Shown here: positions 1 through 64,000 of the stretch, one piece after another
Position numbering within the stretch: position 1 is the stretch's first letter
Layout: the number at the start of each line of letters is the position of its first letter
Made by a program: the position numbers and the translations under genes
Notes under the pieces: model-generated
What the model saw: only the letters and a program-made list of their open reading frames with translations
What the model was told of the DNA's origin: nothing
Database searches by the model: none
Sequence record: PP261279.1
Reading direction: 5' to 3' (one strand)
Source: Escherichia phage ECP2303
Length of the DNA stretch: 64,000 bases

Positions 1-110
1 TGACACTTTTGCCACTTTTGACACTTTTACCTTTGACACAATGTCACACAATATGCCATAATCTGACACCTTATACACTTTCGACACAATAACGACTGTT
101 ATTATTTCAT
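1..110. repeat. iteron-like cluster of (T)GACAC direct repeats
   Basis: Direct reading: tgacac/gacac recurs about six times in ~100 bp with one inverted copy (gtgtca); non-coding. Confidence 0.5.
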
Positions 111-189
111 GTTTCATTGTTCACGTATAGACTATTCCCGCATAGACTGTTTACGCCTGGATAGTTTACACCTTGACAGTTTACACAAA

Positions 190-440
190 GATGATAAGCC
201 ATGACATTCGTTTGCATGATAACAATTAACAAGTTAATAATATATGACATAATATAAAAGCAGGGCAACTATTAGCAGATCTATAGTTGCCTTGCTTGTT
301 ATGTCATGATTAACTAAATACAAGGCAACTATGATCTGATTAATAGATTGCAGACAAACTATCACGGGGGTGATTGTTACTGCTTTTATATTATGTCGCG
401 ACTCCGTCGCGCCATGCCATTCGTTTGCATAGTTGCCTTA
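190..440. repeat. nested inverted and direct repeats (candidate origin or operator region)
   Basis: catg(a/c)cattcgtttgcat occurs twice (~201 and ~415); inverted arms tatatgacataatataaaagcag / ctgcttttatattatgtcgcg; palindrome aaggcaactat...atagttgcctt; one copy of the GAGACAA-type motif at 351-370. Confidence 0.5.
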
Positions 441-1044
441 TTGTTACAGGTAAAACAATTACATTGTTAACTATTTCTTATCTTTCTCTTAGTCATCTAA
501 TGATTCCAGTCAGTATAGTTATGTGCAGTAAACATTAGACGACTAAAGATTTCTCTGATTATAGTAACCTATCGTGACAATTTAGGACTGTTTACGAAAA
601 ATGTTGACACTTGAGCTGATTTATGTTATGCAGTTTACACGAATAATTATTTTATGCAGGTATTGACTATTCCGTTATTCTGTGGTTGGAATAAATACTT
701 TGCAGGCTATAGAATGATGTGCGTACGTGAATTCTGAGATCTGGCGGCTATAGTTACACCCGATTTTTCACGTAGGACACGCTTTTGTGGTTGTGTAAGT
801 GTATGACTTATAAGGGTTTTTAATTGTTGACAGTATACTGAAGATGTGTATCAGGTTAAATTTTGTGCAATAGTTGCATTACGTGCATTTTTGGAAGGAA
901 AAACGTGTAAAAATGGCCCTGCTACCACACAATGAAAGATTATGCAATAGTTATTTTCCATGTATATTTGTACAGTATGTGGGATTGATGGCTAGTCAAT
1001 TATTCCACTTGCCAGGTAGGGCCGTTTATGGTAGGAGAAGAGCA

Positions 1045-1075
1045 GACAAAAAGAAAGGGGCCTTTAAGCCCCTTG
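1045..1075 (-). terminator. rho-independent terminator closing the leftward early operon
   Basis: Minus-sense hairpin aaggggcttaaaggcccctt followed by tttctttttgtc, immediately 3' of the CDS ending at 1093. Confidence 0.6.
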
Positions 1076-1092
1076 ATAATTCAGTTAAGAAA

Positions 1093-1512
1093 TTATAATG
1101 ATTCGTATATTTCAAAAATCCGATTTGCCAGGTCGTTACGGTAGCGGAATTTTTCCTCACGTTTGATCATAAGATCTTTATAGCCGTACTCTTTAAGCAC
1201 TTCATTAACTTTATGGCGGCATACTTTCATATTATCCTGCGCGTCACCAATAAATCTGTTGCTATGGTGCATGGCTTTAATTTCTTCTTCCAGGACCAGG
1301 GCAACTATGCGGACCGGATCAAGCTGATAGGCGGTAACATCCATGCGGCATTGTAAACGGCTTTTTACGTCTGCCACCGGATATACTGCAACCTCTTCCC
1401 CGTCAACATTGACAATAATTAGTTTACCATCGATTTCGAATCCTTTCGCCGCCGGACCGTGACAAAAAGCGTTATCAAAGCTATATGCCGGATTATTAGA
1501 TTTAATGTTCAT
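1093..1512 (-). CDS. hypothetical protein
   Basis: 139-aa ORF; AAGAGG RBS 7 nt upstream of ATG; last gene before the terminator. Confidence 0.7.
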   Translation of the reverse strand: MNIKSNNPAYSFDNAFCHGPAAKGFEIDGKLIIVNVDGEEVAVYPVADVKSRLQCRMDVTAYQLDPVRIVALVLEEEIKAMHHSNRFIGDAQDNMKVCRHKVNEVLKEYGYKDLMIKREEKFRYRNDLANRIFEIYESL

Positions 1513-1656
1513 GGTGTTTTTACCTCTTAGTTAATTTTCTTACAACTTCCCTTCAAAAAAGAATATAGCAAAACTGCCGATCCCTGTCAACCAGGGATAG
1601 CATAATTTTTATGTGATCAAGGGGCTTTATTGCCCCTGACCATGTAACTTGTTGTA

Positions 1657-1920
1657 TTATTTGTTGCTCATCCAGTTTTCCCAAGCTGCCTGATAATCTG
1701 CCTCACTACGGCGGATCTCTTCTTGCTCTTCAAGGCGGATCTCTTCTTCCAGGTACCCCAAGATGTCAGCCTTTTTAGTCTGGCGTAGCATCCAGTCATC
1801 TTTTTTGCGAGTGAAGATCTTATAAGCTTTCTCGCAAACCTCTTTTTTGCTACCTTTCTGGACTTCAAGAACACGATAAGCCATATATTGAACTAATTTG
1901 AGCTGATCAAGACGTTTCAT
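1657..1920 (-). CDS. hypothetical protein (charged, helical)
   Basis: 87-aa ORF; RBS aaagaggtaaacatc-ATG; preferred over the overlapping same-strand frame 1668..1874. Confidence 0.65.
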   Translation of the reverse strand: MKRLDQLKLVQYMAYRVLEVQKGSKKEVCEKAYKIFTRKKDDWMLRQTKKADILGYLEEEIRLEEQEEIRRSEADYQAAWENWMSNK

Positions 1921-1980
1921 GATGTTTACCTCTTTGTGCGGTTCTGATTAGTGGGCCTTTTGGCCCGTGTCATTATCTTA

Positions 1981-2253
1981 TTACTTATGGCGGCAGAATT
2001 CAAGCGTTTTTAATTGATAATCTTCCTCAGCCTGGAGTACGACCGCCTCGATCATTTCGTTGGCATTGTTAAAGCCATAACCTTTAGCGAACTCATCCGC
2101 GCCACCTTCGTGATCATGTTCTGCGTTCATCGCTTCCACAAAATGGAATTCCAAATTGTTGAGGTAGGGGCTTGATGTTCCGTCCTCTTTTTCGATGAGA
2201 TCCCAAATAGCATTAAAACGTGATTCGACTTCTTGATTAATCCAGCTTGACAT
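1981..2253 (-). CDS. hypothetical protein
   Basis: 90-aa ORF; RBS ggagagagg upstream of ATG. Confidence 0.7.
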   Translation of the reverse strand: MSSWINQEVESRFNAIWDLIEKEDGTSSPYLNNLEFHFVEAMNAEHDHEGGADEFAKGYGFNNANEMIEAVVLQAEEDYQLKTLEFCRHK

Positions 2254-2470
2254 AGTGTTTTCCTCTCTCCTGGTTGTTGTGTGGGCACTTTTGCCCCTTC
2301 AAGATAAATGTTACCTCACCCCATGGCAGATGTCAACGGTTTTTATAGTTCTTATATGACAGGCAGGCCCGGTGATTGTCTCCCCCTGTTCCCAAGTGCC
2401 GCCCGTTTAATAAGAATAGCAAAAGGGGCCGAACAAGTCAACCCCAAAATCAGTACCAAAACACTTTTAT

Positions 2471-2782
2471 TTATACGGTCCGATCATTGGCCTTTGTCCA
2501 GGACCTGGCGATCCGTTTCCCGGTCACCTGGAACGGAGGCTGCATTGTGTGTAATGAGTCCAGAGTAAGGGAGGACCGTTTACGGCGTATCTTCAGGATC
2601 GCTAACGTATTGTCCATCTCACGGCCAGGTCCTGGGCGGTATGGTGTGCCTCCAGCGTTAAGGTTGATGATCTCATGTATTGAGATCCGGCGTTGTTTTG
2701 CTTCCGCATCTTTGAAGATAGCCAGCGGAGGCGCTATGCGTTGCCGATACCAATCTAAAACGGTTGGCGTAATAGCGATCAT
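2471..2782 (-). CDS. hypothetical protein
   Basis: 103-aa ORF; weak RBS; start overlaps the next gene's stop; lies downstream of a promoter-like and motif-bearing intergenic region. Confidence 0.4.
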   Translation of the reverse strand: MIAITPTVLDWYRQRIAPPLAIFKDAEAKQRRISIHEIINLNAGGTPYRPGPGREMDNTLAILKIRRKRSSLTLDSLHTMQPPFQVTGKRIARSWTKANDRTV

Positions 2783-2970
2783 ATTTTACCCCCTATGTAG
2801 TCCGGTCGGTTTTTCTCTGTCATACGCTTAAGCAATTCTTGCATGTTGCTTATGGCTTGTAGTGTATCCTCTTCAAGGGATGAATCAAGATAATCAGGAT
2901 CATTCTTCACCTTGCAATGATTATGATAACGCAGTACCGCCAGTACTTTTTTAACTTCTTCCGCTGTCAT
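2779..2970 (-). CDS. hypothetical protein
   Basis: 63-aa ORF; 4-nt overlap with the downstream gene, typical translational coupling. Confidence 0.55.
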   Translation of the reverse strand: MTAEEVKKVLAVLRYHNHCKVKNDPDYLDSSLEEDTLQAISNMQELLKRMTEKNRPDYIGGKI

Positions 2971-2978
2971 TATCGCGC

Positions 2979-3113
2979 CTAAAACAATGAGTTAATATAT
3001 AACACCAGATCGCTGACTACCAGGACAACATTAATCAGCACATACCTAACCATAAAGGGAAAGATCGCCAACATTGCCGCCACGATCCCCATGGTAATAA
3101 TTATCTTTCTCAT
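2979..3113 (-). CDS. small hydrophobic membrane peptide (44 aa)
   Basis: Hand translation MRKIIITMGIVAAMLAIFPFMVRYVLINVVLVVSDLVLYINSLF; below the ORF-track size cut-off; fills the gap between flanking genes. Confidence 0.4.
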   Translation of the reverse strand: MRKIIITMGIVAAMLAIFPFMVRYVLINVVLVVSDLVLYINSLF

Positions 3114-3115
3114 GG

Positions 3116-3400
3116 TTAACGGTTCACGTAAGTTTTCCCGTTCACGGTTATGGGCAGATCCTCCAGGTCTGGATCTTCCTTAAGGTCGCGAGCAAGCTCA
3201 CCGCACCGGATACCCTCGAATCCGTAGTACTCTGTTGTGCCGTCCTTAAAAGTTTTAGCGGCAAGGCATAAGCGATAAGTAACCCCGATTTGATTGACGG
3301 CATGAATATCCGTTAGATTAACCTCTTTTGCCAGCTCTTTAGCCATTACAGGCGCATTAAGTCCAACAACCAGGGTAACCACTGCGATCATCTTTTTCAT
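3116..3400 (-). CDS. secreted/periplasmic small protein with N-terminal signal peptide
   Basis: MKKMIAVVTLVVGLNAPVMA signal-peptide-like N-terminus; RBS aagagg. Confidence 0.65.
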   Translation of the reverse strand: MKKMIAVVTLVVGLNAPVMAKELAKEVNLTDIHAVNQIGVTYRLCLAAKTFKDGTTEYYGFEGIRCGELARDLKEDPDLEDLPITVNGKTYVNR

Positions 3401-3491
3401 TGTGTCTATCCTCTTTCTGCTACGTTTAAGGCGGCGGTAACCGCCTGTTTATGCTTTGTTGGTTAATTTTCAGGTATCTGTATAAATTAAA

Positions 3492-3707
3492 CTATGCTGT
3501 ACGCTCAACTATAACAACGGTTTGGGGGATCTCCCCTTCCACCACTAGTAAGGCCTTTTTCTGCGTGATAGATATCTTTACCCGTTGCAGCGTGGCGGTG
3601 AAGTCTTTCATTTCGTCACGCGGTGTTTTAGTGCAGTACCAGATCTCAGGCTTGCCGATCTGTAAGTTGCGTAAAAATTCCGTTTTGCCTGTTTTGTTAG
3701 TGATCAT
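3492..3707 (-). CDS. hypothetical protein
   Basis: 71-aa ORF; RBS gtgagg upstream. Confidence 0.6.
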   Translation of the reverse strand: MITNKTGKTEFLRNLQIGKPEIWYCTKTPRDEMKDFTATLQRVKISITQKKALLVVEGEIPQTVVIVERTA

Positions 3708-3716
3708 TTGCCAACC

Positions 3717-3821
3717 TCACCCGATACCGTTGGAAGACAAGATCATATTAGACATGGTTGCAATCAGGCCAATACCCAGGGCAATAACCAAGATCACTGC
3801 ATCGATTAATTTCTGTTTCAT
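3717..3821 (-). CDS. small membrane peptide (34 aa)
   Basis: Hand translation MKQKLIDAVILVIALGIGLIATMSNMILSSNGIG; stop overlaps the RBS of the next gene. Confidence 0.35.
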   Translation of the reverse strand: MKQKLIDAVILVIALGIGLIATMSNMILSSNGIG

Positions 3822-3898
3822 GGTGTTTATTCTCTTCTGTTAGTAACCTTATTCATGGGGCCGCTACCACAGCCCCAGGGTAAGGCAGCTATGTGCTT

Positions 3899-4144
3899 TT
3901 AGTGTTTCATTCCAACCATCGCGGCACGGATCGCCGTAGTGCTGTACTTGAAGCCGTCCGGGGTCTTATCTTGTCCGGTTAGCTCCAGAAAAAGCATCAT
4001 ATCCCGCGCCGCATCATTACGATTAGCATTGGCGTTAATAAAGCCTTGGGCCAACCGGTACAATGACTCATCGTTATTAATCCAAAGGCTTACATTCCAA
4101 TGAGTTTTGTTTTTGTAACCGTTATAACCTTTATTGCTTTTCAT
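3899..4144 (-). CDS. hypothetical protein
   Basis: ORF-track frame 3899..4225; start moved to the internal ATG (MKSNKG...) preceded by aagaggtaaacacc, the RBS context shared by neighbouring genes. Confidence 0.6.
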   Translation of the reverse strand: MKSNKGYNGYKNKTHWNVSLWINNDESLYRLAQGFINANANRNDAARDMMLFLELTGQDKTPDGFKYSTTAIRAAMVGMKH

Positions 4145-4231
4145 GGTGTTTACCTCTTCTTTGTTCCAGGTGGCGGACCATTCCACCGCCTTATGTATTA
4201 TGCTTTGTAAGATGGCTGTTGTCAAACTATT

Positions 4232-4411
4232 TTAACGATAATCATCGTACGCTTTATTAACCTGGCGGATATAACATTCAAAAGCCAGATCAATAGATTT
4301 ATATTCACGGATATACTCACCATAGGAAACCACATACATTTCTATAGCTTCCTCATATGCGAGGAGAATAGAATCTAAGCCTACGATCTCAGTCTTTGCA
4401 ATAATAGCCAT
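4232..4411 (-). CDS. hypothetical small protein (59 aa)
   Basis: Hand translation MAIIAKTEIVGLDSILLAYEEAIEMYVV...; RBS aagaggataaaaatc-ATG. Confidence 0.45.
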   Translation of the reverse strand: MAIIAKTEIVGLDSILLAYEEAIEMYVVSYGEYIREYKSIDLAFECYIRQVNKAYDDYR

Positions 4412-4486
4412 GATTTTTATCCTCTTTGTAGTTGGTGGGGTTCGTTGCCCCCTTTGATTTATATATTACAGTCTTATATGGTCATG

Positions 4487-4720
4487 TCAACTATTTTCAA
4501 AAAATTTTTCTGCTGTGATATTCTTCCCGGTAGGGTTCGCTACTTTCAAAATTTTATCATGCACTGGACGCCCAAAAGAATAAGCGCCGTACACAGTAAA
4601 CCAATAATCGCCGTCAGGTTGTACTATTACTGCCGCATATGGTACGCCTTTTTCGTTTTTGCTGACAAAATAGATCACGTTGCCATTAATAGCCTCGGCG
4701 CGTTTAATTTGTTCCATCAT
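4487..4720 (-). CDS. hypothetical protein
   Basis: 77-aa ORF with RBS. Confidence 0.65.
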   Translation of the reverse strand: MMEQIKRAEAINGNVIYFVSKNEKGVPYAAVIVQPDGDYWFTVYGAYSFGRPVHDKILKVANPTGKNITAEKFFENS

Positions 4721-4775
4721 GATGATTTGCCTCTCTTTATTTTCATAATTGGGGGCCTTTTCGGCCCCGCCAGGT

Positions 4776-5060
4776 TTATTTATTGATAGCGTGCAGCGGG
4801 AAAGCTACGCCAGGTTGATAAATAACCTTTACAACCTCATCAGGACAAAAGAAGTTGCAGAACTCACCGCAATAGGCCTCATCCTCTTTCAACTCTTCAT
4901 CAACATACTCAAAAAAGTAGTCGATGCTTGGATAATCCTGGCCGTGATTATAGTCAACCATCGTTAATAATAACTCTTGATCATTCCGTAGGATGTGCAT
5001 ACCCGCTTTTAAGTATTTTGCTTCCATTTCTACTACATTGCCAGCGGTAACAATAGCCAT
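4776..5060 (-). CDS. hypothetical protein
   Basis: 94-aa ORF; RBS aggag. Confidence 0.65.
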   Translation of the reverse strand: MAIVTAGNVVEMEAKYLKAGMHILRNDQELLLTMVDYNHGQDYPSIDYFFEYVDEELKEDEAYCGEFCNFFCPDEVVKVIYQPGVAFPLHAINK

Positions 5061-5189
5061 GATTTTAACTCCTATCTATCTGGTCAACGATTGGGGGCCT
5101 CCCCCTCGACAACTCTTATTATCCATATTGTCGGGAATGATGCAAGTACTTCTTTAAAAATTTTTTAAGCGCCCCGTATGCCGTTGTAA

Positions 5190-5228
5190 CGCCAAAATAA
5201 TAAAGGCCATGCAACCGCATGGCCTTTA
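5190..5228 (-). terminator. rho-independent terminator
   Basis: Minus-sense hairpin aaaggccatgcggttgcatggccttt followed by attatttt, downstream of the CDS ending at 5263. Confidence 0.5.
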
Positions 5229-5262
5229 TGTGATTATATTGCTGTAGGCCCTGCCTGGGGCC

Positions 5263-5613
5263 TTATTTTGCATTCTTGCCTGTATTGCCGCCACGGTACC
5301 AGCGTTTGCGGTGAAAATGGTAATAATCACCCTCGGCATTAAACATCAGATGATTTTCAATAACCAGCTTACGAAGGTGGGCCGGATCTTGTTCCATTCT
5401 TGCCAGATTCCGGCGGCTGTTACGTAAGCGTATAAATTCCATATTCAGGCCGTTGATTGCAGCATGGATGTCAAAGTAACCACCTTTGAGACGTTCACGC
5501 ATGGCGTTAAGCTCAACACAATATACAGATTTCTCACAAATCAAGGTATTAGCTAGGGCGCGGACCTGGGCAAGGGGGTTAAGCTCATTAAGGTAATATA
5601 GTTTGACTTTCAT
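5263..5613 (-). CDS. hypothetical protein
   Basis: 116-aa ORF. Confidence 0.65.
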   Translation of the reverse strand: MKVKLYYLNELNPLAQVRALANTLICEKSVYCVELNAMRERLKGGYFDIHAAINGLNMEFIRLRNSRRNLARMEQDPAHLRKLVIENHLMFNAEGDYYHFHRKRWYRGGNTGKNAK

Positions 5614-5630
5614 AAAATCGCCTGCTGAAA

Positions 5631-5930
5631 TTAGTTTGAGAAAACATCGTTCACAATAGCGATCACAATGCCGCCCACCTTGTCACGGTCAGCAATGCAC
5701 AAATCACCATGGATCATGCGGTAGTCTGGATGATCTTTCACAGAATAGTCAATAAGTGTTTTCTTGTCGTCCAGCTTCGTAACTTCCATTCTCATAACGA
5801 TATGAGAATCATCAAAGGCATTATTCCGAAAAGTCATAGCCTGACCGCCAGGGCACCCGGTGATCTCAACTTCCACGCCGTCTACGATCTGACCATCAAA
5901 GAAATAGAGATTATTGGCGGGTATAAACAT
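5631..5930 (-). CDS. hypothetical protein
   Basis: ORF-track frame 5631..5951; start placed at the ATG (MFIPANN...) with 8-nt spacing from aaggag. Confidence 0.6.
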   Translation of the reverse strand: MFIPANNLYFFDGQIVDGVEVEITGCPGGQAMTFRNNAFDDSHIVMRMEVTKLDDKKTLIDYSVKDHPDYRMIHGDLCIADRDKVGGIVIAIVNDVFSN

Positions 5931-5974
5931 GATCATTGCTCCTTTTTGCACTGATTATTTTAACAGGGTTTAAA

Positions 5975-6020
5975 TTTACTTTATTGATGGCCCTGGAGTC
6001 AAGGCCATCTAAAAATAAAT
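5975..6020. repeat. 45-bp conserved intergenic repeat, copy 1
   Basis: tttactttattgatggccctggagtcaaggccatctaaaaataaa, near-identical at 9692 and 10313; contains hairpin gatggcc...ggccatc; directly 3' of a minus-strand stop. Confidence 0.7.
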
Positions 6021-6021
6021 T

Positions 6022-6222
6022 TTACAGATCTACAATCTCTTTAATTCGTTTTACTGCTGCCTCAGCGCCTTGAGGGTAGAAATTATGATAACCAATCACG
6101 CGGGTAATACTGATCGCCGCTTGGTGGTCCTCGTAGTCGCCTTTGAATATTTCTTGACCATCAACCAGCACAGCAATTTTTTCTTCTTTTTTGAAGTTAA
6201 TAACGCGGATATTGTTGCTCAT
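6022..6222 (-). CDS. hypothetical protein
   Basis: 66-aa ORF; RBS aaaaggagaaacaaa-ATG. Confidence 0.65.
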   Translation of the reverse strand: MSNNIRVINFKKEEKIAVLVDGQEIFKGDYEDHQAAISITRVIGYHNFYPQGAEAAVKRIKEIVDL

Positions 6223-6367
6223 TTTGTTTCTCCTTTTGGAACTTTGTCTGTGTGGTGGGGAGTGTCTCCCCGTTGATTGTTATTATCCATATTCTGGACC
6301 GGATTGCAACACTCAGGAAGAAAAATTTTTTGAAAAAAGTTAGGCCCCCAGGGATCGGGGGCCGTTA

Positions 6368-6487
6368 TCAGTTGCTTACAGCGATAAAATACATCCCTAC
6401 GCCTAACAATATTTCAAGGGCGATGATCTCAAGCCATACCATAACACGGCGCGCCTTATCGGTGCGGGGCTTATCCTTGGTTGTCAT
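6368..6487 (-). CDS. small membrane peptide (39 aa)
   Basis: Hand translation MTTKDKPRTDKARRVMVWLEIIALEILLGVGMYFIAVSN; RBS gggggag. Confidence 0.35.
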   Translation of the reverse strand: MTTKDKPRTDKARRVMVWLEIIALEILLGVGMYFIAVSN

Positions 6488-6596
6488 CGTCTCCCCCTTC
6501 CCTCCTGCTAGCAGTTACGTGGTTTGCAATGGCCCCCAGTAGTCCGATCACGACACACATCGCAAGAAAAATTATCTCTCCCGTTGTTCGATCCAT
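6471..6596 (-). CDS. small membrane peptide (41 aa), alternative to 6508..6729
   Basis: MDRTTGEIIFLAMCVVIGLLGAIANHV... with RBS gagagg; overlaps 6508..6729 in another frame, so only one is likely real. Confidence 0.3.
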   Translation of the reverse strand: MDRTTGEIIFLAMCVVIGLLGAIANHVTASRREGGDDDNQG

Positions 6597-6729
6597 TGTT
6601 ATAAAACCTCTCAAGATCAGGCCTAAAAGTAAATCTTTCGTTATTGAATCCGTCACGCCAGGCGGCTGGCTTCAAATCTTCACTAAATGGATTAATTAAC
6701 GTGGCATTATTTAAACGGTTGGCCCACAT
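6508..6729 (-). CDS. hypothetical protein, alternative to 6471..6596
   Basis: MWANRLNNATLINPF...; RBS gagagg; C-terminal part is low complexity. Confidence 0.25.
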   Translation of the reverse strand: MWANRLNNATLINPFSEDLKPAAWRDGFNNERFTFRPDLERFYNNGSNNGRDNFSCDVCRDRTTGGHCKPRNC

Positions 6730-7078
6730 ATTTTCTATTCCTCTCAAATAAGCGATCCGCCTCAGTTAAACAAATCTCATGGGCGTGATCTCTGGTTTTA
6801 GCTTCATCGAAAACCTGTTGTGCAAGGCTGCAACGTAGGGAGACTGGGAGATCACTATAATAGGCGTTGACAAACGTTTGAGCGTCGTACAGGTCTGAAA
6901 ATACTTTACCCTTTCTATTATTCCCCTTGTCAACAATTGCAAGGATAACCAATACAATAGTTGCAACCACCCCCAGGAAAATAGATATAATAAACCATAA
7001 AAAGGCGGATCTCCCCATCTTGCCAGCGATCCAGGCGTTAAACAAGGCAACCAATATAGCCAAAATAATAAATTCCAT
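6707..7078 (-). CDS. membrane protein (two predicted TM helices)
   Basis: ORF-track frame 6707..7111; start moved to MEFIILAILVALF... preceded by aaagagg; hydrophobic N-terminal half. Confidence 0.6.
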   Translation of the reverse strand: MEFIILAILVALFNAWIAGKMGRSAFLWFIISIFLGVVATIVLVILAIVDKGNNRKGKVFSDLYDAQTFVNAYYSDLPVSLRCSLAQQVFDEAKTRDHAHEICLTEADRLFERNRKYVGQPFK

Positions 7079-7142
7079 TCTATGTACCTCTTTTACAGTT
7101 CTGATCAACAATAAGGCGGCAAATATGCCGCCTGTTACCTGA

Positions 7143-7523
7143 TTAAAAATTATCGCCGTAAATCTTTCCGCTTTCTACCCATACCACCACGCGAGGCATA
7201 CTATCCCACACGTCTTGTTTTAGATTGAGCGCGTGCAATTCTTCGGTGGTGCTCATACCGGGCACGGGCTGATTGTATACTGCAAAACGACCACCCGCAT
7301 AATCATAGGCCAGGGTTAAATCACACTGGATCATCTTTTTGATCATGGCATTAAGCATGGCGTTAGCCGCATACTGATCACGTTTTAAAGGCAACTCTTT
7401 GATTAGTTTGCGATAGTTTTCGATATGGTCGCACACTGTTTCACGCGGAAGATCTTTCATATCTTCACGGAATGTAACCAGGTTAAACATAACGGTGTCA
7501 ATAGCCTTGGTAGTGGTTTTCAT
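7143..7523 (-). CDS. hypothetical protein
   Basis: 126-aa ORF; RBS aaagaggataaaatc-ATG. Confidence 0.65.
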   Translation of the reverse strand: MKTTTKAIDTVMFNLVTFREDMKDLPRETVCDHIENYRKLIKELPLKRDQYAANAMLNAMIKKMIQCDLTLAYDYAGGRFAVYNQPVPGMSTTEELHALNLKQDVWDSMPRVVVWVESGKIYGDNF

Positions 7524-7612
7524 GATTTTATCCTCTTTGTTTTGTGTGGGGCAAGACGTTTGCCCCTTGAGTTTTTAATATAGCAGGTTTTTAGATTATT
7601 GCAACACTTTAT

Positions 7613-8236
7613 TTATGAAAAACTCATCTCCCCATATTCATCCACATCAAACCGCCAATCATTGGCCTCGATAAGGCCGATCAAGTATTCTGCGGTGAAC
7701 TGTTCTAGATAGGCCTCCTCCAGGTCTACGTAAACCTTGCGGGATAGCTCCCGTACCGTCTCGGTGATCAGTTCTTCCAGGTCTTCCACTTTGTTTTCTT
7801 GTTTGGCGGTCAGATCTAGCCAAGTGGTATCAATGTACCCGCTTACAGTGTTTTCATGGCTGTAATGGCTGTACTTGTCGCGTTCAACACTGGCTGATAA
7901 CTCGCCATCGTGCATTGTGCCGAACAAGTGACGAATTGATCTGAACTTGGTCAGGGCCTTGACTTTACGCAAAAATTTTTCTAAATCCACGTTTTCAGCA
8001 CTGATTGACGCGCCGTCACCCTGGCACCAAAAGCCGGACCAATGTACTTCGGTATCTTCAAGGCCGTACTCTGGAAAAACTTGTTCTTTATAGTATTCAA
8101 TTACATTTTCTGCGAAAAAATCATCCCCGCTGCGTTCTTCTCTTTCGCGGACCATTTCAATGGCTTTTTCTTTTTGTTCGTCGGTTAGCACGTCGAAAGA
8201 TAAATTGTAACCTGTGGTAATGTTAACGGTGGTCAT
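7613..8236 (-). CDS. hypothetical acidic protein
   Basis: 207-aa ORF with RBS. Confidence 0.7.
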   Translation of the reverse strand: MTTVNITTGYNLSFDVLTDEQKEKAIEMVREREERSGDDFFAENVIEYYKEQVFPEYGLEDTEVHWSGFWCQGDGASISAENVDLEKFLRKVKALTKFRSIRHLFGTMHDGELSASVERDKYSHYSHENTVSGYIDTTWLDLTAKQENKVEDLEELITETVRELSRKVYVDLEEAYLEQFTAEYLIGLIEANDWRFDVDEYGEMSFS

Positions 8237-8310
8237 GATATTTTCTCCTGTTTTCTTTGTTAGTGGCGGGAAGTTTTCCCGCCTGTGTGTTTAATTATAC
8301 TTATTGAGAT

Positions 8311-8571
8311 TTACTTGTCAACACTATTTTTTAAATTATTGTGGCGCAAAATGTTTAAAATCTCCTCAACGTCATCAACACGGCGGCAATTTTTAAACGC
8401 TACCAATTGCCCCATGATTTTAATCACTGGGCGGCCTTGCCAGTGACCCTGGAGAAAGCGCGCCTTGACTTTATCGGTGGAACTATCACGCCACCAAATA
8501 GCCTTGTTGTTGCAGTAGTAAAAATTATTCAGGATAACATCAACTTTATCAAAATTTTTTAATTTACGCAT
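8311..8571 (-). CDS. hypothetical protein
   Basis: 86-aa ORF; first gene downstream of the promoter at 8604-8631. Confidence 0.65.
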   Translation of the reverse strand: MRKLKNFDKVDVILNNFYYCNNKAIWWRDSSTDKVKARFLQGHWQGRPVIKIMGQLVAFKNCRRVDDVEEILNILRHNNLKNSVDK

Positions 8572-8603
8572 GGCGTTTACTCCTTTCTCTCTTTGATGTG
8601 GTT

Positions 8604-8631
8604 AGTATAGCTAACCTGTTGACGATGTCAA
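8604..8631 (-). promoter_or_regulatory. sigma70-like promoter
   Basis: Minus-sense TTGACA-16 nt-TATACT; overlaps palindrome ttgacgatgtcaa. Confidence 0.55.
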
Positions 8632-8749
8632 TGATATTTTTAACGCCATAAAACGGCCCTGGGCGATGTTTTCAGGTTAAGGGGGGCGATTGCATAGGTG
8701 GGGGCCTTTTTGGCGCTTACAGGGCCAACCAGGGGCGCTATTAGTAGGA

Positions 8750-8782
8750 TAGAAATAAAAAGCCCCGCACAATGGCGGGGCG
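8750..8782 (-). terminator. rho-independent terminator
   Basis: Minus-sense hairpin gccccgccattgtgcggggc followed by tttttatttc. Confidence 0.6.
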
Positions 8783-8789
8783 TTGGTTG

Positions 8790-8987
8790 TTATTTGTCTT
8801 TATGGCGATATCGTTCTGCCTGTCGTTCACGTTCCAAAAGTAGGCCGGGCAATTTACGATCATAATGATTGCGCCAGATCTTCCCAAACCTTTTTGGCTT
8901 ATTCAGTTTATTGTTACGCTGGCGGCGTTCTGGCAGCTCTTCGGAATCATGAGGGCGCTTTACAATTTTCTCGAAATTAATTTTCAT
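8790..8987 (-). CDS. hypothetical basic protein
   Basis: ORF-track frame 8790..9011; start placed at MKINFEK... with RBS aagggggg; ends just before the terminator. Confidence 0.45.
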   Translation of the reverse strand: MKINFEKIVKRPHDSEELPERRQRNNKLNKPKRFGKIWRNHYDRKLPGLLLERERQAERYRHKDK

Positions 8988-9330
8988 ATCTTCCCCCCTT
9001 GCTAACTTCAATATTGGCCTGAATAGCCCGGATGCGGCGCTTTATAACTTCCTGATCTGTGTGGTCGTATCCCCAAAAGTCTACAATTTTTGCGCCACCC
9101 GCTTCCAGGCGGTATAGTGTTTCCTGCATTTTGTAAGCCGGGATCGGTCGCGGTGTTACTTGGTCGCCTTCTTTATTTTTATACTTTATAATATAATCTT
9201 CGTTATCGTTGAATGCCCAAAATGGATATTCTGCAAGGGCGGTACTTCCTCTTTCCTTTTTATCCTGGATCTTATTTACAATTAAAGCCGTAGCAATAGC
9301 GCCAATAATAAAACTAGCCCCGCTAATCAT
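8977..9330 (-). CDS. membrane-anchored protein (N-terminal TM segment)
   Basis: MISGASFIIGAIATALIV... hydrophobic N-terminus; RBS aaaggagaaag. Confidence 0.65.
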   Translation of the reverse strand: MISGASFIIGAIATALIVNKIQDKKERGSTALAEYPFWAFNDNEDYIIKYKNKEGDQVTPRPIPAYKMQETLYRLEAGGAKIVDFWGYDHTDQEVIKRRIRAIQANIEVSKGGRYEN

Positions 9331-9406
9331 GTGTACTTTCTCCTTTCATGGTGTTAATAAATTATCTTTATAGATGGCCCTGCAACCAGGACCACCGAAA
9401 AAATAA

Positions 9407-9652
9407 CTATTTCACAATGCCTACAAAACAGATCCCGCCTTCACCTATGTAAGCAATATCGGTAACTTTATAATTTGTCAAGATCTGTTTATTTAGTTCA
9501 TTAATAAAATCGGTCATTGCGTTGGTGTAGTTGTCTTCCATATCTAAGGCATAATCCCAGGCGTAAGCCTTTTTACGTCCGAAGCCTTTTACCATGATAC
9601 GGGCGCTTTTGGTGTTGGTGGGCGCATAATATTTGGTGATTAGTGCTGCCAT
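9407..9652 (-). CDS. hypothetical protein
   Basis: 81-aa ORF; RBS gaggag. Confidence 0.6.
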   Translation of the reverse strand: MAALITKYYAPTNTKSARIMVKGFGRKKAYAWDYALDMEDNYTNAMTDFINELNKQILTNYKVTDIAYIGEGGICFVGIVK

Positions 9653-9691
9653 GGTTTTAACTCCTCATTAGTTCAGTGTTAACAGTGTAAA

Positions 9692-9741
9692 GTTTACTTT
9701 ATTGATGGCCCTGGAGTCAAGGCCATCTAAAAATAAATTTA
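9692..9741. repeat. 45-bp conserved intergenic repeat, copy 2
   Basis: Same sequence as 5975-6020; directly 3' of the gene ending at 9739. Confidence 0.7.
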
Positions 9742-10080
9742 CTCGTTTTCTTCCAGCTCTGAAAGCTCTTCTTTCACTTCTTCGAGCTCTGTCTGCAATT
9801 CTTGGTACTCTTCATCGTCCTCAATATCCAGGCTGTCGATGTAGTCGCTAAATCCGCAGCGGTAAGCGATAGGATCTAGCTCCTTGAGGATACGCGACGG
9901 AAGAAAAGAAATGTTTCCGATCATAATTTCGCCGTAGATCTCGTCTAACCATTCATCATAGTTTTCGTCGTACTTGTCCTCGTCGATTTCAAAGTTATCG
10001 ATCTTGTTCTCAAGGTCTGCGATCTGTTTTTTCAGCGCGGCGATCTGCATAGCTTTTTCTGCGGCGGTCATAGTAGTCAT
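9739..10080 (-). CDS. highly acidic coiled-coil protein (DNA-mimic candidate)
   Basis: 113 aa, rich in D/E with heptad-like segments (ELEEVKEELSELEENE). Confidence 0.65.
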   Translation of the reverse strand: MTTMTAAEKAMQIAALKKQIADLENKIDNFEIDEDKYDENYDEWLDEIYGEIMIGNISFLPSRILKELDPIAYRCGFSDYIDSLDIEDDEEYQELQTELEEVKEELSELEENE

Positions 10081-10159
10081 GGTGTTTTCTCCTTTTGTGT
10101 GTTCTGGGAAGTTTTCCCGTTTACGTGTTTAAGTATACCGATTTGGGTTAGCTTGTCAA

Positions 10160-10279
10160 TTAAAAATTTAAGAAAAATTTTGCAAAACTGTTGGCGCTAC
10201 TCATTAACATTTGCGCCAGGATGTAACCGACAACGCAAACGATAATAGTTACCTTTGTGTATTGGCGTGTAGTGCTCAT
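10160..10279 (-). CDS. small membrane peptide (39 aa)
   Basis: Hand translation MSTTRQYTKVTIIVCVVGYILAQMLMSSANSFAKFFLNF; RBS aaggggg. Confidence 0.35.
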   Translation of the reverse strand: MSTTRQYTKVTIIVCVVGYILAQMLMSSANSFAKFFLNF

Positions 10280-10312
10280 CTTAAAGCCCCCTTTTTCGCT
10301 TAGTTGAGACTA

Positions 10313-10358
10313 GTTTACTTTATTGATGGCCCTGGAGTCAAGGCCATCTAAAAATAAA
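10313..10358. repeat. 45-bp conserved intergenic repeat, copy 3
   Basis: Same sequence as 5975-6020; directly 3' of the gene ending at 10360. Confidence 0.7.
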
Positions 10359-10359
10359 C

Positions 10360-10764
10360 TTAGTAAGTTTTCAGTACTTTACCGTCCAACCTGTCAAGCT
10401 GGATCTCGATAGCTGCAGAAAACCTATTGTACACCACGTCGCCCATAGAATCCAACCAATCTATGACGTTATACACCTGCTCTTTGTTCTTACAGGTCCG
10501 GATCCGTTTCATGATGTAAGCCGGATCAATATTGGTACTCTCGTCGGTGTTCCCCTGTACCTGGTTTGCCGTATTAGTTACATCTTTAATGGCCTTTACC
10601 ACCACCTGGAAGGGCTTTAAGGTACCTTTTGCGTTCATCTCACGCGCTTTTGCGGCGCGGTTGTTATATGTTACACAACGGCGGCAAATGTTGATCAAAT
10701 GCATGTCAATAATTTTTTCATCGTTTGCCAGTTCATTCATGATGCGGCGTACGTTCTTATTCAT
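10360..10764 (-). CDS. hypothetical protein
   Basis: ORF-track frame 10360..10863; start moved to MNKNVRR... with RBS aaaggaaaaaagatc-ATG. Confidence 0.6.
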   Translation of the reverse strand: MNKNVRRIMNELANDEKIIDMHLINICRRCVTYNNRAAKAREMNAKGTLKPFQVVVKAIKDVTNTANQVQGNTDESTNIDPAYIMKRIRTCKNKEQVYNVIDWLDSMGDVVYNRFSAAIEIQLDRLDGKVLKTY

Positions 10765-10847
10765 GATCTTTTTTCCTTTGTGTTGGCGGGAAACATTCCC
10801 GCCTTTTGTGCCCAGTTTACTTGAATTTTGCAGCGTGTCAACAATTT

Positions 10848-11246
10848 TTATTCGTGGGCGCATGTTACAATGTGCTTTTTATAGCCCAGGCGGTCAGCAA
10901 GTGCCGACAAAAACTCTTCTTCGTAGATCCAGCCGTCGGCAGTGATCCCCATAGCATTTAATGCGCTCTCAAGTGCTGCGTTGGCTTTATCATAACCGTG
11001 ACCGCTCGCCTTGCCTCCAGTATAGCCGTACTTATTGTTCTTGTTGTCGTGTATCCAAAAAACGCAGTAGTGAGTGTTCCCGCTGGCGGCGGCATAATAC
11101 CGGATCTCAGCTACTTCGTGCAAATTATTGTCATCGTCCAGGCCCACCAGATTATAAGCCTTGTAAAATCCACGATCACGGCGGCAGTTCTTGACATCAG
11201 AAAAAGAAAAGTCCGCATTATCAAAATTAAAGGTAGTGGTTTTCAT
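10848..11246 (-). CDS. hypothetical protein
   Basis: 132-aa ORF. Confidence 0.65.
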   Translation of the reverse strand: MKTTTFNFDNADFSFSDVKNCRRDRGFYKAYNLVGLDDDNNLHEVAEIRYYAAASGNTHYCVFWIHDNKNNKYGYTGGKASGHGYDKANAALESALNAMGITADGWIYEEEFLSALADRLGYKKHIVTCAHE

Positions 11247-11310
11247 GATTTTATCCTCTTAGTGTCTTTTGTGCTTTTAGTGTATTTGGTGTCGGACTGT
11301 ATGTCAATAC

Positions 11311-11508
11311 TTATTTTTTATTAAACCAGTGGTTGATCTGGCCTTTTGTCAGGGCGCAACGATTAAGCTGTTGCCGAGTATAGCTCTGACCGCGACGGAA
11401 TTTATAAAGGCCTTGCCCGTTGTTGATGGTTACATCCACCCGGCAAACCATTTGATCGGTGACCACCTGGCGAGTGTTGCGACGTACTTTGATTCCGTAG
11501 GCGTTCAT
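11311..11508 (-). CDS. hypothetical basic protein
   Basis: 65-aa ORF; RBS agagaggataaaaaatc-ATG. Confidence 0.6.
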   Translation of the reverse strand: MNAYGIKVRRNTRQVVTDQMVCRVDVTINNGQGLYKFRRGQSYTRQQLNRCALTKGQINHWFNKK

Positions 11509-11561
11509 GATTTTTTATCCTCTCTGTTAATTGGTGTGGTGTTGTTCACCTTGCGAGGATA

Positions 11562-11590
11562 AGAATAACAATAACTGTACGAGCTGTCAA
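11562..11590 (-). promoter_or_regulatory. sigma70-like promoter
   Basis: Minus-sense TTGACA-17 nt-TATTCT upstream of the gene starting at 11508. Confidence 0.35.
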
Positions 11591-11770
11591 CCATTAGTTA
11601 GAATTATTTTTTTTGGGCAGAATTCTCCAGCCGCCGCCCCTACCAGGTTAACCATCGTTTTTTCGTACTCTTCTTTATGTTCCAACGCTCCCGCCATAGC
11701 CTTTTCAACCAGGGCGATAGCCTCAGCGTCATTAATCGCTACATTTCCAGGGGATCAAATTACCTTTCAT
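11588..11770 (-). CDS. possible small gene with frameshift or non-ATG start
   Basis: Strong RBS gaggagg then ATG opens a 12-codon frame (MKGNLIPWKCSD); the +1 frame continues as protein-like ...NDAEAIALVEKAMAGALEHKEEYEKTMVNLVGAAAGEFCPKKIILTNG. Confidence 0.2.
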
Positions 11771-11960
11771 TTTTGTACCTCCTCTTCAATTGTTACCTGC
11801 CCTATAGCATAGGCCTACCAGGTTTGCAAGCTTTCACTCTCTCCTACCTGGTCAGTCAGGTCCTGCCAGGTTGGCCCCGCCAGGTTGCAACGGTTAGCGC
11901 ATCAGGTTAGAATTTTTTTGAAAAGTGTTGACAGCGGCCCCGCCAGGTGGCACAATATAC
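11640..11960. repeat. dispersed CCAGGTT iterons plus two AGGTTAGAATT-T-run elements
   Basis: ccaggtt at ~11643, 11818, 11866, 11880 (caggtt 11903, ccaggtg 11945); aggttagaatt with T-run at ~11596 and ~11905. Confidence 0.45.
11928..11958 (+). promoter_or_regulatory. candidate sigma70-like promoter, plus strand
   Basis: TTGACA-17 nt-CACAAT; followed by the GAGACAA-CACCGGGG motif. Confidence 0.35.
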
Positions 11961-11989
11961 CTATCGGAAGGACGGCAGGCACCGGTGAC

Positions 11990-12009
11990 GGGGGAGACAA
12001 CCACCGGGG
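11990..12009 (+). promoter_or_regulatory. conserved motif GGGGGAGACAACCACCGGGG
   Basis: Close copies at 12126-12144 (same strand), 2368-2386 (opposite strand) and 351-370 (degenerate). Confidence 0.45.
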
Positions 12010-12071
12010 ATGGGCGCTGCATAAAATGAGAACGGTTATCATTATCATTTAAAAATTTATGCAAAAAATCC

Positions 12072-12102
12072 TTGCTTTCTTTGTCCTGTGTGATACTATA
12101 AT
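12072..12102 (+). promoter_or_regulatory. candidate extended -10 sigma70 promoter, plus strand
   Basis: TTGCTT-16 nt-TACTAT(AAT) with TG one nucleotide upstream of the -10. Confidence 0.4.
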
Positions 12103-12125
12103 AACAAGCCGGGGCAACAGGGGCC

Positions 12126-12144
12126 GGGAGACAATCACCGGGGG
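12126..12144 (+). promoter_or_regulatory. conserved motif GGGAGACAATCACCGGGGG
   Basis: Second tandem copy, ~35 nt downstream of the 12072 promoter, followed by gagaatgattatcatt as in copy 1. Confidence 0.45.
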
Positions 12145-12217
12145 TGCCCGTTATTCTGCAAACGAGAATGATTATCATTCAAAATTCTAAATGAGAACTT
12201 TTCGCATTTCATAAATT

Positions 12218-12231
12218 TAGTTAGCATGCTA
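12218..12231. promoter_or_regulatory. perfect 12-bp palindrome TTAGCATGCTAA (operator-like)
   Basis: Read directly in non-coding DNA. Confidence 0.3.
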
Positions 12232-12304
12232 ATTACCTACCGTGACAATTCTATATAAAATAATACCTCCTTAAATATTTCCATATACAAATTTTAAAAA
12301 TCCA

Positions 12305-12480
12305 TTTCCGAAAACGAAAAATCGATTTCGTCCCCAAAAATTTCAGGTCGAGCTCCGGAACGATTTCCAGAAAATCTGATTCAGAAAACGAAAAACAGAT
12401 CGAGTACTAAGAAATTTATCGAGAAAAATTTTCAGAAAATTCAATCTTTGAAACGAAAAACAGATCGAGTACTGAGAGAG
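12305..12480. repeat. three degenerate ~66-74-bp tandem repeats
   Basis: Units begin gaaaacgaaaaa at ~12310, 12384, 12450; units 2 and 3 share cagatcgagtact(a/g)ag. Confidence 0.55.
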
Positions 12481-12631
12481 ATGTATCAAAACCTACTGAG
12501 AATAATGGGCTTATTGTTATAAAAGGTCAAAGGTAAGCTGGGAAAGTTCTGGTAGAAGGGTGAGGGTATGTGCGGAAAATCTGGAATAGTAACTTAAAGT
12601 ACGGTGCGAACGATAGAATGAGCAGCACATC

Positions 12632-12739
12632 TTATCGCGCCTGTCTTGAAAAATCCATTTTAGTTTTCGATCCATTTTCTGATTTTCTAAGAATTTTAAA
12701 ATATCCGGCCAGGTAAAATATCAAAAGGAGGAAATCCAT
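12632..12739 (-). CDS. small membrane peptide (35 aa) with stem-loop over its ribosome-binding site
   Basis: TAAGGAGG RBS 9 nt before ATG; MDFLLLIFYLAGYFKILRK...; the SD GGAGG can pair with CCTCC in codons 3-5. Confidence 0.35.
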   Translation of the reverse strand: MDFLLLIFYLAGYFKILRKSENGSKTKMDFSRQAR

Positions 12740-12784
12740 TTTAGAAATCCTCCTTATACTTGATGTGCCAGGGATTTTCAAGTA

Positions 12785-13114
12785 TCAACTGTCTTTGTTT
12801 TTAGGCTTGTGCATACGTAGAGGTATGGTCTTTATAACATTCCATCTACCCAACCCCTCCCAGTTCCAATTGTGAGCGTGATACCCGGTTATGCATGCAC
12901 TGCTGGCGTGATCATAAGCATAAGAGAACGCTATGCGAACCAAGTGGGGCCAGTCCCTCCACGGCTGTGGACCGTAAGCCTTCCTCCAACACCGACACAA
13001 ACTAATTGTCTCAAGAATAGGTAGAATAACAAATCCATATACCGCCACCAAAATGGTCAGAGCAATGATTGTCAGGAATACATACCCTGCAGTTGAAATA
13101 ATGATCTCTGTCAT
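12785..13114 (-). CDS. membrane protein
   Basis: 109 aa; hydrophobic N-terminal helix AGYVFLTIIALTILVAVYGFVILPIL. Confidence 0.6.
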   Translation of the reverse strand: MTEIIISTAGYVFLTIIALTILVAVYGFVILPILETISLCRCWRKAYGPQPWRDWPHLVRIAFSYAYDHASSACITGYHAHNWNWEGLGRWNVIKTIPLRMHKPKNKDS

Positions 13115-13314
13115 TTGTCATCCCCTTTCTTACGGATATAGATGTGAGAGCCTGCTTGTACATAAATTTCCAGACCATCTTCTGCAAAGATGTGGAATAC
13201 ACGGTCGCCTTCGTATTCAATACGGGATATCTTCATAACGGTCTTCCCACCCGGAATGCGGATCTCATCACCCACAGCAATGTTCCATGCAGATTTAAGC
13301 TTAAACATCTGCAC
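13111..13314 (-). CDS. hypothetical protein
   Basis: 67-aa ORF; 4-nt overlap with the downstream gene. Confidence 0.55.
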   Translation of the reverse strand: MQMFKLKSAWNIAVGDEIRIPGGKTVMKISRIEYEGDRVFHIFAEDGLEIYVQAGSHIYIRKKGDDK

Positions 13315-13546
13315 CCTCCTTTGGGAGCTCTAACTCTGGCATAGCCATATACGCCACAACAGGGTTGTAATCAAAGTAGAAATGACCGTTAATTATCCCA
13401 GTTTTGTGGGCATAGTCACCAGATCCTGCAAGAACAATCTCGCAAACTCCGAAATCCACCTTGCCATTCTCATCTGCCATGGCTACAATATACTTTCCTA
13501 GAGGCATGTTTTTAACGCCGTCTACAAATGTCCACCCTTTGTTCAT
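13301..13546 (-). CDS. hypothetical protein
   Basis: 81-aa ORF. Confidence 0.6.
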   Translation of the reverse strand: MNKGWTFVDGVKNMPLGKYIVAMADENGKVDFGVCEIVLAGSGDYAHKTGIINGHFYFDYNPVVAYMAMPELELPKEGADV

Positions 13547-13566
13547 ACTTTATCTCCTGCACTTTC

Positions 13567-13899
13567 TTAAGGTAACCAGTAAACAATTTCGCCTTTCAGT
13601 TCCATGTCGTTACCGACATAGATTTTCCAGCCATCCATTTTAGCCACTGCAGGAGTGAAGTCCGTAGAACCACTAACCTCTTTCCAAGTCCCGTAGTCAG
13701 GTTGCCAGATATAGAATCCACCTTCCTTGTCCCATGCTCCATATACCACATCGAGCAGGTTGCCCATTGCAACAATAGTAGGCCGTGGGAATAATACATC
13801 TACAGATGCGCCACAATTTCGGGTAGATTTTAAATTACAATCCCAAAAGATGTCTGCCAGTGTGGCGGCGATAGCTTTACGTCTTTCTAATGTTACCAT
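13567..13899 (-). CDS. hypothetical protein
   Basis: 110-aa ORF. Confidence 0.6.
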   Translation of the reverse strand: MVTLERRKAIAATLADIFWDCNLKSTRNCGASVDVLFPRPTIVAMGNLLDVVYGAWDKEGGFYIWQPDYGTWKEVSGSTDFTPAVAKMDGWKIYVGNDMELKGEIVYWLP

Positions 13900-13909
13900 G
13901 GTACGATAC

Positions 13910-14101
13910 TCACTTGTTGTTAAGAAGTTCTAAAACTTTCTGTTTTACTTTATCAAGGTCTGTTGATTCAAAAACTGTGCGATATCCCCAACTTTGCCCA
14001 TAGGAATGACTGCAATCCCCGTAACACCATTGCTCAACTTGATAGTATTCAAGGAATGGGTGCTGTCTAACTATGATGCCGTCTCGATTAAAAATTACCA
14101 T
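13910..14101 (-). CDS. hypothetical protein
   Basis: 63-aa ORF. Confidence 0.55.
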   Translation of the reverse strand: MVIFNRDGIIVRQHPFLEYYQVEQWCYGDCSHSYGQSWGYRTVFESTDLDKVKQKVLELLNNK

Positions 14102-14164
14102 AATTTATCCCTCTCTGCTAGTCTATGTTTGTATTATATACTGCAGTTTTCAGATGTCAACCTT

Positions 14165-14359
14165 TTACAGGTTACTCCAGTATAATCGGCATTTGCATTT
14201 TGGGCAATGAGGTTCTTTTATGTAGTAACCATCAGTCTTTGGAACACTTTTTGGTGCAGTTTTAAGATTGTACCGAGTAAAGCACCGGAAGCAGGTTACC
14301 TCTCCTACCTGTTGATCGTTTATCCACTCACCAGAGTAAAGCTCTTTCTTGTTTCTCAT
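14165..14359 (-). CDS. zinc-ribbon-like small protein
   Basis: ORF-track frame 14165..14416; start moved to MRNKKELY... with RBS agggag; CFRCF...CPKCKC cysteine pairs. Confidence 0.55.
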   Translation of the reverse strand: MRNKKELYSGEWINDQQVGEVTCFRCFTRYNLKTAPKSVPKTDGYYIKEPHCPKCKCRLYWSNL

Positions 14360-14361
14360 AA

Positions 14362-14556
14362 TTATCTCCCTAGTCCTCTGCAATCTTCTACCAGAATCTC
14401 CAGCCAGAAAGCACACGGGAACACTTTGAGGATTGAATCTTTACTCGGCTCGGAAGTTCTTTTTCCATAGGGCAGGTAGAAATACCCTCCTGCAGATTCA
14501 AACATGGCTCCTTCTGTTGTATCTATCACAGCTAGAATTAGGATTTTAGTCTCCAT
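14362..14556 (-). CDS. hypothetical protein
   Basis: 64-aa ORF. Confidence 0.5.
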   Translation of the reverse strand: METKILILAVIDTTEGAMFESAGGYFYLPYGKRTSEPSKDSILKVFPCAFWLEILVEDCRGLGR

Positions 14557-14610
14557 AGTGCTCCCCTGTCTTAATCGTTGTGGTGACTATACCACCTTAA
14601 AATATAGCTG

Positions 14611-15069
14611 TCAACACCCTTTGTACTCCACCACGATAATATCTATATCAAAAGTGGCAAGGTTAATAATGTCCTCTACATGTTCCCACTTCAAACCGCC
14701 TATGCCGCACCCGATCTTAGGGATGTAGAATGGTAAAATCGACCCCTCAAATACTTCATTGACTCGCTCAAATCCTTTCAGTATTGAGAAATATTCAGCA
14801 TTAGGTCCTGGATAGAACTGAGTATACAGATTTATTCCGTAGACAATACCTCTCGGAGATAAGTGCTCCCAACGGGAGAACGCGCCCAGTTTACTTAGGC
14901 AACCGTGCATAGTCATTTTATCAGCTTCCAATGCTTGAGGGAATTCACGAGCAATCTGCTTTGCTACACCCTTCCCCATTGTGTGGAAGCAGTTACAACC
15001 GTGGATCAGGTGACCAGCACCGCTCTTAAAAAGGGAGATTAAATCTCCCTCTACAGTATCAATAATCAC
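14611..15069 (-). CDS. macro-domain protein (ADP-ribose binding/processing family)
   Basis: Translation shows IVIIDTVEGDLI, HGCNCFHTMGKGVAKQI and IPKIGCGIGG, aligning with macro-domain blocks (GDIT, NAAN...GGGGVDGAI, P.ISTG.YG); likely GTG start overlapping the upstream stop. Confidence 0.6.
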   Translation of the reverse strand: MIIDTVEGDLISLFKSGAGHLIHGCNCFHTMGKGVAKQIAREFPQALEADKMTMHGCLSKLGAFSRWEHLSPRGIVYGINLYTQFYPGPNAEYFSILKGFERVNEVFEGSILPFYIPKIGCGIGGLKWEHVEDIINLATFDIDIIVVEYKGC

Positions 15070-15484
15070 GATATTCCAGCTCCTCTTCCACAATTTCAAA
15101 AAACTCAGTCCAGCACTGCGGCATATTGGAGTTACCGAAGTGGCTTTCATAGTAAAGGTTTTTACCGCTCGGAAGATAGAAATCTGTTACCTCATAAAAT
15201 CCACAATCGTCGCACTCTCCCTCTTCAAACTTGGCCTTAATCTTAATACCAAGGAAGGTGAAAAGTTTATGGATATCTTCGGTCTCGAACTCCCAACTAA
15301 TGTTGTTTTCCGCATCGGTGTAAAACTGGATCAGTAGGCCATCATCCATTTTTCCAAAATATTCTGTGAAGTAGCTCCCTTCCCAGAAGTCTTTGTGACA
15401 AATAATATCCATGCGCTTGCCCATAATAAAGGTGTGGGCGTTTCGTGCATCGTCACGAATCAGTTTTGGCATTTCATAAATCAT
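15059..15484 (-). CDS. hypothetical protein
   Basis: 141-aa ORF. Confidence 0.65.
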   Translation of the reverse strand: MIYEMPKLIRDDARNAHTFIMGKRMDIICHKDFWEGSYFTEYFGKMDDGLLIQFYTDAENNISWEFETEDIHKLFTFLGIKIKAKFEEGECDDCGFYEVTDFYLPSGKNLYYESHFGNSNMPQCWTEFFEIVEEELEYRDY

Positions 15485-15549
15485 CGTAGTTCTCCAGGAT
15501 CAATAGGTGGTGCTACAGGAAGATCATAAAACATGGCGATCACATTCTC

Positions 15550-15747
15550 TTACGCAGGAATTGCTTCAAACAGGCCGTTATCGATACCATCTTTCAAGTA
15601 AAGATTATACTCTATGTCGGTATCTGTGTAAAGGGCAGCATCCAGCATTCTATCTGTGAGTCCATCCATTGGGTGGAGAAACCACCACCCACGCCAGTCA
15701 AAGTAACAACCTGGTGCATCTTCTCTCACACGGATTCGATAAATCAT
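15550..15747 (-). CDS. hypothetical protein
   Basis: 65-aa ORF; RBS aggagg. Confidence 0.55.
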   Translation of the reverse strand: MIYRIRVREDAPGCYFDWRGWWFLHPMDGLTDRMLDAALYTDTDIEYNLYLKDGIDNGLFEAIPA

Positions 15748-15843
15748 GGGCAGTGGCCTCCTGTTAGTTACACATCCCAGTTTTCTTCGTTCATCACATC
15801 CTCCAGCTCTACAAGGTTATAATTGCACACCTTACAACCTGTG

Positions 15844-16260
15844 TCAACAGAAAACTTCAACAAATTCTTCCACAGTTTTAATGTCGTGGGAAAAAGGTTT
15901 ACGGCTATAACGAGCAATAGCACTGTCAACCACCGCCCGGTACTCCAAATCTTCAGAATATTTCATGAAGCATTGCAATGTCTCTGGACAGATAGCCAGA
16001 TAGCTCCACCACCCCTCTTCAGATTGGTAGTCAAATCCCATACTCTCTAGCCACGAAGCGTATACACCTGCACCTTCCAGCCAGTGAGTATTTTCATCAA
16101 GGAACTTGTTCACAGTCATGTGAGCTTCTAAGCATTTATCCAACTCTTTTCCGTTAACCAGCCACGCACTGACAGTGGCGCATCCAAGGTCCACAGATTG
16201 GGTTGATAGATTGTATTGGTCATAGTTCTCAGGTTTAACAATGATATCTTCTAATGTCAT
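15844..16260 (-). CDS. hypothetical protein
   Basis: 138-aa ORF; RBS agagagg. Confidence 0.65.
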   Translation of the reverse strand: MTLEDIIVKPENYDQYNLSTQSVDLGCATVSAWLVNGKELDKCLEAHMTVNKFLDENTHWLEGAGVYASWLESMGFDYQSEEGWWSYLAICPETLQCFMKYSEDLEYRAVVDSAIARYSRKPFSHDIKTVEEFVEVFC

Positions 16261-16279
16261 TTTTCAGTCCTCTCTATAC

Positions 16280-16308
16280 AAAAATGCCCCACCCTTTCGG
16301 GTAGGGCT
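16280..16308 (-). terminator. rho-independent terminator with GAAA tetraloop
   Basis: Minus-sense gccctacccGAAAgggtggggc followed by atttttgtat; near-identical copy at 26439-26467. Confidence 0.6.
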
Positions 16309-16322
16309 ATGTTAACTAGATG

Positions 16323-17549
16323 TTAAAAAGGTATGTCATCATCAAAGGCGTACTGTGCCGGATTCTGATCCATCGGGTCGTCTTCCGCATCATCTACAGG
16401 AGGAGCGTCTACAGTGTTTTGCTGTGGGGCGGCTTCCTGTTTGGCAGCTTGAGGCTCTTGATGGTCAGTGGCTCCAGCACCGTTCTTGATCCAATCATAC
16501 AACGGTTCAGCAAGATTAGTCAAGACATCTTTTGCCTCTGCAGTAATTGCTACTGCAAAATCATCAACTTTCGTTTTCTTGTCAATACGGCGACAAGCGT
16601 TCAATACCGCATTACCAACACTGGCACCTACTTCATCTTCAGTTCGGTTAGTGGCTTGAGCGTACTCTTTCTTAAGCTCGATGGTGACCACGTGCAGTGT
16701 TTTAGCCACATCTAAAGGGCTGTCAATCTTAAACCCGCGATCCAGGATGATCTGCAATGCATTGATACTGTGCCCTGTCTCTACACCGATGGGGTCGTAA
16801 GAGGATTTACGCTTACCACCAGAACCTTGTGTACCGTTCTCTGCTTTAGGCGGGTAGGCCTTGAAGCCGCTGATAATATTCCCGGTGTCTTTGTCAACAA
16901 TAGCTGCAACACGACCGCCAACCACCAGGTCTTTAAGCTGCTCATCAGAGACAACCATAGCACCTTCACCAATCTTGTGATCATTGACAGTAACCACGTT
17001 GCCAACAATCTGAGTCACATCACCATAGATGCGTAAAACGTCCTGATTGGCATTCTGCTGAGGTTTCTGCTTCTGGCCTTGTGATTGTGTGCCTTGTTGC
17101 TGTTTTTGTTGCTGTGGAGCTGCTGGAGCCTCTCCTGCCCCCAACTTAACCATTTTAGCCAGTGAGCCTTTGTAGTAGGTCTTGCCGTTATGCTCGTTTG
17201 CCTTCAAAGGGATATTTACGATCCATCCTGGCGTTACGGTTTCCCACTTGTCGTCAATTTTAACAGAGACGGAGTCTTGATGACCAGGCTTAAGCAGCTT
17301 ATCACCCATACTGATCCAAACTTCTTCACCACCTTGGAGCAGGTTATCAGAGGAGTCCAGTTCAGAAATCAGTAAAGAGATGGTGTGGCTGGATTCAATT
17401 TTCTTACCTTGCCACACAGTGGTTTTAATACCTGTTGTAGGATCAGCACCTTTAATGGGCTTGATGCTGACACGTTTAATCATACCGTGAGCCAGTAAAA
17501 CAGTTTCACGCGGATTCATCGGGTTGGCAAATTGTTGAATAACGCTCAT
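16323..17549 (-). CDS. single-stranded DNA-binding protein-like (acidic C-terminal DDDIPF tail, Q-rich linker)
   Basis: C-terminus ...AQYAFDDDIPF matches the bacterial SSB tail signature; start at MSVIQQ... with RBS aaggagacaaata-ATG rather than the upstream ORF-track start. Confidence 0.6.
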   Translation of the reverse strand: MSVIQQFANPMNPRETVLLAHGMIKRVSIKPIKGADPTTGIKTTVWQGKKIESSHTISLLISELDSSDNLLQGGEEVWISMGDKLLKPGHQDSVSVKIDDKWETVTPGWIVNIPLKANEHNGKTYYKGSLAKMVKLGAGEAPAAPQQQKQQQGTQSQGQKQKPQQNANQDVLRIYGDVTQIVGNVVTVNDHKIGEGAMVVSDEQLKDLVVGGRVAAIVDKDTGNIISGFKAYPPKAENGTQGSGGKRKSSYDPIGVETGHSINALQIILDRGFKIDSPLDVAKTLHVVTIELKKEYAQATNRTEDEVGASVGNAVLNACRRIDKKTKVDDFAVAITAEAKDVLTNLAEPLYDWIKNGAGATDHQEPQAAKQEAAPQQNTVDAPPVDDAEDDPMDQNPAQYAFDDDIPF

Positions 17550-17914
17550 TATTTGTCTCCTTGTTCTTCGTTGGTGTTTGCTGTGTGTGCAAACCCTGCT
17601 TGAATTAATTTGTCCTGCACTTGAGCCAACAGGCCCATTGCAAAACTTGTCGTCCCAGAAAGGGCCATTAGCATATCTCGTTGCTGAGCTACCCAACCTA
17701 AGGCATAATCTAAACGACGATATTTTTCTTCTTCGCGCAGAGCCTGAAATAACTGTTCAGCCTCTGGTTGTTGTGTGAGCTCCTGAAGTCTTCCCATAAA
17801 AGAAGAAAGTACCAGCAGAAGAGACACTTGATCTTTGCTTAACCCTAAGAAAAATTCTTGAGGTTGTTCTTGCTCGTTCATCGCAACCGACGCTTGATCG
17901 TTCATTTGTTCCAT
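17549..17914 (-). CDS. hypothetical protein
   Basis: ORF-track frame 17549..17959; start at MEQMNDQ... with RBS ggag; TAATG overlap with the SSB-like gene. Confidence 0.55.
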   Translation of the reverse strand: MEQMNDQASVAMNEQEQPQEFFLGLSKDQVSLLLVLSSFMGRLQELTQQPEAEQLFQALREEEKYRRLDYALGWVAQQRDMLMALSGTTSFAMGLLAQVQDKLIQAGFAHTANTNEEQGDK

Positions 17915-17996
17915 TGTGGAATCTCCGATTTTATTTGAACAACATAAAGGAGACACCATTTTAGCATCTCCTTCTGTAAATTACAACAGCTATTTA

Positions 17997-18242
17997 TTAG
18001 CCAATTACTTCGAAAGTGCCCCAACTCCCGTTCAGCAGGCAGGTGATCGGATCACCATCATCGTCAATTATTTCAAAGTTTTCAACATCCAGAATATGGT
18101 CATCGAACACAATACTTTCGTCACCACCACCAGAAACAACAGTGTATTCCTTACCTTGAGTCAAGTTTTGACACCCTTTGCCACCAAAACCTACTTCAAC
18201 ACAACGTACTTTCTGTCCTGCGCGAGCAACTACTTCAGCCAT
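17997..18242 (-). CDS. hypothetical small protein
   Basis: 81-aa ORF; RBS aggaga. Confidence 0.6.
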   Translation of the reverse strand: MAEVVARAGQKVRCVEVGFGGKGCQNLTQGKEYTVVSGGGDESIVFDDHILDVENFEIIDDDGDPITCLLNGSWGTFEVIG

Positions 18243-18259
18243 CTTAAGGTCTCCTGATA

Positions 18260-18562
18260 TTAATCGTCAAGTTCAAAATAGATTTTAACAGCTTCATCAA
18301 AGATTGGAATCCCGATGTTGTTGATAAGCTGCCAAACTACCATATCTTTTCCTGGATCTGGGAGAATGTCAACCTTTCTCCATGCGCTGTATATCCAGTT
18401 CGGACCGCCTTCTGCACTAACTGGTAGATTTTCACCAGCTTCCTGTAGATACTTATACAGCAAAAGGTATTCTGGATACTCTAGAACACTGTCCTCTGTA
18501 GTATACAGCAGTTCACGGTATACTTTCAAGAATCCTGTTGGGTTGATGTTTTCAGTCTTCAT
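18260..18562 (-). CDS. hypothetical protein
   Basis: Start placed at MKTENIN... with RBS aggaga. Confidence 0.6.
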   Translation of the reverse strand: MKTENINPTGFLKVYRELLYTTEDSVLEYPEYLLLYKYLQEAGENLPVSAEGGPNWIYSAWRKVDILPDPGKDMVVWQLINNIGIPIFDEAVKIYFELDD

Positions 18563-18956
18563 TTGCTGCTTCTCCTGCATTCATCAGATCTGCCATAGCG
18601 TCACCAACGAAGAGGACAACCACGTCGTTGACAGCGTCAGCATCATCTTTATTGATGTTGCTGAATTTGGGGCACACTGCAATGACCATATAGACCCCGT
18701 TGCCCAACTGAACAGTGCGTGTAGTGCACATCAGTGTGGTGCTTGTGCCTTCTTTAAAGGCAAATCCTTGCAGACGTTCTTCCAGAGAGCCACCTGTGGA
18801 TTTCAACAAGGCAAGATCTCCCAGTGCGTAGGTAGTGTCCTCATAGGTCAGTCCAGAGGTCAATGTTGCCTTTCCATCAGAGACTATAATAACTCCATCG
18901 GCACCGTCAAGCTCAGAGGCTTCAAAGATATTAATATCCCAAATGTTTTTCATCAC
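18552..18956 (-). CDS. hypothetical protein
   Basis: 134-aa ORF. Confidence 0.6.
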   Translation of the reverse strand: MMKNIWDINIFEASELDGADGVIIVSDGKATLTSGLTYEDTTYALGDLALLKSTGGSLEERLQGFAFKEGTSTTLMCTTRTVQLGNGVYMVIAVCPKFSNINKDDADAVNDVVVLFVGDAMADLMNAGEAANED

Positions 18957-19225
18957 GCTTCCTCGTCATCTAAGTAATCATCAAGAGAGGTGAAGATTTC
19001 ACCGAAGTATTCTAATACCTCCAGCTCTCTGGTGGTGCAACAAACATAATCTCCCTGGTCATCCTTGATAGTAGCCTCCTTACCTAGCACATCCACTTCA
19101 AATTCATCGTTTAGCAGGACGGCCCCTGTGTAAATTTTGTCTGCTGTGCAGTCCCGAAAAGCAGAGTCCTTCTCCAGATAGTCTGGCTTAACCTTGGCTT
19201 TAATTCGTTGATATTGTTTGGTCAT
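18953..19225 (-). CDS. small paralog-family protein
   Basis: Start at MTKQYQ... with RBS aaaggaga; shares (A/S)F(K/R)DCT...DD(E/Q)GD..(W/C)CT with 19289..19543. Confidence 0.6.
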   Translation of the reverse strand: MTKQYQRIKAKVKPDYLEKDSAFRDCTADKIYTGAVLLNDEFEVDVLGKEATIKDDQGDYVCCTTRELEVLEYFGEIFTSLDDYLDDEEA

Positions 19226-19288
19226 TGCTGTGGTCTCCTTTCGTTTTGATAGGGCCATTATATTAGACCCCATCTCTATTGTCAAGTA

Positions 19289-19543
19289 TTAATGCTCAGG
19301 TTTTACAAAAACTACTTCGTTAACAGTGCACCAGACAGAATCCCCTTCATCATCTTTAAAGGTAAGACACTGGGCCGAGTTTTCCAACTCATCAAGTTCT
19401 TCTTGTGATAAACAGGTTCCTTCTTCCAGAAGGGCTTTTACCAAAGGGTTCTCACAAAACTCTGCTTCATAAATTGCACCGAGTGTGCAATCTTTAAAAG
19501 CTCGGTCATTTGCAACGCATTCTGGCTTCAAAGTGATTTGCAT
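19289..19543 (-). CDS. small paralog-family protein
   Basis: 84 aa; RBS gaggag; paralogous to 18953..19225. Confidence 0.6.
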   Translation of the reverse strand: MQITLKPECVANDRAFKDCTLGAIYEAEFCENPLVKALLEEGTCLSQEELDELENSAQCLTFKDDEGDSVWCTVNEVVFVKPEH

Positions 19544-19619
19544 CTTAGCAGTCTCCTCAATTATTTAAAAATCAAATCTCTGTTTGTGTGAAGTATCTTA
19601 TATCCAATCTTACTTCTTG

Positions 19620-19991
19620 TCAATGGCTATTTTCAATCATCCACACAGGGTCGAGGTAAATTTGTTGGCGTTTTGCCCAATGACAAACTTCATTGTACAT
19701 CTGAATCTCTTTGTCTGTCAATTCACGAATAGGCTCATCTATACCCTCATTTTTGTGGTAATCCCAGTCGGCATCGATTTCCCACAACCATGACTTACGA
19801 TCTTCACGCTTACGCACACAGAAGTCCCCAGGACGGCCTGCCAGTGCATTTAAGAACTCGTTCTCCGCTCGCTCCTGAAGAATACTAAGGAGCAAAACGT
19901 TGGAGCATGACCGTAAAATATGCTTCAGCTCACAATCATCAATCTCAACTTCAATACGTTGCTTGACTGTGTGGGTACCTTTTACTAACAT
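19620..19991 (-). CDS. hypothetical protein
   Basis: Start at MLVKGTH... with RBS gaggagg. Confidence 0.6.
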   Translation of the reverse strand: MLVKGTHTVKQRIEVEIDDCELKHILRSCSNVLLLSILQERAENEFLNALAGRPGDFCVRKREDRKSWLWEIDADWDYHKNEGIDEPIRELTDKEIQMYNEVCHWAKRQQIYLDPVWMIENSH

Positions 19992-20001
19992 TCTACCTCC
20001 T

Positions 20002-20196
20002 CTATACAAACTCTGCAAGGGTTGTGTTGTTCACCGCACCGCAGTAGATGGAATATCCCAACCCATTAGGGTGCAGAAACCACGGCACACCTTGGTCATC
20101 CTTCACGTATACATCTCCATTTTTCGTGAAGGGCCAATACTCTTCCCCAAGGGTAAAATACCTACTCATACCTTCAGCCAGATACTTTACTTTCAT
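20002..20196 (-). CDS. small paralog-family protein (KDDxG..W(F/Y)(L/I) motif)
   Basis: 64 aa; shares the motif with 20193..20420 and 20417..20701. Confidence 0.55.
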   Translation of the reverse strand: MKVKYLAEGMSRYFTLGEEYWPFTKNGDVYVKDDQGVPWFLHPNGLGYSIYCGAVNNTTLAEFV

Positions 20197-20420
20197 AGAT
20201 CCTCTTCAACAGCTACAAACTTGGCAAGTAGGGTGGTTCCATAGATATGATACTCACCGTTTGCCAGATGGGAGATATACCAGGAGATACCGTCCTCGTC
20301 TTCGATCATATTGTTTCTGCGATCCTTATCGTAATAAACCTTGTAGACCTTACCTTCTTCAAAGAATGATAAATCTGTCATCTTCTCTTCTACAAACGTC
20401 GCTTTAACCAAAGTTGTCAT
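20193..20420 (-). CDS. small paralog-family protein
   Basis: 75 aa; motif EDEDGISWYI. Confidence 0.55.
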   Translation of the reverse strand: MTTLVKATFVEEKMTDLSFFEEGKVYKVYYDKDRRNNMIEDEDGISWYISHLANGEYHIYGTTLLAKFVAVEEDL

Positions 20421-20701
20421 TGATCTGCCTCCTTCTTGTTAAGCCGGAACACTGCAATAATAGCATTTCCAAGATGCAGTGTCAAATCATTTCCCAGATA
20501 CCACAGCATTCCACGGTCATCTTTAATGAAAGGGTAACAGTCTGGTGCCTTCCAGACATTATACACTTTGCCGACCTGAAAGAAATCAGGCCCTGTTGGA
20601 ATTTTAGTACCGGGCCACACTTGAGACACCTGAACGCACTCTACCTGCATAATAACAGGAATAGTCATGGAGGTAAATGTTTTTGTCGGTTCTACTACCA
20701 T
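20417..20701 (-). CDS. small paralog-family protein
   Basis: 94 aa; motif KDDRGMLWYL. Confidence 0.55.
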   Translation of the reverse strand: MVVEPTKTFTSMTIPVIMQVECVQVSQVWPGTKIPTGPDFFQVGKVYNVWKAPDCYPFIKDDRGMLWYLGNDLTLHLGNAIIAVFRLNKKEADQ

Positions 20702-20752
20702 AAAAGTCTCCTCTCTTTGTCTAGCAACACTTCCGTGTGTTGATAGTTTACA

Positions 20753-23530
20753 TTAGTGACAATCGCCCCAGTTACGACCGCACAAGTATTCACCTGTGAT
20801 CTGGAACGGAACGCCCATCATTTTAGAAGCCTGCCAGAAGCAATGCACCACCATTTCGCCCACAGGGCTCCAGATAAGTTCAAGCTTTCCGTCATCGTTC
20901 AAGATAGGATCGTATACCGTATTTCCGTCCTTGTCAACCATTTCGTTTCCATCCTCATCTTTGCGTGCCTTTTTGTACTTATGACCGTCGAACACATGAA
21001 GTTTAGCCTCCTGCTTGGCCTTAAATGTTTCCAGCTCTTCAATTGTGTCGAAGGTGTATACGGTTTTATACTTAGGTGTGTCAGGCACTTGAAGCTGATA
21101 TTCGTCATGGTAATAAATAATACGACGAACACCTTCATCATACCATCCACGCTTCACCATTTGGTGGTGCATGAGGATTCCGACCAAGTCGCACAACGAT
21201 GCACCGCCATTTTGCTGATATGCATTAAGCAAAGAGTGTTTAGAGCGGGTCCAAATGGCATGCCCGTCAAAAGAGTAGATAAATTTCTTACCTGTTGCTT
21301 CCCAGAATTTCTCCAGATCCTCTTTACGCCCCTTAAGGCCTGGGTTGGCATCCCAGAGAGCATCAATTACTCTCTGTCCAAGTTCTGGAGAGATATCTAG
21401 CATATCTGCAACTTTATCTTTTTGTGCCCCGTACATAACCCCATATGTGACAGGCTTACCATCGTTACGAGACACCTCTCTACCTGCTACTTTTGTATAT
21501 GCCTCAGCATTGTTTTGGTGCGCGTCCCCGTTACTTACAACATCATAATACAGACCGTTGTCAAACTCAAAGGCACCCCAGGCCCCGATGAGCTGCTCTA
21601 AGTTGGACCCGTCAATACCGATCTCAAAGTATCCCGGAGGAACACCCCACAGACTACGCATCTCTTTACCCATAACCACTTTAGGAGATGGTTTAGGCAT
21701 GTTTGCACAAATACTATGTTTCTGTCTGGAAGTGTTTGTTAATCCAGAACTTTTAGCAGGAAGCTTGTGGTCAATCTTCAAACGTGGATGATTAAGAAGA
21801 CCAGTATCAACCTTATCTTCCTTGATTGGATCAAGGACCGATCTGCGGTTTCGCAATGATAACCACAAAACGATATCTTTAGCCATCTCTCCGTTCAATT
21901 TTTCAAGATTCGGGCACAGGTGTCCAAACGTATCTTTCAGTTGCGGAGAAGTAATAAGCGCTCTGGCTTTTCTACGTATCTTCCCAAACACTTCCTTTTT
22001 AATCCTTTCTGAGTTAGGGAAGCTTCGGAACTTATGCACAGTTGTCTGGAACTTGGCATCAGTTTTGTTCCAGAAGTTGATAATTAGATCACAATACTCT
22101 GACTCTAAAAGCTCGTCCATATATGCATATACTCGTGCATCAACATCTGCATCAGGTAAAGCTTTCTTCTTACTATCCTTAGTTACATCCTTAGTTCTCC
22201 ACATTGTTGGGAGCCAACCAGCACTGATCAGGTATCGCTTGATGTCGTCCTGATTGCTGATTTTCATAGGTATCTTGCAGTCAGGCATTCGCTTCTGCTG
22301 TAGGTCACTTATCGCCTGATCCATCAGCTCTTTAGGTAAAGGGTGTGGTGTAGAAGTTCCTTTGATATACCCCCTCAAGAAATCAGCCATCTTATCGGGG
22401 TCTTTACAGCCCATCTCTTCACACCATTTTATCCCCATCTTACTTACATCCCCTGTGGAGGTAAATGCTCGCTTAGGAGGGGCTTTAAATTCTAAAGCAC
22501 TCATGTCTACAGGATAGCCAAGCTTGTCTTTTAACCATTTCCAACCATTATTGGAGATTGTCCCATCTTGGTTAAACGGCTTTTCAGGGAACTTAGGCCG
22601 TTGAGACATTGATAGCTCTTTTAAAGGAAGTTGTGGTTCAACACGATCAGCGATCTCTTTCATCCACGCATCGCAGCGGTCACGTAAAGCAATAGCCCCA
22701 TCTATGTCGAAATACACCCCCTGTCGAGCCTGCAGCTCCATCAGGAAGTGCTGTAACATGCCTCGGCGTAATGCGTTCTTCCAGGTGATCTTCTTGAAGC
22801 CTTTCGGCTTCTCTTTGGCAGGATCGTACATAAAGTTCTGCATGTCAGATTTGCCGTAGAATACACCTTTTGATTCAGCTACCAACTCCTTCCAGAGCAA
22901 CTCCTGAATGATAACGTCCTCGAACACACGATCCACATACTTCCACAGCGGAAGCTCACGCCAGTCATCGATTTGAACTTTCTGGTTACCAAGGGCATAG
23001 CCCCATGCCATAAGGCCATGAGGCCCAACAGGCTGCATTTTCTTGGTAACTGGATTGAATACTGCGTCCGGACAACCTTTTGGCAAAGGGCGGTCAGGCC
23101 ACAAGATTCGACTCATCGCTAACGTATCAAACAGATTAACCTGGTGGTCGTTGATAGTTCCCATGCATTTAGGATCACGGAACATATCAAAATGAATACC
23201 GGATAATCTTTCCATCAGCATAAAGTCGTAACTGTAGCAGTTATGGCAGTTCAAAGCCGTAGGTGACCAGTCTGAATTGCCTGTAAGCCAGCCTTCCAAC
23301 TCTGAAAAATCTGCTATGCGAGCCTCAAAATCTGTATAAAGGGTCTTCTTTGCCAGAATGAAGTTCTTAGCTTTCTCCACATCCTCTTCAGAGTAGTGTG
23401 TGCGGTCATTTAGGGGAAGGAACAGCATAAAACGGTTCTTATTCAGCTCTTTAAACAAACCGCAGTGATAATAAAGATCTGGGTCTTCCAGCAAGCCAGA
23501 GGCCTCAAAATCGAACGACCACATGCTCAT
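20753..23530 (-). CDS. DNA polymerase, family A, with N-terminal 3'-5' exonuclease domain
   Basis: 925 aa; Exo I-like FDFEASGL; motif A-like GIDGSNLEQL; motif B-like RNDGKPVTYGVMYG; motif C-like IIYYHDEYQL; RBS aaggaga. Confidence 0.9.
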   Translation of the reverse strand: MSMWSFDFEASGLLEDPDLYYHCGLFKELNKNRFMLFLPLNDRTHYSEEDVEKAKNFILAKKTLYTDFEARIADFSELEGWLTGNSDWSPTALNCHNCYSYDFMLMERLSGIHFDMFRDPKCMGTINDHQVNLFDTLAMSRILWPDRPLPKGCPDAVFNPVTKKMQPVGPHGLMAWGYALGNQKVQIDDWRELPLWKYVDRVFEDVIIQELLWKELVAESKGVFYGKSDMQNFMYDPAKEKPKGFKKITWKNALRRGMLQHFLMELQARQGVYFDIDGAIALRDRCDAWMKEIADRVEPQLPLKELSMSQRPKFPEKPFNQDGTISNNGWKWLKDKLGYPVDMSALEFKAPPKRAFTSTGDVSKMGIKWCEEMGCKDPDKMADFLRGYIKGTSTPHPLPKELMDQAISDLQQKRMPDCKIPMKISNQDDIKRYLISAGWLPTMWRTKDVTKDSKKKALPDADVDARVYAYMDELLESEYCDLIINFWNKTDAKFQTTVHKFRSFPNSERIKKEVFGKIRRKARALITSPQLKDTFGHLCPNLEKLNGEMAKDIVLWLSLRNRRSVLDPIKEDKVDTGLLNHPRLKIDHKLPAKSSGLTNTSRQKHSICANMPKPSPKVVMGKEMRSLWGVPPGYFEIGIDGSNLEQLIGAWGAFEFDNGLYYDVVSNGDAHQNNAEAYTKVAGREVSRNDGKPVTYGVMYGAQKDKVADMLDISPELGQRVIDALWDANPGLKGRKEDLEKFWEATGKKFIYSFDGHAIWTRSKHSLLNAYQQNGGASLCDLVGILMHHQMVKRGWYDEGVRRIIYYHDEYQLQVPDTPKYKTVYTFDTIEELETFKAKQEAKLHVFDGHKYKKARKDEDGNEMVDKDGNTVYDPILNDDGKLELIWSPVGEMVVHCFWQASKMMGVPFQITGEYLCGRNWGDCH

Positions 23531-23588
23531 ATACAGTTCTCCTTAAAGGGGAGGCGGTTGTACTACCCCTCCCACTCTTGGTTAAACA

Positions 23589-25667
23589 TTAAAAAGGTGT
23601 TTCGTCGTCTTCAAAACCAGGAACGTGGTTAGAGGACGGATCATCATACTGAAGATCTTCCTGTGTGTCAACAGGGTTAACAGCAGGAGTTATAACCTTA
23701 TCAGCCACAACCTTGCCCACAGGTGTTTCTACAACTGCATGCTCCTGATCCTCAAACATAGCTTGAGGTCTCCAAACAACCTCTCCACCTTCCCCGTCTG
23801 TAAACATCTGCATCTCTTTATCCCAATACCAATTGCTGGCATCGTGGAACTTGCCTGTGTGGGGATCCATAACTAGGGTGTCCGCAATACCTAAGGTTTT
23901 TGCTGGGCGGTTTTTAAGACCTACCAGCCGGACACGTCCACGGGAACGATCCACCATCTCCTCTGCCTCTACCCCGACAACCACCCAGCTAAGTTGCTCC
24001 AATCCGGCACTACCGCGAAGGTTCTCTTTTCGCACAGGGTACCAGAAAGGTAACGGATTTCCATCCTTATCCTTCGGAGGTACAATCTCTGTGCGCTTCA
24101 GGTGAGCAATCACCAAGATAAACACATTAAACTGCTTACAGAACGCGGCTAGTTGAGTCATAGCCATGTCAAGCTCTTTACGCTCATCCTTAACATTAAG
24201 CCCTGAAATCACCATAGACAAGTGATCCAGCACAATGTAACGGCAGTGATACAGGCACACCATTTGTTTAAGCTTAGTGATCAGCTCATCTACAGGGATG
24301 GAGCCGAAATGCTTGAACACTTTGATTTTTCCGGCCTTGGCCCAAGATTGATGAATCTCAGCGTGCTCCTGATCGGTCAGGAACTGACTGGGGTCTTCAA
24401 CAAACTCTTTAACATCAAACCCCAGCTGGTTAGCGTACAGAGAGTTGATTGCTTCCTCAGGATCCTCTTCAAGGTGAATCAGGCACAGGCGATCATCCTC
24501 TTCATAATCATCAGCTTTAGGGCATGTTGGGTCCATCAAGTATCTTGCAATGCAATGTTCCAGCTTCTTGGCTACAGTTGTTTTACCACCGCCAGACGGG
24601 CCTGTCAGCATCATCAAGGTGCCTTTGTGGAGTCCTTTCAGCATCTTCTGCAGTTTAGGGAACTCTGCACTAATATCCACGCCATTGGAAGTCTTCTTAC
24701 GAAGAGATTCAATGGAGAAGTCTTCTAAATCAGATACAGCATCAGGCACATATTTGACTGGGTGACGGAACATGTTGACAATATCTTCCAGCTTTTTAGC
24801 CTTCAGCATGTCACGAATATCTTTTACACCATCAGGGTCGTTTACCTCACCTGGGTATTCCACGTGGTAAACGTTGTCAGCCATCAAAAATGCTGCGATA
24901 TTATGCGTAGCTTCAACACCTTTGATAACGTGTTTTTGCTTCTCTACCTCGTTAGCTGCATCGTTGTCCATTGCAAGGACTACTGTTCCGTAGCTACGGA
25001 TAAATTTCTCATTGTTCGCAAAAGTGTCTACGGCGTTTGCACACCCGCAGTTAATTCCGACAAAAGGCAGGCATGGTTTTCCTGCCAGATCACCGCCGTT
25101 GATAACTGCATCAATCCCATCCTGGACTTCTTTAGCCCACTGCTTCACCTTCGCTGGGGCTTTAGCATTGGTGAGAATACCTTTTACTTGTACCTGATAT
25201 GCAGCCTGCCACGCTGCAATAACATCTCCTTCCCCCTCACAAACGTTAATCTGCTTGCGGTTGTTGGAGGATGCACACAGCTTTTGACCAAACATCTGGG
25301 AGTTGGCCTTTACTATGCCGACAACCGAGAAATGGCCCCTTTGCTCTTTAGGGATTGTCCAGTCACGCTTTTTAAAGCCAGATAGATTACCGTAGCGGTC
25401 ATAATACGGAAAGTAGGTGGCAGTAACAGTTACGCCATCCTCTTGGGATAGCGATGATCGTACACCAAAATATTGTGCAGCCATCAGTCCAATATTTTGT
25501 TGTGGAACAGGGACAATTTTAGTATTTTCTAAAACAGTCTCTACAGTTTCAACTTCTTTTTCATCACGATAGTCTCGTTTCACACTTCCCCCACTTTTAT
25601 ACTTAGTTGCTTTCGGGTTTGGCTCACCGAAACGGTTGTATGCAGATGCCATGAATTTACTGCCCAT
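23589..25667 (-). CDS. primase-helicase (TOPRIM primase + DnaB-family helicase, T7 gp4-like)
   Basis: 692 aa; TOPRIM-like VCEGEGD and LAMDNDAAN; Walker A LTGPSGGGKTT; VLDHLSMV; IAHLKR; LRGSAGLEQLS. Confidence 0.85.
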   Translation of the reverse strand: MGSKFMASAYNRFGEPNPKATKYKSGGSVKRDYRDEKEVETVETVLENTKIVPVPQQNIGLMAAQYFGVRSSLSQEDGVTVTATYFPYYDRYGNLSGFKKRDWTIPKEQRGHFSVVGIVKANSQMFGQKLCASSNNRKQINVCEGEGDVIAAWQAAYQVQVKGILTNAKAPAKVKQWAKEVQDGIDAVINGGDLAGKPCLPFVGINCGCANAVDTFANNEKFIRSYGTVVLAMDNDAANEVEKQKHVIKGVEATHNIAAFLMADNVYHVEYPGEVNDPDGVKDIRDMLKAKKLEDIVNMFRHPVKYVPDAVSDLEDFSIESLRKKTSNGVDISAEFPKLQKMLKGLHKGTLMMLTGPSGGGKTTVAKKLEHCIARYLMDPTCPKADDYEEDDRLCLIHLEEDPEEAINSLYANQLGFDVKEFVEDPSQFLTDQEHAEIHQSWAKAGKIKVFKHFGSIPVDELITKLKQMVCLYHCRYIVLDHLSMVISGLNVKDERKELDMAMTQLAAFCKQFNVFILVIAHLKRTEIVPPKDKDGNPLPFWYPVRKENLRGSAGLEQLSWVVVGVEAEEMVDRSRGRVRLVGLKNRPAKTLGIADTLVMDPHTGKFHDASNWYWDKEMQMFTDGEGGEVVWRPQAMFEDQEHAVVETPVGKVVADKVITPAVNPVDTQEDLQYDDPSSNHVPGFEDDETPF

Positions 25668-26421
25668 TAATTCTTCTCCTTACTGCAGGCTCGTTTGCTA
25701 AGAATACAGCTCTTGCCCAGCCACGTGGTGTAAGGCTTCGAATCATCTTCGTCCTTGCACTCTTTCCACCTAGCTTAGCGTGTTGCATGGAATAACCACT
25801 AACCACATCAACTATTTGCGGGACAGGTTTTGTGGCGGGGATTATAAATCCATTGCCTATCCAACCGCAAGTTATTTTTGGGTAGGCATCACGTGGAGCT
25901 ATAAATTCAGGAAACCATGGGTTTACATCATCCTCTGGTAGATACCCACCATAATCCGAAGGATGAAAACGGTAATCAGGTTTTCGCCACAGTGTTGACA
26001 TAACTCCTACAGGGTTCTCTACATGCCACGGGCAATCGTAAATCTCTCCCAACTCTTCTGCAACCCGAGCATCTTTCACAGCATCAATTTGGATCAGAGG
26101 ATCCTTAGCCAGCTTTTTCTTAAAGTGTGCAGCTCCGGATACTGCTAAATGCGTGCACGGAGGAAATGCAAGAATAAAGTCTGGAGCTGGGTACATGCAA
26201 AAAGTTTCTTGAGGGAACCACGGGTCAATCCAATAATCCACGTAGTGAATGTTGGAATGATCGGTTATCACCTCTGCATAACTGCCATGGTCAGCACCTT
26301 CTGCGTTAAAGCACAGGCACAGATATCCAGCTTTTGCCCAGTCAATAACTGCACCACCAGACCCGTCAAATAGACTCCACACAACACCTTTGTGGTAGTG
26401 TTCTTTGTAGATAAATTTCAA
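25657..26421 (-). CDS. C5-cytosine methyltransferase-like protein with atypical PPCT catalytic motif
   Basis: Motif order matches C5-MTases: I SLFDGSGG, IV AFPPCTHLAVSG (PCQ is canonical), VI HVENPVG; likely TTG start after RBS aggagg; ORF-track start lies upstream of the terminator hairpin. Confidence 0.55.
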   Translation of the reverse strand: MKFIYKEHYHKGVVWSLFDGSGGAVIDWAKAGYLCLCFNAEGADHGSYAEVITDHSNIHYVDYWIDPWFPQETFCMYPAPDFILAFPPCTHLAVSGAAHFKKKLAKDPLIQIDAVKDARVAEELGEIYDCPWHVENPVGVMSTLWRKPDYRFHPSDYGGYLPEDDVNPWFPEFIAPRDAYPKITCGWIGNGFIIPATKPVPQIVDVVSGYSMQHAKLGGKSARTKMIRSLTPRGWARAVFLANEPAVRRRINGQ

Positions 26422-26438
26422 TTTGCTGCCTCCTAATG

Positions 26439-26467
26439 CAAAAAGCCCCACCCTTTCGGGCAGGGCC
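26439..26467 (-). terminator. rho-independent terminator with GAAA tetraloop (copy 2)
   Basis: Minus-sense gccctgcccGAAAgggtggggc followed by tttttgcatt; near-identical to 16280-16308. Confidence 0.6.
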
Positions 26468-26472
26468 TAGTG

Positions 26473-26955
26473 TTAAACCCGGATACCTATTGTATACTCG
26501 GTGGATACCAATGTCAAATCTAAATTTAAAATTTCTTGCATCTCATAGTATGCATCCAGAGTGAGATACATTTCCCCATCCTCTTCTACATACTTGTCGA
26601 GATGTTTGAGGCACTTTGGATAACTATCAAGGGCAGCTTTTAAGCACTCAAACTCCGTGCTGTTGATGAATCCTTCCATCTTGGCTACCCGTTCTGGAGT
26701 AACAATAGCACTGTAGTGAGATTTAGCTTCCTGAATGCAATGGGTCCAAGCATCAACTTTCTCTTCAAAAAGCCCGAAGAATTTCTTTTTGGTAAGTTTC
26801 AGATTTTTTAAGTGCTTAAGCACTCGGTTGCCGATTACAGCCACATCACGAAACTTAAAGATAACTTTGTCGATATCCTCGCGGCCTATTTTCACAAAGC
26901 AGGCCTTGCACATCTCGGGAGCAGCGTAGCCTACCTTCCACATAAAATCTGACAT
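26473..26955 (-). CDS. hypothetical protein
   Basis: 160-aa ORF. Confidence 0.6.
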   Translation of the reverse strand: MSDFMWKVGYAAPEMCKACFVKIGREDIDKVIFKFRDVAVIGNRVLKHLKNLKLTKKKFFGLFEEKVDAWTHCIQEAKSHYSAIVTPERVAKMEGFINSTEFECLKAALDSYPKCLKHLDKYVEEDGEMYLTLDAYYEMQEILNLDLTLVSTEYTIGIRV

Positions 26956-26967
26956 AACACTCCCTCC

Positions 26968-27366
26968 TTATTCTTGAAAAGCAACGATATCGTATGAGCT
27001 TGCAGACGAGCCGGGTGAAGAGTGGCTCCAGTCTAGATCATCAGAATAGTCAGCATACTGTGCACCACTCCGCAGTTTATATTTTACCCACTTACCTGGT
27101 GCAGGGTTTTCACCACCTTCCCATACTTCCCAACCTTCTGGCAATCCGTCGTCCTGAGAGTTGTCGTCCACCTCACTAATAATCTTAGGGTTTGGAACCA
27201 AGATCCATGCAGGCTCTTCCTTCTTAGCAAGTGTCCACACAATGTATGTGTCTGAGCAGGAGCATGTCAGTAAAGTATACCCACTGTTCAGAGCTTCTGC
27301 AAGCTCTTTTTCAGCATCTTCTAATTTGGTTAGGTGGTATTGGATAATCTTCACATCTGTAATCAT
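26968..27366 (-). CDS. hypothetical protein
   Basis: 132-aa ORF. Confidence 0.6.
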   Translation of the reverse strand: MITDVKIIQYHLTKLEDAEKELAEALNSGYTLLTCSCSDTYIVWTLAKKEEPAWILVPNPKIISEVDDNSQDDGLPEGWEVWEGGENPAPGKWVKYKLRSGAQYADYSDDLDWSHSSPGSSASSYDIVAFQE

Positions 27367-27671
27367 CAGAAACCTCCTGTCTCTTCAGCAAATGCAGCCG
27401 CTGTTGTTGCTGCATCCAGATAGGACTCTAGTTCACGTGCTGCCCGTTTGTAAATCGAGTGGCGCATATCGTTCGGCAGTTGGTGAAAATCCACCTCTTC
27501 TCCGTTGTGGTAAACATGCACATCAGTAATCTGTCTAAATCCATAATAATCAACATCAGAATCACGGCACTCTGGATCTGGCAACTGGACAACTGCCTGA
27601 GCCTCTACAGTGAGCATATTGTCAAGTTCGAAATCGATTTCAAAAGTATATGGTTTATAACGCTTCATCAT
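27366..27671 (-). CDS. hypothetical protein
   Basis: 101-aa ORF. Confidence 0.6.
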   Translation of the reverse strand: MMKRYKPYTFEIDFELDNMLTVEAQAVVQLPDPECRDSDVDYYGFRQITDVHVYHNGEEVDFHQLPNDMRHSIYKRAARELESYLDAATTAAAFAEETGGF

Positions 27672-27727
27672 TCGGTGTTCTCCTTGTCTTGTGTGAAGAG
27701 TAGACCTCTCCTTCGATATTTTAAATA

Positions 27728-29071
27728 TTACTCTAAATCTTCTTCTGAGTCAAGCCTATCTTTCACAACTAAGTTCTGGGCAAGTTTGTAATAACGAAAG
27801 CCCCCACCACCTTGCCAGTTTACAGATTTAGAAATACCACTTTGATCTTCACCATCGATCACTTTTTGCAAGCGTGGAATAATATGGGTATGACAATGAT
27901 CTCCTAGCTCAACCGAGATCCAACGTCTTTTCATCTTGTGAGCTACAGCAGCAGTAGTTCCCGAACCGCCGAATGAATCCAATACTAAATCTCCTTCTCG
28001 CGTACACATTTCTAAAATCCGCTTCAAAAGCGCTTCAGGTTTTTTTCCATTTTTGAAACTAACGCCCCCTTCATTTGCTATTCCATTCCAACTAATGTCA
28101 GTCCAAACATCAGTTATTAGTTCAGCAGGCTGCATCTCACCGTCAATTTCCAAAAGCCTATTGGAATAAAAGACCATTTGCCTACCATTTGCGATATAAA
28201 AGCCTTCGACATCCTCATTTGGATGTACATAAACCTTATCCCTATCTTTCTTTGACTTCTCGATAGTTTCTTTTCTCTTTATTTTGGCACCACCGCCAAT
28301 TGCAACGGATTGAAATACACGTTCTGCATTATCAATTGCAAATTGTGCTAATTCATAATCAAATGTATCAGGCAGTTTTTTCTTGGCTTCTTTTGTATCT
28401 TTATAGCCATTGGCCTTTGCAAACGCATCGGCAATACCGCACCACGTCCAACTTTTATAATGGTCATCTGGGTTTAATAGATATTTGTTATATCCCGTAT
28501 CATACTCTTTAGGTATATAGATTTTGTTAAGTGGTTTCTTGGTACGATCTTTTGCATATACAAGCAAAAAGTTTGCTGTGGAGAAAACTGTAGTTCCTGT
28601 TGCTTTAAAGCCTGAAGGGCAATTTGTAGTCATCGATATGGTATTTAACTGATTTGCACGACCAAAAATCTCGTCCATCAAGACTTTTAAATAAGCCATT
28701 TCGCAGTCATCTAAGTGAACGAATATCACTCCATCATCGCTTAGCAGATTACGAATTATTTCTAATCTGTCCCGCATTAAGCCCAGCCAAATGGAGTGCT
28801 CCAGGCTATCATCGTAGTGCTCAAAATCCCTTCCGGTATTGAATGGCGGGTCTATGTAAACACACTTCACTTTGCCTGCATACTCTTGCTCTAGTGCCTT
28901 CAATGCCAGTAAGTTATCTCCAAAAATCAGTTTATTATCAAAAATATCGTTTTCGGTCACCTTTTTACTGGCGTGATAAGACTTGCTCGAATCTTCTAAC
29001 AAAATGTGAGGCTCTAGCTTTTTGCGCTCGTTCTTACCTATCCAGGTAAGTTCTAATTTGGTTTTACTCAT
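27728..29071 (-). CDS. DNA methyltransferase, beta-class (N6-adenine or N4-cytosine), Type III Mod-like orphan
   Basis: 447 aa; motif IV VYIDPPFNTG before motif I LVLDSFGGSGTTA (beta-class order); N-terminal LIFGDNLLALKAL. Confidence 0.85.
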   Translation of the reverse strand: MSKTKLELTWIGKNERKKLEPHILLEDSSKSYHASKKVTENDIFDNKLIFGDNLLALKALEQEYAGKVKCVYIDPPFNTGRDFEHYDDSLEHSIWLGLMRDRLEIIRNLLSDDGVIFVHLDDCEMAYLKVLMDEIFGRANQLNTISMTTNCPSGFKATGTTVFSTANFLLVYAKDRTKKPLNKIYIPKEYDTGYNKYLLNPDDHYKSWTWCGIADAFAKANGYKDTKEAKKKLPDTFDYELAQFAIDNAERVFQSVAIGGGAKIKRKETIEKSKKDRDKVYVHPNEDVEGFYIANGRQMVFYSNRLLEIDGEMQPAELITDVWTDISWNGIANEGGVSFKNGKKPEALLKRILEMCTREGDLVLDSFGGSGTTAAVAHKMKRRWISVELGDHCHTHIIPRLQKVIDGEDQSGISKSVNWQGGGGFRYYKLAQNLVVKDRLDSEEDLE

Positions 29072-29132
29072 CGTTTGGTGCTCTCCTTAATTTTTGTGGG
29101 GAGGAGTGCCTCCCCTTTATACTCACATCTTA

Positions 29133-29474
29133 CTACTCAAGGTCTTCAGAGTCAAGCTCAAAAAGAATCAAACTGTGCATGCCTGCAGAGAGATCAACAC
29201 ACCCTGCAACAATAAGGGTTTGATAGTAAGGTTCAGCACCCTCAATATCTTCGTTAAAATCCACAACAAGGTAGTCACCTTTGTTAAAGGTGTATTTGTC
29301 CGATGTAAACGCAAAACCTGCCCAGTCACCTACTGCAGGATCTTTATCAGTCACCTTTGTTAGCAGTAGATCTTTTTCACGAGATCTTTTAGTAAAATCG
29401 TGAATCACAACATCCTTCTCTTCAGGAGTCGGATTGCCACACACGTAGTTAACGATATTTCTCCACAAACTCAT
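29133..29474 (-). CDS. hypothetical protein
   Basis: 113-aa ORF; 4-nt overlap with the Dda-like gene. Confidence 0.6.
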   Translation of the reverse strand: MSLWRNIVNYVCGNPTPEEKDVVIHDFTKRSREKDLLLTKVTDKDPAVGDWAGFAFTSDKYTFNKGDYLVVDFNEDIEGAEPYYQTLIVAGCVDLSAGMHSLILFELDSEDLE

Positions 29475-30841
29475 ACGTCCCCCTTTTCTGCTCTAGTTTC
29501 AAAATCTTTCCTGACTTTCTCGTCTAAGCCAGGAAAAGTTGTATTATAAAACTCTACGACTCTCGGGTCAACAATAATATCCACCTCTCTTAATGGACGC
29601 AACAAGTTTATTCCTTGTATCGTCTTAACCCGACTCAAGGCAACATACGTCATTCCGGGAGAGAAAGCTCCGTTCTTTCCGAGGTCCAGGTTGTAACAAT
29701 CTAGCGTAAGTCCTTGACTTTTATGTGATGTTACTGCGTACCCTGATTTCAAAGGGAGTTGCTCATAAGACCCGATCACAACCCTCTCTATGAACTTCTC
29801 CATCTTCCTTTCGGCAATATTGTACCTCTGGGAAGGTTTGTACTCGTTATTCTCCCACAATCTCGGCTCAATTTCAACCTGTGCCCCGTCTTCCAGCTCA
29901 ACTACTACAGATTTGGTCTTGAATTTTACCACTGTGGCGCGTGTCCCGTTGACATAGTACGGAACTTTGTGGGTAGGGTCAACATCGTTTGAGGTTATCA
30001 TAACCTTCATCCCTATCTTCAGCCTCATTTCCTGCTCCACAGGCAGTGTGGAAGGGAACTTACCTTTCATTTTACCAATGTAGGTCTTCTCTGGGGCCTT
30101 GATGGCATCATAGAAACGTCTGTTCACCTCCTCTGCTTGCTTATTGGTGGCACAGATGGTCAAGGCATCTGTTGGGACACCACCATGATAGCAACGAGTG
30201 TTAAGCTCTGCTACAACCTCTTTTATGCGACGACCTTCACGAACACAGTTCAACATTGTGGCGAAGCGAACAGATTCCTGACGGAACTGGTCTACTAAGG
30301 CTATATTGTGAAGATTAAGATCCTCCCAAGATTTTGTATAGCAACACAGATCTGTGTGGTAGAAGTTGAAGTAGGCCTCCTTCTCCATAGAAGAGACAAC
30401 TGGAGGTGCTTGGTAGAAGTCTCCAAACAATAACACCTGAATGCCTCCGAAAGGCTTGTCATTTTTCCGAAGAAAGCGGAGTTTTCTATCCATCTCTATG
30501 AACTTGTCAGCACGGATCATGGAGATTTCATCGATAATTAGGATGGTAAATGCCTTGCTTTTCAGAGGCTTTGCTGTTTTTGCCCTTATTGCTGTCCAGT
30601 CTGACTCCATGCTCACACCTGCGGCAAGATCGAAAGTTCGGTGAGCTGTTGCTCCATTAACGTTTAAAGCGGCTACCCCTGTCGGGGCAACCGTTATGCA
30701 AGAGTCTCCATACATGGACTGGATTATGTTGATAAGATATGTCTTCCCTGTTCCACCAGGTCCACTTACGAAGACATTCTCACCGCTCATGATTGCAACA
30801 AGGGCAGCATCTGTGCCTACATCGTACTGCCCTTTTTCCAT
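29471..30841 (-). CDS. dda: SF1B DNA helicase, Dda/Pif1/RecD-like
   Basis: 456 aa; Walker A GPGGTGKTY; VAPTGVAA; Walker B DEISMI; VTSHKSQGLTLD. Confidence 0.8.
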   Translation of the reverse strand: MEKGQYDVGTDAALVAIMSGENVFVSGPGGTGKTYLINIIQSMYGDSCITVAPTGVAALNVNGATAHRTFDLAAGVSMESDWTAIRAKTAKPLKSKAFTILIIDEISMIRADKFIEMDRKLRFLRKNDKPFGGIQVLLFGDFYQAPPVVSSMEKEAYFNFYHTDLCCYTKSWEDLNLHNIALVDQFRQESVRFATMLNCVREGRRIKEVVAELNTRCYHGGVPTDALTICATNKQAEEVNRRFYDAIKAPEKTYIGKMKGKFPSTLPVEQEMRLKIGMKVMITSNDVDPTHKVPYYVNGTRATVVKFKTKSVVVELEDGAQVEIEPRLWENNEYKPSQRYNIAERKMEKFIERVVIGSYEQLPLKSGYAVTSHKSQGLTLDCYNLDLGKNGAFSPGMTYVALSRVKTIQGINLLRPLREVDIIVDPRVVEFYNTTFPGLDEKVRKDFETRAEKGDV

Positions 30842-32082
30842 TACGCCTCCTCGTAGATAATGTCGATAGTGTTACCGTCGCGGTCAACCACGTACTCAAT
30901 TGGGTCGCCATCTTTGCGTGATTCTGGAGCTACTACGATTTCGTAGCGGCATGCACGGCACTTGGCACTGTTGTGTTGGTAAGGCACACTAACTACATCA
31001 GCAGGGTCAACCATAACCGTCATCACAGTTCCATAGCTCTTTGCATACTCTTTGCTGGCACAGTGCAGGCCATAAGAGCATGCAGCTTCCGGATCATCCT
31101 CTACAAAGTTACGGGGCATGGATACAAAAGCCCCCTGGTATTGTGGGACTTTACCACTGTGCCAATCCACCCACTTGTCGCCGTTAAACTGAACCCCTTT
31201 GTAGCAAATGATTCGACCATCTTCTGCAATCTGAATGTCGTTTGCCTGCATAAAATCGTAGAGCATGTTTACAGATTTTGCAGAAGGATTGCGTAGCAGG
31301 CGAACGAGGAATTTCACATAGCGGTCATCCAGTGTTCCGTCTGCATAATCTTTCTCAATTTTCTTTGCAATGGTGGATCGCATCTCTACACCGTAGTAGT
31401 AGAGCTTACCATCTTTCATGATCAGGTTGTCTGCAAGTGTGGTGAACTCATTCTTGCGTTCCAGCCAGACAAGGATTTCACCAATTGCCTCGTCATATTC
31501 CTGAACAGAGATATGTTCGAAGACTTTCTGGTAAACTTCCTCGCTTTCACTGCGGCGAATTTCAAAAATACCTTCGTTGCAGGTGATCTGGAGGAGTTCC
31601 CCGCAAATAACCACCAAAGGCTCGATGCTTCGGGTCTGTTGCTGAGACACACTGCTCACCACCTCCAGCACCGGGTCTTTGACTTCTACTAAAGGTTCTT
31701 CTGACTTGATTGCTACCCCAGTGAACCCTACACCGTGAACAACACACAGCGGATATACCACGCCCCAACGTTTAACGGAACCTTCTCCTAAATCTAAGAT
31801 CATGGCGTACTTACCGTTATCTTCCAGCCCATATCGAAATAAACGGGCCTCTTCACGGGTTTCAAAATCCTCACGGGTGTAGCAGACGCTGTCACGGTCA
31901 GGATCGAACAACTCTGGGGCACCTACTGCCAGTGTCCAGGTTGTGTTACCTTTCTCAATAGCGCATGTGAAACCCTTCTTCTCAAGCTCTGCACGGCGGT
32001 CACGTGCTTCTTTACGAGTTTTGAAATGTTCGTAGATGAAAATCATCTTGGTCTCCTTATTTGATGTTATTCTTTGTATCAA
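30841..32082 (-). CDS. hypothetical protein (possible rIIB-like partner of the upstream GHKL protein)
   Basis: 413 aa; start overlaps the end of the GHKL gene by 26 nt; rIIB assignment rests on gene order only. Confidence 0.55.
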   Translation of the reverse strand: MIQRITSNKETKMIFIYEHFKTRKEARDRRAELEKKGFTCAIEKGNTTWTLAVGAPELFDPDRDSVCYTREDFETREEARLFRYGLEDNGKYAMILDLGEGSVKRWGVVYPLCVVHGVGFTGVAIKSEEPLVEVKDPVLEVVSSVSQQQTRSIEPLVVICGELLQITCNEGIFEIRRSESEEVYQKVFEHISVQEYDEAIGEILVWLERKNEFTTLADNLIMKDGKLYYYGVEMRSTIAKKIEKDYADGTLDDRYVKFLVRLLRNPSAKSVNMLYDFMQANDIQIAEDGRIICYKGVQFNGDKWVDWHSGKVPQYQGAFVSMPRNFVEDDPEAACSYGLHCASKEYAKSYGTVMTVMVDPADVVSVPYQHNSAKCRACRYEIVVAPESRKDGDPIEYVVDRDGNTIDIIYEEA

Positions 32083-34039
32083 TCAGTTCACGGTATTCAA
32101 TCATAGCAGGAGTGTCCCAATATTTCAAGCCTACATGCTTCAAAAGTGGATATTTCTTTTCCAATCTTGCAATATAGGCCTTCCCGCACTTAACCCGGTT
32201 GGCGATTAAGATTTTGGCACGATGATTTAGCTCACCGTACTTCCACGTGGTGCTACCTTCCCACTTGTGAAAATGTGGCCGATAACTTCCAAAATCCTGC
32301 ATGGGGATAATTTTACCTAACTGTCTGTACAGGCTGTCATATGAAGTTTCATTTGCTGCGCGAGTTAGTAAGAATTTCCAAGCATCCTCTTTCAACAAAT
32401 GTTCCACATTCTTCTCTGTAACATATTGGCAATCAGGATCAGTCCAAAGCAGACGAGATTCCGACACCAGGTACAGATCTTCCCCTTCAGGAATCTGGAG
32501 TGCCGCACGCACACGGTCATAATCTTGCTGGTAGATGTTGCTCATCTGCCCTAGCCAACAACTTCCGCGTTGGATATCCCCCTCATACGGTATGCAGTGC
32601 TTAATCTTCCTGAACTCTGCCTTAGTAATACGCTCACGCCGGAAGTAACCATCCTTCTCAAGTTTTTTAACCCAATAGCCTGGTTCGTAACGGGTTTTGG
32701 TTTCACCTTTCTTCGTAGGTCGGCGTGGAAGCTCCGATAACAATTTGACCGTATCTGCAAAAAACGGATGGTGTGCCGCCTCTTTAAACTCTTTCACCAG
32801 ATCCGTGTTACGGCAATAGAAAACGTTGCGTCCGGTAATCTCGCTTAAGTAGTTACACTTATTCCGGTTATATTTGCCGTCTCCGTCGTTAAATACTAAA
32901 TAAACTCCCCGTAAGAATTCTACCTTTCCGTAGCAGGCGTAACCTATGCGGCCTTTATTTAAGCCGCCAGCGAAGATCTCGCAGTCCCCCAAATTTCCTA
33001 GCCCTGTTTCTTCCCAGCGGTCATACATAAAATTCTTACCGAAGATGTGCCCGAACACTCCACTGTTCTTCATCATCTCGCGTGCTTCTGAGGATGTTTT
33101 TGCTGTCTCCAGTTCTGCAACAACTTCTGCTCCACGAAGGCGAATGCCTTCTTTGACAAAAGCTTCCAAACGCTCTTGGAATCCACCATCGTCGTGACCT
33201 TCTATGGTCCATTCACGCCCTGGGTTAATATTGCAATCTCCGATAGGGATCTCTACACAAATTGCAGGATAATCTATTAGTGTCTCCAGGAACTTAGAAC
33301 GGTAAGGTTGGTGACCCATTACCACACGACTCTCGTCAGAGCTGGTATAACCCTTCAGGATGGTCATTTTCCAACCATCCTTCTCGTAGTGATACTGCGC
33401 CTCAACCTTGTCACCTTCCAGCATCTTACTGGTCATAGGGTCGGTAACGGTAAACGGAAACTTTGCATAGCGTAGGCATGACGCAATAGCAGTGCGATAT
33501 TTCAGGACATGCTCTTTCTTAACATGGAACTGAACTTTTACCCCGTTGTGCTCTTCAGTCTTCCGCTCGCGGATCTTGGTAACGTTTGGGATACCCTGAT
33601 CCAAGAACAATAGATATGTGCTTTCAACACCATTGTGCACACTGATAACATCGAAAGTGTCCACCATGCTGAACGGAGCCTTTGAACCAACACCTTTATT
33701 ACCTACCAGAGCGTTGCTGTTGCGCTTGGTTGACTCCCCGAGGTTCATGAAAGTGTTGCGGACCATCTCTTCTGACATGCCCAATCCAACGTCCTGCACA
33801 AAGAAGTATGGTTCAAGGTCTGTAGGGGAGTGAATGATGATCGGTACATCACCCCGTCCAGACTCAACATGAGAGTCCACAGCATTGAAGATTGGTTCAC
33901 GGCAGCTTGCCAGCACCTTATCTTCGTAAATCCCTTTAATGATTAGCCCAAAAGTCTCTTTGTTCAGAGAAATTGAGCCCCTGGTGACCTCCATATTTCC
34001 GGTTAGTACTGCTTTAGTTTCATTACTGTTTACAATCAT
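32057..34039 (-). CDS. GHKL-type ATPase domain protein (Hsp90/MutL/histidine-kinase-like fold; rIIA-like)
   Basis: 660 aa; N-box REPIFNAVDS, G1 VQDVGLGMS, G2 GNKGVGSKAPF in GHKL order and spacing. Confidence 0.6.
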   Translation of the reverse strand: MIVNSNETKAVLTGNMEVTRGSISLNKETFGLIIKGIYEDKVLASCREPIFNAVDSHVESGRGDVPIIIHSPTDLEPYFFVQDVGLGMSEEMVRNTFMNLGESTKRNSNALVGNKGVGSKAPFSMVDTFDVISVHNGVESTYLLFLDQGIPNVTKIRERKTEEHNGVKVQFHVKKEHVLKYRTAIASCLRYAKFPFTVTDPMTSKMLEGDKVEAQYHYEKDGWKMTILKGYTSSDESRVVMGHQPYRSKFLETLIDYPAICVEIPIGDCNINPGREWTIEGHDDGGFQERLEAFVKEGIRLRGAEVVAELETAKTSSEAREMMKNSGVFGHIFGKNFMYDRWEETGLGNLGDCEIFAGGLNKGRIGYACYGKVEFLRGVYLVFNDGDGKYNRNKCNYLSEITGRNVFYCRNTDLVKEFKEAAHHPFFADTVKLLSELPRRPTKKGETKTRYEPGYWVKKLEKDGYFRRERITKAEFRKIKHCIPYEGDIQRGSCWLGQMSNIYQQDYDRVRAALQIPEGEDLYLVSESRLLWTDPDCQYVTEKNVEHLLKEDAWKFLLTRAANETSYDSLYRQLGKIIPMQDFGSYRPHFHKWEGSTTWKYGELNHRAKILIANRVKCGKAYIARLEKKYPLLKHVGLKYWDTPAMIEYRELIDTKNNIK

Positions 34040-34536
34040 TTATTGCGCTCCTTGTAGTAGATATGACTCCCGAACTGAGCTGTCCTCTGCATCTTTTTTG
34101 CCCATTTCGGTCGTACTTTGGTTGTATGGTAGTGTGTTGCTCCACCTGTTATGTCCATAGCCATGTATGCAACATGGTTGTTATTATAGACCTTTAGAAG
34201 CATCTTTGCAAGACTTTTAGCGTGATCCCATGAATCTTTTTCTGTCACCTTAAAAGTTTTGCCGTGGTTTGTCCACGAAAACTGGTTAGGTTGGTAGACA
34301 ATCTTTCTTATGGTGTCTGGGTATTTGGGGTGAGATTTCCTGTTTAGGGTGGCAAACCCAGATGCCAGCATACCCATCGTGCCATCCCCTCTAGCTTCCC
34401 TGTAGATATTGCATGCTAGAATGTTTTCCTTAGTATCTGATGGCTTGCAAGTATGGTATACTTTTTGTTTTGGTGCTGCAACAACAGGCAGCGATAAAAA
34501 TGCGCTCAAAATAATAGCAAAGATCTTAATTTTCAC
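34036..34536 (-). CDS. secreted cell-wall hydrolase, SleB/CwlJ-like
   Basis: 166 aa; signal peptide MKIKIFAIILSAFLSLPVVAA; NIYREARGDG...ATLNR...YQPNQFSW matches the SleB-type signature; probable GTG start. Confidence 0.65.
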   Translation of the reverse strand: MKIKIFAIILSAFLSLPVVAAPKQKVYHTCKPSDTKENILACNIYREARGDGTMGMLASGFATLNRKSHPKYPDTIRKIVYQPNQFSWTNHGKTFKVTEKDSWDHAKSLAKMLLKVYNNNHVAYMAMDITGGATHYHTTKVRPKWAKKMQRTAQFGSHIYYKERNK

Positions 34537-34554
34537 AATAACTCCAAATAGAAA

Positions 34555-34576
34555 ATCCCCGCCGAAGCGGGGGAGG
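34555..34576 (-). terminator. terminator/attenuator hairpin
   Basis: Minus-sense cccccgcttcggcgggg followed by attttctattt; same stem-loop as 60698-60713. Confidence 0.45.
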
Positions 34577-34585
34577 TCTTAGAAA

Positions 34586-34966
34586 TTAATCGTAGTGTGC
34601 CAAAATCTCTCCATCGTTGCAAGTTCCCTCTACAAAGTTATGAAGATTCATGCACTCATCTTGATAGAAGAATTTACCGCTTTTCAGCCGTAAGCCAAAC
34701 AACTCCGCATCTCCACGATGGCAAGCCTCTACAAGTTCATAGATTTCATACGGCAACTCTCCGTCGTCATGGAAGAACCCAGCCTTATCGTTGACATAGA
34801 TGAAGAAATAATCACTGCTGTCGCAAGCGTCCAATATTTTAAACCAGATTTCATCTACATCTTTTTCTCGGATATCGATCACGCAAGTGGAGCTGCATTC
34901 GTACTCCTTCTCCGGCTCCTCGGTCAATACCACCAGGTAGTTTCCCCGCTTACCTACTTTAGCCAT
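34586..34966 (-). CDS. hypothetical protein
   Basis: 126-aa ORF. Confidence 0.6.
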   Translation of the reverse strand: MAKVGKRGNYLVVLTEEPEKEYECSSTCVIDIREKDVDEIWFKILDACDSSDYFFIYVNDKAGFFHDDGELPYEIYELVEACHRGDAELFGLRLKSGKFFYQDECMNLHNFVEGTCNDGEILAHYD

Positions 34967-34975
34967 ACAACCTCC

Positions 34976-36160
34976 TTAAGCTTTAGCCAAAATGGCGCTA
35001 AACTCTTCACCAAACTCTTTTACAATCTTCATCAGGTTTGGGTATGCTTTGATCAGCTGAGCAACGATCTTGTCACGACCTTTACCGATAAGCAAGGCAT
35101 TTCCTAAGGCATTAGGTTTCATCATCGCCATAAAGACTGAAAATACAAAATCTCGGTTCTCGTCCTTGAAGTTTTCCCAAAGGAAATCGAGAAAGTTTGC
35201 CACACAGCTAACAAGATCTTCGTCGGAGATACTTGCATTTTCCATCATATTACGAATAGCGATGCAACCTTCAGATCCAAGAATCCACAAGATGTCTGGC
35301 TGTTTAGGACCTACGTATTCTTTGCAACCTCCTGCCATAATCCGACCGATTTCCGGTAAGTTGCGTTTCTTGGTGTGGTAAGTCCAGATCTCTACCGCTG
35401 CAGTGTGACCAATAGCACCTTGCAGAAGAACACGGGCCATAGCGTCAGAAATAATACCGCTGTCAAAATCGTGCAAGATATCAGATGCAGCAACCCAAGA
35501 TCGCGGTGTGGCAAAAGATGGACAATTAATCTCAGCCATGGCCTCATAATTATCGATAGCTGATGGAACTCTTTTCAGATATCCAATTACAGAGGAGTGC
35601 ACCCCATTAAGGAATGCGTAGTCCTCAATAAACACCTCTGCATTGCTTGTAACCTCTACAATGATAAAACGGTTAGCCAGAGGGGCTTCGAGCGCCGAAA
35701 GAACCGCACCATCTGTAGAACGGTTACCAGCAGCCACAAAAACAGACCCCTTAGGGAATGCATAAGTACCGCACTTGTGGTCAAGCATAATTTGCATTGC
35801 AACCTTTTGTAGGTAGTTATCTGCATGAGTGAGCTCATCCAGAAAGATAATTCCGCTCCAGTCAGGATCCGCAGGCCAAAATTCTGGAATTGCAAACACT
35901 GTACGTGTAGTTCCATCCGCTTCTACAGGGATAGGTAGCCCAGATAAGTCGGCAGGATCTTTATCTGACAGCCGCACGTCAACAAGGTTGTCATCTCGCT
36001 CACCGAACATATTATCAGCGATCTGCTTCATCACCTGGCTTTTACCTACACCCATTGGTCCCAAAATTAGGACAGATCGGCTATGACGTTGGGCAAACTG
36101 AATAATAGCTGGCAACTCACGGACAGTGATTTGACCACTTTCGAATACGTTTCTTGACAT
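34976..36160 (-). CDS. MoxR-like AAA+ ATPase (AAA_5-type)
   Basis: 394 aa; Walker A LILGPMGVGKSQ; Walker B IIFLDELTHA; AAGNRS. Confidence 0.75.
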   Translation of the reverse strand: MSRNVFESGQITVRELPAIIQFAQRHSRSVLILGPMGVGKSQVMKQIADNMFGERDDNLVDVRLSDKDPADLSGLPIPVEADGTTRTVFAIPEFWPADPDWSGIIFLDELTHADNYLQKVAMQIMLDHKCGTYAFPKGSVFVAAGNRSTDGAVLSALEAPLANRFIIVEVTSNAEVFIEDYAFLNGVHSSVIGYLKRVPSAIDNYEAMAEINCPSFATPRSWVAASDILHDFDSGIISDAMARVLLQGAIGHTAAVEIWTYHTKKRNLPEIGRIMAGGCKEYVGPKQPDILWILGSEGCIAIRNMMENASISDEDLVSCVANFLDFLWENFKDENRDFVFSVFMAMMKPNALGNALLIGKGRDKIVAQLIKAYPNLMKIVKEFGEEFSAILAKA

Positions 36161-36429
36161 TAGTAAAAGTCCTCTACTTGTGTGTAAGTGTTTTCAAAGT
36201 TTTCCAAAACAGATATCACATCGGATCTGTCAATATCATACGTGACTCTCCAGTTGTACGCAACCCTTTCTGCTGTTGCCTCTTCTGGCGCTAGTCGTCT
36301 GCTGGCATAAAAGAGTGTTGGAGTACACTTTCTTGCTTGCCCTCTAACTTTCCCATAATAATATCTGTGAATATCTTTGTCAAAATTTAACTCTTTTTCT
36401 GCACGAAGTTCATATTGCTGGTATAACAT
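36160..36429 (-). CDS. hypothetical protein
   Basis: 89-aa ORF; ATGA overlap with the MoxR-like gene. Confidence 0.55.
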   Translation of the reverse strand: MLYQQYELRAEKELNFDKDIHRYYYGKVRGQARKCTPTLFYASRRLAPEEATAERVAYNWRVTYDIDRSDVISVLENFENTYTQVEDFY

Positions 36430-36473
36430 CTCTACTACTCCTTAAGCAGCATCCTTGCCGCCATTCCTGCCCA

Positions 36474-36854
36474 CTAAAATGCAGTCCGAATCCAGACAAG
36501 GTTCTTATCTGCCCAATCATAGAGGCAAGTCATTGCACTATTGAATTGCTCACACGGAGGATAATCTTCTTCCATCTGACGCATAGCAGAGCCTTGTGGG
36601 TAAAGCTCCCGTGCTGCAAACCACGCGTCGTAGTCATCAACGGTGTCGAAGTAGTATACAACATCCTCCAACTCAGGATCGAACTTTGAACTATCAGGAT
36701 CCAGTTGTTCAGGGAACTTGGAGCGTAACTTGCCAGCCACAATACTTGCCAACTCGCTAACATGCTTATTGTCCCACTCCATTAGCTTCCCGTCTTCAGT
36801 GATGCGTCCTAACCACTGATCATGAAGGTCAACTGTTGTCTTCCACCGGGCCAT
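36474..36854 (-). CDS. hypothetical protein
   Basis: 126-aa ORF. Confidence 0.6.
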   Translation of the reverse strand: MARWKTTVDLHDQWLGRITEDGKLMEWDNKHVSELASIVAGKLRSKFPEQLDPDSSKFDPELEDVVYYFDTVDDYDAWFAARELYPQGSAMRQMEEDYPPCEQFNSAMTCLYDWADKNLVWIRTAF

Positions 36855-36856
36855 TA

Positions 36857-37114
36857 TCAGTCCACCTCTTCTTCTCGTTGTAGTTCAAGATACCCGTAGG
36901 TCTGGACATCTTCAAGGGTGTGGAACTCCCCATCTGCCGCTAATGCACGAACAACTTGGCACAAAACCTTATGAGGAACTTCATCCAGACCAAGATTCAG
37001 TGCAGGGAACACCTTATCTAAGTCAACAAAATAAATGAACTGTAGCTCACCAGCTTCAAAAGGTGTATCTTCAATAAACATCTTCTCGGCATTAGTCAAG
37101 ATCTGCACTTTCAT
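36857..37114 (-). CDS. hypothetical acidic protein
   Basis: 85-aa ORF. Confidence 0.55.
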   Translation of the reverse strand: MKVQILTNAEKMFIEDTPFEAGELQFIYFVDLDKVFPALNLGLDEVPHKVLCQVVRALAADGEFHTLEDVQTYGYLELQREEEVD

Positions 37115-37470
37115 TATTCTACCTCCTCTTCTTTTTCTTCGGCATTAGTTTCATGGCTACCCCACTCTGGAGTTTCCACCTCGATAGTAAACTCACGCAC
37201 TACACGGTAATTGCCCATGAAGCGCTCCACTTCGTCAAGGCTTATGGAGAGGCCATTGGCAACCAGGTCTGCAGCACCCTCTTCTACCAGGTAGTCCAGA
37301 TTGGCTTCCAGAGCTTCAGGTTCAAACCCTGTCAATGCAATCAGATAACCTTTCCCTTCATCAGGGAGGACAATACATCCCAACTGATTTTCTTTAAAAA
37401 GGCAGTGACCATCATTATTGATTGGGTGTTCATTGCAGTAAATAGCTGCACGATAAGTAACTTTAGACAT
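37114..37470 (-). CDS. hypothetical acidic protein
   Basis: Start at MSKVTYR... with RBS aaggag. Confidence 0.6.
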   Translation of the reverse strand: MSKVTYRAAIYCNEHPINNDGHCLFKENQLGCIVLPDEGKGYLIALTGFEPEALEANLDYLVEEGAADLVANGLSISLDEVERFMGNYRVVREFTIEVETPEWGSHETNAEEKEEEVE

Positions 37471-37483
37471 CGGCAAGGTCTCC

Positions 37484-37762
37484 TTAGGCAATTGTCATTT
37501 TACATTCTTGAAATTTTAACACAAGACGGTGATTGTGTCTAGTGTCTAAAAAGATTTTTTCAACCATCAGGCACACGGTATAACCGTCCATCTTGTTGAC
37601 AACAAAATCTCCAGGGTAAGGGAGAGTGTCCCCTGGGCTGGGAAAGCATAACCCGCTCAGAAAGGCATCATCGGTGGTGGACTTAATGGATTTCCACACA
37701 CTATCTGCCTGAACATTCTCACCAACATAATATACACTACCACATGACTTCATCATAGTCAA
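37484..37762 (-). CDS. hypothetical protein
   Basis: 92-aa ORF. Confidence 0.55.
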   Translation of the reverse strand: MTMMKSCGSVYYVGENVQADSVWKSIKSTTDDAFLSGLCFPSPGDTLPYPGDFVVNKMDGYTVCLMVEKIFLDTRHNHRLVLKFQECKMTIA

Positions 37763-38657
37763 TCTCCGCGTAAATTAAACTGGAATCAGTATACTTCTTT
37801 AATGGGTAAATATCCTGTCCATAGATGCAATCATTAAACACCTCATCTACCCAAAGGCTACGCTTATATCCCATCATTTCTAAAACACTCATCTCTTCTT
37901 CGGTAAACTTATCACCACTCTTGCAAGATGTCAATACCTCATTTTGAACTCTTGCTACCTCGAATCGGTTATTGGCAATATCGCTATTGGCGATCAAATA
38001 CTCACCTAGAGGGTGTGCGGCATTAAAGATGCACAGTGGACGGCTGACGTAATAGTCTCCGGGTGTATAAAAATTGTTGAGGTCTTTCACTAGAACATTC
38101 TTATCAGTCACTTCATTTATAACATCATGCATATCGCACATCTTTATATGTTTGAGGATTCCATCTCCCATCACAAAATAAAAACTTGCTGAGACACTTT
38201 CGGCATAGATCTTACTAGATCCGTTGTAGTTGTATTTTACTCGGATGCTAACGGGGGTTTTTCCTGTCGCGTTAGCCATCATCCAAAGAAATGGCAGCTC
38301 ATACTTCTCCTCTGAGGAAACAAAAGGTGAGGTAGCCAGAGATCGAAAACCTCCAGAGAAGTTGAAAGTTACAGAACCGCTCCGGCGGTATGATACCGCG
38401 TATTCTACTTTTATATCGACGTACCCATTGGAATAGGTGTGTCCTTCATTATCTAAATATGTCCACTTATCAGACCCAGATACCAATCTACGCTCAATAA
38501 CCTTCATCACTACAGGAATTAGTGGGTTGGTACAAACCGCTTTTGAAGTAGCTTTATCATCTAAAGCCTCGTAAATTGCAGAAAGGATGTCCCCAGCTGA
38601 AAGATTGGTTGTTATGTCCTGTTTCCACCGCGTACTAAAACTGTTAAGATTTGCCAT
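37737..38657 (-). CDS. hypothetical protein (first gene of the leftward operon)
   Basis: 306-aa ORF directly downstream of the minus-strand promoter at 38698-38726. Confidence 0.65.
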   Translation of the reverse strand: MANLNSFSTRWKQDITTNLSAGDILSAIYEALDDKATSKAVCTNPLIPVVMKVIERRLVSGSDKWTYLDNEGHTYSNGYVDIKVEYAVSYRRSGSVTFNFSGGFRSLATSPFVSSEEKYELPFLWMMANATGKTPVSIRVKYNYNGSSKIYAESVSASFYFVMGDGILKHIKMCDMHDVINEVTDKNVLVKDLNNFYTPGDYYVSRPLCIFNAAHPLGEYLIANSDIANNRFEVARVQNEVLTSCKSGDKFTEEEMSVLEMMGYKRSLWVDEVFNDCIYGQDIYPLKKYTDSSLIYAEIDYDEVMW

Positions 38658-38697
38658 AAGTAAGTGCTCCTATGTTAGTTTTCTTTCGAATGGGTGC

Positions 38698-38726
38698 ACT
38701 ATATTGTGGAGTTAGAGTAAAGTCAA
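38698..38726 (-). promoter_or_regulatory. sigma70-like promoter for the leftward operon
   Basis: Minus-sense TTGACT-17 nt-TATAGT. Confidence 0.6.
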
Positions 38727-38745
38727 CACGTTTTTGATGTTGACA
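38722..38745. promoter_or_regulatory. operator-like inverted repeat shared by the divergent promoters
   Basis: GTCAACAcgtttttgaTGTTGAC overlapping both -35 elements. Confidence 0.45.
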
Positions 38746-38768
38746 TCTGTTGAGACAATTGATACGAT
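38740..38768 (+). promoter_or_regulatory. sigma70-like promoter for the rightward operon
   Basis: TTGACA-17 nt-TACGAT. Confidence 0.55.
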
Positions 38769-38799
38769 TTCTTCACTTACAGAGCACGAGAGACGACGC

Positions 38800-39777
38800 A
38801 TGAATCTTGAAAAATATTATACACCAGAAGAGTTAGAGCGCTTGCTCAAAAAATATAGACGCAAACAGAATAACGCACGGAAACGAGATATAGAGTTCGA
38901 CCTGTCATGGGAAGAATACCTCCTATTTGGTAAAAAACTTTTAGGAGATGGAGTATGCGACTATACCCTTATACCTTTTGACATGCACACAGATGAAAAC
39001 GGGCTGGGGAATCCTTTCTACCCATCTTTGGAGCGTATAGATGATGAAGGTCCTTACGCAATTGACAATTGTTGTGTGGTAGGGTTGAGGTGCAATGCTC
39101 TGAAAGACTGTCTGGTAGATAAAAAGACTGCAATCCTGATTAAAGACAAAACTGATCGAAAAATTGTCCAGCAGATGATGCTCCACCTGAGTGAAGAGCG
39201 TATGGAGAAGTTGAAAGGTGATTATACTTTTGAAGATTTCATCTTGCAATACGGGACAGAAGAAGATAAACTAGCACTATTTGACGAAGAGGAAGAAGAT
39301 ATGTCACCGATGCAGGATTTTAAAAATTTCATGGCTGATCGTGCAGCCAACAAACACATTTCAGACATCGTAAACGAGACTGTGACAGAAGAAATTGAAG
39401 AACAGACATCTGAAGAGGAAAAAGAGCCTCAGGTGGTTGAAGAGGAGATTGCAGAAGAGGTTCCTGCACTGCCTGATGATGTTGAGATTGCTAAGGCTTA
39501 CACTTTCTATTGTCAAACGTTCTACGATGCAGGTATGAAAGTTGACCTGTCGTTCAGCCAATTTAAGAGTTCGTATATTCGCAAATGCTGTGCTTTAACT
39601 GGTGAACGTCTCGGAGCTGGACTTAAACCACTGTTGGTGACCGACTGGAATAAAGGTTTCACTAAAGGAAACTTTATGGTAGTATCTCCAATTATGGAGA
39701 AAGCTATGACAGATCTTATGAAGACCACCCGCATGACAATGACCGAGTTGGCAGGTATTTTCAAACACGTTAAATAA
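38800..39777 (+). CDS. HNH-endonuclease-like domain protein
   Basis: ORF-track frame from 38734; start moved to the ATG at 38800 because the first ATG overlaps the -35; CDY...SLERIDDEGPY..DNCCVVGLRCNALK resembles an HNH core. Confidence 0.45.
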   Translation: MNLEKYYTPEELERLLKKYRRKQNNARKRDIEFDLSWEEYLLFGKKLLGDGVCDYTLIPFDMHTDENGLGNPFYPSLERIDDEGPYAIDNCCVVGLRCNALKDCLVDKKTAILIKDKTDRKIVQQMMLHLSEERMEKLKGDYTFEDFILQYGTEEDKLALFDEEEEDMSPMQDFKNFMADRAANKHISDIVNETVTEEIEEQTSEEEKEPQVVEEEIAEEVPALPDDVEIAKAYTFYCQTFYDAGMKVDLSFSQFKSSYIRKCCALTGERLGAGLKPLLVTDWNKGFTKGNFMVVSPIMEKAMTDLMKTTRMTMTELAGIFKHVK

Positions 39778-39810
39778 TGACAGGGGCCATTGGCCCCTTC
39801 TGGAGTTTTA

Positions 39811-41271
39811 ATGGATAGCAGAAGTTCAGAAATCATTGCCTCACAGAAAGATGATGCCCTGAGAATGTTGCAGGCTGCACGTATGTATCTCCTTGAAAAG
39901 CTGCCGTTTTATGGCACACTGCTGTCAGGATTGCAGTTCGTAGAAAACCACACATGGTGCTCCACCATGGCAACCGACCATAAACGCATCTATTACAGCC
40001 CTGAGTTCATTATGGGATTGGCTGATGAACGCAAGGTTATTCTTAAGGCTTCTCTAACTGACGAACAGTTTGAGATGGCTGAGGTTTTCTATTCCCTCAA
40101 ATCTGTGAAAGAGGTGGCTTTTCTTCTGTCACACGAGGTGGGGCATATTATCTGTGATCACCTGGTCCGTGGTAAAAGCTTCGAGCCGGAACTGTTTAAT
40201 ATTGCTTGTGATCATGTTATCAACACAGGTCTTGTGGTTGACTTTAGCAAGCCTCCCTGTGTTTTCTTCCCGAAGGGGAAAAGCACTACGTTCGTGAAAG
40301 GTAAGCCTTTTGGTTTCTTAGCCAGCTGCTACTGCGACATGAGGTTTCATGGATGGATTGCTGAGAACGTCTATGCGGTTCTTGATAAGCAAAGAGATCA
40401 GAATAACGGTAAAAGTAAGAGCGGTAAAGGTGAGAACTCTCAAGGGGATAAGCGACAAACCGATGATCACATGAGTGGGAACGGTGGCACCAGCGATGAT
40501 CTTGGAAAGGCTATGGGGTATGATCAGCCACAACCTGTAATCAGCCAATCTGATAAAGATCAGGCCATGCAAGACTCTGGTGACATGCTGGAAGCAGCAA
40601 TGCAAGCTTCCGGAGGTCGTTGCCCCGAGGCGGTGCGTGAGTTTGTCAAGAACAGAGGTAAGCCTGTAATCAACTATATAGACATCATTAAGCAACGCAT
40701 GTTGTCTAAACGAAAGGCCGAACTGACCTACAGAAAACCTGGTCGCCGATCTGGGTCTTTGACCAGCACAATGCGAAAAGTTGGGGCTATAAACAAGAAC
40801 CAGCACGTTATTGTTCCTGGTCGTAATCCGGAAAACACCATAGATATTGTGGTAGCTTTAGACGTTTCTGGCTCGATATCTCAAAGAACTTTAAAGAAAA
40901 TGTTCAATGAAATCACCGGATTGTGCAATCTGTATAAAGAGTTTAAGGTTACAATGTTCTGTTGGTCAACTGAAGTCGGAGAGGTTAAAGTATATACTCG
41001 CGGCAACATAGACGAAATGATCAACTATGAGGTCCACTCAACATGGGGCACAACAGCTGCTTGCGTGTTCGAGTATCTGGATGCCAACATACCAAATGCA
41101 AAAGATGTCATCGTCCTGACCGACCTATACTTTGAGCATAACTTTGAACAAAAGGCTGTTGACAACAAGTGGAAAAAGTACGATACTTTATGGGTTCTCA
41201 CCGAAGGGTATAATAAAAATTATATCCCTAGCTTTGGTAAAACTGTGGAATTAATCGAGTACGCTAAGTAA
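39811..41271 (+). CDS. vWA-domain protein with N-terminal HExxH putative metallopeptidase domain
   Basis: HExxH in LLSHEVGHIICDH; MIDAS-like DxSxS in VVALDVSGSIS; ATG at 39811 after ggag. Confidence 0.7.
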   Translation: MDSRSSEIIASQKDDALRMLQAARMYLLEKLPFYGTLLSGLQFVENHTWCSTMATDHKRIYYSPEFIMGLADERKVILKASLTDEQFEMAEVFYSLKSVKEVAFLLSHEVGHIICDHLVRGKSFEPELFNIACDHVINTGLVVDFSKPPCVFFPKGKSTTFVKGKPFGFLASCYCDMRFHGWIAENVYAVLDKQRDQNNGKSKSGKGENSQGDKRQTDDHMSGNGGTSDDLGKAMGYDQPQPVISQSDKDQAMQDSGDMLEAAMQASGGRCPEAVREFVKNRGKPVINYIDIIKQRMLSKRKAELTYRKPGRRSGSLTSTMRKVGAINKNQHVIVPGRNPENTIDIVVALDVSGSISQRTLKKMFNEITGLCNLYKEFKVTMFCWSTEVGEVKVYTRGNIDEMINYEVHSTWGTTAACVFEYLDANIPNAKDVIVLTDLYFEHNFEQKAVDNKWKKYDTLWVLTEGYNKNYIPSFGKTVELIEYAK

Positions 41272-41286
41272 GAGAGGATGTTATTT

Positions 41287-41544
41287 ATGGCAACAGAGGT
41301 AGTAATTAAAGCTGAACGCCCAGTTAAAAAAGCTATCAACACGTTCCCTGTGGGGACCATTGTGAGCATGATCACAGAGTCAGGTCGTGTATCTACGCTG
41401 CTGATTGTGAAATCTGCATGTTCTTCTTGTGTGTGGGCTTACGATCTGGACGAGAAAGAACTAAAAGATTTTGTTGGGGAGCTGAAAGCAACCGAGCTCG
41501 ATGCTCGTATCGAAGTATTTGGTGAAACTATGGAGGAAGAGTAA
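41287..41544 (+). CDS. small paralog-family protein
   Basis: Start at MATEVV...; similar in outline to 41544..41807 and 41809..42042. Confidence 0.55.
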   Translation: MATEVVIKAERPVKKAINTFPVGTIVSMITESGRVSTLLIVKSACSSCVWAYDLDEKELKDFVGELKATELDARIEVFGETMEEE

Positions 41545-41807
41545 TGACCACGAAAATCACTATTGCAGAACCGAAAGCTAACACGCAACCTATCGAAAAG
41601 TTTAAATGCGGCGAGGTGGTAACATTCACACCAGATAATGAAGATGCTAAGATTTTCGCAATGGTCACAGCTGAGTGGATGTGTGACAACACCACACAGG
41701 TTCTGCGTTTTGACACCTATCTTACCGATGAAATCAGGAACGACAAGATTGTGACTGGTGTGGATACTGAGATTGTTTTCTACAAGAGCTTTTTAGAGGG
41801 TTTCTGA
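41544..41807 (+). CDS. small paralog-family protein
   Basis: 87-aa ORF. Confidence 0.6.
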   Translation: MTTKITIAEPKANTQPIEKFKCGEVVTFTPDNEDAKIFAMVTAEWMCDNTTQVLRFDTYLTDEIRNDKIVTGVDTEIVFYKSFLEGF

Positions 41808-41808
41808 T

Positions 41809-42042
41809 ATGGCAAAAATTCGAAAATTATCTAGCAATCAGGTTGTGAAAGACTTCGAATCTGGAGAGATTCTTTATGTTCGTGATGCAGATGACGAAGG
41901 TGAAGATCTCGTTATGTTGGTGGGGCACGCTGAGGACGGATGCATCCAAGCTGTTTTTCTTGAAACAGCTATGGTGCACTGGATAGAGCTGGACTTGAAA
42001 GCACGAAAACCTAAAGCAGAAATCCTGATTTACGAAGATTAA
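41809..42042 (+). CDS. small paralog-family protein
   Basis: 77-aa ORF. Confidence 0.6.
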   Translation: MAKIRKLSSNQVVKDFESGEILYVRDADDEGEDLVMLVGHAEDGCIQAVFLETAMVHWIELDLKARKPKAEILIYED

Positions 42043-42058
42043 CAAAAAGGAGATAGCC

Positions 42059-42508
42059 GTGTTGAGCAAGCGTGAATGCGACAGCATTAGCCTGAATTCT
42101 TATAAGAAACAATGGTTTGGGGTAGAAGTTTGCCGACTGCGGCTAGGCTCCTACCTGAACTTCGTTTATTATGAGAGCGATAGTCGTATCGTTTCTTATG
42201 AAGTGTTCTACACTAAGAACACCTTCGAACTGCGCCGTAAAGTGGATGGCGGGAGAACTACCGCTCAGAATAATTGGGAAACTATCCTACCTACAGATGT
42301 TATAGGAAGTCCCCTGAATGTATCTGAAGATGAAAATCTTATGGTTCATGCTATGATGGGACTTGACAGCTTAGAGCTGGCAATCTATGATATGTCCATC
42401 GAAGCAGTTAAGCTGGACTACATCGAAAACACTTTAGAGGAAGGTATCAAGAAGTTTCTCAGTGAGAAATTAAAAGACCACTTTCATAAGGAGCTATACC
42501 TGTTATGA
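42059..42508 (+). CDS. hypothetical protein
   Basis: 149 aa; GTG start after aaaggag. Confidence 0.55.
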   Translation: MLSKRECDSISLNSYKKQWFGVEVCRLRLGSYLNFVYYESDSRIVSYEVFYTKNTFELRRKVDGGRTTAQNNWETILPTDVIGSPLNVSEDENLMVHAMMGLDSLELAIYDMSIEAVKLDYIENTLEEGIKKFLSEKLKDHFHKELYLL

Positions 42509-42750
42509 AGACCCGTAAAGAACGTAACAAAATTTTACCTGGAGCTCTCGAACACCTGATGAAGTGCAGATCTATTTGGCACTCTGCCAAGGAAGGGCAG
42601 AAGGTGGTTGTGGTTAGTGACAATACCAACCCGTTTGGAGATTATACCACTATGATGGCCCCGTATGTCCGTGATGGTGTTGTGGAAGTGGTCCCTTACA
42701 ACGGTCTGCATGAACGGCACTTTGAAAGCACTTTGCTAGTGGAGCTATAG
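42505..42750 (+). CDS. hypothetical protein
   Basis: 81-aa ORF; ATGA overlap with the upstream gene. Confidence 0.6.
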   Translation: MKTRKERNKILPGALEHLMKCRSIWHSAKEGQKVVVVSDNTNPFGDYTTMMAPYVRDGVVEVVPYNGLHERHFESTLLVEL

Positions 42751-42752
42751 TC

Positions 42753-43319
42753 ATGGCGGTCAATGTGGCTTACAACACAGGAAAGCTTGACAGAGACATT
42801 GGGTGTCTTGTCCTTTCAGATACAGAAGAGTATTGGGGTTATGGGTTGCTGTCAGACCCACACCCGAGCAACCTTGTATCAACAGTGCTATACCGCTACG
42901 ACCCTGTGCCAACGGTACACGACAAAGACATTCACGACCTTCGGATCAAGTGTCTGGAAGATCTGCTGAACAATGGTTGCAATGATCTGAGGGTAGCCAA
43001 AGAGAAGCTTACAAACATTCACAAAGAGGAAGTGATGAGCACCCTCAGTAAGAGATCAGTGCACAAAAAGATGATGCTGAACTTTGCAATGGGTATCTAC
43101 ATGGACGGGTATAAGGGAGGTGATCCGATTCTCAAGCTTCGCTGCCCAACACTGTGGGAAAGGGTGGTTGACAGTAAGGACGGCACTGCCCTGCTTGAGC
43201 TTCACACTGCAGGTTGGATATGGCGGTATGTTGATGGATACCCTCTATGGGCATGTGGGCCTGGGGAATTTGTTGACAGGCCTAGTGCGGTGGTGGACCT
43301 GCTATTGCAGTTTGAATAA
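42753..43319 (+). CDS. hypothetical protein
   Basis: 188-aa ORF. Confidence 0.65.
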   Translation: MAVNVAYNTGKLDRDIGCLVLSDTEEYWGYGLLSDPHPSNLVSTVLYRYDPVPTVHDKDIHDLRIKCLEDLLNNGCNDLRVAKEKLTNIHKEEVMSTLSKRSVHKKMMLNFAMGIYMDGYKGGDPILKLRCPTLWERVVDSKDGTALLELHTAGWIWRYVDGYPLWACGPGEFVDRPSAVVDLLLQFE

Positions 43320-43374
43320 AAGTGAGATATAAGGTGTTCATGCACCTACTAACAATACAACAAGAGAGACTGAG

Positions 43375-43650
43375 ATGACGAAAGAAGAAGCTGACGTATT
43401 AGACTTTGCACTGGAGGCTACGCAAGAGGCTCTGGTGTTAGCTTGGAAAATGAACCAGCGTGCTGCAGAATGCAACCGCCGAATCAATGAGATCCTGGGC
43501 ATGTCTATGTATGATTTCACCATGCATGCTGGAGAGATTCCTGAATTAACTGCTGAGATGAATGATCTTGACGATAAAATTAATATCATTCTGAAGACAG
43601 CAGAAACAACTCACCAAACCGCCCGTAAATTTATCAACGAGAAGGTGTGA
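43375..43650 (+). CDS. hypothetical protein
   Basis: 91-aa ORF. Confidence 0.6.
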   Translation: MTKEEADVLDFALEATQEALVLAWKMNQRAAECNRRINEILGMSMYDFTMHAGEIPELTAEMNDLDDKINIILKTAETTHQTARKFINEKV

Positions 43651-44117
43651 ATATGGACTACAGCTACTGCGGGGAAGAGGTCCCTTTTAACTACAGCAAT
43701 CTTACCACAAGCAATCCATATGAGACACGCCACGGCACACACATCATTGCCATTGACTTTGATGGAACATTTAATGCGAGTCCTTTCATCTTCTCCCGCC
43801 TGATCAGGGACCTGAAGAAGGAGAGGTGGACAGTATACCTTGTGACTTTCCGATTCATTACTCAAGACAATGTGGACATTGAGTATTGGCGCAAGGAGCT
43901 TGATGTTGGTGTGTTTTATACTGGAGGTATTCAGAAGGCAGCCTATCTGGCGCAGTTTGATATCTACCCAGATATTTGGATTGATGATTCTCCGGCATGT
44001 ATTCCGGCTAAAAATCAGTTAGAGTTTGCAATGAAGGAGATCGAGTATAAGTCTGAGGCTAAGCGGAACGGATGGCCTTTTATTATTGAAGATTACCCAG
44101 ATCCTGAACCGGAGTAA
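43647..44117 (+). CDS. HAD-superfamily phosphatase-like protein (5'(3')-deoxyribonucleotidase-like)
   Basis: HAD motif I IIAIDFDGTF and motif IV-like IWIDDSP; 156 aa. Confidence 0.5.
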   Translation: MNMDYSYCGEEVPFNYSNLTTSNPYETRHGTHIIAIDFDGTFNASPFIFSRLIRDLKKERWTVYLVTFRFITQDNVDIEYWRKELDVGVFYTGGIQKAAYLAQFDIYPDIWIDDSPACIPAKNQLEFAMKEIEYKSEAKRNGWPFIIEDYPDPEPE

Positions 44118-44122
44118 GAGCC

Positions 44123-44293
44123 ATGAGGCGAAGATATCATTACCTGATGTGGAAGTTATATCATGGTGCTGCTAAAGCTTACCGCACCGTGTTTAGTAAT
44201 GACAATCACTGCATTATGTTACGCCTTGCCGCCATTGGACATCACAATGAGTGGATTCGTGCAATCGTAATAGGTGACAAAGATTTTAAGTAA
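44123..44293 (+). CDS. hypothetical small protein (56 aa)
   Basis: Hand-found ORF MRRRYHYLMWKLYHGAAKAY... with RBS ggag; below the ORF-track cut-off. Confidence 0.3.
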   Translation: MRRRYHYLMWKLYHGAAKAYRTVFSNDNHCIMLRLAAIGHHNEWIRAIVIGDKDFK

Positions 44294-44323
44294 AGTATTG
44301 CTTTCTAGATGGAGACTGATTAA

Positions 44324-44704
44324 ATGTGCAAGTGTAAATCCTATAATTGGAAAGTGAAAGGTGCCAAGCATCAAAATGTTATCGTTGATGTGCCTAAAAA
44401 GCTCCGTGACGGCAAAAAACGTGTGTGCCTTGATAAGTGCATGGCTAAGCCTATCATGAGTCTATGGGCGGCAGGATTGAAAACTCTAAACTGCTGCTGT
44501 GGTCATAACAAAGATGTTCCAAGTATCATTATCCCAGAAGATGCAGACCCTAAAGCTTATGCAAAAATACTGACCCGCTACCCCAGCACCTTCCTGATCG
44601 GAAAATGGTGTCACGATGAACTTCAATGGTGGGTAGCATACGGTAGTATAGGTACTGCTTTTGGCTTTCCAGCCCTGTCAGAGCGCTACGTAAAAGTGTC
44701 ATAA
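44324..44704 (+). CDS. cysteine-rich protein
   Basis: 126 aa; multiple Cys clusters (MCKCKS, LNCCCGHN). Confidence 0.6.
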   Translation: MCKCKSYNWKVKGAKHQNVIVDVPKKLRDGKKRVCLDKCMAKPIMSLWAAGLKTLNCCCGHNKDVPSIIIPEDADPKAYAKILTRYPSTFLIGKWCHDELQWWVAYGSIGTAFGFPALSERYVKVS

Positions 44705-44869
44705 TCGATTTTAAGGCCTCAAACGAGGCCTGTGCCTTCATAAATTGTCCTACCCTATGTGATTACCCACCCTGAACAAAATACCTCTCCAAAATCGTTT
44801 AAAATTAAGCTTGACCCCAACATCAGATCTATGTATGATTACCTCACCAACCAAACAGAGGAGATCGTC

Positions 44870-45277
44870 ATGAACAATCTTGCAGATGTAAATGTCGAAA
44901 TTGTTAAACTAAAGTTCTTGGGCTTTCGAGACCCTTATTCTTTAACAGCTATACTAATGGACACTCACTTCACACCAGGTAAAGAGTACACAGCCTTCCG
45001 TTATATTTGTGGAGATCACGAATCAGCTTATAGTGTGAATACAAACCTCGGCGAGGGATATTTCATCAGAGATATCACAGATCACTTATGGGGAATGTGG
45101 GAGTTGGTGGAAGAAGAGAATAAATCCCTTCCTAAAGAGATTTGGGTGCACACCTTCCACACAGGTAAGTTTGGAGGTACGGAACATAAGTCTATCCACT
45201 ATGATGAAGAAAGTGCCATCAAACAACAAGCTGTGCTTGGTGGATCTGTAGAAAAATTTTTTAAATGCGAGGACTGA
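44870..45277 (+). CDS. hypothetical protein
   Basis: Start at MNNLADV... with RBS gaggag. Confidence 0.55.
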   Translation: MNNLADVNVEIVKLKFLGFRDPYSLTAILMDTHFTPGKEYTAFRYICGDHESAYSVNTNLGEGYFIRDITDHLWGMWELVEEENKSLPKEIWVHTFHTGKFGGTEHKSIHYDEESAIKQQAVLGGSVEKFFKCED

Positions 45278-45280
45278 GAA

Positions 45281-45481
45281 ATGGCTGATTTTTGTAAAGA
45301 TTGCTCTGAAGAGTTGTTTGGCTTTGACTGCAAAGATTTGGAAGGTCTGATCACTGAGGATCAGTGGAAGGAAGGCTATGCAGCACCTGTTATTTGTGAA
45401 GGTTGTGGCTATACCTATGTTGACCATAAAGGTAAGCGCGTCAAGCCGTCTGAAGATGGGGCATGTTGGGAGTATTACTAA
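45281..45481 (+). CDS. zinc-ribbon-like small protein
   Basis: 66 aa; CKDC...CEGCG cysteine pairs. Confidence 0.55.
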   Translation: MADFCKDCSEELFGFDCKDLEGLITEDQWKEGYAAPVICEGCGYTYVDHKGKRVKPSEDGACWEYY

Positions 45482-45484
45482 CTA

Positions 45485-45520
45485 TAAAAAGAAAGGGGCC
45501 GTTTGGCCCCTTTTTATTTA
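45485..45520. terminator. bidirectional rho-independent terminator between convergent operons
   Basis: Hairpin aaaggggccgtttggcccctttt flanked by A-run on one side and T-run on the other. Confidence 0.7.
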
Positions 45521-45527
45521 CCCCTTG

Positions 45528-48500
45528 TTAACGAGAAAAGGTTGCGTAGGCTTCTAGACGATACTGCTGGTCACCAGGGAACATAACACCTATAGAGGCT
45601 GTCCCTAGAATCCTGCCTTCCCTTCCAGACTCCATTCTGAACCCTACCCATCCTGAACTCCTTGCAGCCTCGATGTTGTCGCTATACCCGAAAGTGGCAA
45701 GATCGTCAACACCAGCCCCAAACAGCAACTGAAGCTGACTTCTCGGAAGCCCTATAATTTCAGGAATATACGCACCAAAGTACACCATCTGCCCTACCTT
45801 AGGACCGCTGCCGTACTCCATCGGTTTGCTTGTAGAGAAAGTCTTCATACCAGAAGTACCTGCCGGATTAGGGTATGCCCCGTTTGTTGCTGTACCTATC
45901 CACATTCTCCACTGTGGTGCCATCTGTTTAACAGTAAAAGATGTTGAGGACGTTTTGCGGCCTGCATCATCTGTAACTACAAACTTTATGGTGACATTCC
46001 CAGTAGCTTTAAATGTTACCAGTCCTGTGGTAGCATCCACTGTTGCAATGTTGGTATTGCTACTTTCCCAAGTCTTTCTAATCCCAGATACGTTGGAAGG
46101 GGTAATAGAAGGTTCCTGCATCTGCAGTTTACCGCCCACAATCCCTATGCCGTTGCCAGGATTATACAGTGCACCAACCTCGTCTATAATGTTCCCTGCT
46201 TTGAGACTATACTTCCTTGAGAAATTGTAGGTTCCGTTATAAGTGTGTGTCCCTGAGAAGGTGACATCTGCCTTCCCGTAAGAGATGCAAACCAACGCAT
46301 ACTTCCTGTCAGGCAACGTTTCTCCAGTCTCTGGGTGAGTTTTACCTACCTGGAACACACTCGGGTCAGTAGAGTCGTGACTATCACTAACGGAGCTTGG
46401 ACCGCCCATCAACTGTGACAAACAATTCCTTACCCATGTCCAGTTATTATCGCTGGAGAAGTCCACAGTCAAATCAAACACAACCCACTCATTTGGCTTC
46501 CACACAGGTGTTGTAATGGACTTGCCTACACCACCTCCTTGGAGTGTTGCCGACTGTTCAGTGATCAGGGCCGCATAGGCCAGAGTTCCTAAACTCAGAG
46601 TCTGGCTTGCTGTCCTCACTACCTTAGAATCAGCATCTGTGAAGTTGTTGATGATTTGGAATGTGCCATAAGTGTTTTTACAGGTAATTCTGGCGTTCAG
46701 TGTGTCAATCTTCCTCACATCTGCCATAGCAGTGTTAGACACAGAGAAGTCAGAAGCTTTAGCTGAGTTTGCCGCAACAGCAGGATCAACGTTAAGAGTT
46801 GCGTTGAACTGACAAGCAGGAGTAACCAGTAGCTTGTTATCACCTATTTGCTTCCATGAAACACTTTGAACAGGGAGATTCCATTTAATACCTGAGAAAA
46901 CCTTAGCAACCCTTGGCCCCAAAGCTCCAGTCCTGTTGTCTTTACAGCACATAGACATGGTGATCGTTGACGGAGTGGCCTGACCAAATAATTGCTGTGC
47001 TTTTGCAGAGGACATAGTGTAGAAATTGTCCTTAACAAACTCATCAGCAGCTAAAGATCCATCAGCTCTCCACCACTGAACCTGATACCCTGTTTTGTCC
47101 CAACCACCGACCTGCTTCAAGTCCTCCCAGGAGATTTCCAGATCCCCGGTGGTAGGATTGATTGCAGCAGTTCCTGGTGTTCCAGATGACCATATTGGAA
47201 TATCGAACCACGCTGGTTTAACCGACTGCACTGCGCTGGGACCTATTGCGGCAGCAAGTTGCTGGCCCATCAATACGCGAGCATCTTTCACCAGACCCCA
47301 CTCAATCATAGACCCAGAGTAACCTTCTTTCTTGTAGGCTGAGGATCCGTTCAAATGGATGAGTCGGCTTGTGCCAAAGTTATGTGCTCCACCACCGTTG
47401 TCGTCTGCAAAATTGGTTATGATTCTGTCCCTGATATTTTTCCATGCCCTGCCTCCAATCTCGTAGTCATGGTCATAACATCTTTGCAGTGTTGTCCAGC
47501 AAATGATCGCCATCCTTCTACCATTGCTGAAGCCAAAGGCCTGATCGTTAAGCTCTCTCCACAAGTAGCAGTTGGTGGTCCACATGGCCCTATGAATGTT
47601 AAACCAGTTTATAGATTTGGCTGAGTTGTTCCACTGAGTCCCAGGTAATTCAGGCCATACTGCATTAACCAGCATGTCTTCTGTTCCTGCATCAACCAAG
47701 AACCCTCTCACCTTCTTACCCATGCCTACCCTATCTTTTGCAATCCAACTGCCAAACAATCTCAGTTTTGGACCGTAGACAACATCTTCCGGATGCTCAA
47801 AAGAAATATATTTTAGGTATATTGTAGGGTCACCATAGGTGCCATCACAAACAGCTTTGTGCATGTTCTCACCAAGGTCTAGACGAAGTCCTGTTACAAC
47901 TCTAGACGTGTCGGTGAATTTGTCTGTTAAATCAAACTCATACCACCACCAACCTGCACCCAACAATACTTTCTTACAACGCTGTGCATCTGTATCAGAT
48001 ATTCTCTTATCGCCTGCAAAAGGTGAGTCAGCAAACTGATAGTGCAGAGCAACCTCAAAAGGATGTGTGGATGTCCCGTTTTCTGCAAGAACTTGTTTAC
48101 CTATCAGGTCGCACTTAATGATCATCACAACACGTTTGTATCCGTTTGTTACCGGAATTTGCATGGACATGGATGTCCCATCCATGTTTGATCTCAGTGC
48201 AGTCATGATGATATAAGGGTCAACGGCATTGCCCAAAGTCTCAGGACCGGGGATTATCTTATACTTCTTGACCTGCCCCATGATGTAGTCACTTGCGTAA
48301 GTTGCCTCATTCAAGCAAGATCCTCCACCAGGTAACTCACCAGGTCCCCAGAAAAATGCGCCGTAACAGTTGTAGAACCACTTGTTAGGATCGTATTTAT
48401 TCTTGAAGGTCTGAACCTCGTTGGCCTGTTTTGTCAAGAAAACCTGCGTGTCTGTGAAGATTGCAGGGTTTACTCTCGCCTGTCTTGGAGGGTAACCTGT

Positions 48501-51164
48501 AGTTTGGTTAAACCACAAATTACAAGAGTAATCCCTCATATAGTCATAATCAGAGTATTTGTTTACATCTTCGTTCCAACACATGTTTAGGTTGGTACCG
48601 CCCATGCATACAATATATTCTGCGACATACTTATCACTTCTGGTAGGAATACCTATGAACCATCTGTTAACAGGCTCATCCCAAGCTGTGCGCTCATCTT
48701 TAACGCAGATAGCAATCCAGTCATGTGTTCCTGTTTTCTTGCACACATCTCGCTTCATACCATAGTAGAACTCTTTAGTATTCGGCTCAGGTGCATTTAT
48801 CAGGTAACTCCATGCCTGATTTGCATAAGTTCCATTGGTGCGTGGATCATGATCAAAGGCATACATGATGATCCTTTCCCCACCAAGATGTTCGCCAAGA
48901 GTAACTTTGACATTCACATCGCCGTAACCATTGCGAACAACATCCATATTGTCAATAGAGATGCCTCTGGGAGTGTAGGCAATCTTCAGCGAGTTATCCT
49001 CACTAGTGCCACCAAGTGTAATCCCTATGTTGTTTGTTGTCCCGTCGGCATATCTTACTGTGGCTTCCCAGCGTATTCCGAAATATCCTGCATCATGGCT
49101 AACAATTTTCAGTGTACGAGCACCAGAGTTAGGTTTTCCAGGATCAGGCCAAGGATTTGGATGTTCATGGACAGTCAACGATGTCCCGTTTTGCTCGTTG
49201 ACCTGCAACATTTTACCGCCTCTGCCGTTAGGGTTGAACTCCCACAAGGCTTGTGTTTTCACAATATTGTCATACGTGGTACGTCTCTGATCGTAGATCT
49301 CCTGAGTCACATCGTAGGTTACAGACCCGGCATCCATTCTATGGAGTCGTACTATATACGATGTATCGCCTTCTACAGCAGGTTGAGCTGCGTTAAGCCC
49401 GAAGTATACAGTATCGTTGACATGGAACTGTTTGTTTCTACCGACAGTATGCCACTTGCCGTTGGACGGGTACGCTGGGACGATAGTGTTCCAGTTCAAA
49501 GTCCTTGTTGTGTGGGTTCTGCCTGTGCCATGTTTGTCATGATAGGTTATTTTTACAGAGTACAGTCCACGTCTGTTAACATTTCTGTTATATTGGGTAA
49601 CAACAACTTCGTTGGCCCCGCCGTGGTTCCAGTTGGTGGAGAATTGGTAATTTGCATCTGTAACAACCGTGCCTGCAGCATTTACCAGTTCAATCTTGTC
49701 AATAATGAACGTAGCCCCCTCTGGCTGAGGCTTCAATTTCATCTTGACCGTGTCACCAATGTAAATATTGCTAACGCTGCTAACACCGTTAACTTCGAAA
49801 ATATCATCAACACCCCAACTGTCTACTGGGACATTTTTATACCAATTCTCAGGAACCTCTGTGAACCCCTGGCTATTAAGTCTGCCGCCAAACAGGTTGT
49901 TAGATCCTGCAAAACTTCCCCTTGGGATGCCTGACCACCAAAGTTTACCATTAACAACAGTAAAGGTTCCTAAGAAACCTTCTCTGTGGATGCCTTGGAA
50001 ATAAACACTCTCTGTCCAGCTAACTGGCAGGCGTTGCTCAACATATTTAGCTGTAGCAAGAGCTTGATAGTGGATAAAATTAGCCCTAGGGCTATTGTTT
50101 GCAGATTGTGCACCAATATCATTACACAAGTTGCGAGAGAATCCACGATACTGTTTAGTGCCATTATTGAAGAAAATGCCACTTGTGCCATATCCACGAG
50201 CCATTATCACCTCATGGGTGTAGGTGATATTTAAGGAACGCCATGTGTCATCTCCCCAGACGTCTTGCCCGTAGAATACGTTAACAAGCTGCTGGTCATT
50301 GGGTTTGTGCATCCTCTGTGTGGCAATTATTGCCCCGTTAGGGCCACACATAAACCCTTTCCACTCCTCATCTGCAGGAATGCCCCTCAAATCGTTACGA
50401 GTAATCTGCACAGGGGGCCAAACAAGGTCGTTTCTACTGTTATTTCTCAGAAAGTCGTATCCAGCAATCCAGAAACCCCTAGGACCACCGAAAATAACAG
50501 AATTGTCATGCACCTCGCAGTTGATGCTTGGGTTTTTCCAAGGTCCTGTTTCAGGATTTTCCGATGTCTCACCAATCTTCACAGGGGTTGCATGCTGATT
50601 TTTATCTACATGTAAAGATCCGTAGGTGTTGTTACCAGATCCATACAGGTTAAGTATGCCAGTACCTTCTGCCTCTGCAATAACCCAGACAGTGTTGTTA
50701 ATACCGCCCATCACCTCAATAAGGCGTTCTGGGTGGGTGTCAAGGTGCAATCCTTTAACAATCTGCTCTGGGAGTGGTGTCCACTCGTTTACGCAAACAT
50801 CATTACCGCCTGCAGCAGTGGATCCGATAAGACCTGCAGTGCAGCCGATGTAGAAAAACTGGTTATCAAAAGTCCGGATCACAAACGCGCGGTCTGCTCT
50901 CCACACATGATCAACATTCCAGGCTGTTTCGCTCGGATAGTTTATAGGGCTACGATCCCCAGTGCGGCACTCTCCGAACTTGTTATAGCCGGTAATATTA
51001 AGCTGACCATCATCAAAAAGTATAGCTAAGCTATTTACATAGGATACTGTGTTGCTTGTACCATCACTGTTGTCTATTGGGTATGACAGAACAGCAAGTT
51101 CCTTAATTCCACCCCTCTTATCGAGGAAATGACGACCAAGTTTTAGCAAAGGGATTGGAAGCAT
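45528..51164 (-). CDS. giant structural protein (1878 aa) with RCC1-like repeats and Big_2-like Ig domain; putative tail fibre/adhesin
   Basis: Uninterrupted 5.6-kb ORF; N-terminal Gly-rich repeats of beta-propeller type; C-terminal TWESSNTNIATVDATTGLVTFKATGNVTIKFVVTDDAGR resembles Big_2. Confidence 0.8.
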   Translation of the reverse strand: MLPIPLLKLGRHFLDKRGGIKELAVLSYPIDNSDGTSNTVSYVNSLAILFDDGQLNITGYNKFGECRTGDRSPINYPSETAWNVDHVWRADRAFVIRTFDNQFFYIGCTAGLIGSTAAGGNDVCVNEWTPLPEQIVKGLHLDTHPERLIEVMGGINNTVWVIAEAEGTGILNLYGSGNNTYGSLHVDKNQHATPVKIGETSENPETGPWKNPSINCEVHDNSVIFGGPRGFWIAGYDFLRNNSRNDLVWPPVQITRNDLRGIPADEEWKGFMCGPNGAIIATQRMHKPNDQQLVNVFYGQDVWGDDTWRSLNITYTHEVIMARGYGTSGIFFNNGTKQYRGFSRNLCNDIGAQSANNSPRANFIHYQALATAKYVEQRLPVSWTESVYFQGIHREGFLGTFTVVNGKLWWSGIPRGSFAGSNNLFGGRLNSQGFTEVPENWYKNVPVDSWGVDDIFEVNGVSSVSNIYIGDTVKMKLKPQPEGATFIIDKIELVNAAGTVVTDANYQFSTNWNHGGANEVVVTQYNRNVNRRGLYSVKITYHDKHGTGRTHTTRTLNWNTIVPAYPSNGKWHTVGRNKQFHVNDTVYFGLNAAQPAVEGDTSYIVRLHRMDAGSVTYDVTQEIYDQRRTTYDNIVKTQALWEFNPNGRGGKMLQVNEQNGTSLTVHEHPNPWPDPGKPNSGARTLKIVSHDAGYFGIRWEATVRYADGTTNNIGITLGGTSEDNSLKIAYTPRGISIDNMDVVRNGYGDVNVKVTLGEHLGGERIIMYAFDHDPRTNGTYANQAWSYLINAPEPNTKEFYYGMKRDVCKKTGTHDWIAICVKDERTAWDEPVNRWFIGIPTRSDKYVAEYIVCMGGTNLNMCWNEDVNKYSDYDYMRDYSCNLWFNQTTGYPPRQARVNPAIFTDTQVFLTKQANEVQTFKNKYDPNKWFYNCYGAFFWGPGELPGGGSCLNEATYASDYIMGQVKKYKIIPGPETLGNAVDPYIIMTALRSNMDGTSMSMQIPVTNGYKRVVMIIKCDLIGKQVLAENGTSTHPFEVALHYQFADSPFAGDKRISDTDAQRCKKVLLGAGWWWYEFDLTDKFTDTSRVVTGLRLDLGENMHKAVCDGTYGDPTIYLKYISFEHPEDVVYGPKLRLFGSWIAKDRVGMGKKVRGFLVDAGTEDMLVNAVWPELPGTQWNNSAKSINWFNIHRAMWTTNCYLWRELNDQAFGFSNGRRMAIICWTTLQRCYDHDYEIGGRAWKNIRDRIITNFADDNGGGAHNFGTSRLIHLNGSSAYKKEGYSGSMIEWGLVKDARVLMGQQLAAAIGPSAVQSVKPAWFDIPIWSSGTPGTAAINPTTGDLEISWEDLKQVGGWDKTGYQVQWWRADGSLAADEFVKDNFYTMSSAKAQQLFGQATPSTITMSMCCKDNRTGALGPRVAKVFSGIKWNLPVQSVSWKQIGDNKLLVTPACQFNATLNVDPAVAANSAKASDFSVSNTAMADVRKIDTLNARITCKNTYGTFQIINNFTDADSKVVRTASQTLSLGTLAYAALITEQSATLQGGGVGKSITTPVWKPNEWVVFDLTVDFSSDNNWTWVRNCLSQLMGGPSSVSDSHDSTDPSVFQVGKTHPETGETLPDRKYALVCISYGKADVTFSGTHTYNGTYNFSRKYSLKAGNIIDEVGALYNPGNGIGIVGGKLQMQEPSITPSNVSGIRKTWESSNTNIATVDATTGLVTFKATGNVTIKFVVTDDAGRKTSSTSFTVKQMAPQWRMWIGTATNGAYPNPAGTSGMKTFSTSKPMEYGSGPKVGQMVYFGAYIPEIIGLPRSQLQLLFGAGVDDLATFGYSDNIEAARSSGWVGFRMESGREGRILGTASIGVMFPGDQQYRLEAYATFSR

Positions 51165-51212
51165 TGTGTTCTCCAGATAAGAAAACCGCCCCGTCAGGAG
51201 CGGTTAGATATA

Positions 51213-52958
51213 TTAACGTTGTGCAATTACTACGTCTACGATATCACCAACACCACAATACGTTAATTGCAGCAAGGTAACACTGTTAGCCTTGTTGTTA
51301 ATAACAGGTGTTGCCGACAGGATAGCATACTTATCGTGCAAAGTCACGTTGTGACCTACAGCATCCTGAATTACATAGATAACCGCAGTGAATGGATAAG
51401 GTTTATCTTCCGCTGATGTCCCAGGCCACTGTCCTATTGTAAAATCCCCTTTCGCGTGAACAACATACATACTGGCCTGCCCGTTAGGTGTCCATGTCCC
51501 ACTGGACGCGTCAACCTCCTCTAAATCAAAATCTACCTTTCCTGCGTGGAAAGTAGGGGCAGTAATGGTTTTACCCGCCTCAATTTCTTGAGAGGTGGTT
51601 ATCTTGCCACTGGAGTTAATGCCATTACAGACAAAGTTGACATTAGAGAAGTCAGGCAACCACCCAGTCACCGTGCCGGATATTTCAAGGTTGTGAACAG
51701 AGGTGGTGCCAGTCCCTGCTGCGTTTAAACTGACATCTCCATTTACCTGCAAGTTGCGGGTAACGTTGCAGTTTTCAGAGTTTGCAGTTGTTGCAGTTAA
51801 AGTGGTTGTTGTCAGCTCGGTAATTACACCTTTGTTGGCTGTAAGCCCTTCTCCTTCAAAAGTTGCACGCTCATTGACTCTTAAGGTATTCAGAGCTATG
51901 TTTTGGATAGAGGCCGTACCTCGAATAACTACAGACCCGCCAATCTCCAAATCGCCATTTATCAATGCATCACCAGTGCTTTCAATATAGCTAGGATAGA
52001 TCATGGTGCCATCGACAGAGTATGTTATCCCTGTAACGGTACCTGTCACCTCAAGGTTCTTAACCCTGGTGGTCCCATCGACCTGCAATGTCGGTTCGGT
52101 TGCTGCCTTCATGGCATTACCACGAATGTACACGTAGTCAAAAAAGTTATTACCCAGACCATCAAAATGCACATCGTTATTATTAGCCACTGGTTTCCCA
52201 GAAGTTATAGTGTCAGCTATAACCCTGTGGGTGGACACTTCATGAGGTTGCAGCTCTGTACTTCTCCAGTCTGCATGCTTAGGATCGCTCCACGCAAAAG
52301 TAAGTGTAGAAGTATTTGCCGTGAGGATTAGATTCCTAAAGCGTGCAGTAGAATCTGCCCCATTAACAGGTCCATGTAAGGTAAGGGTGCCACCAACTAT
52401 AGTGTTAGCGAGTTCTGTAAGACCTTTTACCACCAAAGATCCTACAGTAACTTTCATCCCCTCCATGGCTTTAAATATGCTATCAACATAGTCAACAACA
52501 AACTCTGTGTTTGCTATGGACTCTGACTTATCGTCCATTGGAGGTGTAGGTACTCGCGGGTCACCTTCGAACCTTGGGCTGTTAAGTTTTGCGTAGTATT
52601 TTGCCATTACTGCAGAGTCGGTGTATAATCTCCAGTTTGGAGATTGTGAAGGATCTGCTGGCATTCTAACCGGGTTAGATTTTGATGCTGCTGGGGCGTA
52701 CCACCACTGAGTGCCTGTATCCCCTTTAAACTCATACAACTGGTTAAAAACTGTTGTGGATGCACCATACGCCCAAGGGATTGGTGGCGTTTTAAAATAA
52801 AGGGTGTCAAGCATGGCTTTTCGTACCGTAGGGATAGTGGTCCCATCCTCTACGACAACTTCATCCACAGCGTTACCGTTGACAATCAAGTGCAAACGTT
52901 CAGAATCAACAATTACTTGATCTACCGCCTGCTCGAAGCTTGTCATGTCTTGCGCCAT
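51213..52958 (-). CDS. tail fibre/tailspike-like protein
   Basis: 581 aa; Thr/Gly/Asn-rich beta-helix-like repeats. Confidence 0.65.
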   Translation of the reverse strand: MAQDMTSFEQAVDQVIVDSERLHLIVNGNAVDEVVVEDGTTIPTVRKAMLDTLYFKTPPIPWAYGASTTVFNQLYEFKGDTGTQWWYAPAASKSNPVRMPADPSQSPNWRLYTDSAVMAKYYAKLNSPRFEGDPRVPTPPMDDKSESIANTEFVVDYVDSIFKAMEGMKVTVGSLVVKGLTELANTIVGGTLTLHGPVNGADSTARFRNLILTANTSTLTFAWSDPKHADWRSTELQPHEVSTHRVIADTITSGKPVANNNDVHFDGLGNNFFDYVYIRGNAMKAATEPTLQVDGTTRVKNLEVTGTVTGITYSVDGTMIYPSYIESTGDALINGDLEIGGSVVIRGTASIQNIALNTLRVNERATFEGEGLTANKGVITELTTTTLTATTANSENCNVTRNLQVNGDVSLNAAGTGTTSVHNLEISGTVTGWLPDFSNVNFVCNGINSSGKITTSQEIEAGKTITAPTFHAGKVDFDLEEVDASSGTWTPNGQASMYVVHAKGDFTIGQWPGTSAEDKPYPFTAVIYVIQDAVGHNVTLHDKYAILSATPVINNKANSVTLLQLTYCGVGDIVDVVIAQR

Positions 52959-52967
52959 GATTTCTCC

Positions 52968-53234
52968 TTAAGCTTTTTGCTCTTCGTTTTTAACGTGGTC
53001 AGGGTGCTGGCAACCCCACCGGAGCGAGATGAATTTGCTAATAAGCTGGGGGCAGGCTACTGAAGGTGCATATATCCACGCATACCATTCAGGAAGCGTA
53101 TCATTATACCCCATATGAATAAACACCCCAGTCATCACCGCCATGCCTATGTTCGACCATAGCTTAGATTGGGATACTTTCGTAGGGTCATCAGATGCCG
53201 CAACCAGTCCCCATAAAAACTGAGTTAGTTTCAT
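52968..53234 (-). CDS. small membrane-associated protein
   Basis: 88-aa ORF with a hydrophobic segment. Confidence 0.5.
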   Translation of the reverse strand: MKLTQFLWGLVAASDDPTKVSQSKLWSNIGMAVMTGVFIHMGYNDTLPEWYAWIYAPSVACPQLISKFISLRWGCQHPDHVKNEEQKA

Positions 53235-53245
53235 TTACCCTCTTT

Positions 53246-54292
53246 TTAAGCATAAGATATAGTGATCCATTGACCGTTTACAAGTTTTTGGATAGCACCT
53301 GTCCAGTAATCACCTTGATAAGGGTGTTTATAAGCGTAGTTACCAGAGCACATCACATGTCCAGGGTAGACTCTTGACTCTCTGTAGGTGGTTTTGAAAC
53401 GGTTTGCTATCCTTACATCGTCAACCCCTCTACTGGGCATAGGGACAGTAAGGTTACCACTACCGTCTGCGCTGTTACCGTTTACCCTGCGGACCACGTT
53501 TCTTCCACCAACGGTTGCATATTGGCCTCTAACGGTTTCATCGTTACAATCAACTCTTCCACCTATTTGAGCGCTTCCGCAGGATTGTTGTCCGTTAACA
53601 GTGGCTCTTGGTATCGTGACCGCATTGGCATTTGCAGAGGAACTTTTTGCATCGTTGCATTCAAGATTTCCTTGGATAGCCAGTCTTGCACGGTTGGCAG
53701 TTATAGCATTGAGCTTCATAGCCGAAAACACAGGCTGCCCACCAGAAGGTTGAAATCTCCAACGGAACCCGTCTATTTGGTGAGAAGGATCATCAAGGTC
53801 TGTGCCGTCAGCACCACCGATGTTGTCCATAATCCAGAAATCCATCGTCGTCTTGTCTGGCGTTATGGTGGTATATATTGCCGCACTGTCTGTTGACGCA
53901 GATGCAAACTCGATTCTTTGGAGACCTAAAGTTTGAGTCTGAGTCATTATGTCTCCAGACTTGTCAACATATAGATCGTCCATTTCTTCAGGTGAGTATA
54001 CATTGAGAACTTGACGTGCAGCAGCTTTGTCTGGAACGTCTGCTAGATTATTAGTGACCCTTAAGAATCTATTATCCCATCCTGGGACAACATCTTCTGT
54101 TAAATGCTTCAACCACGCAGAAAGCATGTGAAGTTCAAAGTTAACAACTTCACATGCCATTCTTTGTGTCATATCCCAACCTTTCAATCTCTCTTCTTTT
54201 TTTGGTTGAGACTTATTCAACTCTCCCGTATTTTCAAGCACAACATCCTGATTGGCCCAAATATCAAGAGGGATAACTGGTTTAGTCATCAC
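53246..54292 (-). CDS. tail fibre protein, paralog 2
   Basis: 348 aa; shares PL(D/E)IWA N-terminus and LQKLVNGQWIT(I/V)(S/N)YA C-terminus with 55304..56344. Confidence 0.7.
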   Translation of the reverse strand: MMTKPVIPLDIWANQDVVLENTGELNKSQPKKEERLKGWDMTQRMACEVVNFELHMLSAWLKHLTEDVVPGWDNRFLRVTNNLADVPDKAAARQVLNVYSPEEMDDLYVDKSGDIMTQTQTLGLQRIEFASASTDSAAIYTTITPDKTTMDFWIMDNIGGADGTDLDDPSHQIDGFRWRFQPSGGQPVFSAMKLNAITANRARLAIQGNLECNDAKSSSANANAVTIPRATVNGQQSCGSAQIGGRVDCNDETVRGQYATVGGRNVVRRVNGNSADGSGNLTVPMPSRGVDDVRIANRFKTTYRESRVYPGHVMCSGNYAYKHPYQGDYWTGAIQKLVNGQWITISYA

Positions 54293-54340
54293 GTTCTCCT
54301 GAGAAAATTCCTTAGGACTATTTTAACACTTTAGAGAACA

Positions 54341-54363
54341 AAATGCAAGAACGGAGTCCTTTC
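54341..54363 (-). terminator. candidate terminator/attenuator hairpin
   Basis: Minus-sense gaacggaaaggactccgttc followed by T-rich tract. Confidence 0.35.
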
Positions 54364-54378
54364 CGTTCTGACCTTTGT

Positions 54379-54693
54379 TTACCTTTTACTATGCTCTACG
54401 AGCATGTGCAAAATCTTTTGTACATCAGCTCGGATGCCGGAGACATCTGTCCTGACATCCTGCTTAAGGTCGTTAATATCGGCCTCTAGCTTGCTTAACC
54501 GGGTCTCGATAACGGAATCAAGTCTATCTTTTGTAACCATACTGTTTTTCACTAAGATGAGGTCTTTCTCCAGTTCATCCAACCTCTGGGAAATGCCTTT
54601 CCATTTGGTGTGCCACTGGTTGAAAGCCCATACACAGATCGGGACAACGGTACCCATACAGATACCGTACAATGCCGCCAAATCCAACTCCAC
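54379..54693 (-). CDS. membrane protein with coiled-coil region
   Basis: 104 aa; N-terminal hydrophobic helix then heptad-like charged region. Confidence 0.55.
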   Translation of the reverse strand: MELDLAALYGICMGTVVPICVWAFNQWHTKWKGISQRLDELEKDLILVKNSMVTKDRLDSVIETRLSKLEADINDLKQDVRTDVSGIRADVQKILHMLVEHSKR

Positions 54694-54704
54694 AACACCT
54701 CCTC

Positions 54705-55289
54705 TTAGAGGGTAGGTCGCTCCGGGAAGAAAATGTCAGGGGCTTTAGATGTATCTATTTCAAGAAGTTTTACCCTGTACATTTTCAAATCTCTGATGTT
54801 ACGTTTCTGGTCATCAGTAAGATCATATTCAAGGTCAATCATGTCTTGATAGGCACCAATTCTAGCAGTAGCCCAAGCAAGTTCTGTCTCTATGACACCC
54901 TCTGCCTGTTGAACAAAGAATTCATTGTCTGTGACAAATTCATCACCAACTAAACGCAAAGCGTCGTGGTGAAGCATAATGTTTTCTGGTACCTCTTCTT
55001 TTTTGGCGATAACCACACGAAGACCTGGAGCAGGCCATAAGGCATCAGGTTCTTCTGTAGATGTCTTAAGAATTCCCTTCTCGTCAACAAGTAGGAAGAT
55101 ACAACCTGGATTTTCTTGTCGCAATGTTCGTGACTGCACATACCAATCGCCATCATCATTACGTAAAAAATACCCAGTGTATGCGGTGTAATCCTCAACC
55201 TCTTGAGGGGTCAGCTCCTTGGTTTCCTTGTTGGCGTGGTATTCGCCAGATCCCGGTTGGTAAAGTTTAAACTCTTGAAGTATTTTCAT
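54705..55289 (-). CDS. tfa: tail fibre assembly chaperone (lambda Tfa-like)
   Basis: C-terminus RDLKMYRVKLLEIDTSKAPDIFFPERP matches the recalled lambda Tfa C-terminus [27 protein letters not shown]; follows a tail-fibre gene. Confidence 0.8.
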   Translation of the reverse strand: MKILQEFKLYQPGSGEYHANKETKELTPQEVEDYTAYTGYFLRNDDGDWYVQSRTLRQENPGCIFLLVDEKGILKTSTEEPDALWPAPGLRVVIAKKEEVPENIMLHHDALRLVGDEFVTDNEFFVQQAEGVIETELAWATARIGAYQDMIDLEYDLTDDQKRNIRDLKMYRVKLLEIDTSKAPDIFFPERPTL

Positions 55290-55303
55290 GCTAGTCCTCC
55301 GAT

Positions 55304-56344
55304 CTATGCATAATTAACAGTGATCCATTGACCGTTTACAAGTTTTTGTAAAGGTCCTGCCCAGTAAGTTGAACCACGCATCTCTTTTTTGTCACCGAAA
55401 TGCCAGCCTGTGACAACGTAGCCGTTGCGGATTGGAGATTCAGAAACGCCGTCCACAAGTCTTGCACCGATTCTGATGTCTTGCACACCTGTCTGCGGGA
55501 TAGTGATCGTTACATCACCGTTACCGTTAGCCGTCACTCCGTTCACAGAGCGAACCACATTTCTGTTACCGACAACACAGTGCTGGCTTCTTACAACCAT
55601 ACTGTCACAACTTGCACCACCATTAACATATACTGACCCAGCCGTCAATTGACTAGCCACATTGCAGTTGGTGAATGTTGCTGTATTACTGATAGTAAGG
55701 TTATTACACCTCATGTTATCGACAACTTCAACATTGCCTACCACTTTCAACAGCGCACGGTTAGCCGTGATCGCGTTAAGGTACATCAAAGTGAACTCTG
55801 GATTAATATCCGGCTGAGTTGGCTGGAATCTCCAACGAAACGCATCTACTGTAGATGTACCGCCATCATCAAACGACCCGGTATTATCACTTAACCCAAA
55901 GTCGAGAGTTGTCTTATCTGGGCCAATAGTCGTCTCTATCCAAGCCTTATCTGTCTCGGCAGCTTTAAAGTTGATACGTTGCAAACCCAAGGGGCCTGTC
56001 ATTGTATCACCTGTAACTTTTACATACCTGGCGTCTGCCTCTTCCTTGGTAATAATCCCAAGGTTTCTACGGGCAACAGGGATGTTCAAAAGATCACTCA
56101 AGTTATTATCACGTACCAGATAACGGCCTTCTTGAGCGGGGATCTGCTCGTCAGCAATATATTTTGCCCAAGTTCCGAGCATATTGAAAATATAGTTAAG
56201 TTCTTCACATGAGGGCTTTTGACCAAGATCCCAACCTTTTCTCCACAAATCATCAATCGGGCGTAGCCTGTTCTGTCTGTGGGTGTTAGGCAGAACCTGA
56301 TCCTCCTCTGCCCAAATCTCTAATGGAAAACTAGGTTTTGACAT
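55304..56344 (-). CDS. tail fibre protein, paralog 1
   Basis: 346 aa; conserved termini shared with 53246..54292; followed by tfa. Confidence 0.7.
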   Translation of the reverse strand: MSKPSFPLEIWAEEDQVLPNTHRQNRLRPIDDLWRKGWDLGQKPSCEELNYIFNMLGTWAKYIADEQIPAQEGRYLVRDNNLSDLLNIPVARRNLGIITKEEADARYVKVTGDTMTGPLGLQRINFKAAETDKAWIETTIGPDKTTLDFGLSDNTGSFDDGGTSTVDAFRWRFQPTQPDINPEFTLMYLNAITANRALLKVVGNVEVVDNMRCNNLTISNTATFTNCNVASQLTAGSVYVNGGASCDSMVVRSQHCVVGNRNVVRSVNGVTANGNGDVTITIPQTGVQDIRIGARLVDGVSESPIRNGYVVTGWHFGDKKEMRGSTYWAGPLQKLVNGQWITVNYA

Positions 56345-56356
56345 TTTATCTCCTGA

Positions 56357-58429
56357 TTATGAGAAGTCTGGCGGGACAACATCTTCTACATACCCTTTCA
56401 GAGCAACCTGCCCCATATGAAGCACGGTAGAATCTCTAGCGGTAACAGTGATGCTGTCAGACATTACTTGCGGGTATGCCCACACATACTGTTTTACCTC
56501 AGGGTATCTATACTCTATAGTTGCCATGTTTCCGCAAATACATCTCCATAAAAATTCTTGGTAATTCCTAGTTGGGTCATAGCCATATACCGGAGCAAGC
56601 TCTTTACTAGGAACGAACCCTGCAAGGTATTGTATTTCAGACGGTTGCCAACCTAACCTAACGATAGGTATGTTTACAGACTCTTTTGCCTTTTCAATAC
56701 CTCCCTGCATCACCCAATCGTAGCACTCGGTGCAGAAGAAATCAAGAGCACCTGCTTCCTTTTTATATTGGTCAGCAAGGTTCAGCTTTTGTGTAAGCTC
56801 GGTTTCCATAATGGTTGGGAAAAACAGCAAAGCTGTCATCTGAGCTGATGCAGCGTGTGCCTTTACTGCCTTTGAAATAGCCGCAATACGAGCGCCAAGC
56901 TTACCACGACAAAATGCCACATACTTGTCGTAAACACCGCCAGTTTTAGGATCGTCAATAGTCCCAATATCTAATGCATACTCACCTGTCTCATCATAAA
57001 ACGCCTGCTTTGTAGGGTAATCATAAATACAAGGCCTACGAGTATCGGTATTGTACCACCACCACGGTTCACCAACCTGCATAATCACTGGCAGGTTGTT
57101 TCTCATAGCGGCTGATGCAAAATTCTTAAATACTGCAGTAAGGAAATTCATACCCTCTTCAATGGTTGGAGATAGGAGGTAGCTACAAGGTGTATACCCT
57201 GTTTTAGCGTAGTTATCGTTCCAGTCTCTTTGGGTCCATTCCAACGGGCAGGCATCGCTGAAAAGCTCAAAACTTACAGATTGCATAACGTCGAAGTTAT
57301 GTCGTTTGGCATTGTACATAAAATCATCATGCCATTTATAAGCTGCAGCGTTTAGCGCTCCTGTTCTGTTTATAGACCATTGGGTTCCGGACCATGTGTA
57401 GTCATAATAATGACTCATACCAACATAATGGTTTATGGTTCCGGTATATCCCAGACGCTTGATATTGTTCAACACCCTTAAAGGAGAGACGTTCCACATA
57501 TCGTCATATGCGGTGCAGATCCCAACGTCGTGCTCTCTCACCTGAATATTATTAAGTTGCATCATTTTCCAGCCTGTGTCTGGCTGAAGCAAATCTAGGC
57601 GCAACTCACACTCTACATTTTCCGTTCTCGGGTCTGTGCTATTACTTACCCAGTCTTTAGGCATGAGTGGTATTAAAATCCTTCTCACCTGCCGAGGATC
57701 AACACCCATCATGTTGTTGTTCTGGTCCATCCCGACGCAGTCCTCGAAATCAATATGAATTTCTGCAACATTCTTATCCTCTGAGATGCTGACAGCATAT
57801 TGAGCTAAAGGAACATAGATGATTGTGCCATCAACAAGGTCTACAGTCATAATCATCTTTTCAGGAGTGGAGAAGTTGCTGGCGTTGGTTATTGACATTC
57901 TGAACCAAAGTTTGGTGTTTCTCATCTCATAGTGATCATCAAACCCAATACCGAAATGGTCATACTTGTCAACTGTTTCCCAAATGCATCCAGCCATACC
58001 CCCATATGTTCTTGACACTAAACGGTTAATACAACAGTTGTTATCTGCAACAATACAGGTACTTTCAGTCTGCTGAGTAGTTGTAACCCAATATCTTGGG
58101 TGGAACATTCTCTCCTCGACAGTATCCCAAGATATCCTGTCAAGATTCTCATCTGAAACTATTGTACATTTCGCCCTTTGTGTCCCGATCATCACCCCTT
58201 GAGATTTTGATGAAAACTCCATAAAGAAGCTTCTTGGCAACCTGTTGGGTAATTTGTCAACAATTTCCACCGGAATCTCAATACTGGTTGCCCCGACTGG
58301 GATAGTTACATCGCCCTCAACATGATCATAATCCCTACCAGGAACGGCAGTATCCTGAACTGTGCGGTAATGAAACTGCGCAGCCATTGTAGAGTAATCA
58401 CGGTAAGGTTTAAAAACAGCTGTTGCCAT
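56357..58429 (-). CDS. tail/baseplate-associated protein (690 aa)
   Basis: Long ORF within the tail module; no catalytic motif recognised. Confidence 0.65.
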   Translation of the reverse strand: MATAVFKPYRDYSTMAAQFHYRTVQDTAVPGRDYDHVEGDVTIPVGATSIEIPVEIVDKLPNRLPRSFFMEFSSKSQGVMIGTQRAKCTIVSDENLDRISWDTVEERMFHPRYWVTTTQQTESTCIVADNNCCINRLVSRTYGGMAGCIWETVDKYDHFGIGFDDHYEMRNTKLWFRMSITNASNFSTPEKMIMTVDLVDGTIIYVPLAQYAVSISEDKNVAEIHIDFEDCVGMDQNNNMMGVDPRQVRRILIPLMPKDWVSNSTDPRTENVECELRLDLLQPDTGWKMMQLNNIQVREHDVGICTAYDDMWNVSPLRVLNNIKRLGYTGTINHYVGMSHYYDYTWSGTQWSINRTGALNAAAYKWHDDFMYNAKRHNFDVMQSVSFELFSDACPLEWTQRDWNDNYAKTGYTPCSYLLSPTIEEGMNFLTAVFKNFASAAMRNNLPVIMQVGEPWWWYNTDTRRPCIYDYPTKQAFYDETGEYALDIGTIDDPKTGGVYDKYVAFCRGKLGARIAAISKAVKAHAASAQMTALLFFPTIMETELTQKLNLADQYKKEAGALDFFCTECYDWVMQGGIEKAKESVNIPIVRLGWQPSEIQYLAGFVPSKELAPVYGYDPTRNYQEFLWRCICGNMATIEYRYPEVKQYVWAYPQVMSDSITVTARDSTVLHMGQVALKGYVEDVVPPDFS

Positions 58430-59115
58430 TAACCCTCCTGTCTAGTTGCGTTTACTGTAATACTTTCACAATAAATGGTTGTGGTGTCCCAATCAGGTCT
58501 TACGTCAGGAACATACAGCAAAGTAGCCAGCCCACCAACTCCGAATTGGTTTTCTTCCCACACTGATCCGAAGCCAAGAGCTGTATGGTCCCCTTCAAAA
58601 CCAAAAGCTTGCCCTTGCGATTCTGTAAGACGCAAATGACAAGGCAATGGTAGCATGTCTAAGATCTGATCGATAGACTGCAATATGTCAAAGCAAGTTT
58701 TTCTAATATTTATGTCAAATCTGAAGTTGTCTCCTTTCCACGTATCGAAATTGTCCCTTCCGAACAATTGTCGCAAGGTGGAGATGACATCTTCGCGAGT
58801 CCCACCCCTTGATGCTGCGGCCTGCTGAATAATCAGCGTGGCACGAAAATCAGCATCTGAAAGTCCATTCCTAAGAATACCAAGTTGATTACCAACTTCG
58901 TCAAGGTATCTTCCGCTAGCATTGTTAAGCAATCTTCCTTCAGCCAAACCTACCAGCATCTTATCAACATCCTCCAACCTTTTAAGGTACACGGTTAAGA
59001 ATGTGACCAAATTAACCTTCTCAGCCAGAAAATCTCCAGGCAGGTAGTCAAGACCTCCCTGAACAAAATCTGGCAGAGTGTGGATGTGGTTAACATCCGA
59101 CTTAATCTCTGCCAT
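58429..59115 (-). CDS. baseplate/tail protein
   Basis: 228 aa; ATGA overlap with the downstream gene. Confidence 0.6.
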   Translation of the reverse strand: MAEIKSDVNHIHTLPDFVQGGLDYLPGDFLAEKVNLVTFLTVYLKRLEDVDKMLVGLAEGRLLNNASGRYLDEVGNQLGILRNGLSDADFRATLIIQQAAASRGGTREDVISTLRQLFGRDNFDTWKGDNFRFDINIRKTCFDILQSIDQILDMLPLPCHLRLTESQGQAFGFEGDHTALGFGSVWEENQFGVGGLATLLYVPDVRPDWDTTTIYCESITVNATRQEG

Positions 59116-59126
59116 ATCTCGCCGCC

Positions 59127-60617
59127 TTAAATAGTTTGTTGGAAAGTTATATTACTTTCGTCGAGGTCAAACACCTCGGTCATGTTCGCAACAATATCGT
59201 TTGTAGTGTAAGCTTCATCAGAAGCTCCTACTGGTTTAACTTGAATTACCAGTCTATTAAATCTGCCTATTGACACAGCAGCAGATGCAGCACCGACCAA
59301 TTGGATATTATACAACGTATCTGCAACATCCAGTCCGTTAACAACCTGTAAAAGAGCCTCTACAATGGCATCTTTTTCGGTTGTGGAAAGCGCAGCACCA
59401 GAGTAGGTAATTCTTACATCCAGGCGGTAGGTATTTGCCTTGGAGTAATAAATTCTTTCAGTTTGACCGTCAGATGTAGTGACATCGTAGAAAATATTAC
59501 CATAAGTCCTGTTCGTACAGGCTATAGTTTGGTAAAGTGCTTGGCAAATGTCCTCCGTTGCACCACCAAACACAACCACTTGGAACTTGTAAGGAGGTAT
59601 ACCTTTAGCATCAGTTTTATCGGTGTTGTTGGAGAACACTCTCACTTTCTCAACACCTTTCACCTCGCTTACAGCGCTAAGGATTGCAGGACGGGTAGCC
59701 TTAGATGTTAACTGTTTTGTGCTGGAAGCTCTTAAGCGATACTCTGAGTCTTTCTCAACATCTCTGCCCTCATTGAATCTTTCTCGGTTGGTAAGTTTGA
59801 TAAATCCACTAGGGGTAGGTGACATTGTTGTCACGGTTTCTGCCTCTCTTGACAGCTCACCAGCCTCGTTAGCGATAACATCCAGGGTGATAGTTCTTTC
59901 TCCTACAATCGGGGATACTCTGAAATCTACCCTGCTATTAAGTCCAACTTGATCAAGATTCGAATTGTACCCTATCCACAACGTTCCTGTCAACATATCG
60001 ATCTGAATCAAATCGTCGTTCAACAGGGTTGTATTATCGACAATGAACTGCTTAATCTCTCCGTAAAAGCTTGGCAGATCAGAGGAGTCCAGAGCCTTAT
60101 CTGTTAAAACCAGACTTTTTGTTTTGATACTTCCGTCTGTCTGGTTGGTAATTTGAAAGTTGTATTTCCCAATTCTTAGGTCTGGAGCGTTTATTCTGTG
60201 AGCAATAAGATTTCCAGCCACCTGCACATCGTTGCTAAGAACAAAGTTGCCACTGTCCAGCGTATAAGTTTTGGAATCATAAATCATATTGTACGGCACA
60301 GTTGTGTTGATTGTCAACTGGCAGGTACCTGATGATTTAGAACGGCCTCTTCGGTAAATACCCTGCCTTCCAAGAAGCTCATCCAGGTAAATACCTTCTG
60401 CCCCATACAGCGTCTGTGATGCGTATACAGATGCTGCCATAAGAATAAGTTGATATTCTCGCTCGTTGAAAATAGTGGTCAGCTTATCTGCAACTGAGTT
60501 ACTCTGTACGTTGAAGTTTTCGCCAAAAGCACGGATCAGGCTTTGCTTAGTTTCAACGATTAGGTCATTTAGGGTTGGTATAACGAAACCAGCCTCTGTC
60601 AATCCATACTTAGCCAC
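59127..60617 (-). CDS. baseplate protein (Baseplate-J-like N-terminal pattern)
   Basis: 496 aa; N-terminal region resembles the pattern of gpJ/gp47-type baseplate proteins, from memory only. Confidence 0.55.
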   Translation of the reverse strand: MAKYGLTEAGFVIPTLNDLIVETKQSLIRAFGENFNVQSNSVADKLTTIFNEREYQLILMAASVYASQTLYGAEGIYLDELLGRQGIYRRGRSKSSGTCQLTINTTVPYNMIYDSKTYTLDSGNFVLSNDVQVAGNLIAHRINAPDLRIGKYNFQITNQTDGSIKTKSLVLTDKALDSSDLPSFYGEIKQFIVDNTTLLNDDLIQIDMLTGTLWIGYNSNLDQVGLNSRVDFRVSPIVGERTITLDVIANEAGELSREAETVTTMSPTPSGFIKLTNRERFNEGRDVEKDSEYRLRASSTKQLTSKATRPAILSAVSEVKGVEKVRVFSNNTDKTDAKGIPPYKFQVVVFGGATEDICQALYQTIACTNRTYGNIFYDVTTSDGQTERIYYSKANTYRLDVRITYSGAALSTTEKDAIVEALLQVVNGLDVADTLYNIQLVGAASAAVSIGRFNRLVIQVKPVGASDEAYTTNDIVANMTEVFDLDESNITFQQTI

Positions 60618-60685
60618 GTCACTCCTCCGGTATGAAAATCTCTACAAGGTATTTTACCAAATTTTGTAACAATAGTCAATCTGAG

Positions 60686-60714
60686 CATAAAAATAAACCC
60701 CGCCGAAGCGGGGC
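60686..60714 (-). terminator. intra-operon terminator/attenuator
   Basis: Minus-sense ccccgcttcggcgggg followed by tttatttttat, 3' of the J-like gene. Confidence 0.55.
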
Positions 60715-60722
60715 TTTAAAGG

Positions 60723-63700
60723 TTAGTCGTGAGACTCGTTCCAAGGTCCTTGGAAACTAGAGTTAGAACGGCTTACCACAACAGTAGGACAGGATATTGC
60801 GACCCCTGTTACAGAAGACGTTGACCATGGTGTGTAGATTTCAACAACAATATCTATGGTTTGTTCACCAAGACCCGTTATCCCTACTGCACACATACCG
60901 TTGTTGTCGTTTCCGTACTTCTTACCTGCAAGGATTTGATGTCCGGCTATCCAAACGTTAAGCTGGGAGCCAGACAAGGTTCCGTTTAGTTTAAAGAAGA
61001 ATGTTACGTTCTTACCTTGTCCTGAAACGTTGTCCACATATCTCCACCTCCAACGGCAAACCCTCTGCTGTGAGTTATATACTGGAGGACAGTCACCGTA
61101 GGTTCTGTGTGCAACTATTGCACCTTCGAACTGGTTAGCACGGATAACAGAAGCTTCTACACGCCCACGAAAGGTACCTCCGGTTGCATCTATGGTGCCC
61201 CTAAAGCTACCATTATTGGCATAAACATCCCCACGGAAGGTACCACTAGTGGCGTTAACTGCCCCTGTGAAGTTACCAGAACTGGCGTTGATGTTGCCTT
61301 TCACCCACACATCCATAAATTGGGCGTGCCCGTTCTTGTTAATATACCAACCGTATTTATGGTACCCGTTGCCATCGTAGTTGTTTGACGAAATTTCTTG
61401 TGCGATCTTGGCAGATGAAATCGTCCCGTTCTCTATAAAAGCATCTTTCAAGAACGCTTGGTTGTTCTTGATTGCGAAAGCAAGGGTTGCTGTTCCATTT
61501 CCAGGGTTGTATACCGCAAAATTGTTTGCACTAACCATGAAGTAGGATTGAACTTGGCCTCCAGACCCTTCCATCCCCAACTGGATACCTGCAACATATT
61601 TATTCCCTGCGGAGTCTACCTGTATTTTTGTGCCCCATTGAGCATTTACTTTACCCTCTAAGTCGGTTACAGCCTTAGATGTTGTAGCTACTGCAGCCCT
61701 GATCTCGGACACATCCCCAACATCATCAATGATCTCCTGCTTAGCAACAGCAAGTTCTTGACGAATAGCTGACGCTGTGCCGTTGATAAGGTCCACAGTA
61801 GCTTTGTTGGTATCGGAAATTGTAGCATCCAGCGCTGTTTTTGTGGAAGTCAGTTTTCCATCCAAAGCATCAATCGCCTGCTTGTTGGTAGAAATCTCCC
61901 CACGTGCAGAAGTTATCTGCTCTGACAGTGCAGATGTTTTCTGATTCAACAAGTCAGTGGTGGCCTTGTTGGTATTGGCAATCAAGGTGTTGAGGTCAGT
62001 TTTTGCGGTGGTTATCTTGCCATCCAGGGTGGTATAGTTTTTAGATACCGTCGCGTTTGTCTGACTGATCTTTTGATCCAGAGTTTCAGATGTCCTGTTC
62101 AAAAGATCCACAGTTGCCTGGTTAGTGCTCAAGATGCTTGCGTCAAGTTCTGTTCTCTGAGTATTGATCTTACCATCCAGAGTTTTATCTCCGGCTAAAT
62201 ACCCGCTCTCAACTCCCTCTATCTGCTCTACCAGCTCACCTTTGGCGGCAACCAATTTCTCATCTAAAGCCTCTGTCTTTTTGTTCAGAAGATCAGTAGT
62301 TGCTTTATTGGTTGTCTCGATCAGAGATGCCAGTCTGCCACTTTCAGTGTTCAGATCGTTGGTGAATTTGTTCTGTGCAGCAACAAGTTTCCTATCCAGC
62401 GCTGTAATGTTACCATTGACATCTTCAAACTTCTGAGTTGTTTCTGTAACTACCGCACCTATTCTGTCCCCAAGTTGTTGGAACGCTTCATCTACCCTAC
62501 CATCCATGTACCTGTTAAGTTCTGTGACACGATTTTCAACCTCTTCAATAGAGGAATCCAAAGTGCTCATCAACTCTTTATAAGTTTCTGTCTTTTTGAA
62601 TTCAGCATCTATCTGAGGCATCAAATCCTCAATAGAGGTATAGCAGCGTGCAGCGCATTCTACAAACTGAGAGCTACCAAAAGCGTTTGTGGTTCGAATA
62701 TACCAATAATAAACCTTATCGTTCTGCAGACCTTCAGATGTCCAAGTCGAACCAACACCCATACGGGTGGCTTCTGAAGTAACGGTTGCATCACTAGTGT
62801 CTGGCAACCTTGTCATACCAGATGTCCAAAAGTCATACTGGGTGCTTACACTTGCTAAATCCCTGCTGTGTGGAATCAAGGTGATAGCAAAGTATCCTTG
62901 CTTAACCTCTACAGAAACAGGAGCTTCAGGTGCCTGAATGTTAAACTCGCAGTACGCTTCTGGAGATACACCACCTTTATAAGATGTTGCAACCACGGTT
63001 GCTGTGTATGACCCTTTGGTCAAGCCTTCTACTCTGACAAACTGCTCAACTGTCTGTGCTGTCCAAACAATCTCTCCGTTCTTTCTTACCTGCACAATAT
63101 TTTGAGCGTAAGTTCCAACGTTGTCCCAAGCCAAAACACCGTGAGTTACTTCCCCAGCTTGGAGAACGGAGTATCTGAAGTTTTGCGGTTGAGCTACACC
63201 GGATGGGGATATCGGAATATCTACATCGCCGGAATCCGGAAGTTGCCCTGTGGCATCATTCCACTCTTTAGCATCTTGACGAAGTTTTACCTTGACACCG
63301 CCCTTTTTGGTGAACTCCCATTCAAGAACCCTCATTTCTTGGCCCACTATACCAATACTTGGGAGATTCATTGTAACGTAACGGCCAGGTTTAAATTTAA
63401 AACCTCGCATATTGCAGGTGACTTCAATAATCCTGCCAGCTCTAGCACGTCTTAAAAATATTGCAGAAACACGCTGAGCTTGATAAGGGCTGGTAACAAA
63501 GCGGTAGTCTATATCGATTATCTTTCTTTCTCCATCCTTCTCTATCCACTCTGGGACAAACACTGATGGAAAATCTGTTTCAGAATACCCTTTGGTCGGA
63601 CTGGTGAATCTGCCAGTTATTGTGTTGGATCTTTTGTCAAACGAGGCTTCCGGATAGATCTTAACCTCACCACAGACACAGTCCTCACTCAGTGTCATTG

Positions 63701-64000
63701 TTGCCGGACCATAATATGCACCTACCAGCAGTCCATACTTACCAGCTACATAGCTGAGATCTGCACCACAAGCTTTCAGCATTTCTGCCATAATACTTGC
63801 TGGGGCCTCATCCATATCGAACTCGCCATTAATGGTGTAACGGCGCTCACTAGTTCCGTCCGCGTTTCTTACCGCCTCATCGCATATGTTAGCAGCCTCC
63901 TTGAAGGACTCCCAGTTGATGGTTTCGTCAGGACATTTAAGGTACGTTCTTAAATAGTCTAGAATCACCAAGGCCGCGTTATTGGTATACACCTCTTTAC
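60723..64000 (-). CDS. host-specificity/tail-tip protein, lambda J-like, 5'-truncated by the window edge
   Basis: Segments KYVAGIQLGMEGS, FMVSANNFAVYNPGNG, GYFAITLIPH and YYWYIRTTNAFGSS parallel recalled lambda gpJ (KHYVAGIGLSMED, FLVAANRIAFIDPANG, GYFQITATPH, YYFYIRSVNTVGKS); no upstream stop within the window. Confidence 0.75.
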   Translation of the reverse strand, partial: KEVYTNNAALVILDYLRTYLKCPDETINWESFKEAANICDEAVRNADGTSERRYTINGEFDMDEAPASIMAEMLKACGADLSYVAGKYGLLVGAYYGPATMTLSEDCVCGEVKIYPEASFDKRSNTITGRFTSPTKGYSETDFPSVFVPEWIEKDGERKIIDIDYRFVTSPYQAQRVSAIFLRRARAGRIIEVTCNMRGFKFKPGRYVTMNLPSIGIVGQEMRVLEWEFTKKGGVKVKLRQDAKEWNDATGQLPDSGDVDIPISPSGVAQPQNFRYSVLQAGEVTHGVLAWDNVGTYAQNIVQVRKNGEIVWTAQTVEQFVRVEGLTKGSYTATVVATSYKGGVSPEAYCEFNIQAPEAPVSVEVKQGYFAITLIPHSRDLASVSTQYDFWTSGMTRLPDTSDATVTSEATRMGVGSTWTSEGLQNDKVYYWYIRTTNAFGSSQFVECAARCYTSIEDLMPQIDAEFKKTETYKELMSTLDSSIEEVENRVTELNRYMDGRVDEAFQQLGDRIGAVVTETTQKFEDVNGNITALDRKLVAAQNKFTNDLNTESGRLASLIETTNKATTDLLNKKTEALDEKLVAAKGELVEQIEGVESGYLAGDKTLDGKINTQRTELDASILSTNQATVDLLNRTSETLDQKISQTNATVSKNYTTLDGKITTAKTDLNTLIANTNKATTDLLNQKTSALSEQITSARGEISTNKQAIDALDGKLTSTKTALDATISDTNKATVDLINGTASAIRQELAVAKQEIIDDVGDVSEIRAAVATTSKAVTDLEGKVNAQWGTKIQVDSAGNKYVAGIQLGMEGSGGQVQSYFMVSANNFAVYNPGNGTATLAFAIKNNQAFLKDAFIENGTISSAKIAQEISSNNYDGNGYHKYGWYINKNGHAQFMDVWVKGNINASSGNFTGAVNATSGTFRGDVYANNGSFRGTIDATGGTFRGRVEASVIRANQFEGAIVAHRTYGDCPPVYNSQQRVCRWRWRYVDNVSGQGKNVTFFFKLNGTLSGSQLNVWIAGHQILAGKKYGNDNNGMCAVGITGLGEQTIDIVVEIYTPWSTSSVTGVAISCPTVVVSRSNSSFQGPWNESHD

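Follow-up and report, generated by a model that had tools for sequence, protein, structure and literature searches.

In the early hypervariable region of Escherichia phage ECP2303 (PP261279.1), an rV5-like Vequintavirus infecting E. coli, we found an intergenic repeat of 45 to 51 nt whose sense RNA forms a conserved, strand-specific hairpin and whose copies are recombination breakpoints among related phages. On our analysis, the chances are about even that the repeat is, as a whole, an intergenic regulatory cassette carrying a T7-type RNase III processing hairpin.

A repeat behind stop codons in the early region

The window, i.e., the 64,000-nt stretch of the record that we analyzed, contains three near-identical copies of the repeat and one copy with 73% identity to them, and all four (4/4) are confined to 4.4 kb of the early region, between small early genes. 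A preliminary description had reported three near-identical copies of about 45 bp, which we confirmed: a 24-nt core (GATGGCCCTGGAGTCAAGGCCATC) is present exactly at 5986-6009, 9704-9727, and 10325-10348 on the plus strand (three exact matches versus none expected from shuffles), and the 51-nt family members at 5972-6022, 9690-9740, and 10311-10361 are 94 to 100% identical. Of two diverged relatives that had been suspected, the one near 9363 is a true family member at 9359-9409, given its covariance-model score (68 bits, against about 80 bits for the three main copies) and its recombination with a main-type copy in phage 241Ecol014PP; the one near 19250 proved to be a consensus sigma-70 promoter, TTGACA-N17-TATAAT, and does not belong to the family. 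A covariance-model search of the whole 136.9-kb genome, a repeat search of the kind that had been proposed, returned these four copies and none further. A partial match at 13944 was set aside, lying inside a coding region.

As had been described, a stop codon, that of the upstream small gene, marks the start of each copy; this applies to the minus strand, where all of the local genes lie. The gene strand had been missed, as had the AU lower stem and the promoter-like hexamers described below. Copy 1 (HP1, 5969-6025) begins at the TAA of gene 6022-6222 (6024-6022), with the next ATG at 5930; copy 2 (HP2, 9687-9743) at the TAA of gene 9739-10080 (9741-9739), with the next ATG at 9652; copy 3 (HP3, 10308-10364) at the TAA of gene 10360-10764 (10362-10360), with the next ATG at 10279 opening a 39-aa ORF that is unannotated in the record; and the diverged copy (HPdiv, 9356-9412) at the TAG of gene 9407-9652 (9409-9407), with the next ATG at 9330. 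The distance from the end of a copy to the next ATG is 28 to 41 nt, and the flanking genes all encode small hypothetical proteins. Absence from related phages had been named as an argument against a function; about 120 Vequintavirus records carry the element, mostly at three places each. No Rfam 15 family matched it at or above the gathering threshold, the sub-threshold matches being chance ones.

Judging from signals on the minus strand, the copies appear to sit between the cistrons of predicted polycistronic early transcripts. The unit containing copies 3 and 2 and the diverged copy is predicted to start at a sigma-70-type promoter at 10814-10841 (TTGACA-N16-TAAACT, followed by a 5′ GC hairpin at 10803-10785); it has an internal promoter at 10132-10159 (TTGACA-N16-TATACT, again with a 5′ hairpin) and is closed by an intrinsic terminator at 8762-8781, in which TTTTTATTT comes directly after a GC stem. 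Gene 6022-6222 and copy 1 are preceded by a promoter-like site at 6282-6309 (TTGCAA-N16-GATAAT, with a 5′ hairpin at 6275-6253), and the predicted terminator of this unit, a 13-bp hairpin with a T-rich tail, is at 5200-5229.

A conserved hairpin in the sense RNA

The sense (minus-strand) RNA of the whole repeat folds into an interrupted 21-bp hairpin in which a tetraloop caps a 10-bp upper stem and a 2×3 internal loop separates this stem from an 11-bp AU lower stem. The internal hairpin noted in the preliminary description is thus present but larger than had been thought, since the whole 45 nt pairs and not the GC core alone. In copy 1, the lower stem joins 6022-6012 with 5982-5972 and the upper stem 6009-6000 with 5995-5986, enclosing the loop ACUC (5999-5996), and the 3′ strand of the internal loop is AAU (5985-5983). 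The upper stems of copies 2 and 3 pair 9727-9718 with 9713-9704 and 10348-10339 with 10334-10325, respectively. The diverged copy keeps the same architecture, with GGUGGUCCUG/CAGGGCCAUC as its upper stem, including two G·U pairs, the loop GUUG, and UAU as the 3′ strand of the internal loop. In all four copies the upstream stop codon falls within the 5′ strand of the lower stem. The folding energy of the minus-strand RNA is about -22 to -26.3 kcal/mol (z of -4.3 to -6.0), and the plus-strand fold is weaker, at -17 to -19 kcal/mol and only -11.4 kcal/mol in the diverged copy.

In a set of 27 distinct copies, drawn from 13 phages or contigs, the pairing holds in 96.5% of cells, compared with 35 to 56% in a control with slid partners. 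Four lower-stem pairs have changed on both sides (UA/CG, AU/UA, GC/AU, and UA/AU), a covariation that reflects few independent events, essentially two subfamilies and a few variants besides. In the upper stem, pairing is 100%, and all change at the four variable pairs is via G·U. The most divergent genome (L007) has 1-nt insertions in both the loop and the internal loop and still forms the hairpin. The core is almost invariant, and the synonymous sites and the spacer to the next RBS are variable, although gene conversion may homogenize the copies and inflate the apparent conservation. Taken together, the sense-RNA hairpin is very probably functional. A 5-nt deletion in phage Gotham destroys the hairpin of copy 3, so this copy, at least, is dispensable.

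Likeness to RNase III processing sites

The hairpin has two helical turns, the 11-bp and 10-bp stems, with an asymmetric internal loop after the 10-bp upper stem, a layout like that of T7 R0.5, and the T7 sites R0.3, R0.5, R1.1, and R1.3 folded alongside showed the same geometry. The 3′ strand of the internal loop is exactly 3 nt (AAU or UAU), and R0.5 likewise has the upstream gene's stop codon within its lower stem. The distal-box rule for E. coli RNase III, worked out on R1.1, calls for U-A and then U·G at base pairs 2 and 3 from the loop-closing pair, 11 bp from the scissile bond, the U·G being stringent (PMC1540722). The main copies have a G-C closing pair followed by U-A and U·G, i.e., a canonical distal box, which is invariant in 21/21 main-type variants; the diverged copy has U-A/C-G, with C-G replacing U·G, as does R0.5. 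In the proximal box, the rule prescribes GC at position 1, AU/UA at position 2 (GC/CG being forbidden), AU at position 3, and AU/UA or a non-Watson-Crick pair at position 4 (PMC1540722). In a comparison by hand, the A-U at position 2 and the A·A mismatch at position 4 of the repeat were acceptable, and neither the U-A at position 1 nor the G-C at position 3 was the preferred pair.

Among the functions suggested earlier, RNA processing or stability would fit best, owing to the sense-strand-specific structure, the compensatory changes, and the T7 RNase III geometry; the naming of RNase III in particular as the enzyme is tentative, somewhat short of an even chance. We propose that the repeat acts as a regulatory cassette in the early hypervariable region of rV5-like phages, inside polycistronic transcripts, with the sense RNA as its active form. 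Host RNase III would recognize the hairpin as a T7-type processing signal and cleave it once, at a point on the internal loop's 3′ side, 13 nt past the tetraloop, between …GGGCCAUCAAU and AAAG…, which would place it between 5983 and 5982 in copy 1, 9701 and 9700 in copy 2, 10322 and 10321 in copy 3, and 9370 and 9369 in the diverged copy. The cut would leave the upstream cistron with a protective hairpin at its 3′ end and would uncouple the downstream cistron from the upstream one, both physically and kinetically. Weak sigma-70-like hexamers (TTGACN-N18-TAAAYT) may add some re-initiation for the downstream gene, in which case the element would be composite in the way that PeSL cassettes of T4-type phages are. 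As a repeated sequence it also serves as a substrate for homologous recombination, through which the gene cassettes it bounds are deleted, inserted, or exchanged.

Promoter, terminator, and protein-binding alternatives

The hexamers raise the alternative that the element is primarily a sigma-70 early promoter of the downstream gene, made up of TTGACN and TAAAYT 18 bp apart with a T-rich tract upstream of them; the palindrome would then be either incidental or an operator at which a dimeric DNA-binding regulator blocks the -35 region. In the main copies, TTTATTTTTA is followed after 7 nt by TTGACT-N18-TAAAYT (TTGACT at 6002-5997 and TAAATT at 5978-5973 in copy 1; TTGACT at 9720-9715 and TAAACT at 9696-9691 in copy 2; TTGACT at 10341-10336 and TAAACT at 10317-10312 in copy 3), matching 9/12 consensus positions in all three. 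TTGAC is invariant, with free variation at the sixth -35 base, and in the -10 hexamer only position 5 varies. The hairpin encloses the -35 hexamer, and its loop tells the same story: bases 1 and 2 (AC) are invariant while bases 3 and 4 vary, so that TTGAC is preserved. RNase III cleavage is independent of the tetraloop sequence, so the invariant AC is left unexplained by this enzyme and is better accounted for by the -35 hexamer. No further promoter-like site is present for the three downstream genes, and in the record of phage Gotham exactly the repeat stretch is annotated as a promoter (PhagePromoter). Relatives add to this picture: UAB_1 has a native TTGCAA-N16-TAAACT promoter at the equivalent position that shares the -10 region ATAAAGTAAACT with the repeat, the hybrid copy of 241Ecol014PP reads TTGACA-N17-GATAAT, and in KKE7M the repeat -10 lies 10 nt before a 5′ hairpin, a spacing like that at canonical early promoters.

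Against this reading, a 9/12 match with an 18-bp spacer is at chance level in such an AT-rich region (29 sites found versus 16 expected) and is far weaker than the real early promoters of the phage, with 10 to 12 of 12 matches and 16- to 17-bp spacers; the element is also absent from the rV5 promoter table. The diverged copy, moreover, has the full hairpin without a -35-like hexamer in register, and the L007 insertions shift the -35/-10 spacing to 20 with the hairpin kept. Lastly, the non-Watson-Crick positions are nearly all sense-strand G·U and the lower stem covaries, neither of which a DNA operator needs. We therefore regard a primary promoter as unlikely; some promoter activity of the hexamers, as a part of the cassette, is possible from their sequence, if not quite an even bet.

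It is quite unlikely, in our estimate, that the element is instead an attenuator or terminator of the upstream gene, in which the hairpin alone would cut read-through into the next gene. The record of phage Murica does annotate copy 1 and the diverged copy as “terminator,” the repeat resembles intrinsic terminators in placing a stable GC-rich hairpin right behind the stop codon, and such a role has been proposed for PeSL stem-loops, one of which, when cloned ahead of lacZ and behind a promoter, reduced expression to about the same degree as rrnB T1 (PMC2839356). However, the repeat differs from them in having no 3′ U-tract, the stem being followed by AAUAAAGUAAAC, and thus it is not a classical terminator; its T-run lies upstream, on the 5′ side of the stem, where it pairs with the A-rich 3′ strand. 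None of the copies was listed by a terminator scan; the only canonical U-tract terminators that it found, at 8781-8762 and 5229-5200, lie where the two copy-containing units end. In addition, a terminator would leave the downstream genes wholly reliant on a weak internal promoter, and the conserved AU lower stem and internal loop would be superfluous to it.

The sense-strand specificity and the very strong conservation, including loop bases 1 and 2 and the internal loop, would also suit a binding site for an RNA-binding protein of the phage or host that is not RNase III, such as a nut/put-like antitermination signal, a translational regulator's site, or a phage endoribonuclease target, and the occurrence of several copies in units that have internal promoters and end at terminators agrees with it. 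This is very improbable, as the element matches no known RNA family, lies 28 to 41 nt from the next start codon without covering the RBS, has an architecture far larger than boxB-type signals, and came with no candidate protein partner.

Recombination at the copies

Beside the processing hairpin that we favor, comparative genomics reveals a second property of the repeat: its copies are recombination breakpoints. In phage magaca and one IMG/VR contig (L006), exactly the segment from copy 2 to copy 3 is missing, and a single hybrid copy is left; in 241Ecol014PP, an 81-aa gene is absent and a main/diverged hybrid copy is present. KKE7M, a phi92-like Justusliebigvirus, carries 9693-10160 of the window at 98% identity, a 468-bp module bounded by the outer edge of the repeat and, upstream, by the promoter at 10132-10159. 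These breakpoints account, base by base, for small early genes gained, lost, or exchanged among the approximately 120 sequenced Vequintaviruses and for one gene exchange with a phi92-like phage, and a role of the repeat in recombination is almost certain.

The suggestion of a homing or recombination site was thus right as to recombination; the exchange looks like ordinary homologous recombination between repeated regulatory sequences rather than homing, and none of the copies has an endonuclease gene associated with it. It is extremely unlikely that the element is a selfish mobile repeat or homing endonuclease target, for which one could cite the presence/absence polymorphism among close relatives and the occurrence in another phage subfamily: homologous exchange, whether between copies or between promoters, explains all of the polymorphisms; target-site duplications, an adjacent endonuclease gene, and any terminal inverted repeats other than the hairpin are absent; and the three main copies and the diverged one occupy the same loci in nearly all of the approximately 120 genomes.

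The same 10-bp stem with the U-A/U·G step, the mismatch at position 11, and the lower stem occur in GC-rich, Pseudomonas-phage-like metagenome contigs, where they precede many unrelated small ORFs. A bolder proposal, which we hold to be decidedly unlikely, is that the hairpin is a portable “cistron insulator,” an RNase III-type module that makes early genes autonomous and supplies the homology by which units move between subfamilies (Vequintavirinae to Stephanstirmvirinae). If so, the metagenome stems would point to a single host factor whose recognition module is shared widely, having spread among distant phages or arisen in them anew.

Comparison with known systems

Public records disagree on the element, which most leave unannotated, one labels a terminator, and another a promoter. 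Should it be a processing hairpin, rV5-like phages would be a second, unrelated group of coliphages that use host RNase III to cut early polycistronic RNA. The breakpoints are also relevant to the engineering of rV5-like phages, which are used in therapy and biocontrol, and to predicting the insertion points of accessory genes, e.g., anti-defense genes.

The closest known kinds are the T7 RNase III sites and the PeSL cassettes of T4-type phages. Like the repeat, the early T7 sites are mutually similar hairpins of about 50 nt between the cistrons of an early polycistronic transcript, with a 10-bp upper stem containing a G·U pair, a 4- to 5-nt loop, an asymmetric internal loop with a 3-nt 3′ strand (UAU/AAU), an AU-rich lower stem into which the upstream stop codon can fall, and U-A/U·G at the distal-box position, and both adjoin minor promoters. 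They differ in sharing no sequence homology with the repeat, whose covariance model fails to detect them, and in that the repeat has non-preferred pairs at proximal-box positions 1 and 3 and its cleavage is a prediction only. To our knowledge, the T7 sites do not act as cassette-shuffling points.

Promoter-early stem-loop (PeSL) cassettes were described in RB49/phi1, T4/PST, and KVP40/nt-1 (Arbiol et al. 2010, PMC2839356; Comeau et al. 2014, PMC4122927). The repeat differs from them in belonging to Vequintavirinae rather than T4-like phages, with no sequence similarity, and in number, with four copies versus dozens of PeSLs. Its promoter part is weak (9/12, 18-bp spacer) and missing from one copy, its hairpin is much longer (21 bp plus the internal loop) and is the best-conserved feature, and its promoter activity is putative, whereas promoter and terminator activities were measured for PeSLs, for which mini-circle formation is a further mark. 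Nonetheless, PeSLs are likewise short conserved repeats located in a hyperplastic region between the stop codon of an early ORFan and the next Shine-Dalgarno sequence; they contain sigma-70-like hexamers, an AT-rich stretch, and a stem-loop that has G·T pairs and in one PeSL subclass overlaps the -35 hexamer, and their copies are crossover points for the deletion, insertion, or replacement of the ORFs they flank. The repeat shares with them the placement between stop codon and Shine-Dalgarno/ATG, the stem-loop with G·U pairs, and the crossover at its copies.

Distribution of the repeat

At window positions 5000-11000, the sequence matches that of the rV5-like Vequintavirus Escherichia phage ECP2309 (PP464953.1) with 100% identity, the record coordinates minus 459 giving the window coordinates; over 100 further Vequintavirus genomes match it with 90-95% identity. 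The near-identical, three-copy repeat of the preliminary description is real and nonrandom: a 24-nt core recurs exactly at 5986, 9704, and 10325 (n = 3; 0 expected by chance), and a repeat finder grouped 51-nt copies at 5972-6022 (copy 1), 9690-9740 (copy 2), and 10311-10361 (copy 3) with a 73%-identical copy at 9359-9409, hereafter the diverged copy. The latter corresponds to the relative suspected at ~9363, whereas the one suspected near 19250 was excluded, being a consensus TTGACA-N17-TATAAT promoter. A partial match at 13944 lies within a gene and was also excluded.

The genome-wide repeat search proposed earlier was run with a covariance model made from the element copies, covering the window, the remaining 72 kb of the genome, and phages KKE7M, UAB_1, and T7. 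It recovered the four copies in the window and one in KKE7M, but none in the other 72 kb, UAB_1, or T7. No Rfam family matched the element, and IMG/VR relatives sought via the neighboring 81-aa protein amounted to just two loci. When metagenomes were scanned for the stem, allowing any tetraloop, the full element turned up in rV5-like contigs only; the remaining hits were chance matches within ORFs or members of an unrelated hairpin family of GC-rich contigs.

Location within predicted transcription units

This part of the genome has genes on the minus strand only, all of them for small hypothetical proteins. In the direction of these genes, each copy starts at the stop codon of the upstream gene (6024-6022, 9741-9739, 10362-10360, and, for the diverged copy, 9409-9407), confirming the described position 3′ of stop codons, and ends 28 to 41 nt before the next start codon. 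On the minus strand, strong promoters of the sigma-70 type are predicted at 10841, 10159, 8631, and 8321, in most cases with a short GC hairpin and a ribosome-binding site (RBS) behind them, with a weaker one at 6309, and canonical terminators consisting of a hairpin and a T-run at 8781-8762, 7133-7114, 6363-6343, and 5229-5200. The positions of these promoters and terminators place the copies inside two predicted transcription units. One runs from the promoter at 10841 through a gene, copy 3, a 39-aa ORF, the promoter at 10159, a gene, copy 2, a gene, the diverged copy, and two genes to the terminator at 8781; the other runs from the promoter at 6309 through a gene, copy 1, and two genes to the terminator at 5229.

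The 39-aa ORF (10160-10279, minus strand), directly downstream of copy 3, has its own RBS; it carries no annotation in the ECP2309 record and is annotated in EdH4, Gotham, isim, and 241Ecol014PP. We also noticed a second repeated regulatory class, in which a near-consensus early promoter is followed ~10 nt on by a GC hairpin (GGCGGGAAnnTTCCCGCC type) and then an RBS (repeat family D4; minus strand, 8321-8265, 10159-10100, 10841-10785, 4225-4170, and others). Sequences of this class hold the upstream KKE7M/UAB_1 crossover described below, as well as an rV5_ev146 deletion of window positions 10268-10771.

A hairpin conserved in the sense RNA

The internal hairpin of the preliminary description is present, but it extends beyond the GC core. 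In minus-strand RNA, the entire 45 nt folds into an 11-bp AU lower stem with U·G, a 2×3 internal loop, a 10-bp upper stem with U·G, and a tetraloop, with folding energies of -23.6 to -26.3 kcal/mol (z, -4.3 to -6.0). The corresponding plus-strand values were -17 to -19.4 kcal/mol for the main copies and -11.4 kcal/mol (z, -0.9) for the diverged copy.

In a structure alignment of 27 distinct versions of the element from 13 phage genomes and contigs, standard pairs occupied 96.5% of the cells, compared with 35-56% when the partners were slid by 1 to 3 columns. Both sides have changed at 4 pairs of the lower stem, while the upper stem is paired in all 27 versions, its 4 variable pairs changing via G·U only; the G·U cells on the minus strand (n = 71) would be C·A on the plus strand. 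Copy 3 of the most divergent genome compared (L007) has one additional base in the loop and another in the internal loop, and folds at -22.6 kcal/mol. At orthologous loci, the core is nearly invariant, and there is free variation in the core-to-RBS spacer and at synonymous sites in the flanking genes. All of these lines of evidence agree and point to a structure selected in the sense RNA, although independent substitutions are few and the copies may homogenize one another. In phage Gotham, a 5-nt deletion (GGGCC) takes out the 3′ arm of the upper stem of copy 3 (L004, 5140-5175), suggesting that this copy is dispensable; it would be left with no functional hairpin, unless the deletion is an assembly error at the hairpin.

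Resemblance to RNase III signals and alternative identities

Among the functions put forward earlier, the evidence best supports an element for RNA processing or stability, given the conserved sense-RNA fold and the T7-like geometry, with the processing itself being what we infer. In its geometry, the element corresponds to the early RNase III signals of T7. When T7 intergenic regions were folded for comparison, R0.5 gave an 8-bp AU-rich lower stem containing the gene 0.4 stop codon, followed by an internal loop with UAU as its 3′ strand and a 10-bp upper stem with G·U pairs and a 5-nt loop. The target of Escherichia coli RNase III is an 11-bp helix from the scissile bond to the loop, and the upper stem-loop product of R1.1 is 28 nt (Pertzev and Nicholson, PMC1540722). 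The distal box of the target is U-A followed by a stringently required U·G, and its middle box has 2 bp; the proximal box has GC at position 1, AU or UA (GC being forbidden) at position 2, AU at position 3, and at position 4 AU, UA, or a non-Watson-Crick pair, the last being what natural R1.1 has (PMC1540722).

Read from the loop, the main copies have a G-C closing pair, U-A and U·G (a canonical distal box), C-G, C-G and G-C (the middle box), G-C, and then U-A, A-U, G-C, and A·A at proximal positions 1 to 4. Read in this way, the main copies follow the rules in the distal box and at proximal positions 2 and 4, and have nonpreferred pairs at positions 1 and 3. From the 28-nt product and the known R1.1 site, we take the R1.1 cut to lie 13 nt 3′ of the tetraloop. 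With this R1.1 ruler, the cuts would fall at 5983/5982, 9701/9700, and 10322/10321, behind AAU, and at 9370/9369 in the diverged copy, behind UAU, and the predicted RNase III cut at all four copies would be …CCAUCAAU / AAAG…. A literature search for transcriptomes of rV5-like phages found none.

Alternatively, the element may serve as a promoter for the downstream gene. On the minus strand, the main copies carry TTGACT-N18-TAAACT (TAAATT in copy 1), matching the consensus at 9 of 12 positions; TTGAC is constant among the element variants, the next two bases change, and the -10 varies at its fifth base only. The genes downstream of the copies have no other promoter, a PhagePromoter-predicted promoter is annotated over this stretch in phage Gotham, and the equivalent place in the phi92-like UAB_1 has TTGCAA-N16-TAAACT, with ATAAAGTAAACT in common with the repeat. 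However, 9/12 matches are at chance level in the region (29 observed versus 16 expected), and the real early promoters of the phage are far nearer the consensus. In addition, the diverged copy lacks the -35, and the L007 variant has a 20-bp spacing between -35 and -10. We consider weak promoter activity possible, at somewhat less than even chances, and not a family-defining feature. The rV5 genome paper, in its supplementary table of promoters and terminators, lists the element as neither, while the Murica record annotates it as a terminator and the Gotham record as a promoter.

A classical intrinsic terminator was excluded, as the stem is followed by AAUAAAGUAAAC with no U-tract and the T-run is on the 5′ side; a terminator scan did not list the copies, although it listed nearby canonical terminators. 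Anti-Shine-Dalgarno pairing of a CUCC loop with a downstream GGAG was excluded because the loop is variable (ACAC, ACGC, ACUU, and ACCC), and a ToxI-like antitoxin mimic because those of the rV5-like phage PhiTE are tandem 36-nt repeats (PMC3475682), compared with the dispersed hairpins found here.

Recombination at the copies

The suggestion of a recombination site proved true, as a consequence of repetition. Phage magaca and one IMG/VR contig lack exactly window positions 9738-10311, the segment between copies 2 and 3, and each has one hybrid copy with its upstream flank from copy 3 and its downstream flank from copy 2. Similarly, 241Ecol014PP lacks the 81-aa gene located between copy 2 and the diverged copy, and its hybrid copy joins a 5′ side of the main type to a 3′ side of the diverged type. 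A swap was found in KKE7M (Justusliebigvirus, a different subfamily), which has window positions 9693-10160 at 98% identity as a module with the promoter at 10159, the 5′ hairpin, a 113-aa gene, and the repeat. Comparison with its close relative UAB_1 showed a cassette replacement, with the upstream crossover inside common promoter sequence and the downstream crossover in ATAAAGTAAA, a sequence that forms the 3′ end of the repeat and, in UAB_1, the -10 region of the promoter. Copies 2 and 3 within one genome often have the same loop variant, a pattern that hints at gene conversion.

The 113-aa protein of the mobile module (9742-10080, minus strand) has distant homologues (37-55% identical) in phages of Vibrio, Klebsiella, Serratia, Proteus, Providencia, and Pseudomonas. 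A tblastn search with it toward other Vequintavirinae genera found only scattered distant homologues, with the element absent beside them. In PAK_P3, the place matching this protein is annotated as "putative antisense RNA."

Other hairpins, repeats, and records

A different conserved hairpin, built on the same 10-bp stem with its U·G, occurs in about 20 other GC-rich metagenome contigs (TTTCCTC-GATGGCCTTG-GCRA-CAGGGCCATC-CGGGAAA; L019, L023, L024, L029, L030, L032, L034-L037, L039, L040, and L042-L045, e.g., L023:2373-2440). Its tetraloop is GNRA, and a C·C mismatch at position 11 separates the upper stem from a lower stem of 6 bp. In these phage-like contigs, many unrelated small ORFs have the hairpin 15-25 nt upstream of their RBS. 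Weak relatives occur in the Pseudomonas phages phiPSA1 and AUS531phi, and an Rfam search with this hairpin gave no match. It may be a second "promoter/hairpin cassette" family. The common 10-bp stem may be a chance match amplified by family size, or it may reflect recognition by a common host factor.

The ~900-bp gene-free left end of the record contains a long inverted repeat at 277-338 (AGATCATAGTTGCCTTG…CAAGGCAACTATAGATCT; stem of ~19 bp, -29 kcal/mol, z of -6.9). Direct repeats that are imperfect, 47-55 nt long, and set at intervals of 65-74 nt occur at 12297-12477 (GAAAACGAAAAACAGATCGAGTACT…; repeat families D10 and D15) inside a gene-free stretch of ~930 bp (~11700-12630); they look iteron- or origin-like, or the region could be one of noncoding RNA. 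Finally, 17 MG0656xx records (e.g., MG065635 and MG065672) named "Campylobacter phage," with Campylobacter jejuni given as the host, are 93-96% identical to rV5-like coliphages across the element region and are probably mislabeled or from contaminated preparations.

Relation to known systems

The element is undescribed for this well-sequenced phage group, yet it is not a new kind; it belongs with known kinds and resembles known phage strategies. The promoter-early stem-loops (PeSLs) of T4-type phages have three parts, namely, AT-rich sequence, hexamers of the sigma-70 type, and a stem-loop that contains G·T pairs and varies in register; they sit between a stop codon and the next Shine-Dalgarno sequence in hyperplastic regions and mediate modular shuffling (PMC2839356, PMC4122927). 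Their anatomy and recombination behavior match those of the element. However, the element is found in another phage family, its promoter is weak and partly absent, its hairpin is much longer and interrupted, and its copy number is low. Closest in form to its hairpin are the T7 RNase III signals, among which it would be placed as a putative RNase III site.

Follow-up and report, generated by a model that had tools for sequence, protein, structure and literature searches.

What does a kilobase of almost gene-free DNA do between two leftward gene blocks of an rV5-like phage? We addressed this question in a window of 64,000 nucleotides from a Vequintavirus (rV5-like), which corresponds to positions 460-64459 of the ECP2309 record PP464953.1. 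Whole-genome counts were taken on the 136-kb genome. An earlier reading made without database searches (the sequence-only reading) had described a 1.3-kb gene-poor hub at 11510-12785 and had proposed a replication origin and/or a locus for small non-coding RNAs. Nearly all of the elements that it listed are present and above chance expectation. As set out below, we consider an origin the most likely function, ahead of a set of small-RNA genes.

The extent of the region had to be corrected. Positions 11594-11775 (minus strand) hold a conserved small gene, which is frameshifted here at a G run and leaves an ORF at 11587..11697 (minus strand). The gene is intact in 11 of 16 relatives, encodes a product of 49-61 aa in them, and is annotated in FFH2, navn and WalterGehring. 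Once it is removed, ~11776-12785 is the truly non-coding part. The 35-codon ORF at 12739..12632 (minus strand), which is built from AAATCCATTTT repeats, is probably not a gene. Its SD sequence AAGGAGGA (12725-12732) can indeed pair with 12748-12755, as had been claimed, but the SD was not found in 8 of the 16 relatives and the ORF length varies. The hairpin AAGGAGGA/TCCTCCTT at 12725..12755 is followed by a T-rich tail on the minus strand, and a variant in relatives gives a G.U pair on the minus strand and A.C on the plus strand. The hairpin is probably the terminator of the upstream leftward gene. Of the ten flanking proteins, none matched a Pfam family, and their PHROG matches are all of unknown function. 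No genes for tRNA or tmRNA were found.

Comparison with related phage genomes, which the sequence-only reading had suggested, indicates that rV5-like coliphages, and phAPEC8-like phages with them, have a genuine cis-acting control region in this ~1-kb stretch, and that it is strongly conserved. Among 16 Vequintaviruses, core identity is 0.95-0.995 in three blocks (11860-12215, 12275-12445 and 12645-12750). The flanking genes are no better conserved than these non-coding blocks, which are separated by variable spacers such as 12480..12640 with an identity of 0.70-0.79. At the left edge, 11775-11850 is variable and 11860-11890 is conserved. At least five lineages of Vequintavirinae, as well as Phapecoctavirus, keep a common module order: rightward sigma70 promoters, a G-rich leader, 19-bp palindromes, AT-rich DNA, three direct repeats and further short repeats. 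Certrevirus, Seunavirus, Klebsiella phages and other lineages share this order. In most of the records listed from other genera, the homologous regions carry no annotation.

Two plus-strand sigma70-like promoters had been proposed. The first, P1 (TTGACA-17-CACAAT with an extended -10 TG; 11928..11956), was found by a promoter scan and is invariant but for two positions in 16 relatives. The second, P2 (TTGCTT-16-TACTAT with an extended -10 TG; 12073..12100), was read from the sequence. Although P2 falls under the threshold of the scanner, it is almost invariant in the same relatives (two variable positions), and homologous promoters are present in other genera. The scan also gave a weak promoter-like site, P0 (TTGCAA-17-TAGAAT; 11885..11913, plus strand). 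Of two proposed AGGTTAGAATT T-run elements, the first actually reads AGTTAGAATT, and the second is the -10 of P0. On the minus strand, the scan detected a sigma70-like promoter with TG and an upstream A-tract (TTGACA-17-TATTCT; 11562..11590), which is predicted to restart leftward transcription into the leftward gene at 11508.

P1 and P2 are each followed by a leader of ~45 nt, which is G-rich and contains a motif, GAGACAAnCACCGG, that is invariant across lineages. The sequence-only reading had noticed a motif after each promoter. This was borne out, since GGAGACAAnCACCGGGG occurs at 11993-12009 and 12127-12143; with a further match at 2367-2383 (minus strand), the window total is 3, against 0.39 expected. 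Leader U1 (11957..12024, plus strand; nhmmer E 3e-10) has the motif as GGAGACAACCACCGGGG at 11993-12009, and leader U2 (12107..12160, plus strand; E 5e-17) as GGAGACAATCACCGGGG at 12127-12143. A third cassette copy, U3, which had been missed before, lies at 2350..2445 on the minus strand (E 9e-13) and consists of a promoter, TTGACT-17-TATTCT, and a leader with GGAGACAATCACCGGGC (2383..2367). It is followed by a second promoter and an ORF (2253..1981); U3 thus stands in front of genes, and it is conserved in Phapecoctavirus and Certrevirus. There are exactly three copies of the promoter-leader cassette per genome, each leader directly after a good promoter. Leader identity is 80-88% across genera and about 70-74% to the second subfamily. 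Because the U3 copy feeds genes and has no AT-rich repeat array, the cassette itself is a transcription module and not an origin-specific part.

Several ideas about the cassette were tried and rejected. A scan of 185,579 species' genomes for a host origin of the cassette gave chance hits and one binned phage fragment only. Inverted copies of the U core, considered as DNA iterons, are present in one lineage only (L174) and hence are not general. In other genera, P1 drives a different element of ~95 nt with five compensated pairs. A covariance model built from this unit-1 RNA found no copy in ECP2309, and in Vequintavirus the slot is occupied by a second U cassette copy.

Downstream of the leaders lie the 'gagaa..ttatcatt' elements, which the sequence-only reading had noted but whose identity it had missed. 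They occur at 12025, 12161 and 12190 (3 matches against 0.10 expected; none of 100 shuffles reached 3). Based on published Fur site models (PMC2189734 and PMC7157518), these 19-bp palindromic elements are predicted Fur boxes. Two boxes overlap with a 6-bp offset at 12025..12049 (12025-12043 and 12031-12049), each with 15/18 matches to AATGATAATnATTATCATT. Two others, 29 bp apart, span 12161..12208 (12161-12179 with 16/18 and 12190-12208 with 13/18). Genome-wide, the 12161 box fits the Fur 9-1-9 consensus best, and the 12025 and 12031 boxes are also among the best matches. Sites with at least 13 matches number 27, against 11.6 in Markov simulations, and the strong Fur-type sites amount to six per genome, in two clusters. 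Furthermore, a PWM was made from 36 phage boxes only and applied to E. coli K-12 (600000-640000). All of its top seven hits fell in fepB-entC, fepA-fes and fepD-entS, three intergenic ent/fep promoter regions that are known to be under Fur control and that make up 1.8% of the scanned 40 kb. Phages of different Enterobacterales hosts share the same box consensus but differ in the other repeats, which argues for recognition by a conserved host protein. A classical Fur arrangement, with a minus-strand promoter under the boxes, was considered and rejected, since the -10-like sequence between the boxes is unconserved in other genera. A scan of IMG/VR with the bare box pattern gave about the number of hits estimated by chance for a pattern of this length and was uninformative.

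The next module is AT-rich DNA. No other 400-bp window of the 136-kb genome is as rich in AT as 12152..12552 (68.5% AT), and 12202-12302 ranks third among the 100-bp segments of the genome for low stability (dG -112; mean -133.5, sd 5.7). The AT-rich DNA lies directly downstream of P1 and P2, which point into it, and 12152..12552 is a candidate DNA-unwinding element. Within it, the perfect 12-bp palindrome reported earlier is present as TTAGCATGCTAA (12221..12232); in about half of the relatives it is imperfect, TTAGCACGCTAA. A weak third promoter, TTAGCA-17-GACAAT, may have its -35 in the palindrome.

Three degenerate direct repeats follow at 12297..12477 (plus strand). The earlier description of ~70-bp tandem repeats agrees with their spacings of 74 and 65 bp and identity of 72-78%, and TRF did not call tandem units here. 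The core GATCGAGTAC is found at 12398-12407 and 12463-12472, and that of the first unit is degenerate. GAP31, KP12, SSE121, L133 and L177 each have three copies of GATCGAG(A/T)AC in the same orientation, 63-78 bp apart, the core of L177 reading GATCGAGACC. In L058, three repeats keep the ~70-bp spacing with a core of their own, ukendt has two to three at 48-138 bp, also with its own core, and POP15 has five core copies, compared with two and one degenerate in the window phage. A core that differs by lineage is what co-evolution of a site with its binding protein would be expected to produce. Further short repeats form the conserved block 12645..12750 (plus strand): AAATCCATTT(T) at 12651 and 12732, with another copy at 12298, GATCCATTTTC at 12669, and AAAATATC at 12698 and 12715. 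At the other end of the region, CC(Y)(R)CCAGGTT-type repeats lie at 11639, 11814, 11862, 11876 and 11939 (11639..11952, plus strand), the last inside the P1 spacer. The count of five or more CCAGGTT iterons is reached only by the family with its longer variants (5-6 members), whereas four copies in the region are exact (11643, 11818, 11866 and 11880). In the whole 64-kb window, CCAGGTT occurs 15 times, against 8.8 expected.

From this arrangement, we propose that ~11776-12785 contains a DNA replication origin that is activated by transcription and gated by host Fur. We put the probability of this reading at roughly 45%. Host RNA polymerase would start at the tandem rightward promoters (P0)/P1/P2 and pass through the G-rich leader with GAGACAAnCACCGG. 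It would then meet one to three Fur boxes, which separate the promoter from the AT-rich DNA that melts most easily in the genome. Transcription past the boxes would open or prime the AT-rich element, as at the T7 primary origin and T4 oriF/oriG. A phage-encoded DNA-binding protein on the three ~65-75-bp repeats (core GATCGAGTAC) and the short repeats would recruit the T7-type replisome. Depending on iron status, Fur-Fe2+ of the host, bound to the boxes, would gate or shape the rightward transcription. Promoter firing, Fur binding and initiation of replication at this site are all inferred from the sequence.

The origin proposal, although unproven, is supported by anatomy and comparison, namely the conservation, the module order, the AT-rich extreme and the three repeats with a lineage-dependent core. 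Direct repeats in the same orientation with an adjacent AT-rich element are features of iteron origins, and promoters just upstream of, and pointing into, such an element are a feature of transcription-primed origins. The T7-type replisome genes lie 8-18 kb to the right and code for a polymerase of family A (20753-23530) and for two helicases, one DnaB-like (23589-25667) and the other PIF1 (29471-30841). They match the T7-type replisome described for rV5 (PMC3606486). In that genome paper, the origin could not be located from skew, and only a 'non-coding' box was labelled (PMC3606486). In our analysis, GC skew is dominated by the direction of transcription and has no turn at the region. The region contains no DnaA boxes, its four GATC sites are no enrichment, and no initiator gene was recognised among the ten flanking proteins. 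The genome ends hold a second gene-poor, repeat-rich region with three Fur boxes and AAATATCA repeats, which could be the origin instead, or a second origin.

The other function proposed by the sequence-only reading was a locus for small RNAs. P1, P2 and the promoter at 2445 would each make a short RNA, whose conserved single-stranded GAGACAAnCACCGG would act through base pairing or bind a protein, with RNA polymerase (as with HK022 put RNA) or a host defence factor as candidate partners; the downstream repeats would be incidental or lie within the transcripts. The three promoter-leader copies per genome, with each leader immediately after its promoter, fit this idea, as does the conservation of the leader across genera and in the second subfamily. 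So do the ~95-nt element with compensated pairs driven by P1 of other genera and the put RNAs, which likewise immediately follow early promoters (PMC9378689). For most lineages, a fold can be drawn with the motif in a loop that G/C-rich stems close, and the helix AU(A/G)GCGGG/CCCG(U/C)(C/U)AU is 86.5% paired, against 28-54% when slid. However, the RNA analyses gave no support. The 64-kb window had no Rfam 15 match at the gathering threshold, five related loci had none either, and a permissive search of the window (E<10) gave chance-level hits only. Structure prediction on the promoter-proximal units, another suggested check, failed to find a fold: RNAalifold gave no consensus for 16 units, single-sequence folds were no more stable than shuffles (z -1.8 to +0.6), and the covariation of the hand-proposed helix was not above shuffles (253 of 500 reached the observed pairing). 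In addition, the GG/CC variation at 12143-12144 among close relatives is uncompensated, no plus-strand terminator was found after the units, and the AT-rich block and the lineage-specific repeats are left unexplained. We therefore regard the small-RNA locus as unlikely.

A second possibility is that the region controls transcription and has no role in replication. It would split a long leftward early operon by a terminator, by rightward promoters that oppose the operon head-on and by a promoter for restart, and its Fur boxes would couple early expression to iron, or titrate host Fur as genome copies rise and so derepress host iron uptake for the iron-dependent ribonucleotide reductases of the phage. 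The promoters do diverge, at 11590 (minus) and 11928 (plus); the terminator-like hairpin at 12725-12755 has a variant that is G.U-compatible on the minus strand only; the six strong Fur-type sites lie in two clusters; the phage has genes for ribonucleotide reductases of class I and class III; and cassette copy U3 precedes genes. Such a hub has no need of three repeats with lineage-specific cores and an extreme AT content, its rightward transcripts would have no coding target for 26 kb, and titration is pure inference. Its probability is low in our estimation.

Far less probable is a site for packaging, partition or recombination, with the repeats bound by a terminase small subunit, a centromere-binding protein or a recombinase. 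The direct-repeat arrays containing GATC resemble the P1 pac site, and one deposited genome, phiWec189, is linearised at window ~12171. Other records are linearised elsewhere, the ECP2309 record has a 459-bp direct terminal repeat 11-12 kb away, and a virulent phage has no obvious need for partition. Pseudo-ToxI antitoxin repeats (36-nt, ToxI-like) were also considered as a candidate and rejected, since in the Vequintavirinae phage phiTE they are located in the tRNA region by structural genes and not at the homologous locus. Finally, gene decay, or neutral filler that is rich in repeats and resembles promoters by chance, is strongly disfavoured: one gene is frameshifted and small ORF calls differ between annotators, but conservation is at least that of the neighbouring genes, the module order is retained across two subfamilies, and the motif counts far exceed shuffles.

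The proposed Fur-gated origin gives a precise candidate origin and a parts list for rV5-like phages. These and the phAPEC8-like phages are isolated widely, and both therapy cocktails and model collections such as BASEL make use of them. The predicted host Fur operators of the classical type are conserved parts of the control regions of a virulent phage, and the promoter-leader cassette, with its three copies, forms a compact regulatory element that is conserved. Our literature search found no description of this control element or of Fur boxes in virulent phages, and no Vequintavirus transcriptomes. If Fur binds, phage replication or early transcription would be tied to iron availability, which is relevant to infection in the iron-limited gut and urinary tract. 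A wider generalization, which we offer only tentatively, is that a large group of virulent Enterobacterales phages (Vequintavirinae and Phapecoctavirus) has host Fur operators built into the control of replication and early transcription. Origin firing might then be coupled to iron, or the genomes might act as a Fur sink that feeds ribonucleotide reductases, the six strong sites per multiplying genome derepressing host iron uptake. The invariant GAGACAAnCACCGG leader would be a new promoter-proximal element working together with the Fur operators.

The region can be compared with several known systems. The Fur boxes of Enterobacterales are 19-bp 9-1-9 or 7-1-7 inverted repeats with clusters offset by 6 bp. 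The phage consensus AATGAGAATnATTCTCATT resembles the Fur consensus AATGATAATnATTATCATT, and the overlapping pair at 12025/12031 has the same 6-bp offset. Unlike the host sites, the phage boxes are mostly non-overlapping with a spacing of ~29-30 bp, and they favour G at position -4 (0.61), whereas T is commoner there in Fur sites. Moreover, Fur boxes usually overlap promoters, whereas those of this virulent phage lie 3' of the transcription starts, at about +54 to +101.

The leaders resemble the HK022 put RNAs, as conserved elements of ~50-70 nt directly after early promoters, in several copies per genome (PMC9378689). The put RNAs are two stem-loops, whereas no conserved or covarying stems were found here.

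As in iteron origins (lambda ori, plasmids and PLE RepA), repeated sequences of a protein-binding type lie beside an AT-rich block, and their cores co-vary with lineage. Lambda ori has four 19-bp dyad-symmetric O-binding sites adjoining an AT-rich block; here, 19-bp dyad-symmetric sites with a spacing of 29-30 bp lie immediately upstream of AT-rich DNA. In PLE, repeats of a non-coding region have been proven to be the origin (PMC7145576). In contrast to iteron origins, the 19-bp sites here match the host Fur consensus and not a lineage-specific sequence, the repeat period of ~65-75 bp is much longer than in classical iterons, and no initiator gene was identified near the region.

In the T7 primary origin, an AT-rich segment comes after the tandem promoters phi1.1A/1.1B, and T4 oriF/oriG have a promoter with a downstream unwinding element and an R-loop primer. 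Here too, tandem promoters point into the most AT-rich, low-stability DNA, and the phage replisome, a family A polymerase with a DnaB-like helicase, is of the T7 type (PMC3606486). The region differs from these origins in that the promoters are of the host sigma70 type, Fur boxes and a conserved leader lie between promoter and AT-rich DNA, and three long direct repeats follow; priming by the transcript is proposed by analogy with them.

The window corresponds to positions 460-64459 of Escherichia phage ECP2309 (PP464953.1), an rV5-like Vequintavirus. The DNA between about 11776 and 12785 is a genuine, conserved, uncharacterised control region. A sequence search detected it at ≥90% identity in more than 110 phage records, and it splits a long run of small minus-strand early genes with unassigned functions. 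The replisome genes (family A polymerase, DnaB-like helicase and PIF1 helicase) lie 8-18 kb to its right on the same strand. In the map of the rV5 genome paper a box is marked 'non-coding', and skew did not locate the origin (PMC3606486). About 16-22 GenBank records titled 'Campylobacter phage' are Vequintaviruses, 90-92% identical to ECP2309; two of them, A142 and C7 (L185, L189), are flagged UNVERIFIED, and these host labels are probably wrong.

Conservation was measured by aligning 16 Vequintavirus sequences. Three islands were conserved at least as well as the neighbouring genes: 11860-12215, with the promoters, leaders and boxes (identity up to 0.995); 12275-12445, with the tandem repeats; and 12645-12750, with short repeats. 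The stretches between the islands are variable (11775-11850 and 12450-12640; 0.70-0.83).

The sequence-only reading had described 11510-12785 as gene-poor. This is mostly so, but a small conserved minus-strand gene (MKGNMIPLENVAINDAEAIALVEKAMAGALEHKEEYEKMMVNLAGAAAGEF..., 49-61 aa) occupies 11594-11775 and is intact in 11 of the 16 relatives. It is frameshifted in ECP2309, L132 and NHEP1, where the length of a G-run differs; either a sequencing error or true pseudogene formation could account for this. The three tandem units were present, as was the 12-bp palindrome, although the latter is imperfect in half of the relatives. Instead of five or more CCAGGTT iterons, only four exact copies were counted. 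Most of the CCAGGTT iterons belong to a promoter-associated pattern: the rightward promoters (11928-11956, and those of the related sequences L004, L005 and L008) have G+C-rich spacers in which CCWGG, the Dcm site, immediately precedes the -10 (as in GCCAGGTGGCACAAT, CCAGGGTCCATAAT and CCTGGGTTATATT). The 35-codon ORF exists and is made up of AAATCCATTTT repeats, but its SD was not found in half of the relatives. The hairpin said to sequester this SD (12725-12755) also exists, but it more closely resembles a terminator serving the leftward gene upstream; its sole variant among the relatives produces G.U when read on the minus strand but A.C on the plus strand.

Distant homologues were sought by a sensitive search with 11900-12260 as the query. 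The core, at about 12124-12211, was 80-88% identical in Certrevirus, Seunavirus and Klebsiella/Enterobacter/Salmonella phages; in Phapecoctavirus, from a different subfamily, its identity was about 70-74%. The homologues carry no annotation in most records listed. The comparison with related phages that had been proposed earlier revealed one module order common to several genera including Phapecoctavirus: promoter, leader with GAGACAAnCACC, between one and five 19-bp palindromes (spaced by about 29-30 bp if there are several), A/T tracts with three direct repeats, AAACCATTTCGA-type repeats and lastly AAATATCA repeats. In other genera a third promoter follows the palindromes. In Seunavirus, Certrevirus and Phapecoctavirus, P1 drives a different element of about 95 nt, CGCCACCCCACGGCG...GGCGGGGCUAAC...AUCGCCGGUAG (L005 1310-1410, L004 1320-1425, L008 1385-1485 and homologues). 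Five of its 16 predicted pairs show compensatory changes, and it had no match in Rfam. Its GCCGGTAG(T/C)TCG presumably resembles the RfaH ops element GGCGGTAGnnTG. A covariance model of the element did not find it in ECP2309, and the element is absent from Vequintavirus.

The palindromes that follow the leader motif were located at 12025, 12161 and 12190 (3 matches against 0.10 expected). Judged from their sequence, they are Fur boxes. Their consensus in the phages, AATGAGAATnATTCTCATT, differs from the 9-1-9 single-dimer Fur site by one symmetric substitution (site models, PMC2189734; 19-bp consensus as used in PMC7157518). The best Fur-consensus matches genome-wide were at 12161 (16/18), followed by 12025 and 12031 (15/18 each), a pair whose 6-bp offset is also that of natural Fur clusters. 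As an independent test, a weight matrix built only from 36 distinct phage boxes was scanned against 40 kb of E. coli K-12. All of the seven best matches (10.1-17.8 bits) fell in the fepB-entC, fepA-fes and fepD-entS intergenic regions, which make up 1.8% of the scanned sequence, whereas the top match elsewhere reached 9.2 bits. These are classical Fur-controlled promoters. The half-sites vary independently of each other, a pattern that fits a protein site and not an RNA hairpin. Furthermore, the box consensus stays constant in phages with different hosts; this constancy, which the other repeats lack, points to a conserved host protein. Two IMG/VR contigs unrelated to ECP2309 (L130, ~13560-13620; L134, ~5190-5270) carry perfect TGAGAATGATTCTCA palindromes in arrays of two or three, accompanied in L134 by TTATCCACA (DnaA-box) repeats; thus, other mobile elements, too, have Fur-type boxes in their non-coding parts. 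The record LC739538.1 (phiWec189, L009), deposited as a 'complete genome', ends at window position ~12171, within the first of the P2 Fur boxes; a circular assembly was probably cut there arbitrarily.

Directly after the P2 boxes begin the genome's 400 bp of highest AT content (12152-12552, 68.5% AT) and its third least stable 100 bp (12202-12302), and the three direct repeats come next. The repeat core GATCGAG(A/T)AC occurs in three copies at 63-78-bp spacing in five other lineages and in five copies in POP15. L058, a related lineage, has three repeats at ~70-bp spacing with another core, and ukendt two to three at 48-138 bp with yet another. Each direct-repeat core contains GATC; among the phage's genes are at least three for DNA methyltransferases (L181 44738-45544; window 27728-29071; L182 9187-9720), one annotated as an N6-adenine enzyme. 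The best-supported reading, to which we give a probability of about 0.45, is that of a replication origin activated by transcription, in which Fur operators separate the promoters from the unwinding element. Transcription from the rightward promoters would pass the operators into that element and activate the candidate origin. The AT-rich DNA, the repeats and the promoters pointing into it speak for the earlier origin proposal, but no recognisable initiator gene was found near the region, and neither DnaA boxes nor GATC enrichment within it. A hub for transcription control alone, or a sink for Fur, would have no replication role; together with a small-RNA locus it is the main rival, and we consider it unlikely. 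The region at the genome ends could be the origin, or another one. A gene-poor region of about 2.7 kb with AAATATCA, CCTGAAGAG and GACACTTTT repeats (L183, L182) surrounds the 459-bp direct terminal repeat there (PP464953.1, 1-459 = 136405-136863; the window begins directly after it). This repeat-rich non-coding DNA has two motif classes in common with the studied region, and the terminal repeat holds three further good Fur-consensus matches (record positions 10, 126 and 144). Its Fur-type boxes and repeats make it a second candidate for a control region or an origin.

As for the plus-strand promoters, P1 was called by a promoter scanner at 11928-11956, and the leader motif GGAGACAAnCACCGGGG was confirmed at 11993 and 12127 (3 matches in the window against 0.39 expected). 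Searched with a profile of 31 distinct promoter-leader cassettes, the 136.9-kb genome yielded exactly three copies (E 5e-17, 9e-13 and 3e-10; next match, E 3.6). The third, U3, lies on the minus strand at 2350-2445, its leader carrying GAGACAATCACCGGGC (motif at 2367-2383). A terminator-like hairpin (2445..2425) overlaps its -35, and a second promoter and then an ORF (2253..1981) lie downstream. U3 is conserved in Phapecoctavirus and Certrevirus, and a box also follows its counterpart in CR3. Because U3 precedes a promoter and an ORF and is itself conserved, the cassette is a transcription module used in two contexts. A genome scan did not find the cassette-plus-box arrangement in bacterial chromosomes. 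In a 136.8-kb gut contig of a related lineage (L174, OLOT01000016.1; reverse strand, 3490-3660), four repeats of ~60 bp come after a single cassette and a single box. These repeats contain ACGGTGATT, which is the cassette core AATCACCG in reverse complement. A locus for small non-coding RNAs, as the sequence-only reading had suggested, is improbable to a similar degree as the hub: pairing in the helix that closes the cassette unit reached 86.5% (slid controls, 28-54%), but the covariation of this helix did not exceed that of column shuffles, Rfam gave no family match for the cassette or region, RNAalifold gave no consensus structure, and fold energies were no better than those of shuffles. On these comparisons, the invariant part of the cassette is the sequence GAGACAAnCACCGG, not a helix; it may be read as RNA or as DNA.

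The favoured reading, a transcription-activated origin, has parallels in known systems. At the T7 primary origin and T4 oriF/oriG, promoters are likewise aimed at an unwinding element, here a candidate one, and the replisome of ECP2309 is T7-type. In iteron origins, as in this region, repeats lie beside AT-rich DNA.

Follow-up and report, generated by a model that had tools for sequence, protein, structure and literature searches.

The locus and its open reading frame

The window analyzed here, which is the whole 64,000-nt stretch of the Escherichia phage ECP2303 record PP261279.1, is identified by sequence comparison as part of a Vequintavirus (rV5-like) coliphage genome. Segment 11400-13400 is 100% identical to Escherichia phage ECP2309 (PP464953.1, where the record coordinate equals the window coordinate plus 459) and 85-98% identical to more than 110 other Vequintavirus genomes. 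A host or prophage origin of 11500-12800 was rejected because matches to this segment are absent from 5,426 complete E. coli genomes. Scans of public collections added two IMG/VR contigs and six true metagenome contigs; a further hit, L020, was a chance match. The features of the locus are collected in Table 1. A 35-codon open reading frame (ORF) lies downstream of the last gene of an operon, and every one of its flanking genes is encoded on the minus strand. It is annotated as hypothetical protein WXX18271.1 in the ECP2309 record, and its rV5 homolog is ORF199, a hypothetical protein of 70 aa.

Table 1. Positions of the features discussed in the text, in window coordinates.
Feature	Position	Strand	Description
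Last gene of upstream operon	12785..13114	minus	109 aa; rV5 ORF200 homolog
35-codon ORF	12632..12739	minus	translation MDFLLLIFYLAGYFKILRKSENGSKTKMDFSRQAR (35 aa)
Perfect TAAGGAGG ("SD")	12756-12749	minus	gap of 9 nt to the ATG
ATG of the ORF	12739-12737	minus	
CCTCC	12731-12727	minus	covers codons 3-5; complementary to GGAGG
Hairpin h1	12724..12757	minus	two-tier RNA hairpin; folding, covariation, covariance-model match
h1 lower stem, type i	12755-12748 with 12732-12725	minus	8 bp, AAGGAGGA/UCCUCCUU
h1 lower stem, type ii			CAGGAGAA/UUCUCCUG; slur16, Mangalyan
h1 lower stem, type iii			AGGGAAAAU/AUUUUCCCU; phages with an extra upstream 192-215-aa gene
U-rich tail UUUUGAUAUUUU	12713..12726	minus	directly 3' of the h1 stem
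Non-coding stretch, ~1.25 kb	11540..12784	minus	bounded upstream by h1; no codon periodicity
GATATTT, two copies	5' ends 12722, 12705	minus	
AAATGGAT, four copies	5' ends 12741, 12677, 12660, 12307	minus	
Nearly invariant unstructured block GGATATTTTAAAATTCTTAGAAAATCAGAAAATGGATCGAAAACTAAAATGGATTTTTCA	12645..12712	minus	28 of 30 columns invariant at 12694-12665
CTCGAyC...TTTTCGTTT repeats, three copies	12469, 12404, 12352	minus	after a variable spacer
Second hairpin, 16 bp	12341-12304	minus	followed by AAATGGAT copy 4, reaching 12298
Fur-box-like palindromes	12182-12164, 12046-12028		each followed by a GC-rich segment
Hairpin h2	17944..17976	minus	GAAGGAGA-UG-CUA-AAA-UGG-UG-UCUCCUU, then UAUGUUGUU; ~20 nt past the stop of CDS 17997..18242 and ~30 nt ahead of the real start of the next gene (17914)

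An earlier note on this DNA had described the perfect TAAGGAGG, its spacing to the ATG, and the complementarity of GGAGG to codons 3-5, all of which are confirmed, and had interpreted the ORF as the gene of a small membrane protein or toxin. The ORF was compared among 14 homologous loci (72-100% identity) and 4 variant loci, and later among 23 distinct Vequintavirus versions. Across the 14 plus 4 loci its length is 7, 14, 15-16, 32, 35, 68, 70, or 84 codons, or the ATG is missing altogether. NHEP1 has ATA in place of ATG, an extra T at codon 6 of phiWec196 (+1 nt) leaves 14 codons, a 4-nt deletion in slur16 and Mangalyan leaves 7, and a different short peptide of 16 residues, MDFPLFIRYLQIFGNP, is specified in SYGMH1, 241Ecol014PP, and the metagenome locus L017. 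A T5/T6 indel near 12650 shifts the C-terminus and results in 32, 35, 68, 70, or 84 codons. Almost no variation is seen over the ~110 nt that run from the SD-like sequence to AAAATGGATTTTTCA, with variable flanks on both sides.

The variable columns of the ORF are distributed over the three codon positions as 11/7/15 (p = 0.23), whereas the three nearest real genes give 10/6/36, 25/14/52, and 5/7/20 (p = 2e-7, 3e-6, and 0.002, respectively); a Fisher test of the ORF against the pooled neighbor genes is by itself weak (p = 0.087). A sliding scan detects codon periodicity at 13340-12801 and at 11480-11301, and in no frame from ~12860 to ~11540. The hydrophobic N-terminus described in the earlier note is present in the ECP2303 isolate and is not a property of the other phages: the best 19-aa Kyte-Doolittle mean is 1.12 in ECP2303 and 0.24-0.58 elsewhere. 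The cut-off for a membrane helix on this scale is ~1.6, and no version of the peptide reaches it. Within the hydrophobic stretch the replacements are radical, YLAG being HRAG, HRTR, or LPG in other phages. The 35-aa peptide matches no PHROG family, whereas the neighboring genes do.

A true small membrane or toxin gene, of the type I toxin or holin-like kind and masked by an SD/anti-SD hairpin, would account for the strong, sequestered ribosome-binding site and the hydrophobic start in ECP2303, and a CDS is annotated here in ECP2309, rV5 (ORF199), FV3, Murica, and Pr121LW. The database records nevertheless disagree, giving 32, 35, 70, or 84 aa, an ORF on the opposite strand, or in many cases nothing. 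The resemblance to type I toxin mRNAs such as hok, tisB, ldr, and zor extends to the short ORF, the hydrophobic start, and the ribosome-binding site within a stem-loop. Unlike those toxins, the peptide is unconserved and below transmembrane length, and its frame is broken in several viable phages. A toxin of this type would also be paired with an antisense or overlapping sRNA, and no sigma-70-like promoter was reported on the opposite strand at 12630-12760. Given the frameshifts, the loss of the start codon, and the low hydropathy, we consider such a gene highly improbable. The nucleotide data confine the ORF to Vequintavirus, where it is not conserved. Because frame, start codon, and hydrophobic stretch are all unconserved and codon periodicity is lacking, we judge that the ORF is no conserved protein-coding gene, and it is best regarded as a by-product of an RNA element.

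A two-tier hairpin and its paralog

The folding of the 5' region indicates a stem-loop over the SD, as the earlier note had suggested, and one that is more stable than expected by chance: the energies are -25.3 kcal/mol for the 76-nt context (z = -3.6, none of 200 shuffles being as good) and -15.5 kcal/mol for the hairpin plus tail (z = -3.3). The "SD" supplies the 5' side of the lower stem, half of whose pairs (4/8) are G-C. Above it the 15-nt loop region contains a 2x2 U/U internal loop and folds into a 4-bp upper stem (UCUA/UGGA) with an AAA triloop, such that the "ATG" sits inside the upper stem. The U-rich tail includes the first GATATTT repeat of the downstream module and is invariant across all type-i phages. 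A covariance model scores h1 at 52-55 bits. Rfam 15 gives no match at gathering score within the 64-kb window, and at E <= 5 the segment 11500-12900 contains a single chance-level match outside the hairpin (E = 0.75; 20 bits versus 126 bits gathering). Single folds also suggested an outer stem that would extend h1 into a hairpin of ~70-85 nt, formed from the variable flanks (CCUGGC...GCCGG versus AGGUU...GGACC). This was rejected in a chimera control, in which native and cross-clade combinations fold equally well (-22.8 and -22.9 kcal/mol), and therefore only the core hairpin is supported.

Nine distinct h1 cores of three stem types fall into a common register when anchored on AATGGATTT. In the ungapped alignment 90.6% of cells are paired, versus 51-60% when the partner is slid by 1-3 columns. 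Changes on both sides occur in 5 pairs, and the covariation score is reached by 1 of 500 column shuffles, though the independent events are few, with type ii contributing a single shared change and type iii four at most. The gene cassette inserted in type iii is found in four Vequintavirus records only, always at the h1 site, and the type-iii hairpin may be homologous or may have come in with this cassette. All of the one-sided stem changes result in G-U pairs on the minus-strand RNA, indicating that the functional strand is the minus strand, in the polarity of the genes. What is conserved at the locus is thus an RNA hairpin whose pairing is kept by compensatory changes.

A mismatch search and two covariance models reveal one further hairpin of this kind in the 64 kb, the paralog h2, and none beyond h1 and h2; a genome-wide family of such hairpins was rejected accordingly. 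A third covariance-model match, at 15029-15053, lies inside a macro-domain CDS, lacks the loop motif, and was also rejected. The two models score h2 at 17 bits (R1) and 39 bits (R2), the latter having been trained partly on h2 itself. The h2 folding energies are -16.4 and -18.2 kcal/mol (z = -4.1 and -5.0). When h1 and h2 are aligned together, 94.1% of cells are paired, compared with 54-63% in the slid alignments, and 8 pairs are changed on both sides; none of 500 shuffles reaches the observed score.

The paralog bears directly on the status of the ATG. ECP2303 provides a test case, since here the loop AUG of h2 is in frame with the next gene. The annotated start of that gene is 45 nt downstream of the loop AUG, has its own GGAG, and is invariant, whereas the loop AUG is AUA in 6 of 8 Vequintavirus versions, and its frame with the next gene is disrupted by a 1-nt insertion; the loop AUG is therefore a structural part of the hairpin. 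AUA in the loop converts the U-G pair to U-A and yields a perfect upper stem, CUA-AAA-UAG. The same G-to-A change occurs at h1 in NHEP1, and at h2 most of the phages compared have it. These comparisons identify the h1 "ATG" as belonging to the small upper stem, (U)CUA-AAA-U(G/A)G(A), in a conserved hairpin of two tiers, with the purine-rich "SD" forming its lower arm. That a perfect TAAGGAGG may turn up here by chance as well is shown by a copy at 12273-12266, which is present in only 2 of the 14 phages and, being unconserved, was rejected as a functional ribosome site.

Among the starts of 88 annotated genes, the region at 12739 is the third most structured (z = -2.8) and the second in SD/AUG pairing probability (mean 0.68 over -15..+3). 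A ribosome attempting to start here would be hindered according to the folding calculations, the start being predicted to be among the most occluded in the genome. With regard to the masked start proposed earlier, the pairing between the SD-like arm and codons 3-5 stands, in a hairpin that is evolutionarily maintained, but no conserved gene follows it. The interpretation in the earlier note is thus partly supported, being right about the structure and wrong about the gene.

Strong occlusion is what a regulated start predicts, and ribosomes might begin translation at AUG 12739, reading a mini-ORF no shorter than 7 codons (starting M-D-F) whose sequence is unimportant. Here the hairpin would throttle initiation and the act of translation itself would be useful, for example as protection from Rho or from decay. 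Consistent with this, an SD-like run (AGGAGG, AGGGGG, GGGAGG, AGGAGA, or GAGGG) and AUG-GAU-UU occur at compatible spacing in all stem types, with NHEP1 the exception. However, NHEP1 is viable without the AUG, both the SD-like arm and the AUG are already accounted for by the structure, and at h2 the AUG has mostly been replaced while the real start, with its own SD, lies elsewhere. The stops range from codon 7 to codon 84, which is incompatible with a fixed ribosome-stalling geometry, and there is no couplable gene within 1.2 kb downstream. On balance, translation of a mini-ORF is an unlikely function for the element. Hairpins that sequester the SD of a phage gene include those of T4 e, soc, gene 49, and I-TevI, and the MS2 replicase operator. 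Like these, h1 has an SD-like 5' arm, an AUG in the loop, the first codons as its 3' arm, and a local structure predicted to be capable of blocking initiation. In the T4 and MS2 cases a conserved protein gene follows, and access is controlled by an alternative transcript or a binding protein; at h1, in contrast, the downstream frame is unconserved and the AUG dispensable, and at h2 the real gene start is elsewhere.

A probable transcript end or, less likely, a recognition structure

On the gene strand, h1 starts 28 nt after a stop codon and h2 ~20 nt after one. Transcription in the direction of the genes would produce h1 immediately beyond the ORF200 homolog, where the hairpin and its U-rich tail would act as a Rho-independent terminator, a protective 3'-end hairpin, or both, and would separate the upstream operon from the 1.25-kb non-coding module downstream. 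We infer that the selected activity is termination or 3'-end formation, and assign a probability of roughly one half to the reading that h1 closes off the upstream operon, either as an intrinsic terminator, which may be leaky, or as a hairpin at the RNA 3' end.

The versions of h1 fold at -13 to -18 kcal/mol and those of h2 at -16 to -18 kcal/mol, within the interval of -11.5 to -24.7 kcal/mol covered by the 20 predicted terminators that have been published for rV5 (Kropinski et al. 2013, PMC3606486, Table S4). With our own approximation of the TransTermHP weighting, the scores are -3.7 for the type-i tail, which places it among the best 0.3% of window 15-mers, -3.1 for the type-iii tail, and -3.4 and -2.7 for the h2 tails; only 0.3-3% of window 15-mers do as well as these tails, and for the published rV5 terminators (PMC3606486) the median is -3.8. 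The type-ii tail of slur16 and Mangalyan, in which the proximal UUUU is deleted, is weak (-1.7 to -1.9). Stems of the GGAGG/CCUCC type are also found in rV5 terminators t060 and t099 (PMC3606486). The rV5 authors place a sigma-70 promoter, P205, upstream at rV5 118994..119039 (PMC3606486), which corresponds to window ~14100-14160 by an estimated offset. Since P205 lies upstream and the next promoters occur only at window 11590 and ~11300, a transcript end after the ORF200 homolog fits the rV5 map. No transcript data (transcriptome or Term-seq) for Vequintavirus were found in the literature searched.

A promoter scan reported none inside or beside the hairpin. Two candidates were considered and rejected: TTGAAA-N17-TATAAG (12779-12751), which is without the -7 T and is missing in clade B, and TTGATA...TATTTT/TAAAAT downstream of the hairpin, which has spacers of 15 or 20 nt and is lost in type iii.

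As in the Rho-independent terminators of E. coli and of coliphages, rV5 included, a stable coding-strand stem-loop occurs soon after a stop codon with a U-rich tract 3' of it, and the tail score matches the rV5 set. Unlike in those terminators, the loop is much larger (~15 nt) and conserved in sequence, there is a second tier with a 2x2 internal loop, the lower stem is only half G-C, and the type-ii tail is weak. Standard finders also miss the structure: h1 was reported neither by ARNold in rV5 (PMC3606486) nor by a consensus terminator scan of the window, the latter because of its loop limit.

The loop CUAAAAU(G/A)G is conserved in h1 and h2 and partly in type iii. A plain terminator does not require a conserved loop, and its conservation is therefore a hint of sequence-specific recognition. 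Furthermore, in other genera the same downstream module occurs with no hairpin between it and the upstream gene, indicating that insulation of the module is not a universal need. The large conserved loop, the weak type-ii tail, and the hairpin-free genera together keep alive the alternative that an RNA-binding factor recognizes the hairpin, as either a processing site or an operator, with CUAAAAUGG presented on a two-tier stem. Candidates of this type would be an RNase III-type site whose cleavage leaves a stabilizing 3' hairpin, or an operator bound by an RNA-binding protein of the phage or the host. Paralogs 5.2 kb apart have the loop and upper stem in common, whereas their lower stems differ by compensatory changes, and the two-tier form, symmetric internal loop included, persists in h2 and in types i and ii of h1. 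The word AAAUGGAU is found three more times downstream, and the region contains six GGA triplets within ~110 nt, which may recall multi-site binders such as CsrA.

Against recognition, no candidate binding protein was identified: the "anti-termination protein" of the record is HNH-endonuclease/Srd-like according to PHROGs and was rejected as an antitermination partner. There are only two copies of the hairpin in 64 kb, the type-iii loop differs (AUGUAAUGG), the repeats of Proteus phage Mydo read AAAUGGUU and lack GGA, and no Rfam family matches. The closest known structures of this sort are the boxB hairpins of the lambda and P22 nut sites and the RNase III sites of T7, which likewise are A-rich or internal-loop hairpins with a conserved top situated between genes. 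They differ from h1 in that neither an N-like antiterminator nor a boxA partner was found here, where the hairpin has only two copies in 64 kb. We regard a recognition structure as less probable than the reading we favor, which is the terminator or 3'-end hairpin.

The finding is mainly corrective, in that the inconsistent ORF199-type CDS calls of 32-84 aa in rV5-like phage records should give way to a non-coding RNA hairpin or terminator feature, and the case shows that RNA structure can produce a perfect SD and ATG. As a non-coding RNA hairpin of a known general kind h1 is itself ordinary, and the 1.25-kb module that follows it is more interesting than the hairpin.

The downstream non-coding module

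The earlier note had pointed to the recurrence of a motif around the ATG. The four copies of AAATGGAT fall within 481 nt, far above the 0.02 expected by chance, and the motif occurs five times in the remaining ~127 kb, both strands. Exact AAATGGATTT is found three times in the 64 kb, in each case on the minus strand within 12298-12741. Rather than alternative starts, the aaATGGATtt copies are members of the repeat family of the non-coding module, a family that another genus has in the form AAATGGTTTTCA. Block GGATATTTTAAAATTCTTAGAAAATCAGAAAATGGATCGAAAACTAAAATGGATTTTTCA, in the 5' part of the module, contains the second GATATTT and AAATGGAT copies 2 and 3, and shows no folding excess (z = +0.6). 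The conserved blocks downstream have fold z values of -0.8 to +0.6 on both strands; with no folding excess and no Rfam match, structured RNA in these blocks has no support. The 1.25-kb region is conserved as strongly as the surrounding genes. The palindromes AATGATAAT(C/G)AT are located in two tandem units of ~136 nt, each of which also has a GC-rich segment; a variable part comes after the two units. Scored against the 19-bp Fur-box consensus, they match at 16/19 (12046-12028) and 15/19 (12182-12164) and are the two best matches in the window, and shuffled sequence gives 0.33 matches at <=4 mismatches.

Parts of the module are found in at least 6 genera of two subfamilies (Vequintavirinae and Stephanstirmvirinae), including 3-4 CTCGAyC repeats spaced 65-78 nt apart, GATATTT repeats, Fur-box-like AATGATAATCATT palindromes, and GC-rich segments. 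Order and orientation of these elements are preserved in phiTE, Mydo, Kashira, VLCpiM5a, F5M2A, and EspYZU08, and in part in ukendt (Stephanstirmvirinae), which is without the CTCGAyC repeats. In the other genera the module starts right at the stop codon of the upstream gene; in Mydo, three GATATTT copies and then two copies of AAATGGTTTTCA follow that gene. For phiTE_078 (phrog_12463), the protein encoded ahead of the module in other genera, there is neither a known domain nor a window homolog. Antitoxin mimicry of the ToxI type, as in phiTE, was rejected, there being no Rfam match and no visible ToxI-like repeat, and the phiTE paper makes no link from ToxI to the module locus. No description of the module was found in the searchable literature; the rV5 genome paper mentions a "non-coding" box without giving its location (PMC3606486).

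That the inverted repeat at h1 acts on DNA, as a protein-binding palindrome or single-strand hairpin at the head of a replication origin, or of some other site working at the DNA level, that the downstream repeats make up, would be consistent with its position next to strand-specific repeats (GATATTT, AAATGGAT, and CTCGAyC), with the nearby AT-rich zone (29-34% GC) and host-factor-like palindromes, and with the conservation of the downstream blocks as sequence and not as RNA structure. The one-sided stem changes are, however, G-U (G-T) compatible on one strand only, as expected of a nucleic acid that is single-stranded and of gene polarity, but not of a duplex palindrome. In addition, h2 lies between two ordinary genes far from any repeat module, and the rV5 authors saw no skew change at the locus (PMC3606486). 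A DNA-level role of the hairpin is quite improbable on this evidence, and a terminator or 3'-end hairpin at the module boundary is still preferred.

More tentatively, the hairpin and the AAAUGGAU repeats could together form a Vequintavirus-specific front end of an undescribed, strand-specific functional module, with the CUAAAAUGG top making the hairpin a specific recognition or processing signal instead of a generic terminator. Jointly with such a front end, the module might be, for example, an iron/Fur-responsive ncRNA gene, a host-factor sponge, or a replication origin. Should the module prove to be either an origin or a regulated RNA locus, it would offer a handle on replication or host sensing in phages that are widely used for biocontrol and therapy. 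One part of the module, an interval of ~80-100 nt around 12211-12111, is found at 80-86% identity in 254 phage records, including those of other genera and another subfamily, and is nearly always unannotated.

The conserved non-coding stretch

Across approximately 1.25 kb of the minus strand, codon periodicity was not found in any reading frame, and the annotation of this stretch differs between database records. Nucleotide conservation at 12490-11920 (minus strand) is at least as high as in the flanking genes, and over large parts of the stretch 25 to 30 of every 30 alignment columns are invariant. The 94-aa ORF lying within it is likewise unlikely to be a gene, because its variable sites are distributed over the three codon positions as 13, 16 and 19.

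A second perfect SD-like octamer, TAAGGAGG, also occurs here; among the 14 phages compared it is confined to this one and NHEP1, and no start codon is suitably spaced from it. Its occurrence shows that chance can produce perfect octamers of this kind in this part of the genome.

Coordinates of the features considered in this part. Those preceded by L refer to loci of SYGMH1 (L024), 241Ecol014PP (L025), phiTE (L029), Mydo (L030) and ukendt (L031), and all others to the window.
Feature	Coordinates	Strand	Remarks
Non-coding stretch	11540-12784	-	~1.25 kb
94-aa ORF	11894..12178		Inside 11540-12784; rV5 ORF198, phrog_14993
CTCGAyC repeats	12477-12297; L030 942-1100; L029 799-1060	- in window	3-4 degenerate copies
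Second perfect octamer	12273-12266	-	SD-like
Cross-genus conserved element	12211-12111; L029 1150-1330; L030 1150-1330; L031 1160-1400	- in window	~80-100 nt
Fur-box-like site	12182-12164	-	15/19 vs E. coli consensus
Fur-box-like site	12046-12028	-	16/19 vs E. coli consensus
Further GC-rich segment	L029 1300-1440; L030 1330-1460; L031 1340-1470		Common to phiTE, Mydo and ukendt
Extra gene, 192-215 aa	L024 830-1405; L025 761-1405		Between 109-aa gene and hairpin
Second two-tier hairpin (h2)	17944-17976	-	Between CDS 17997..18242 and CDS 17549..17914
Terminator-like hairpin	15029-15053	-	Within 5' end of macro-domain gene (GTG start 15069)
CDS 'anti-termination protein'	38737-39777	+	ECP2309 annotation; PHROG matches

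Repeats, Fur-box-like sites and GC-rich segments

The CTCGAyC repeats consist of this motif followed by TTTTCGTTT, with every copy on the gene strand and a spacing of 52-78 nt in most phages, reaching 107 nt in phiTE. Their order is kept in seven phages of several genera, and they do not resemble sigma-70 promoters or tRNAs. The cross-genus element is carried at 80-86% identity by 254 phage records, some of them from other genera: Certrevirus phiTE, Mydovirus, Seunavirus, an unclassified Serratia phage and Phapecoctavirus. It sits within large gene-free gaps, is almost never annotated, and gave no match in Rfam.

The Fur-box consensus of E. coli is GATAATGATAATCATTATC. The two Fur-box-like palindromes are the best matches to this consensus in the 64-kb window; shuffled sequence gives 0.33 hits at four or fewer mismatches. 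Their core, AATGATAATCATT, is invariant among five aligned sequences from four phages. The sequence of these sites suggests that Fur binding or iron-responsive control may operate in a lytic phage.

The further GC-rich segment of phiTE, Mydo and ukendt follows the pattern TTGCAAGCGTCTTTAC..CTTTACAAA...ACCGGCGAT.CACCTTCC.ACC.GG...GTTAGCCCCGCCTTTTCGCCGTGGGGTGGCG and is a candidate structured RNA. The window lacks it and has the Fur-like unit, duplicated in tandem, at the corresponding place.

Further hairpins

The paralogous hairpin h2 has the top CUAAAAUGG, the same as that of h1, the conserved two-tier hairpin at 12724..12757, and is kept in all eight versions examined. It is the key comparison for interpreting h1. 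The extra gene is inserted in four Vequintavirus records, in one of which its product is named 'ATP-dependent Clp protease', and is followed by the type-iii hairpin, a version of the h1 stem with a different loop; that loop holds AUGUAAUGG, a start-stop with an overlapping AUG.

The terminator-like hairpin, AGGGAGAU-UUA-AUCUCCCU followed by UUUUAAG, is probably a coincidence of coding sequence; its score against the hairpin model is 22.9 bits.

The 'anti-termination protein' annotation

The product name of this CDS looks wrong: its PHROG matches are to the HNH endonuclease family (E = 1e-110) and, at lower strength, to that of Srd/sigma-70 decoy, and Pfam returned no hit for it. The plus-strand CDS coordinates of the record appear to be one base off relative to the window.
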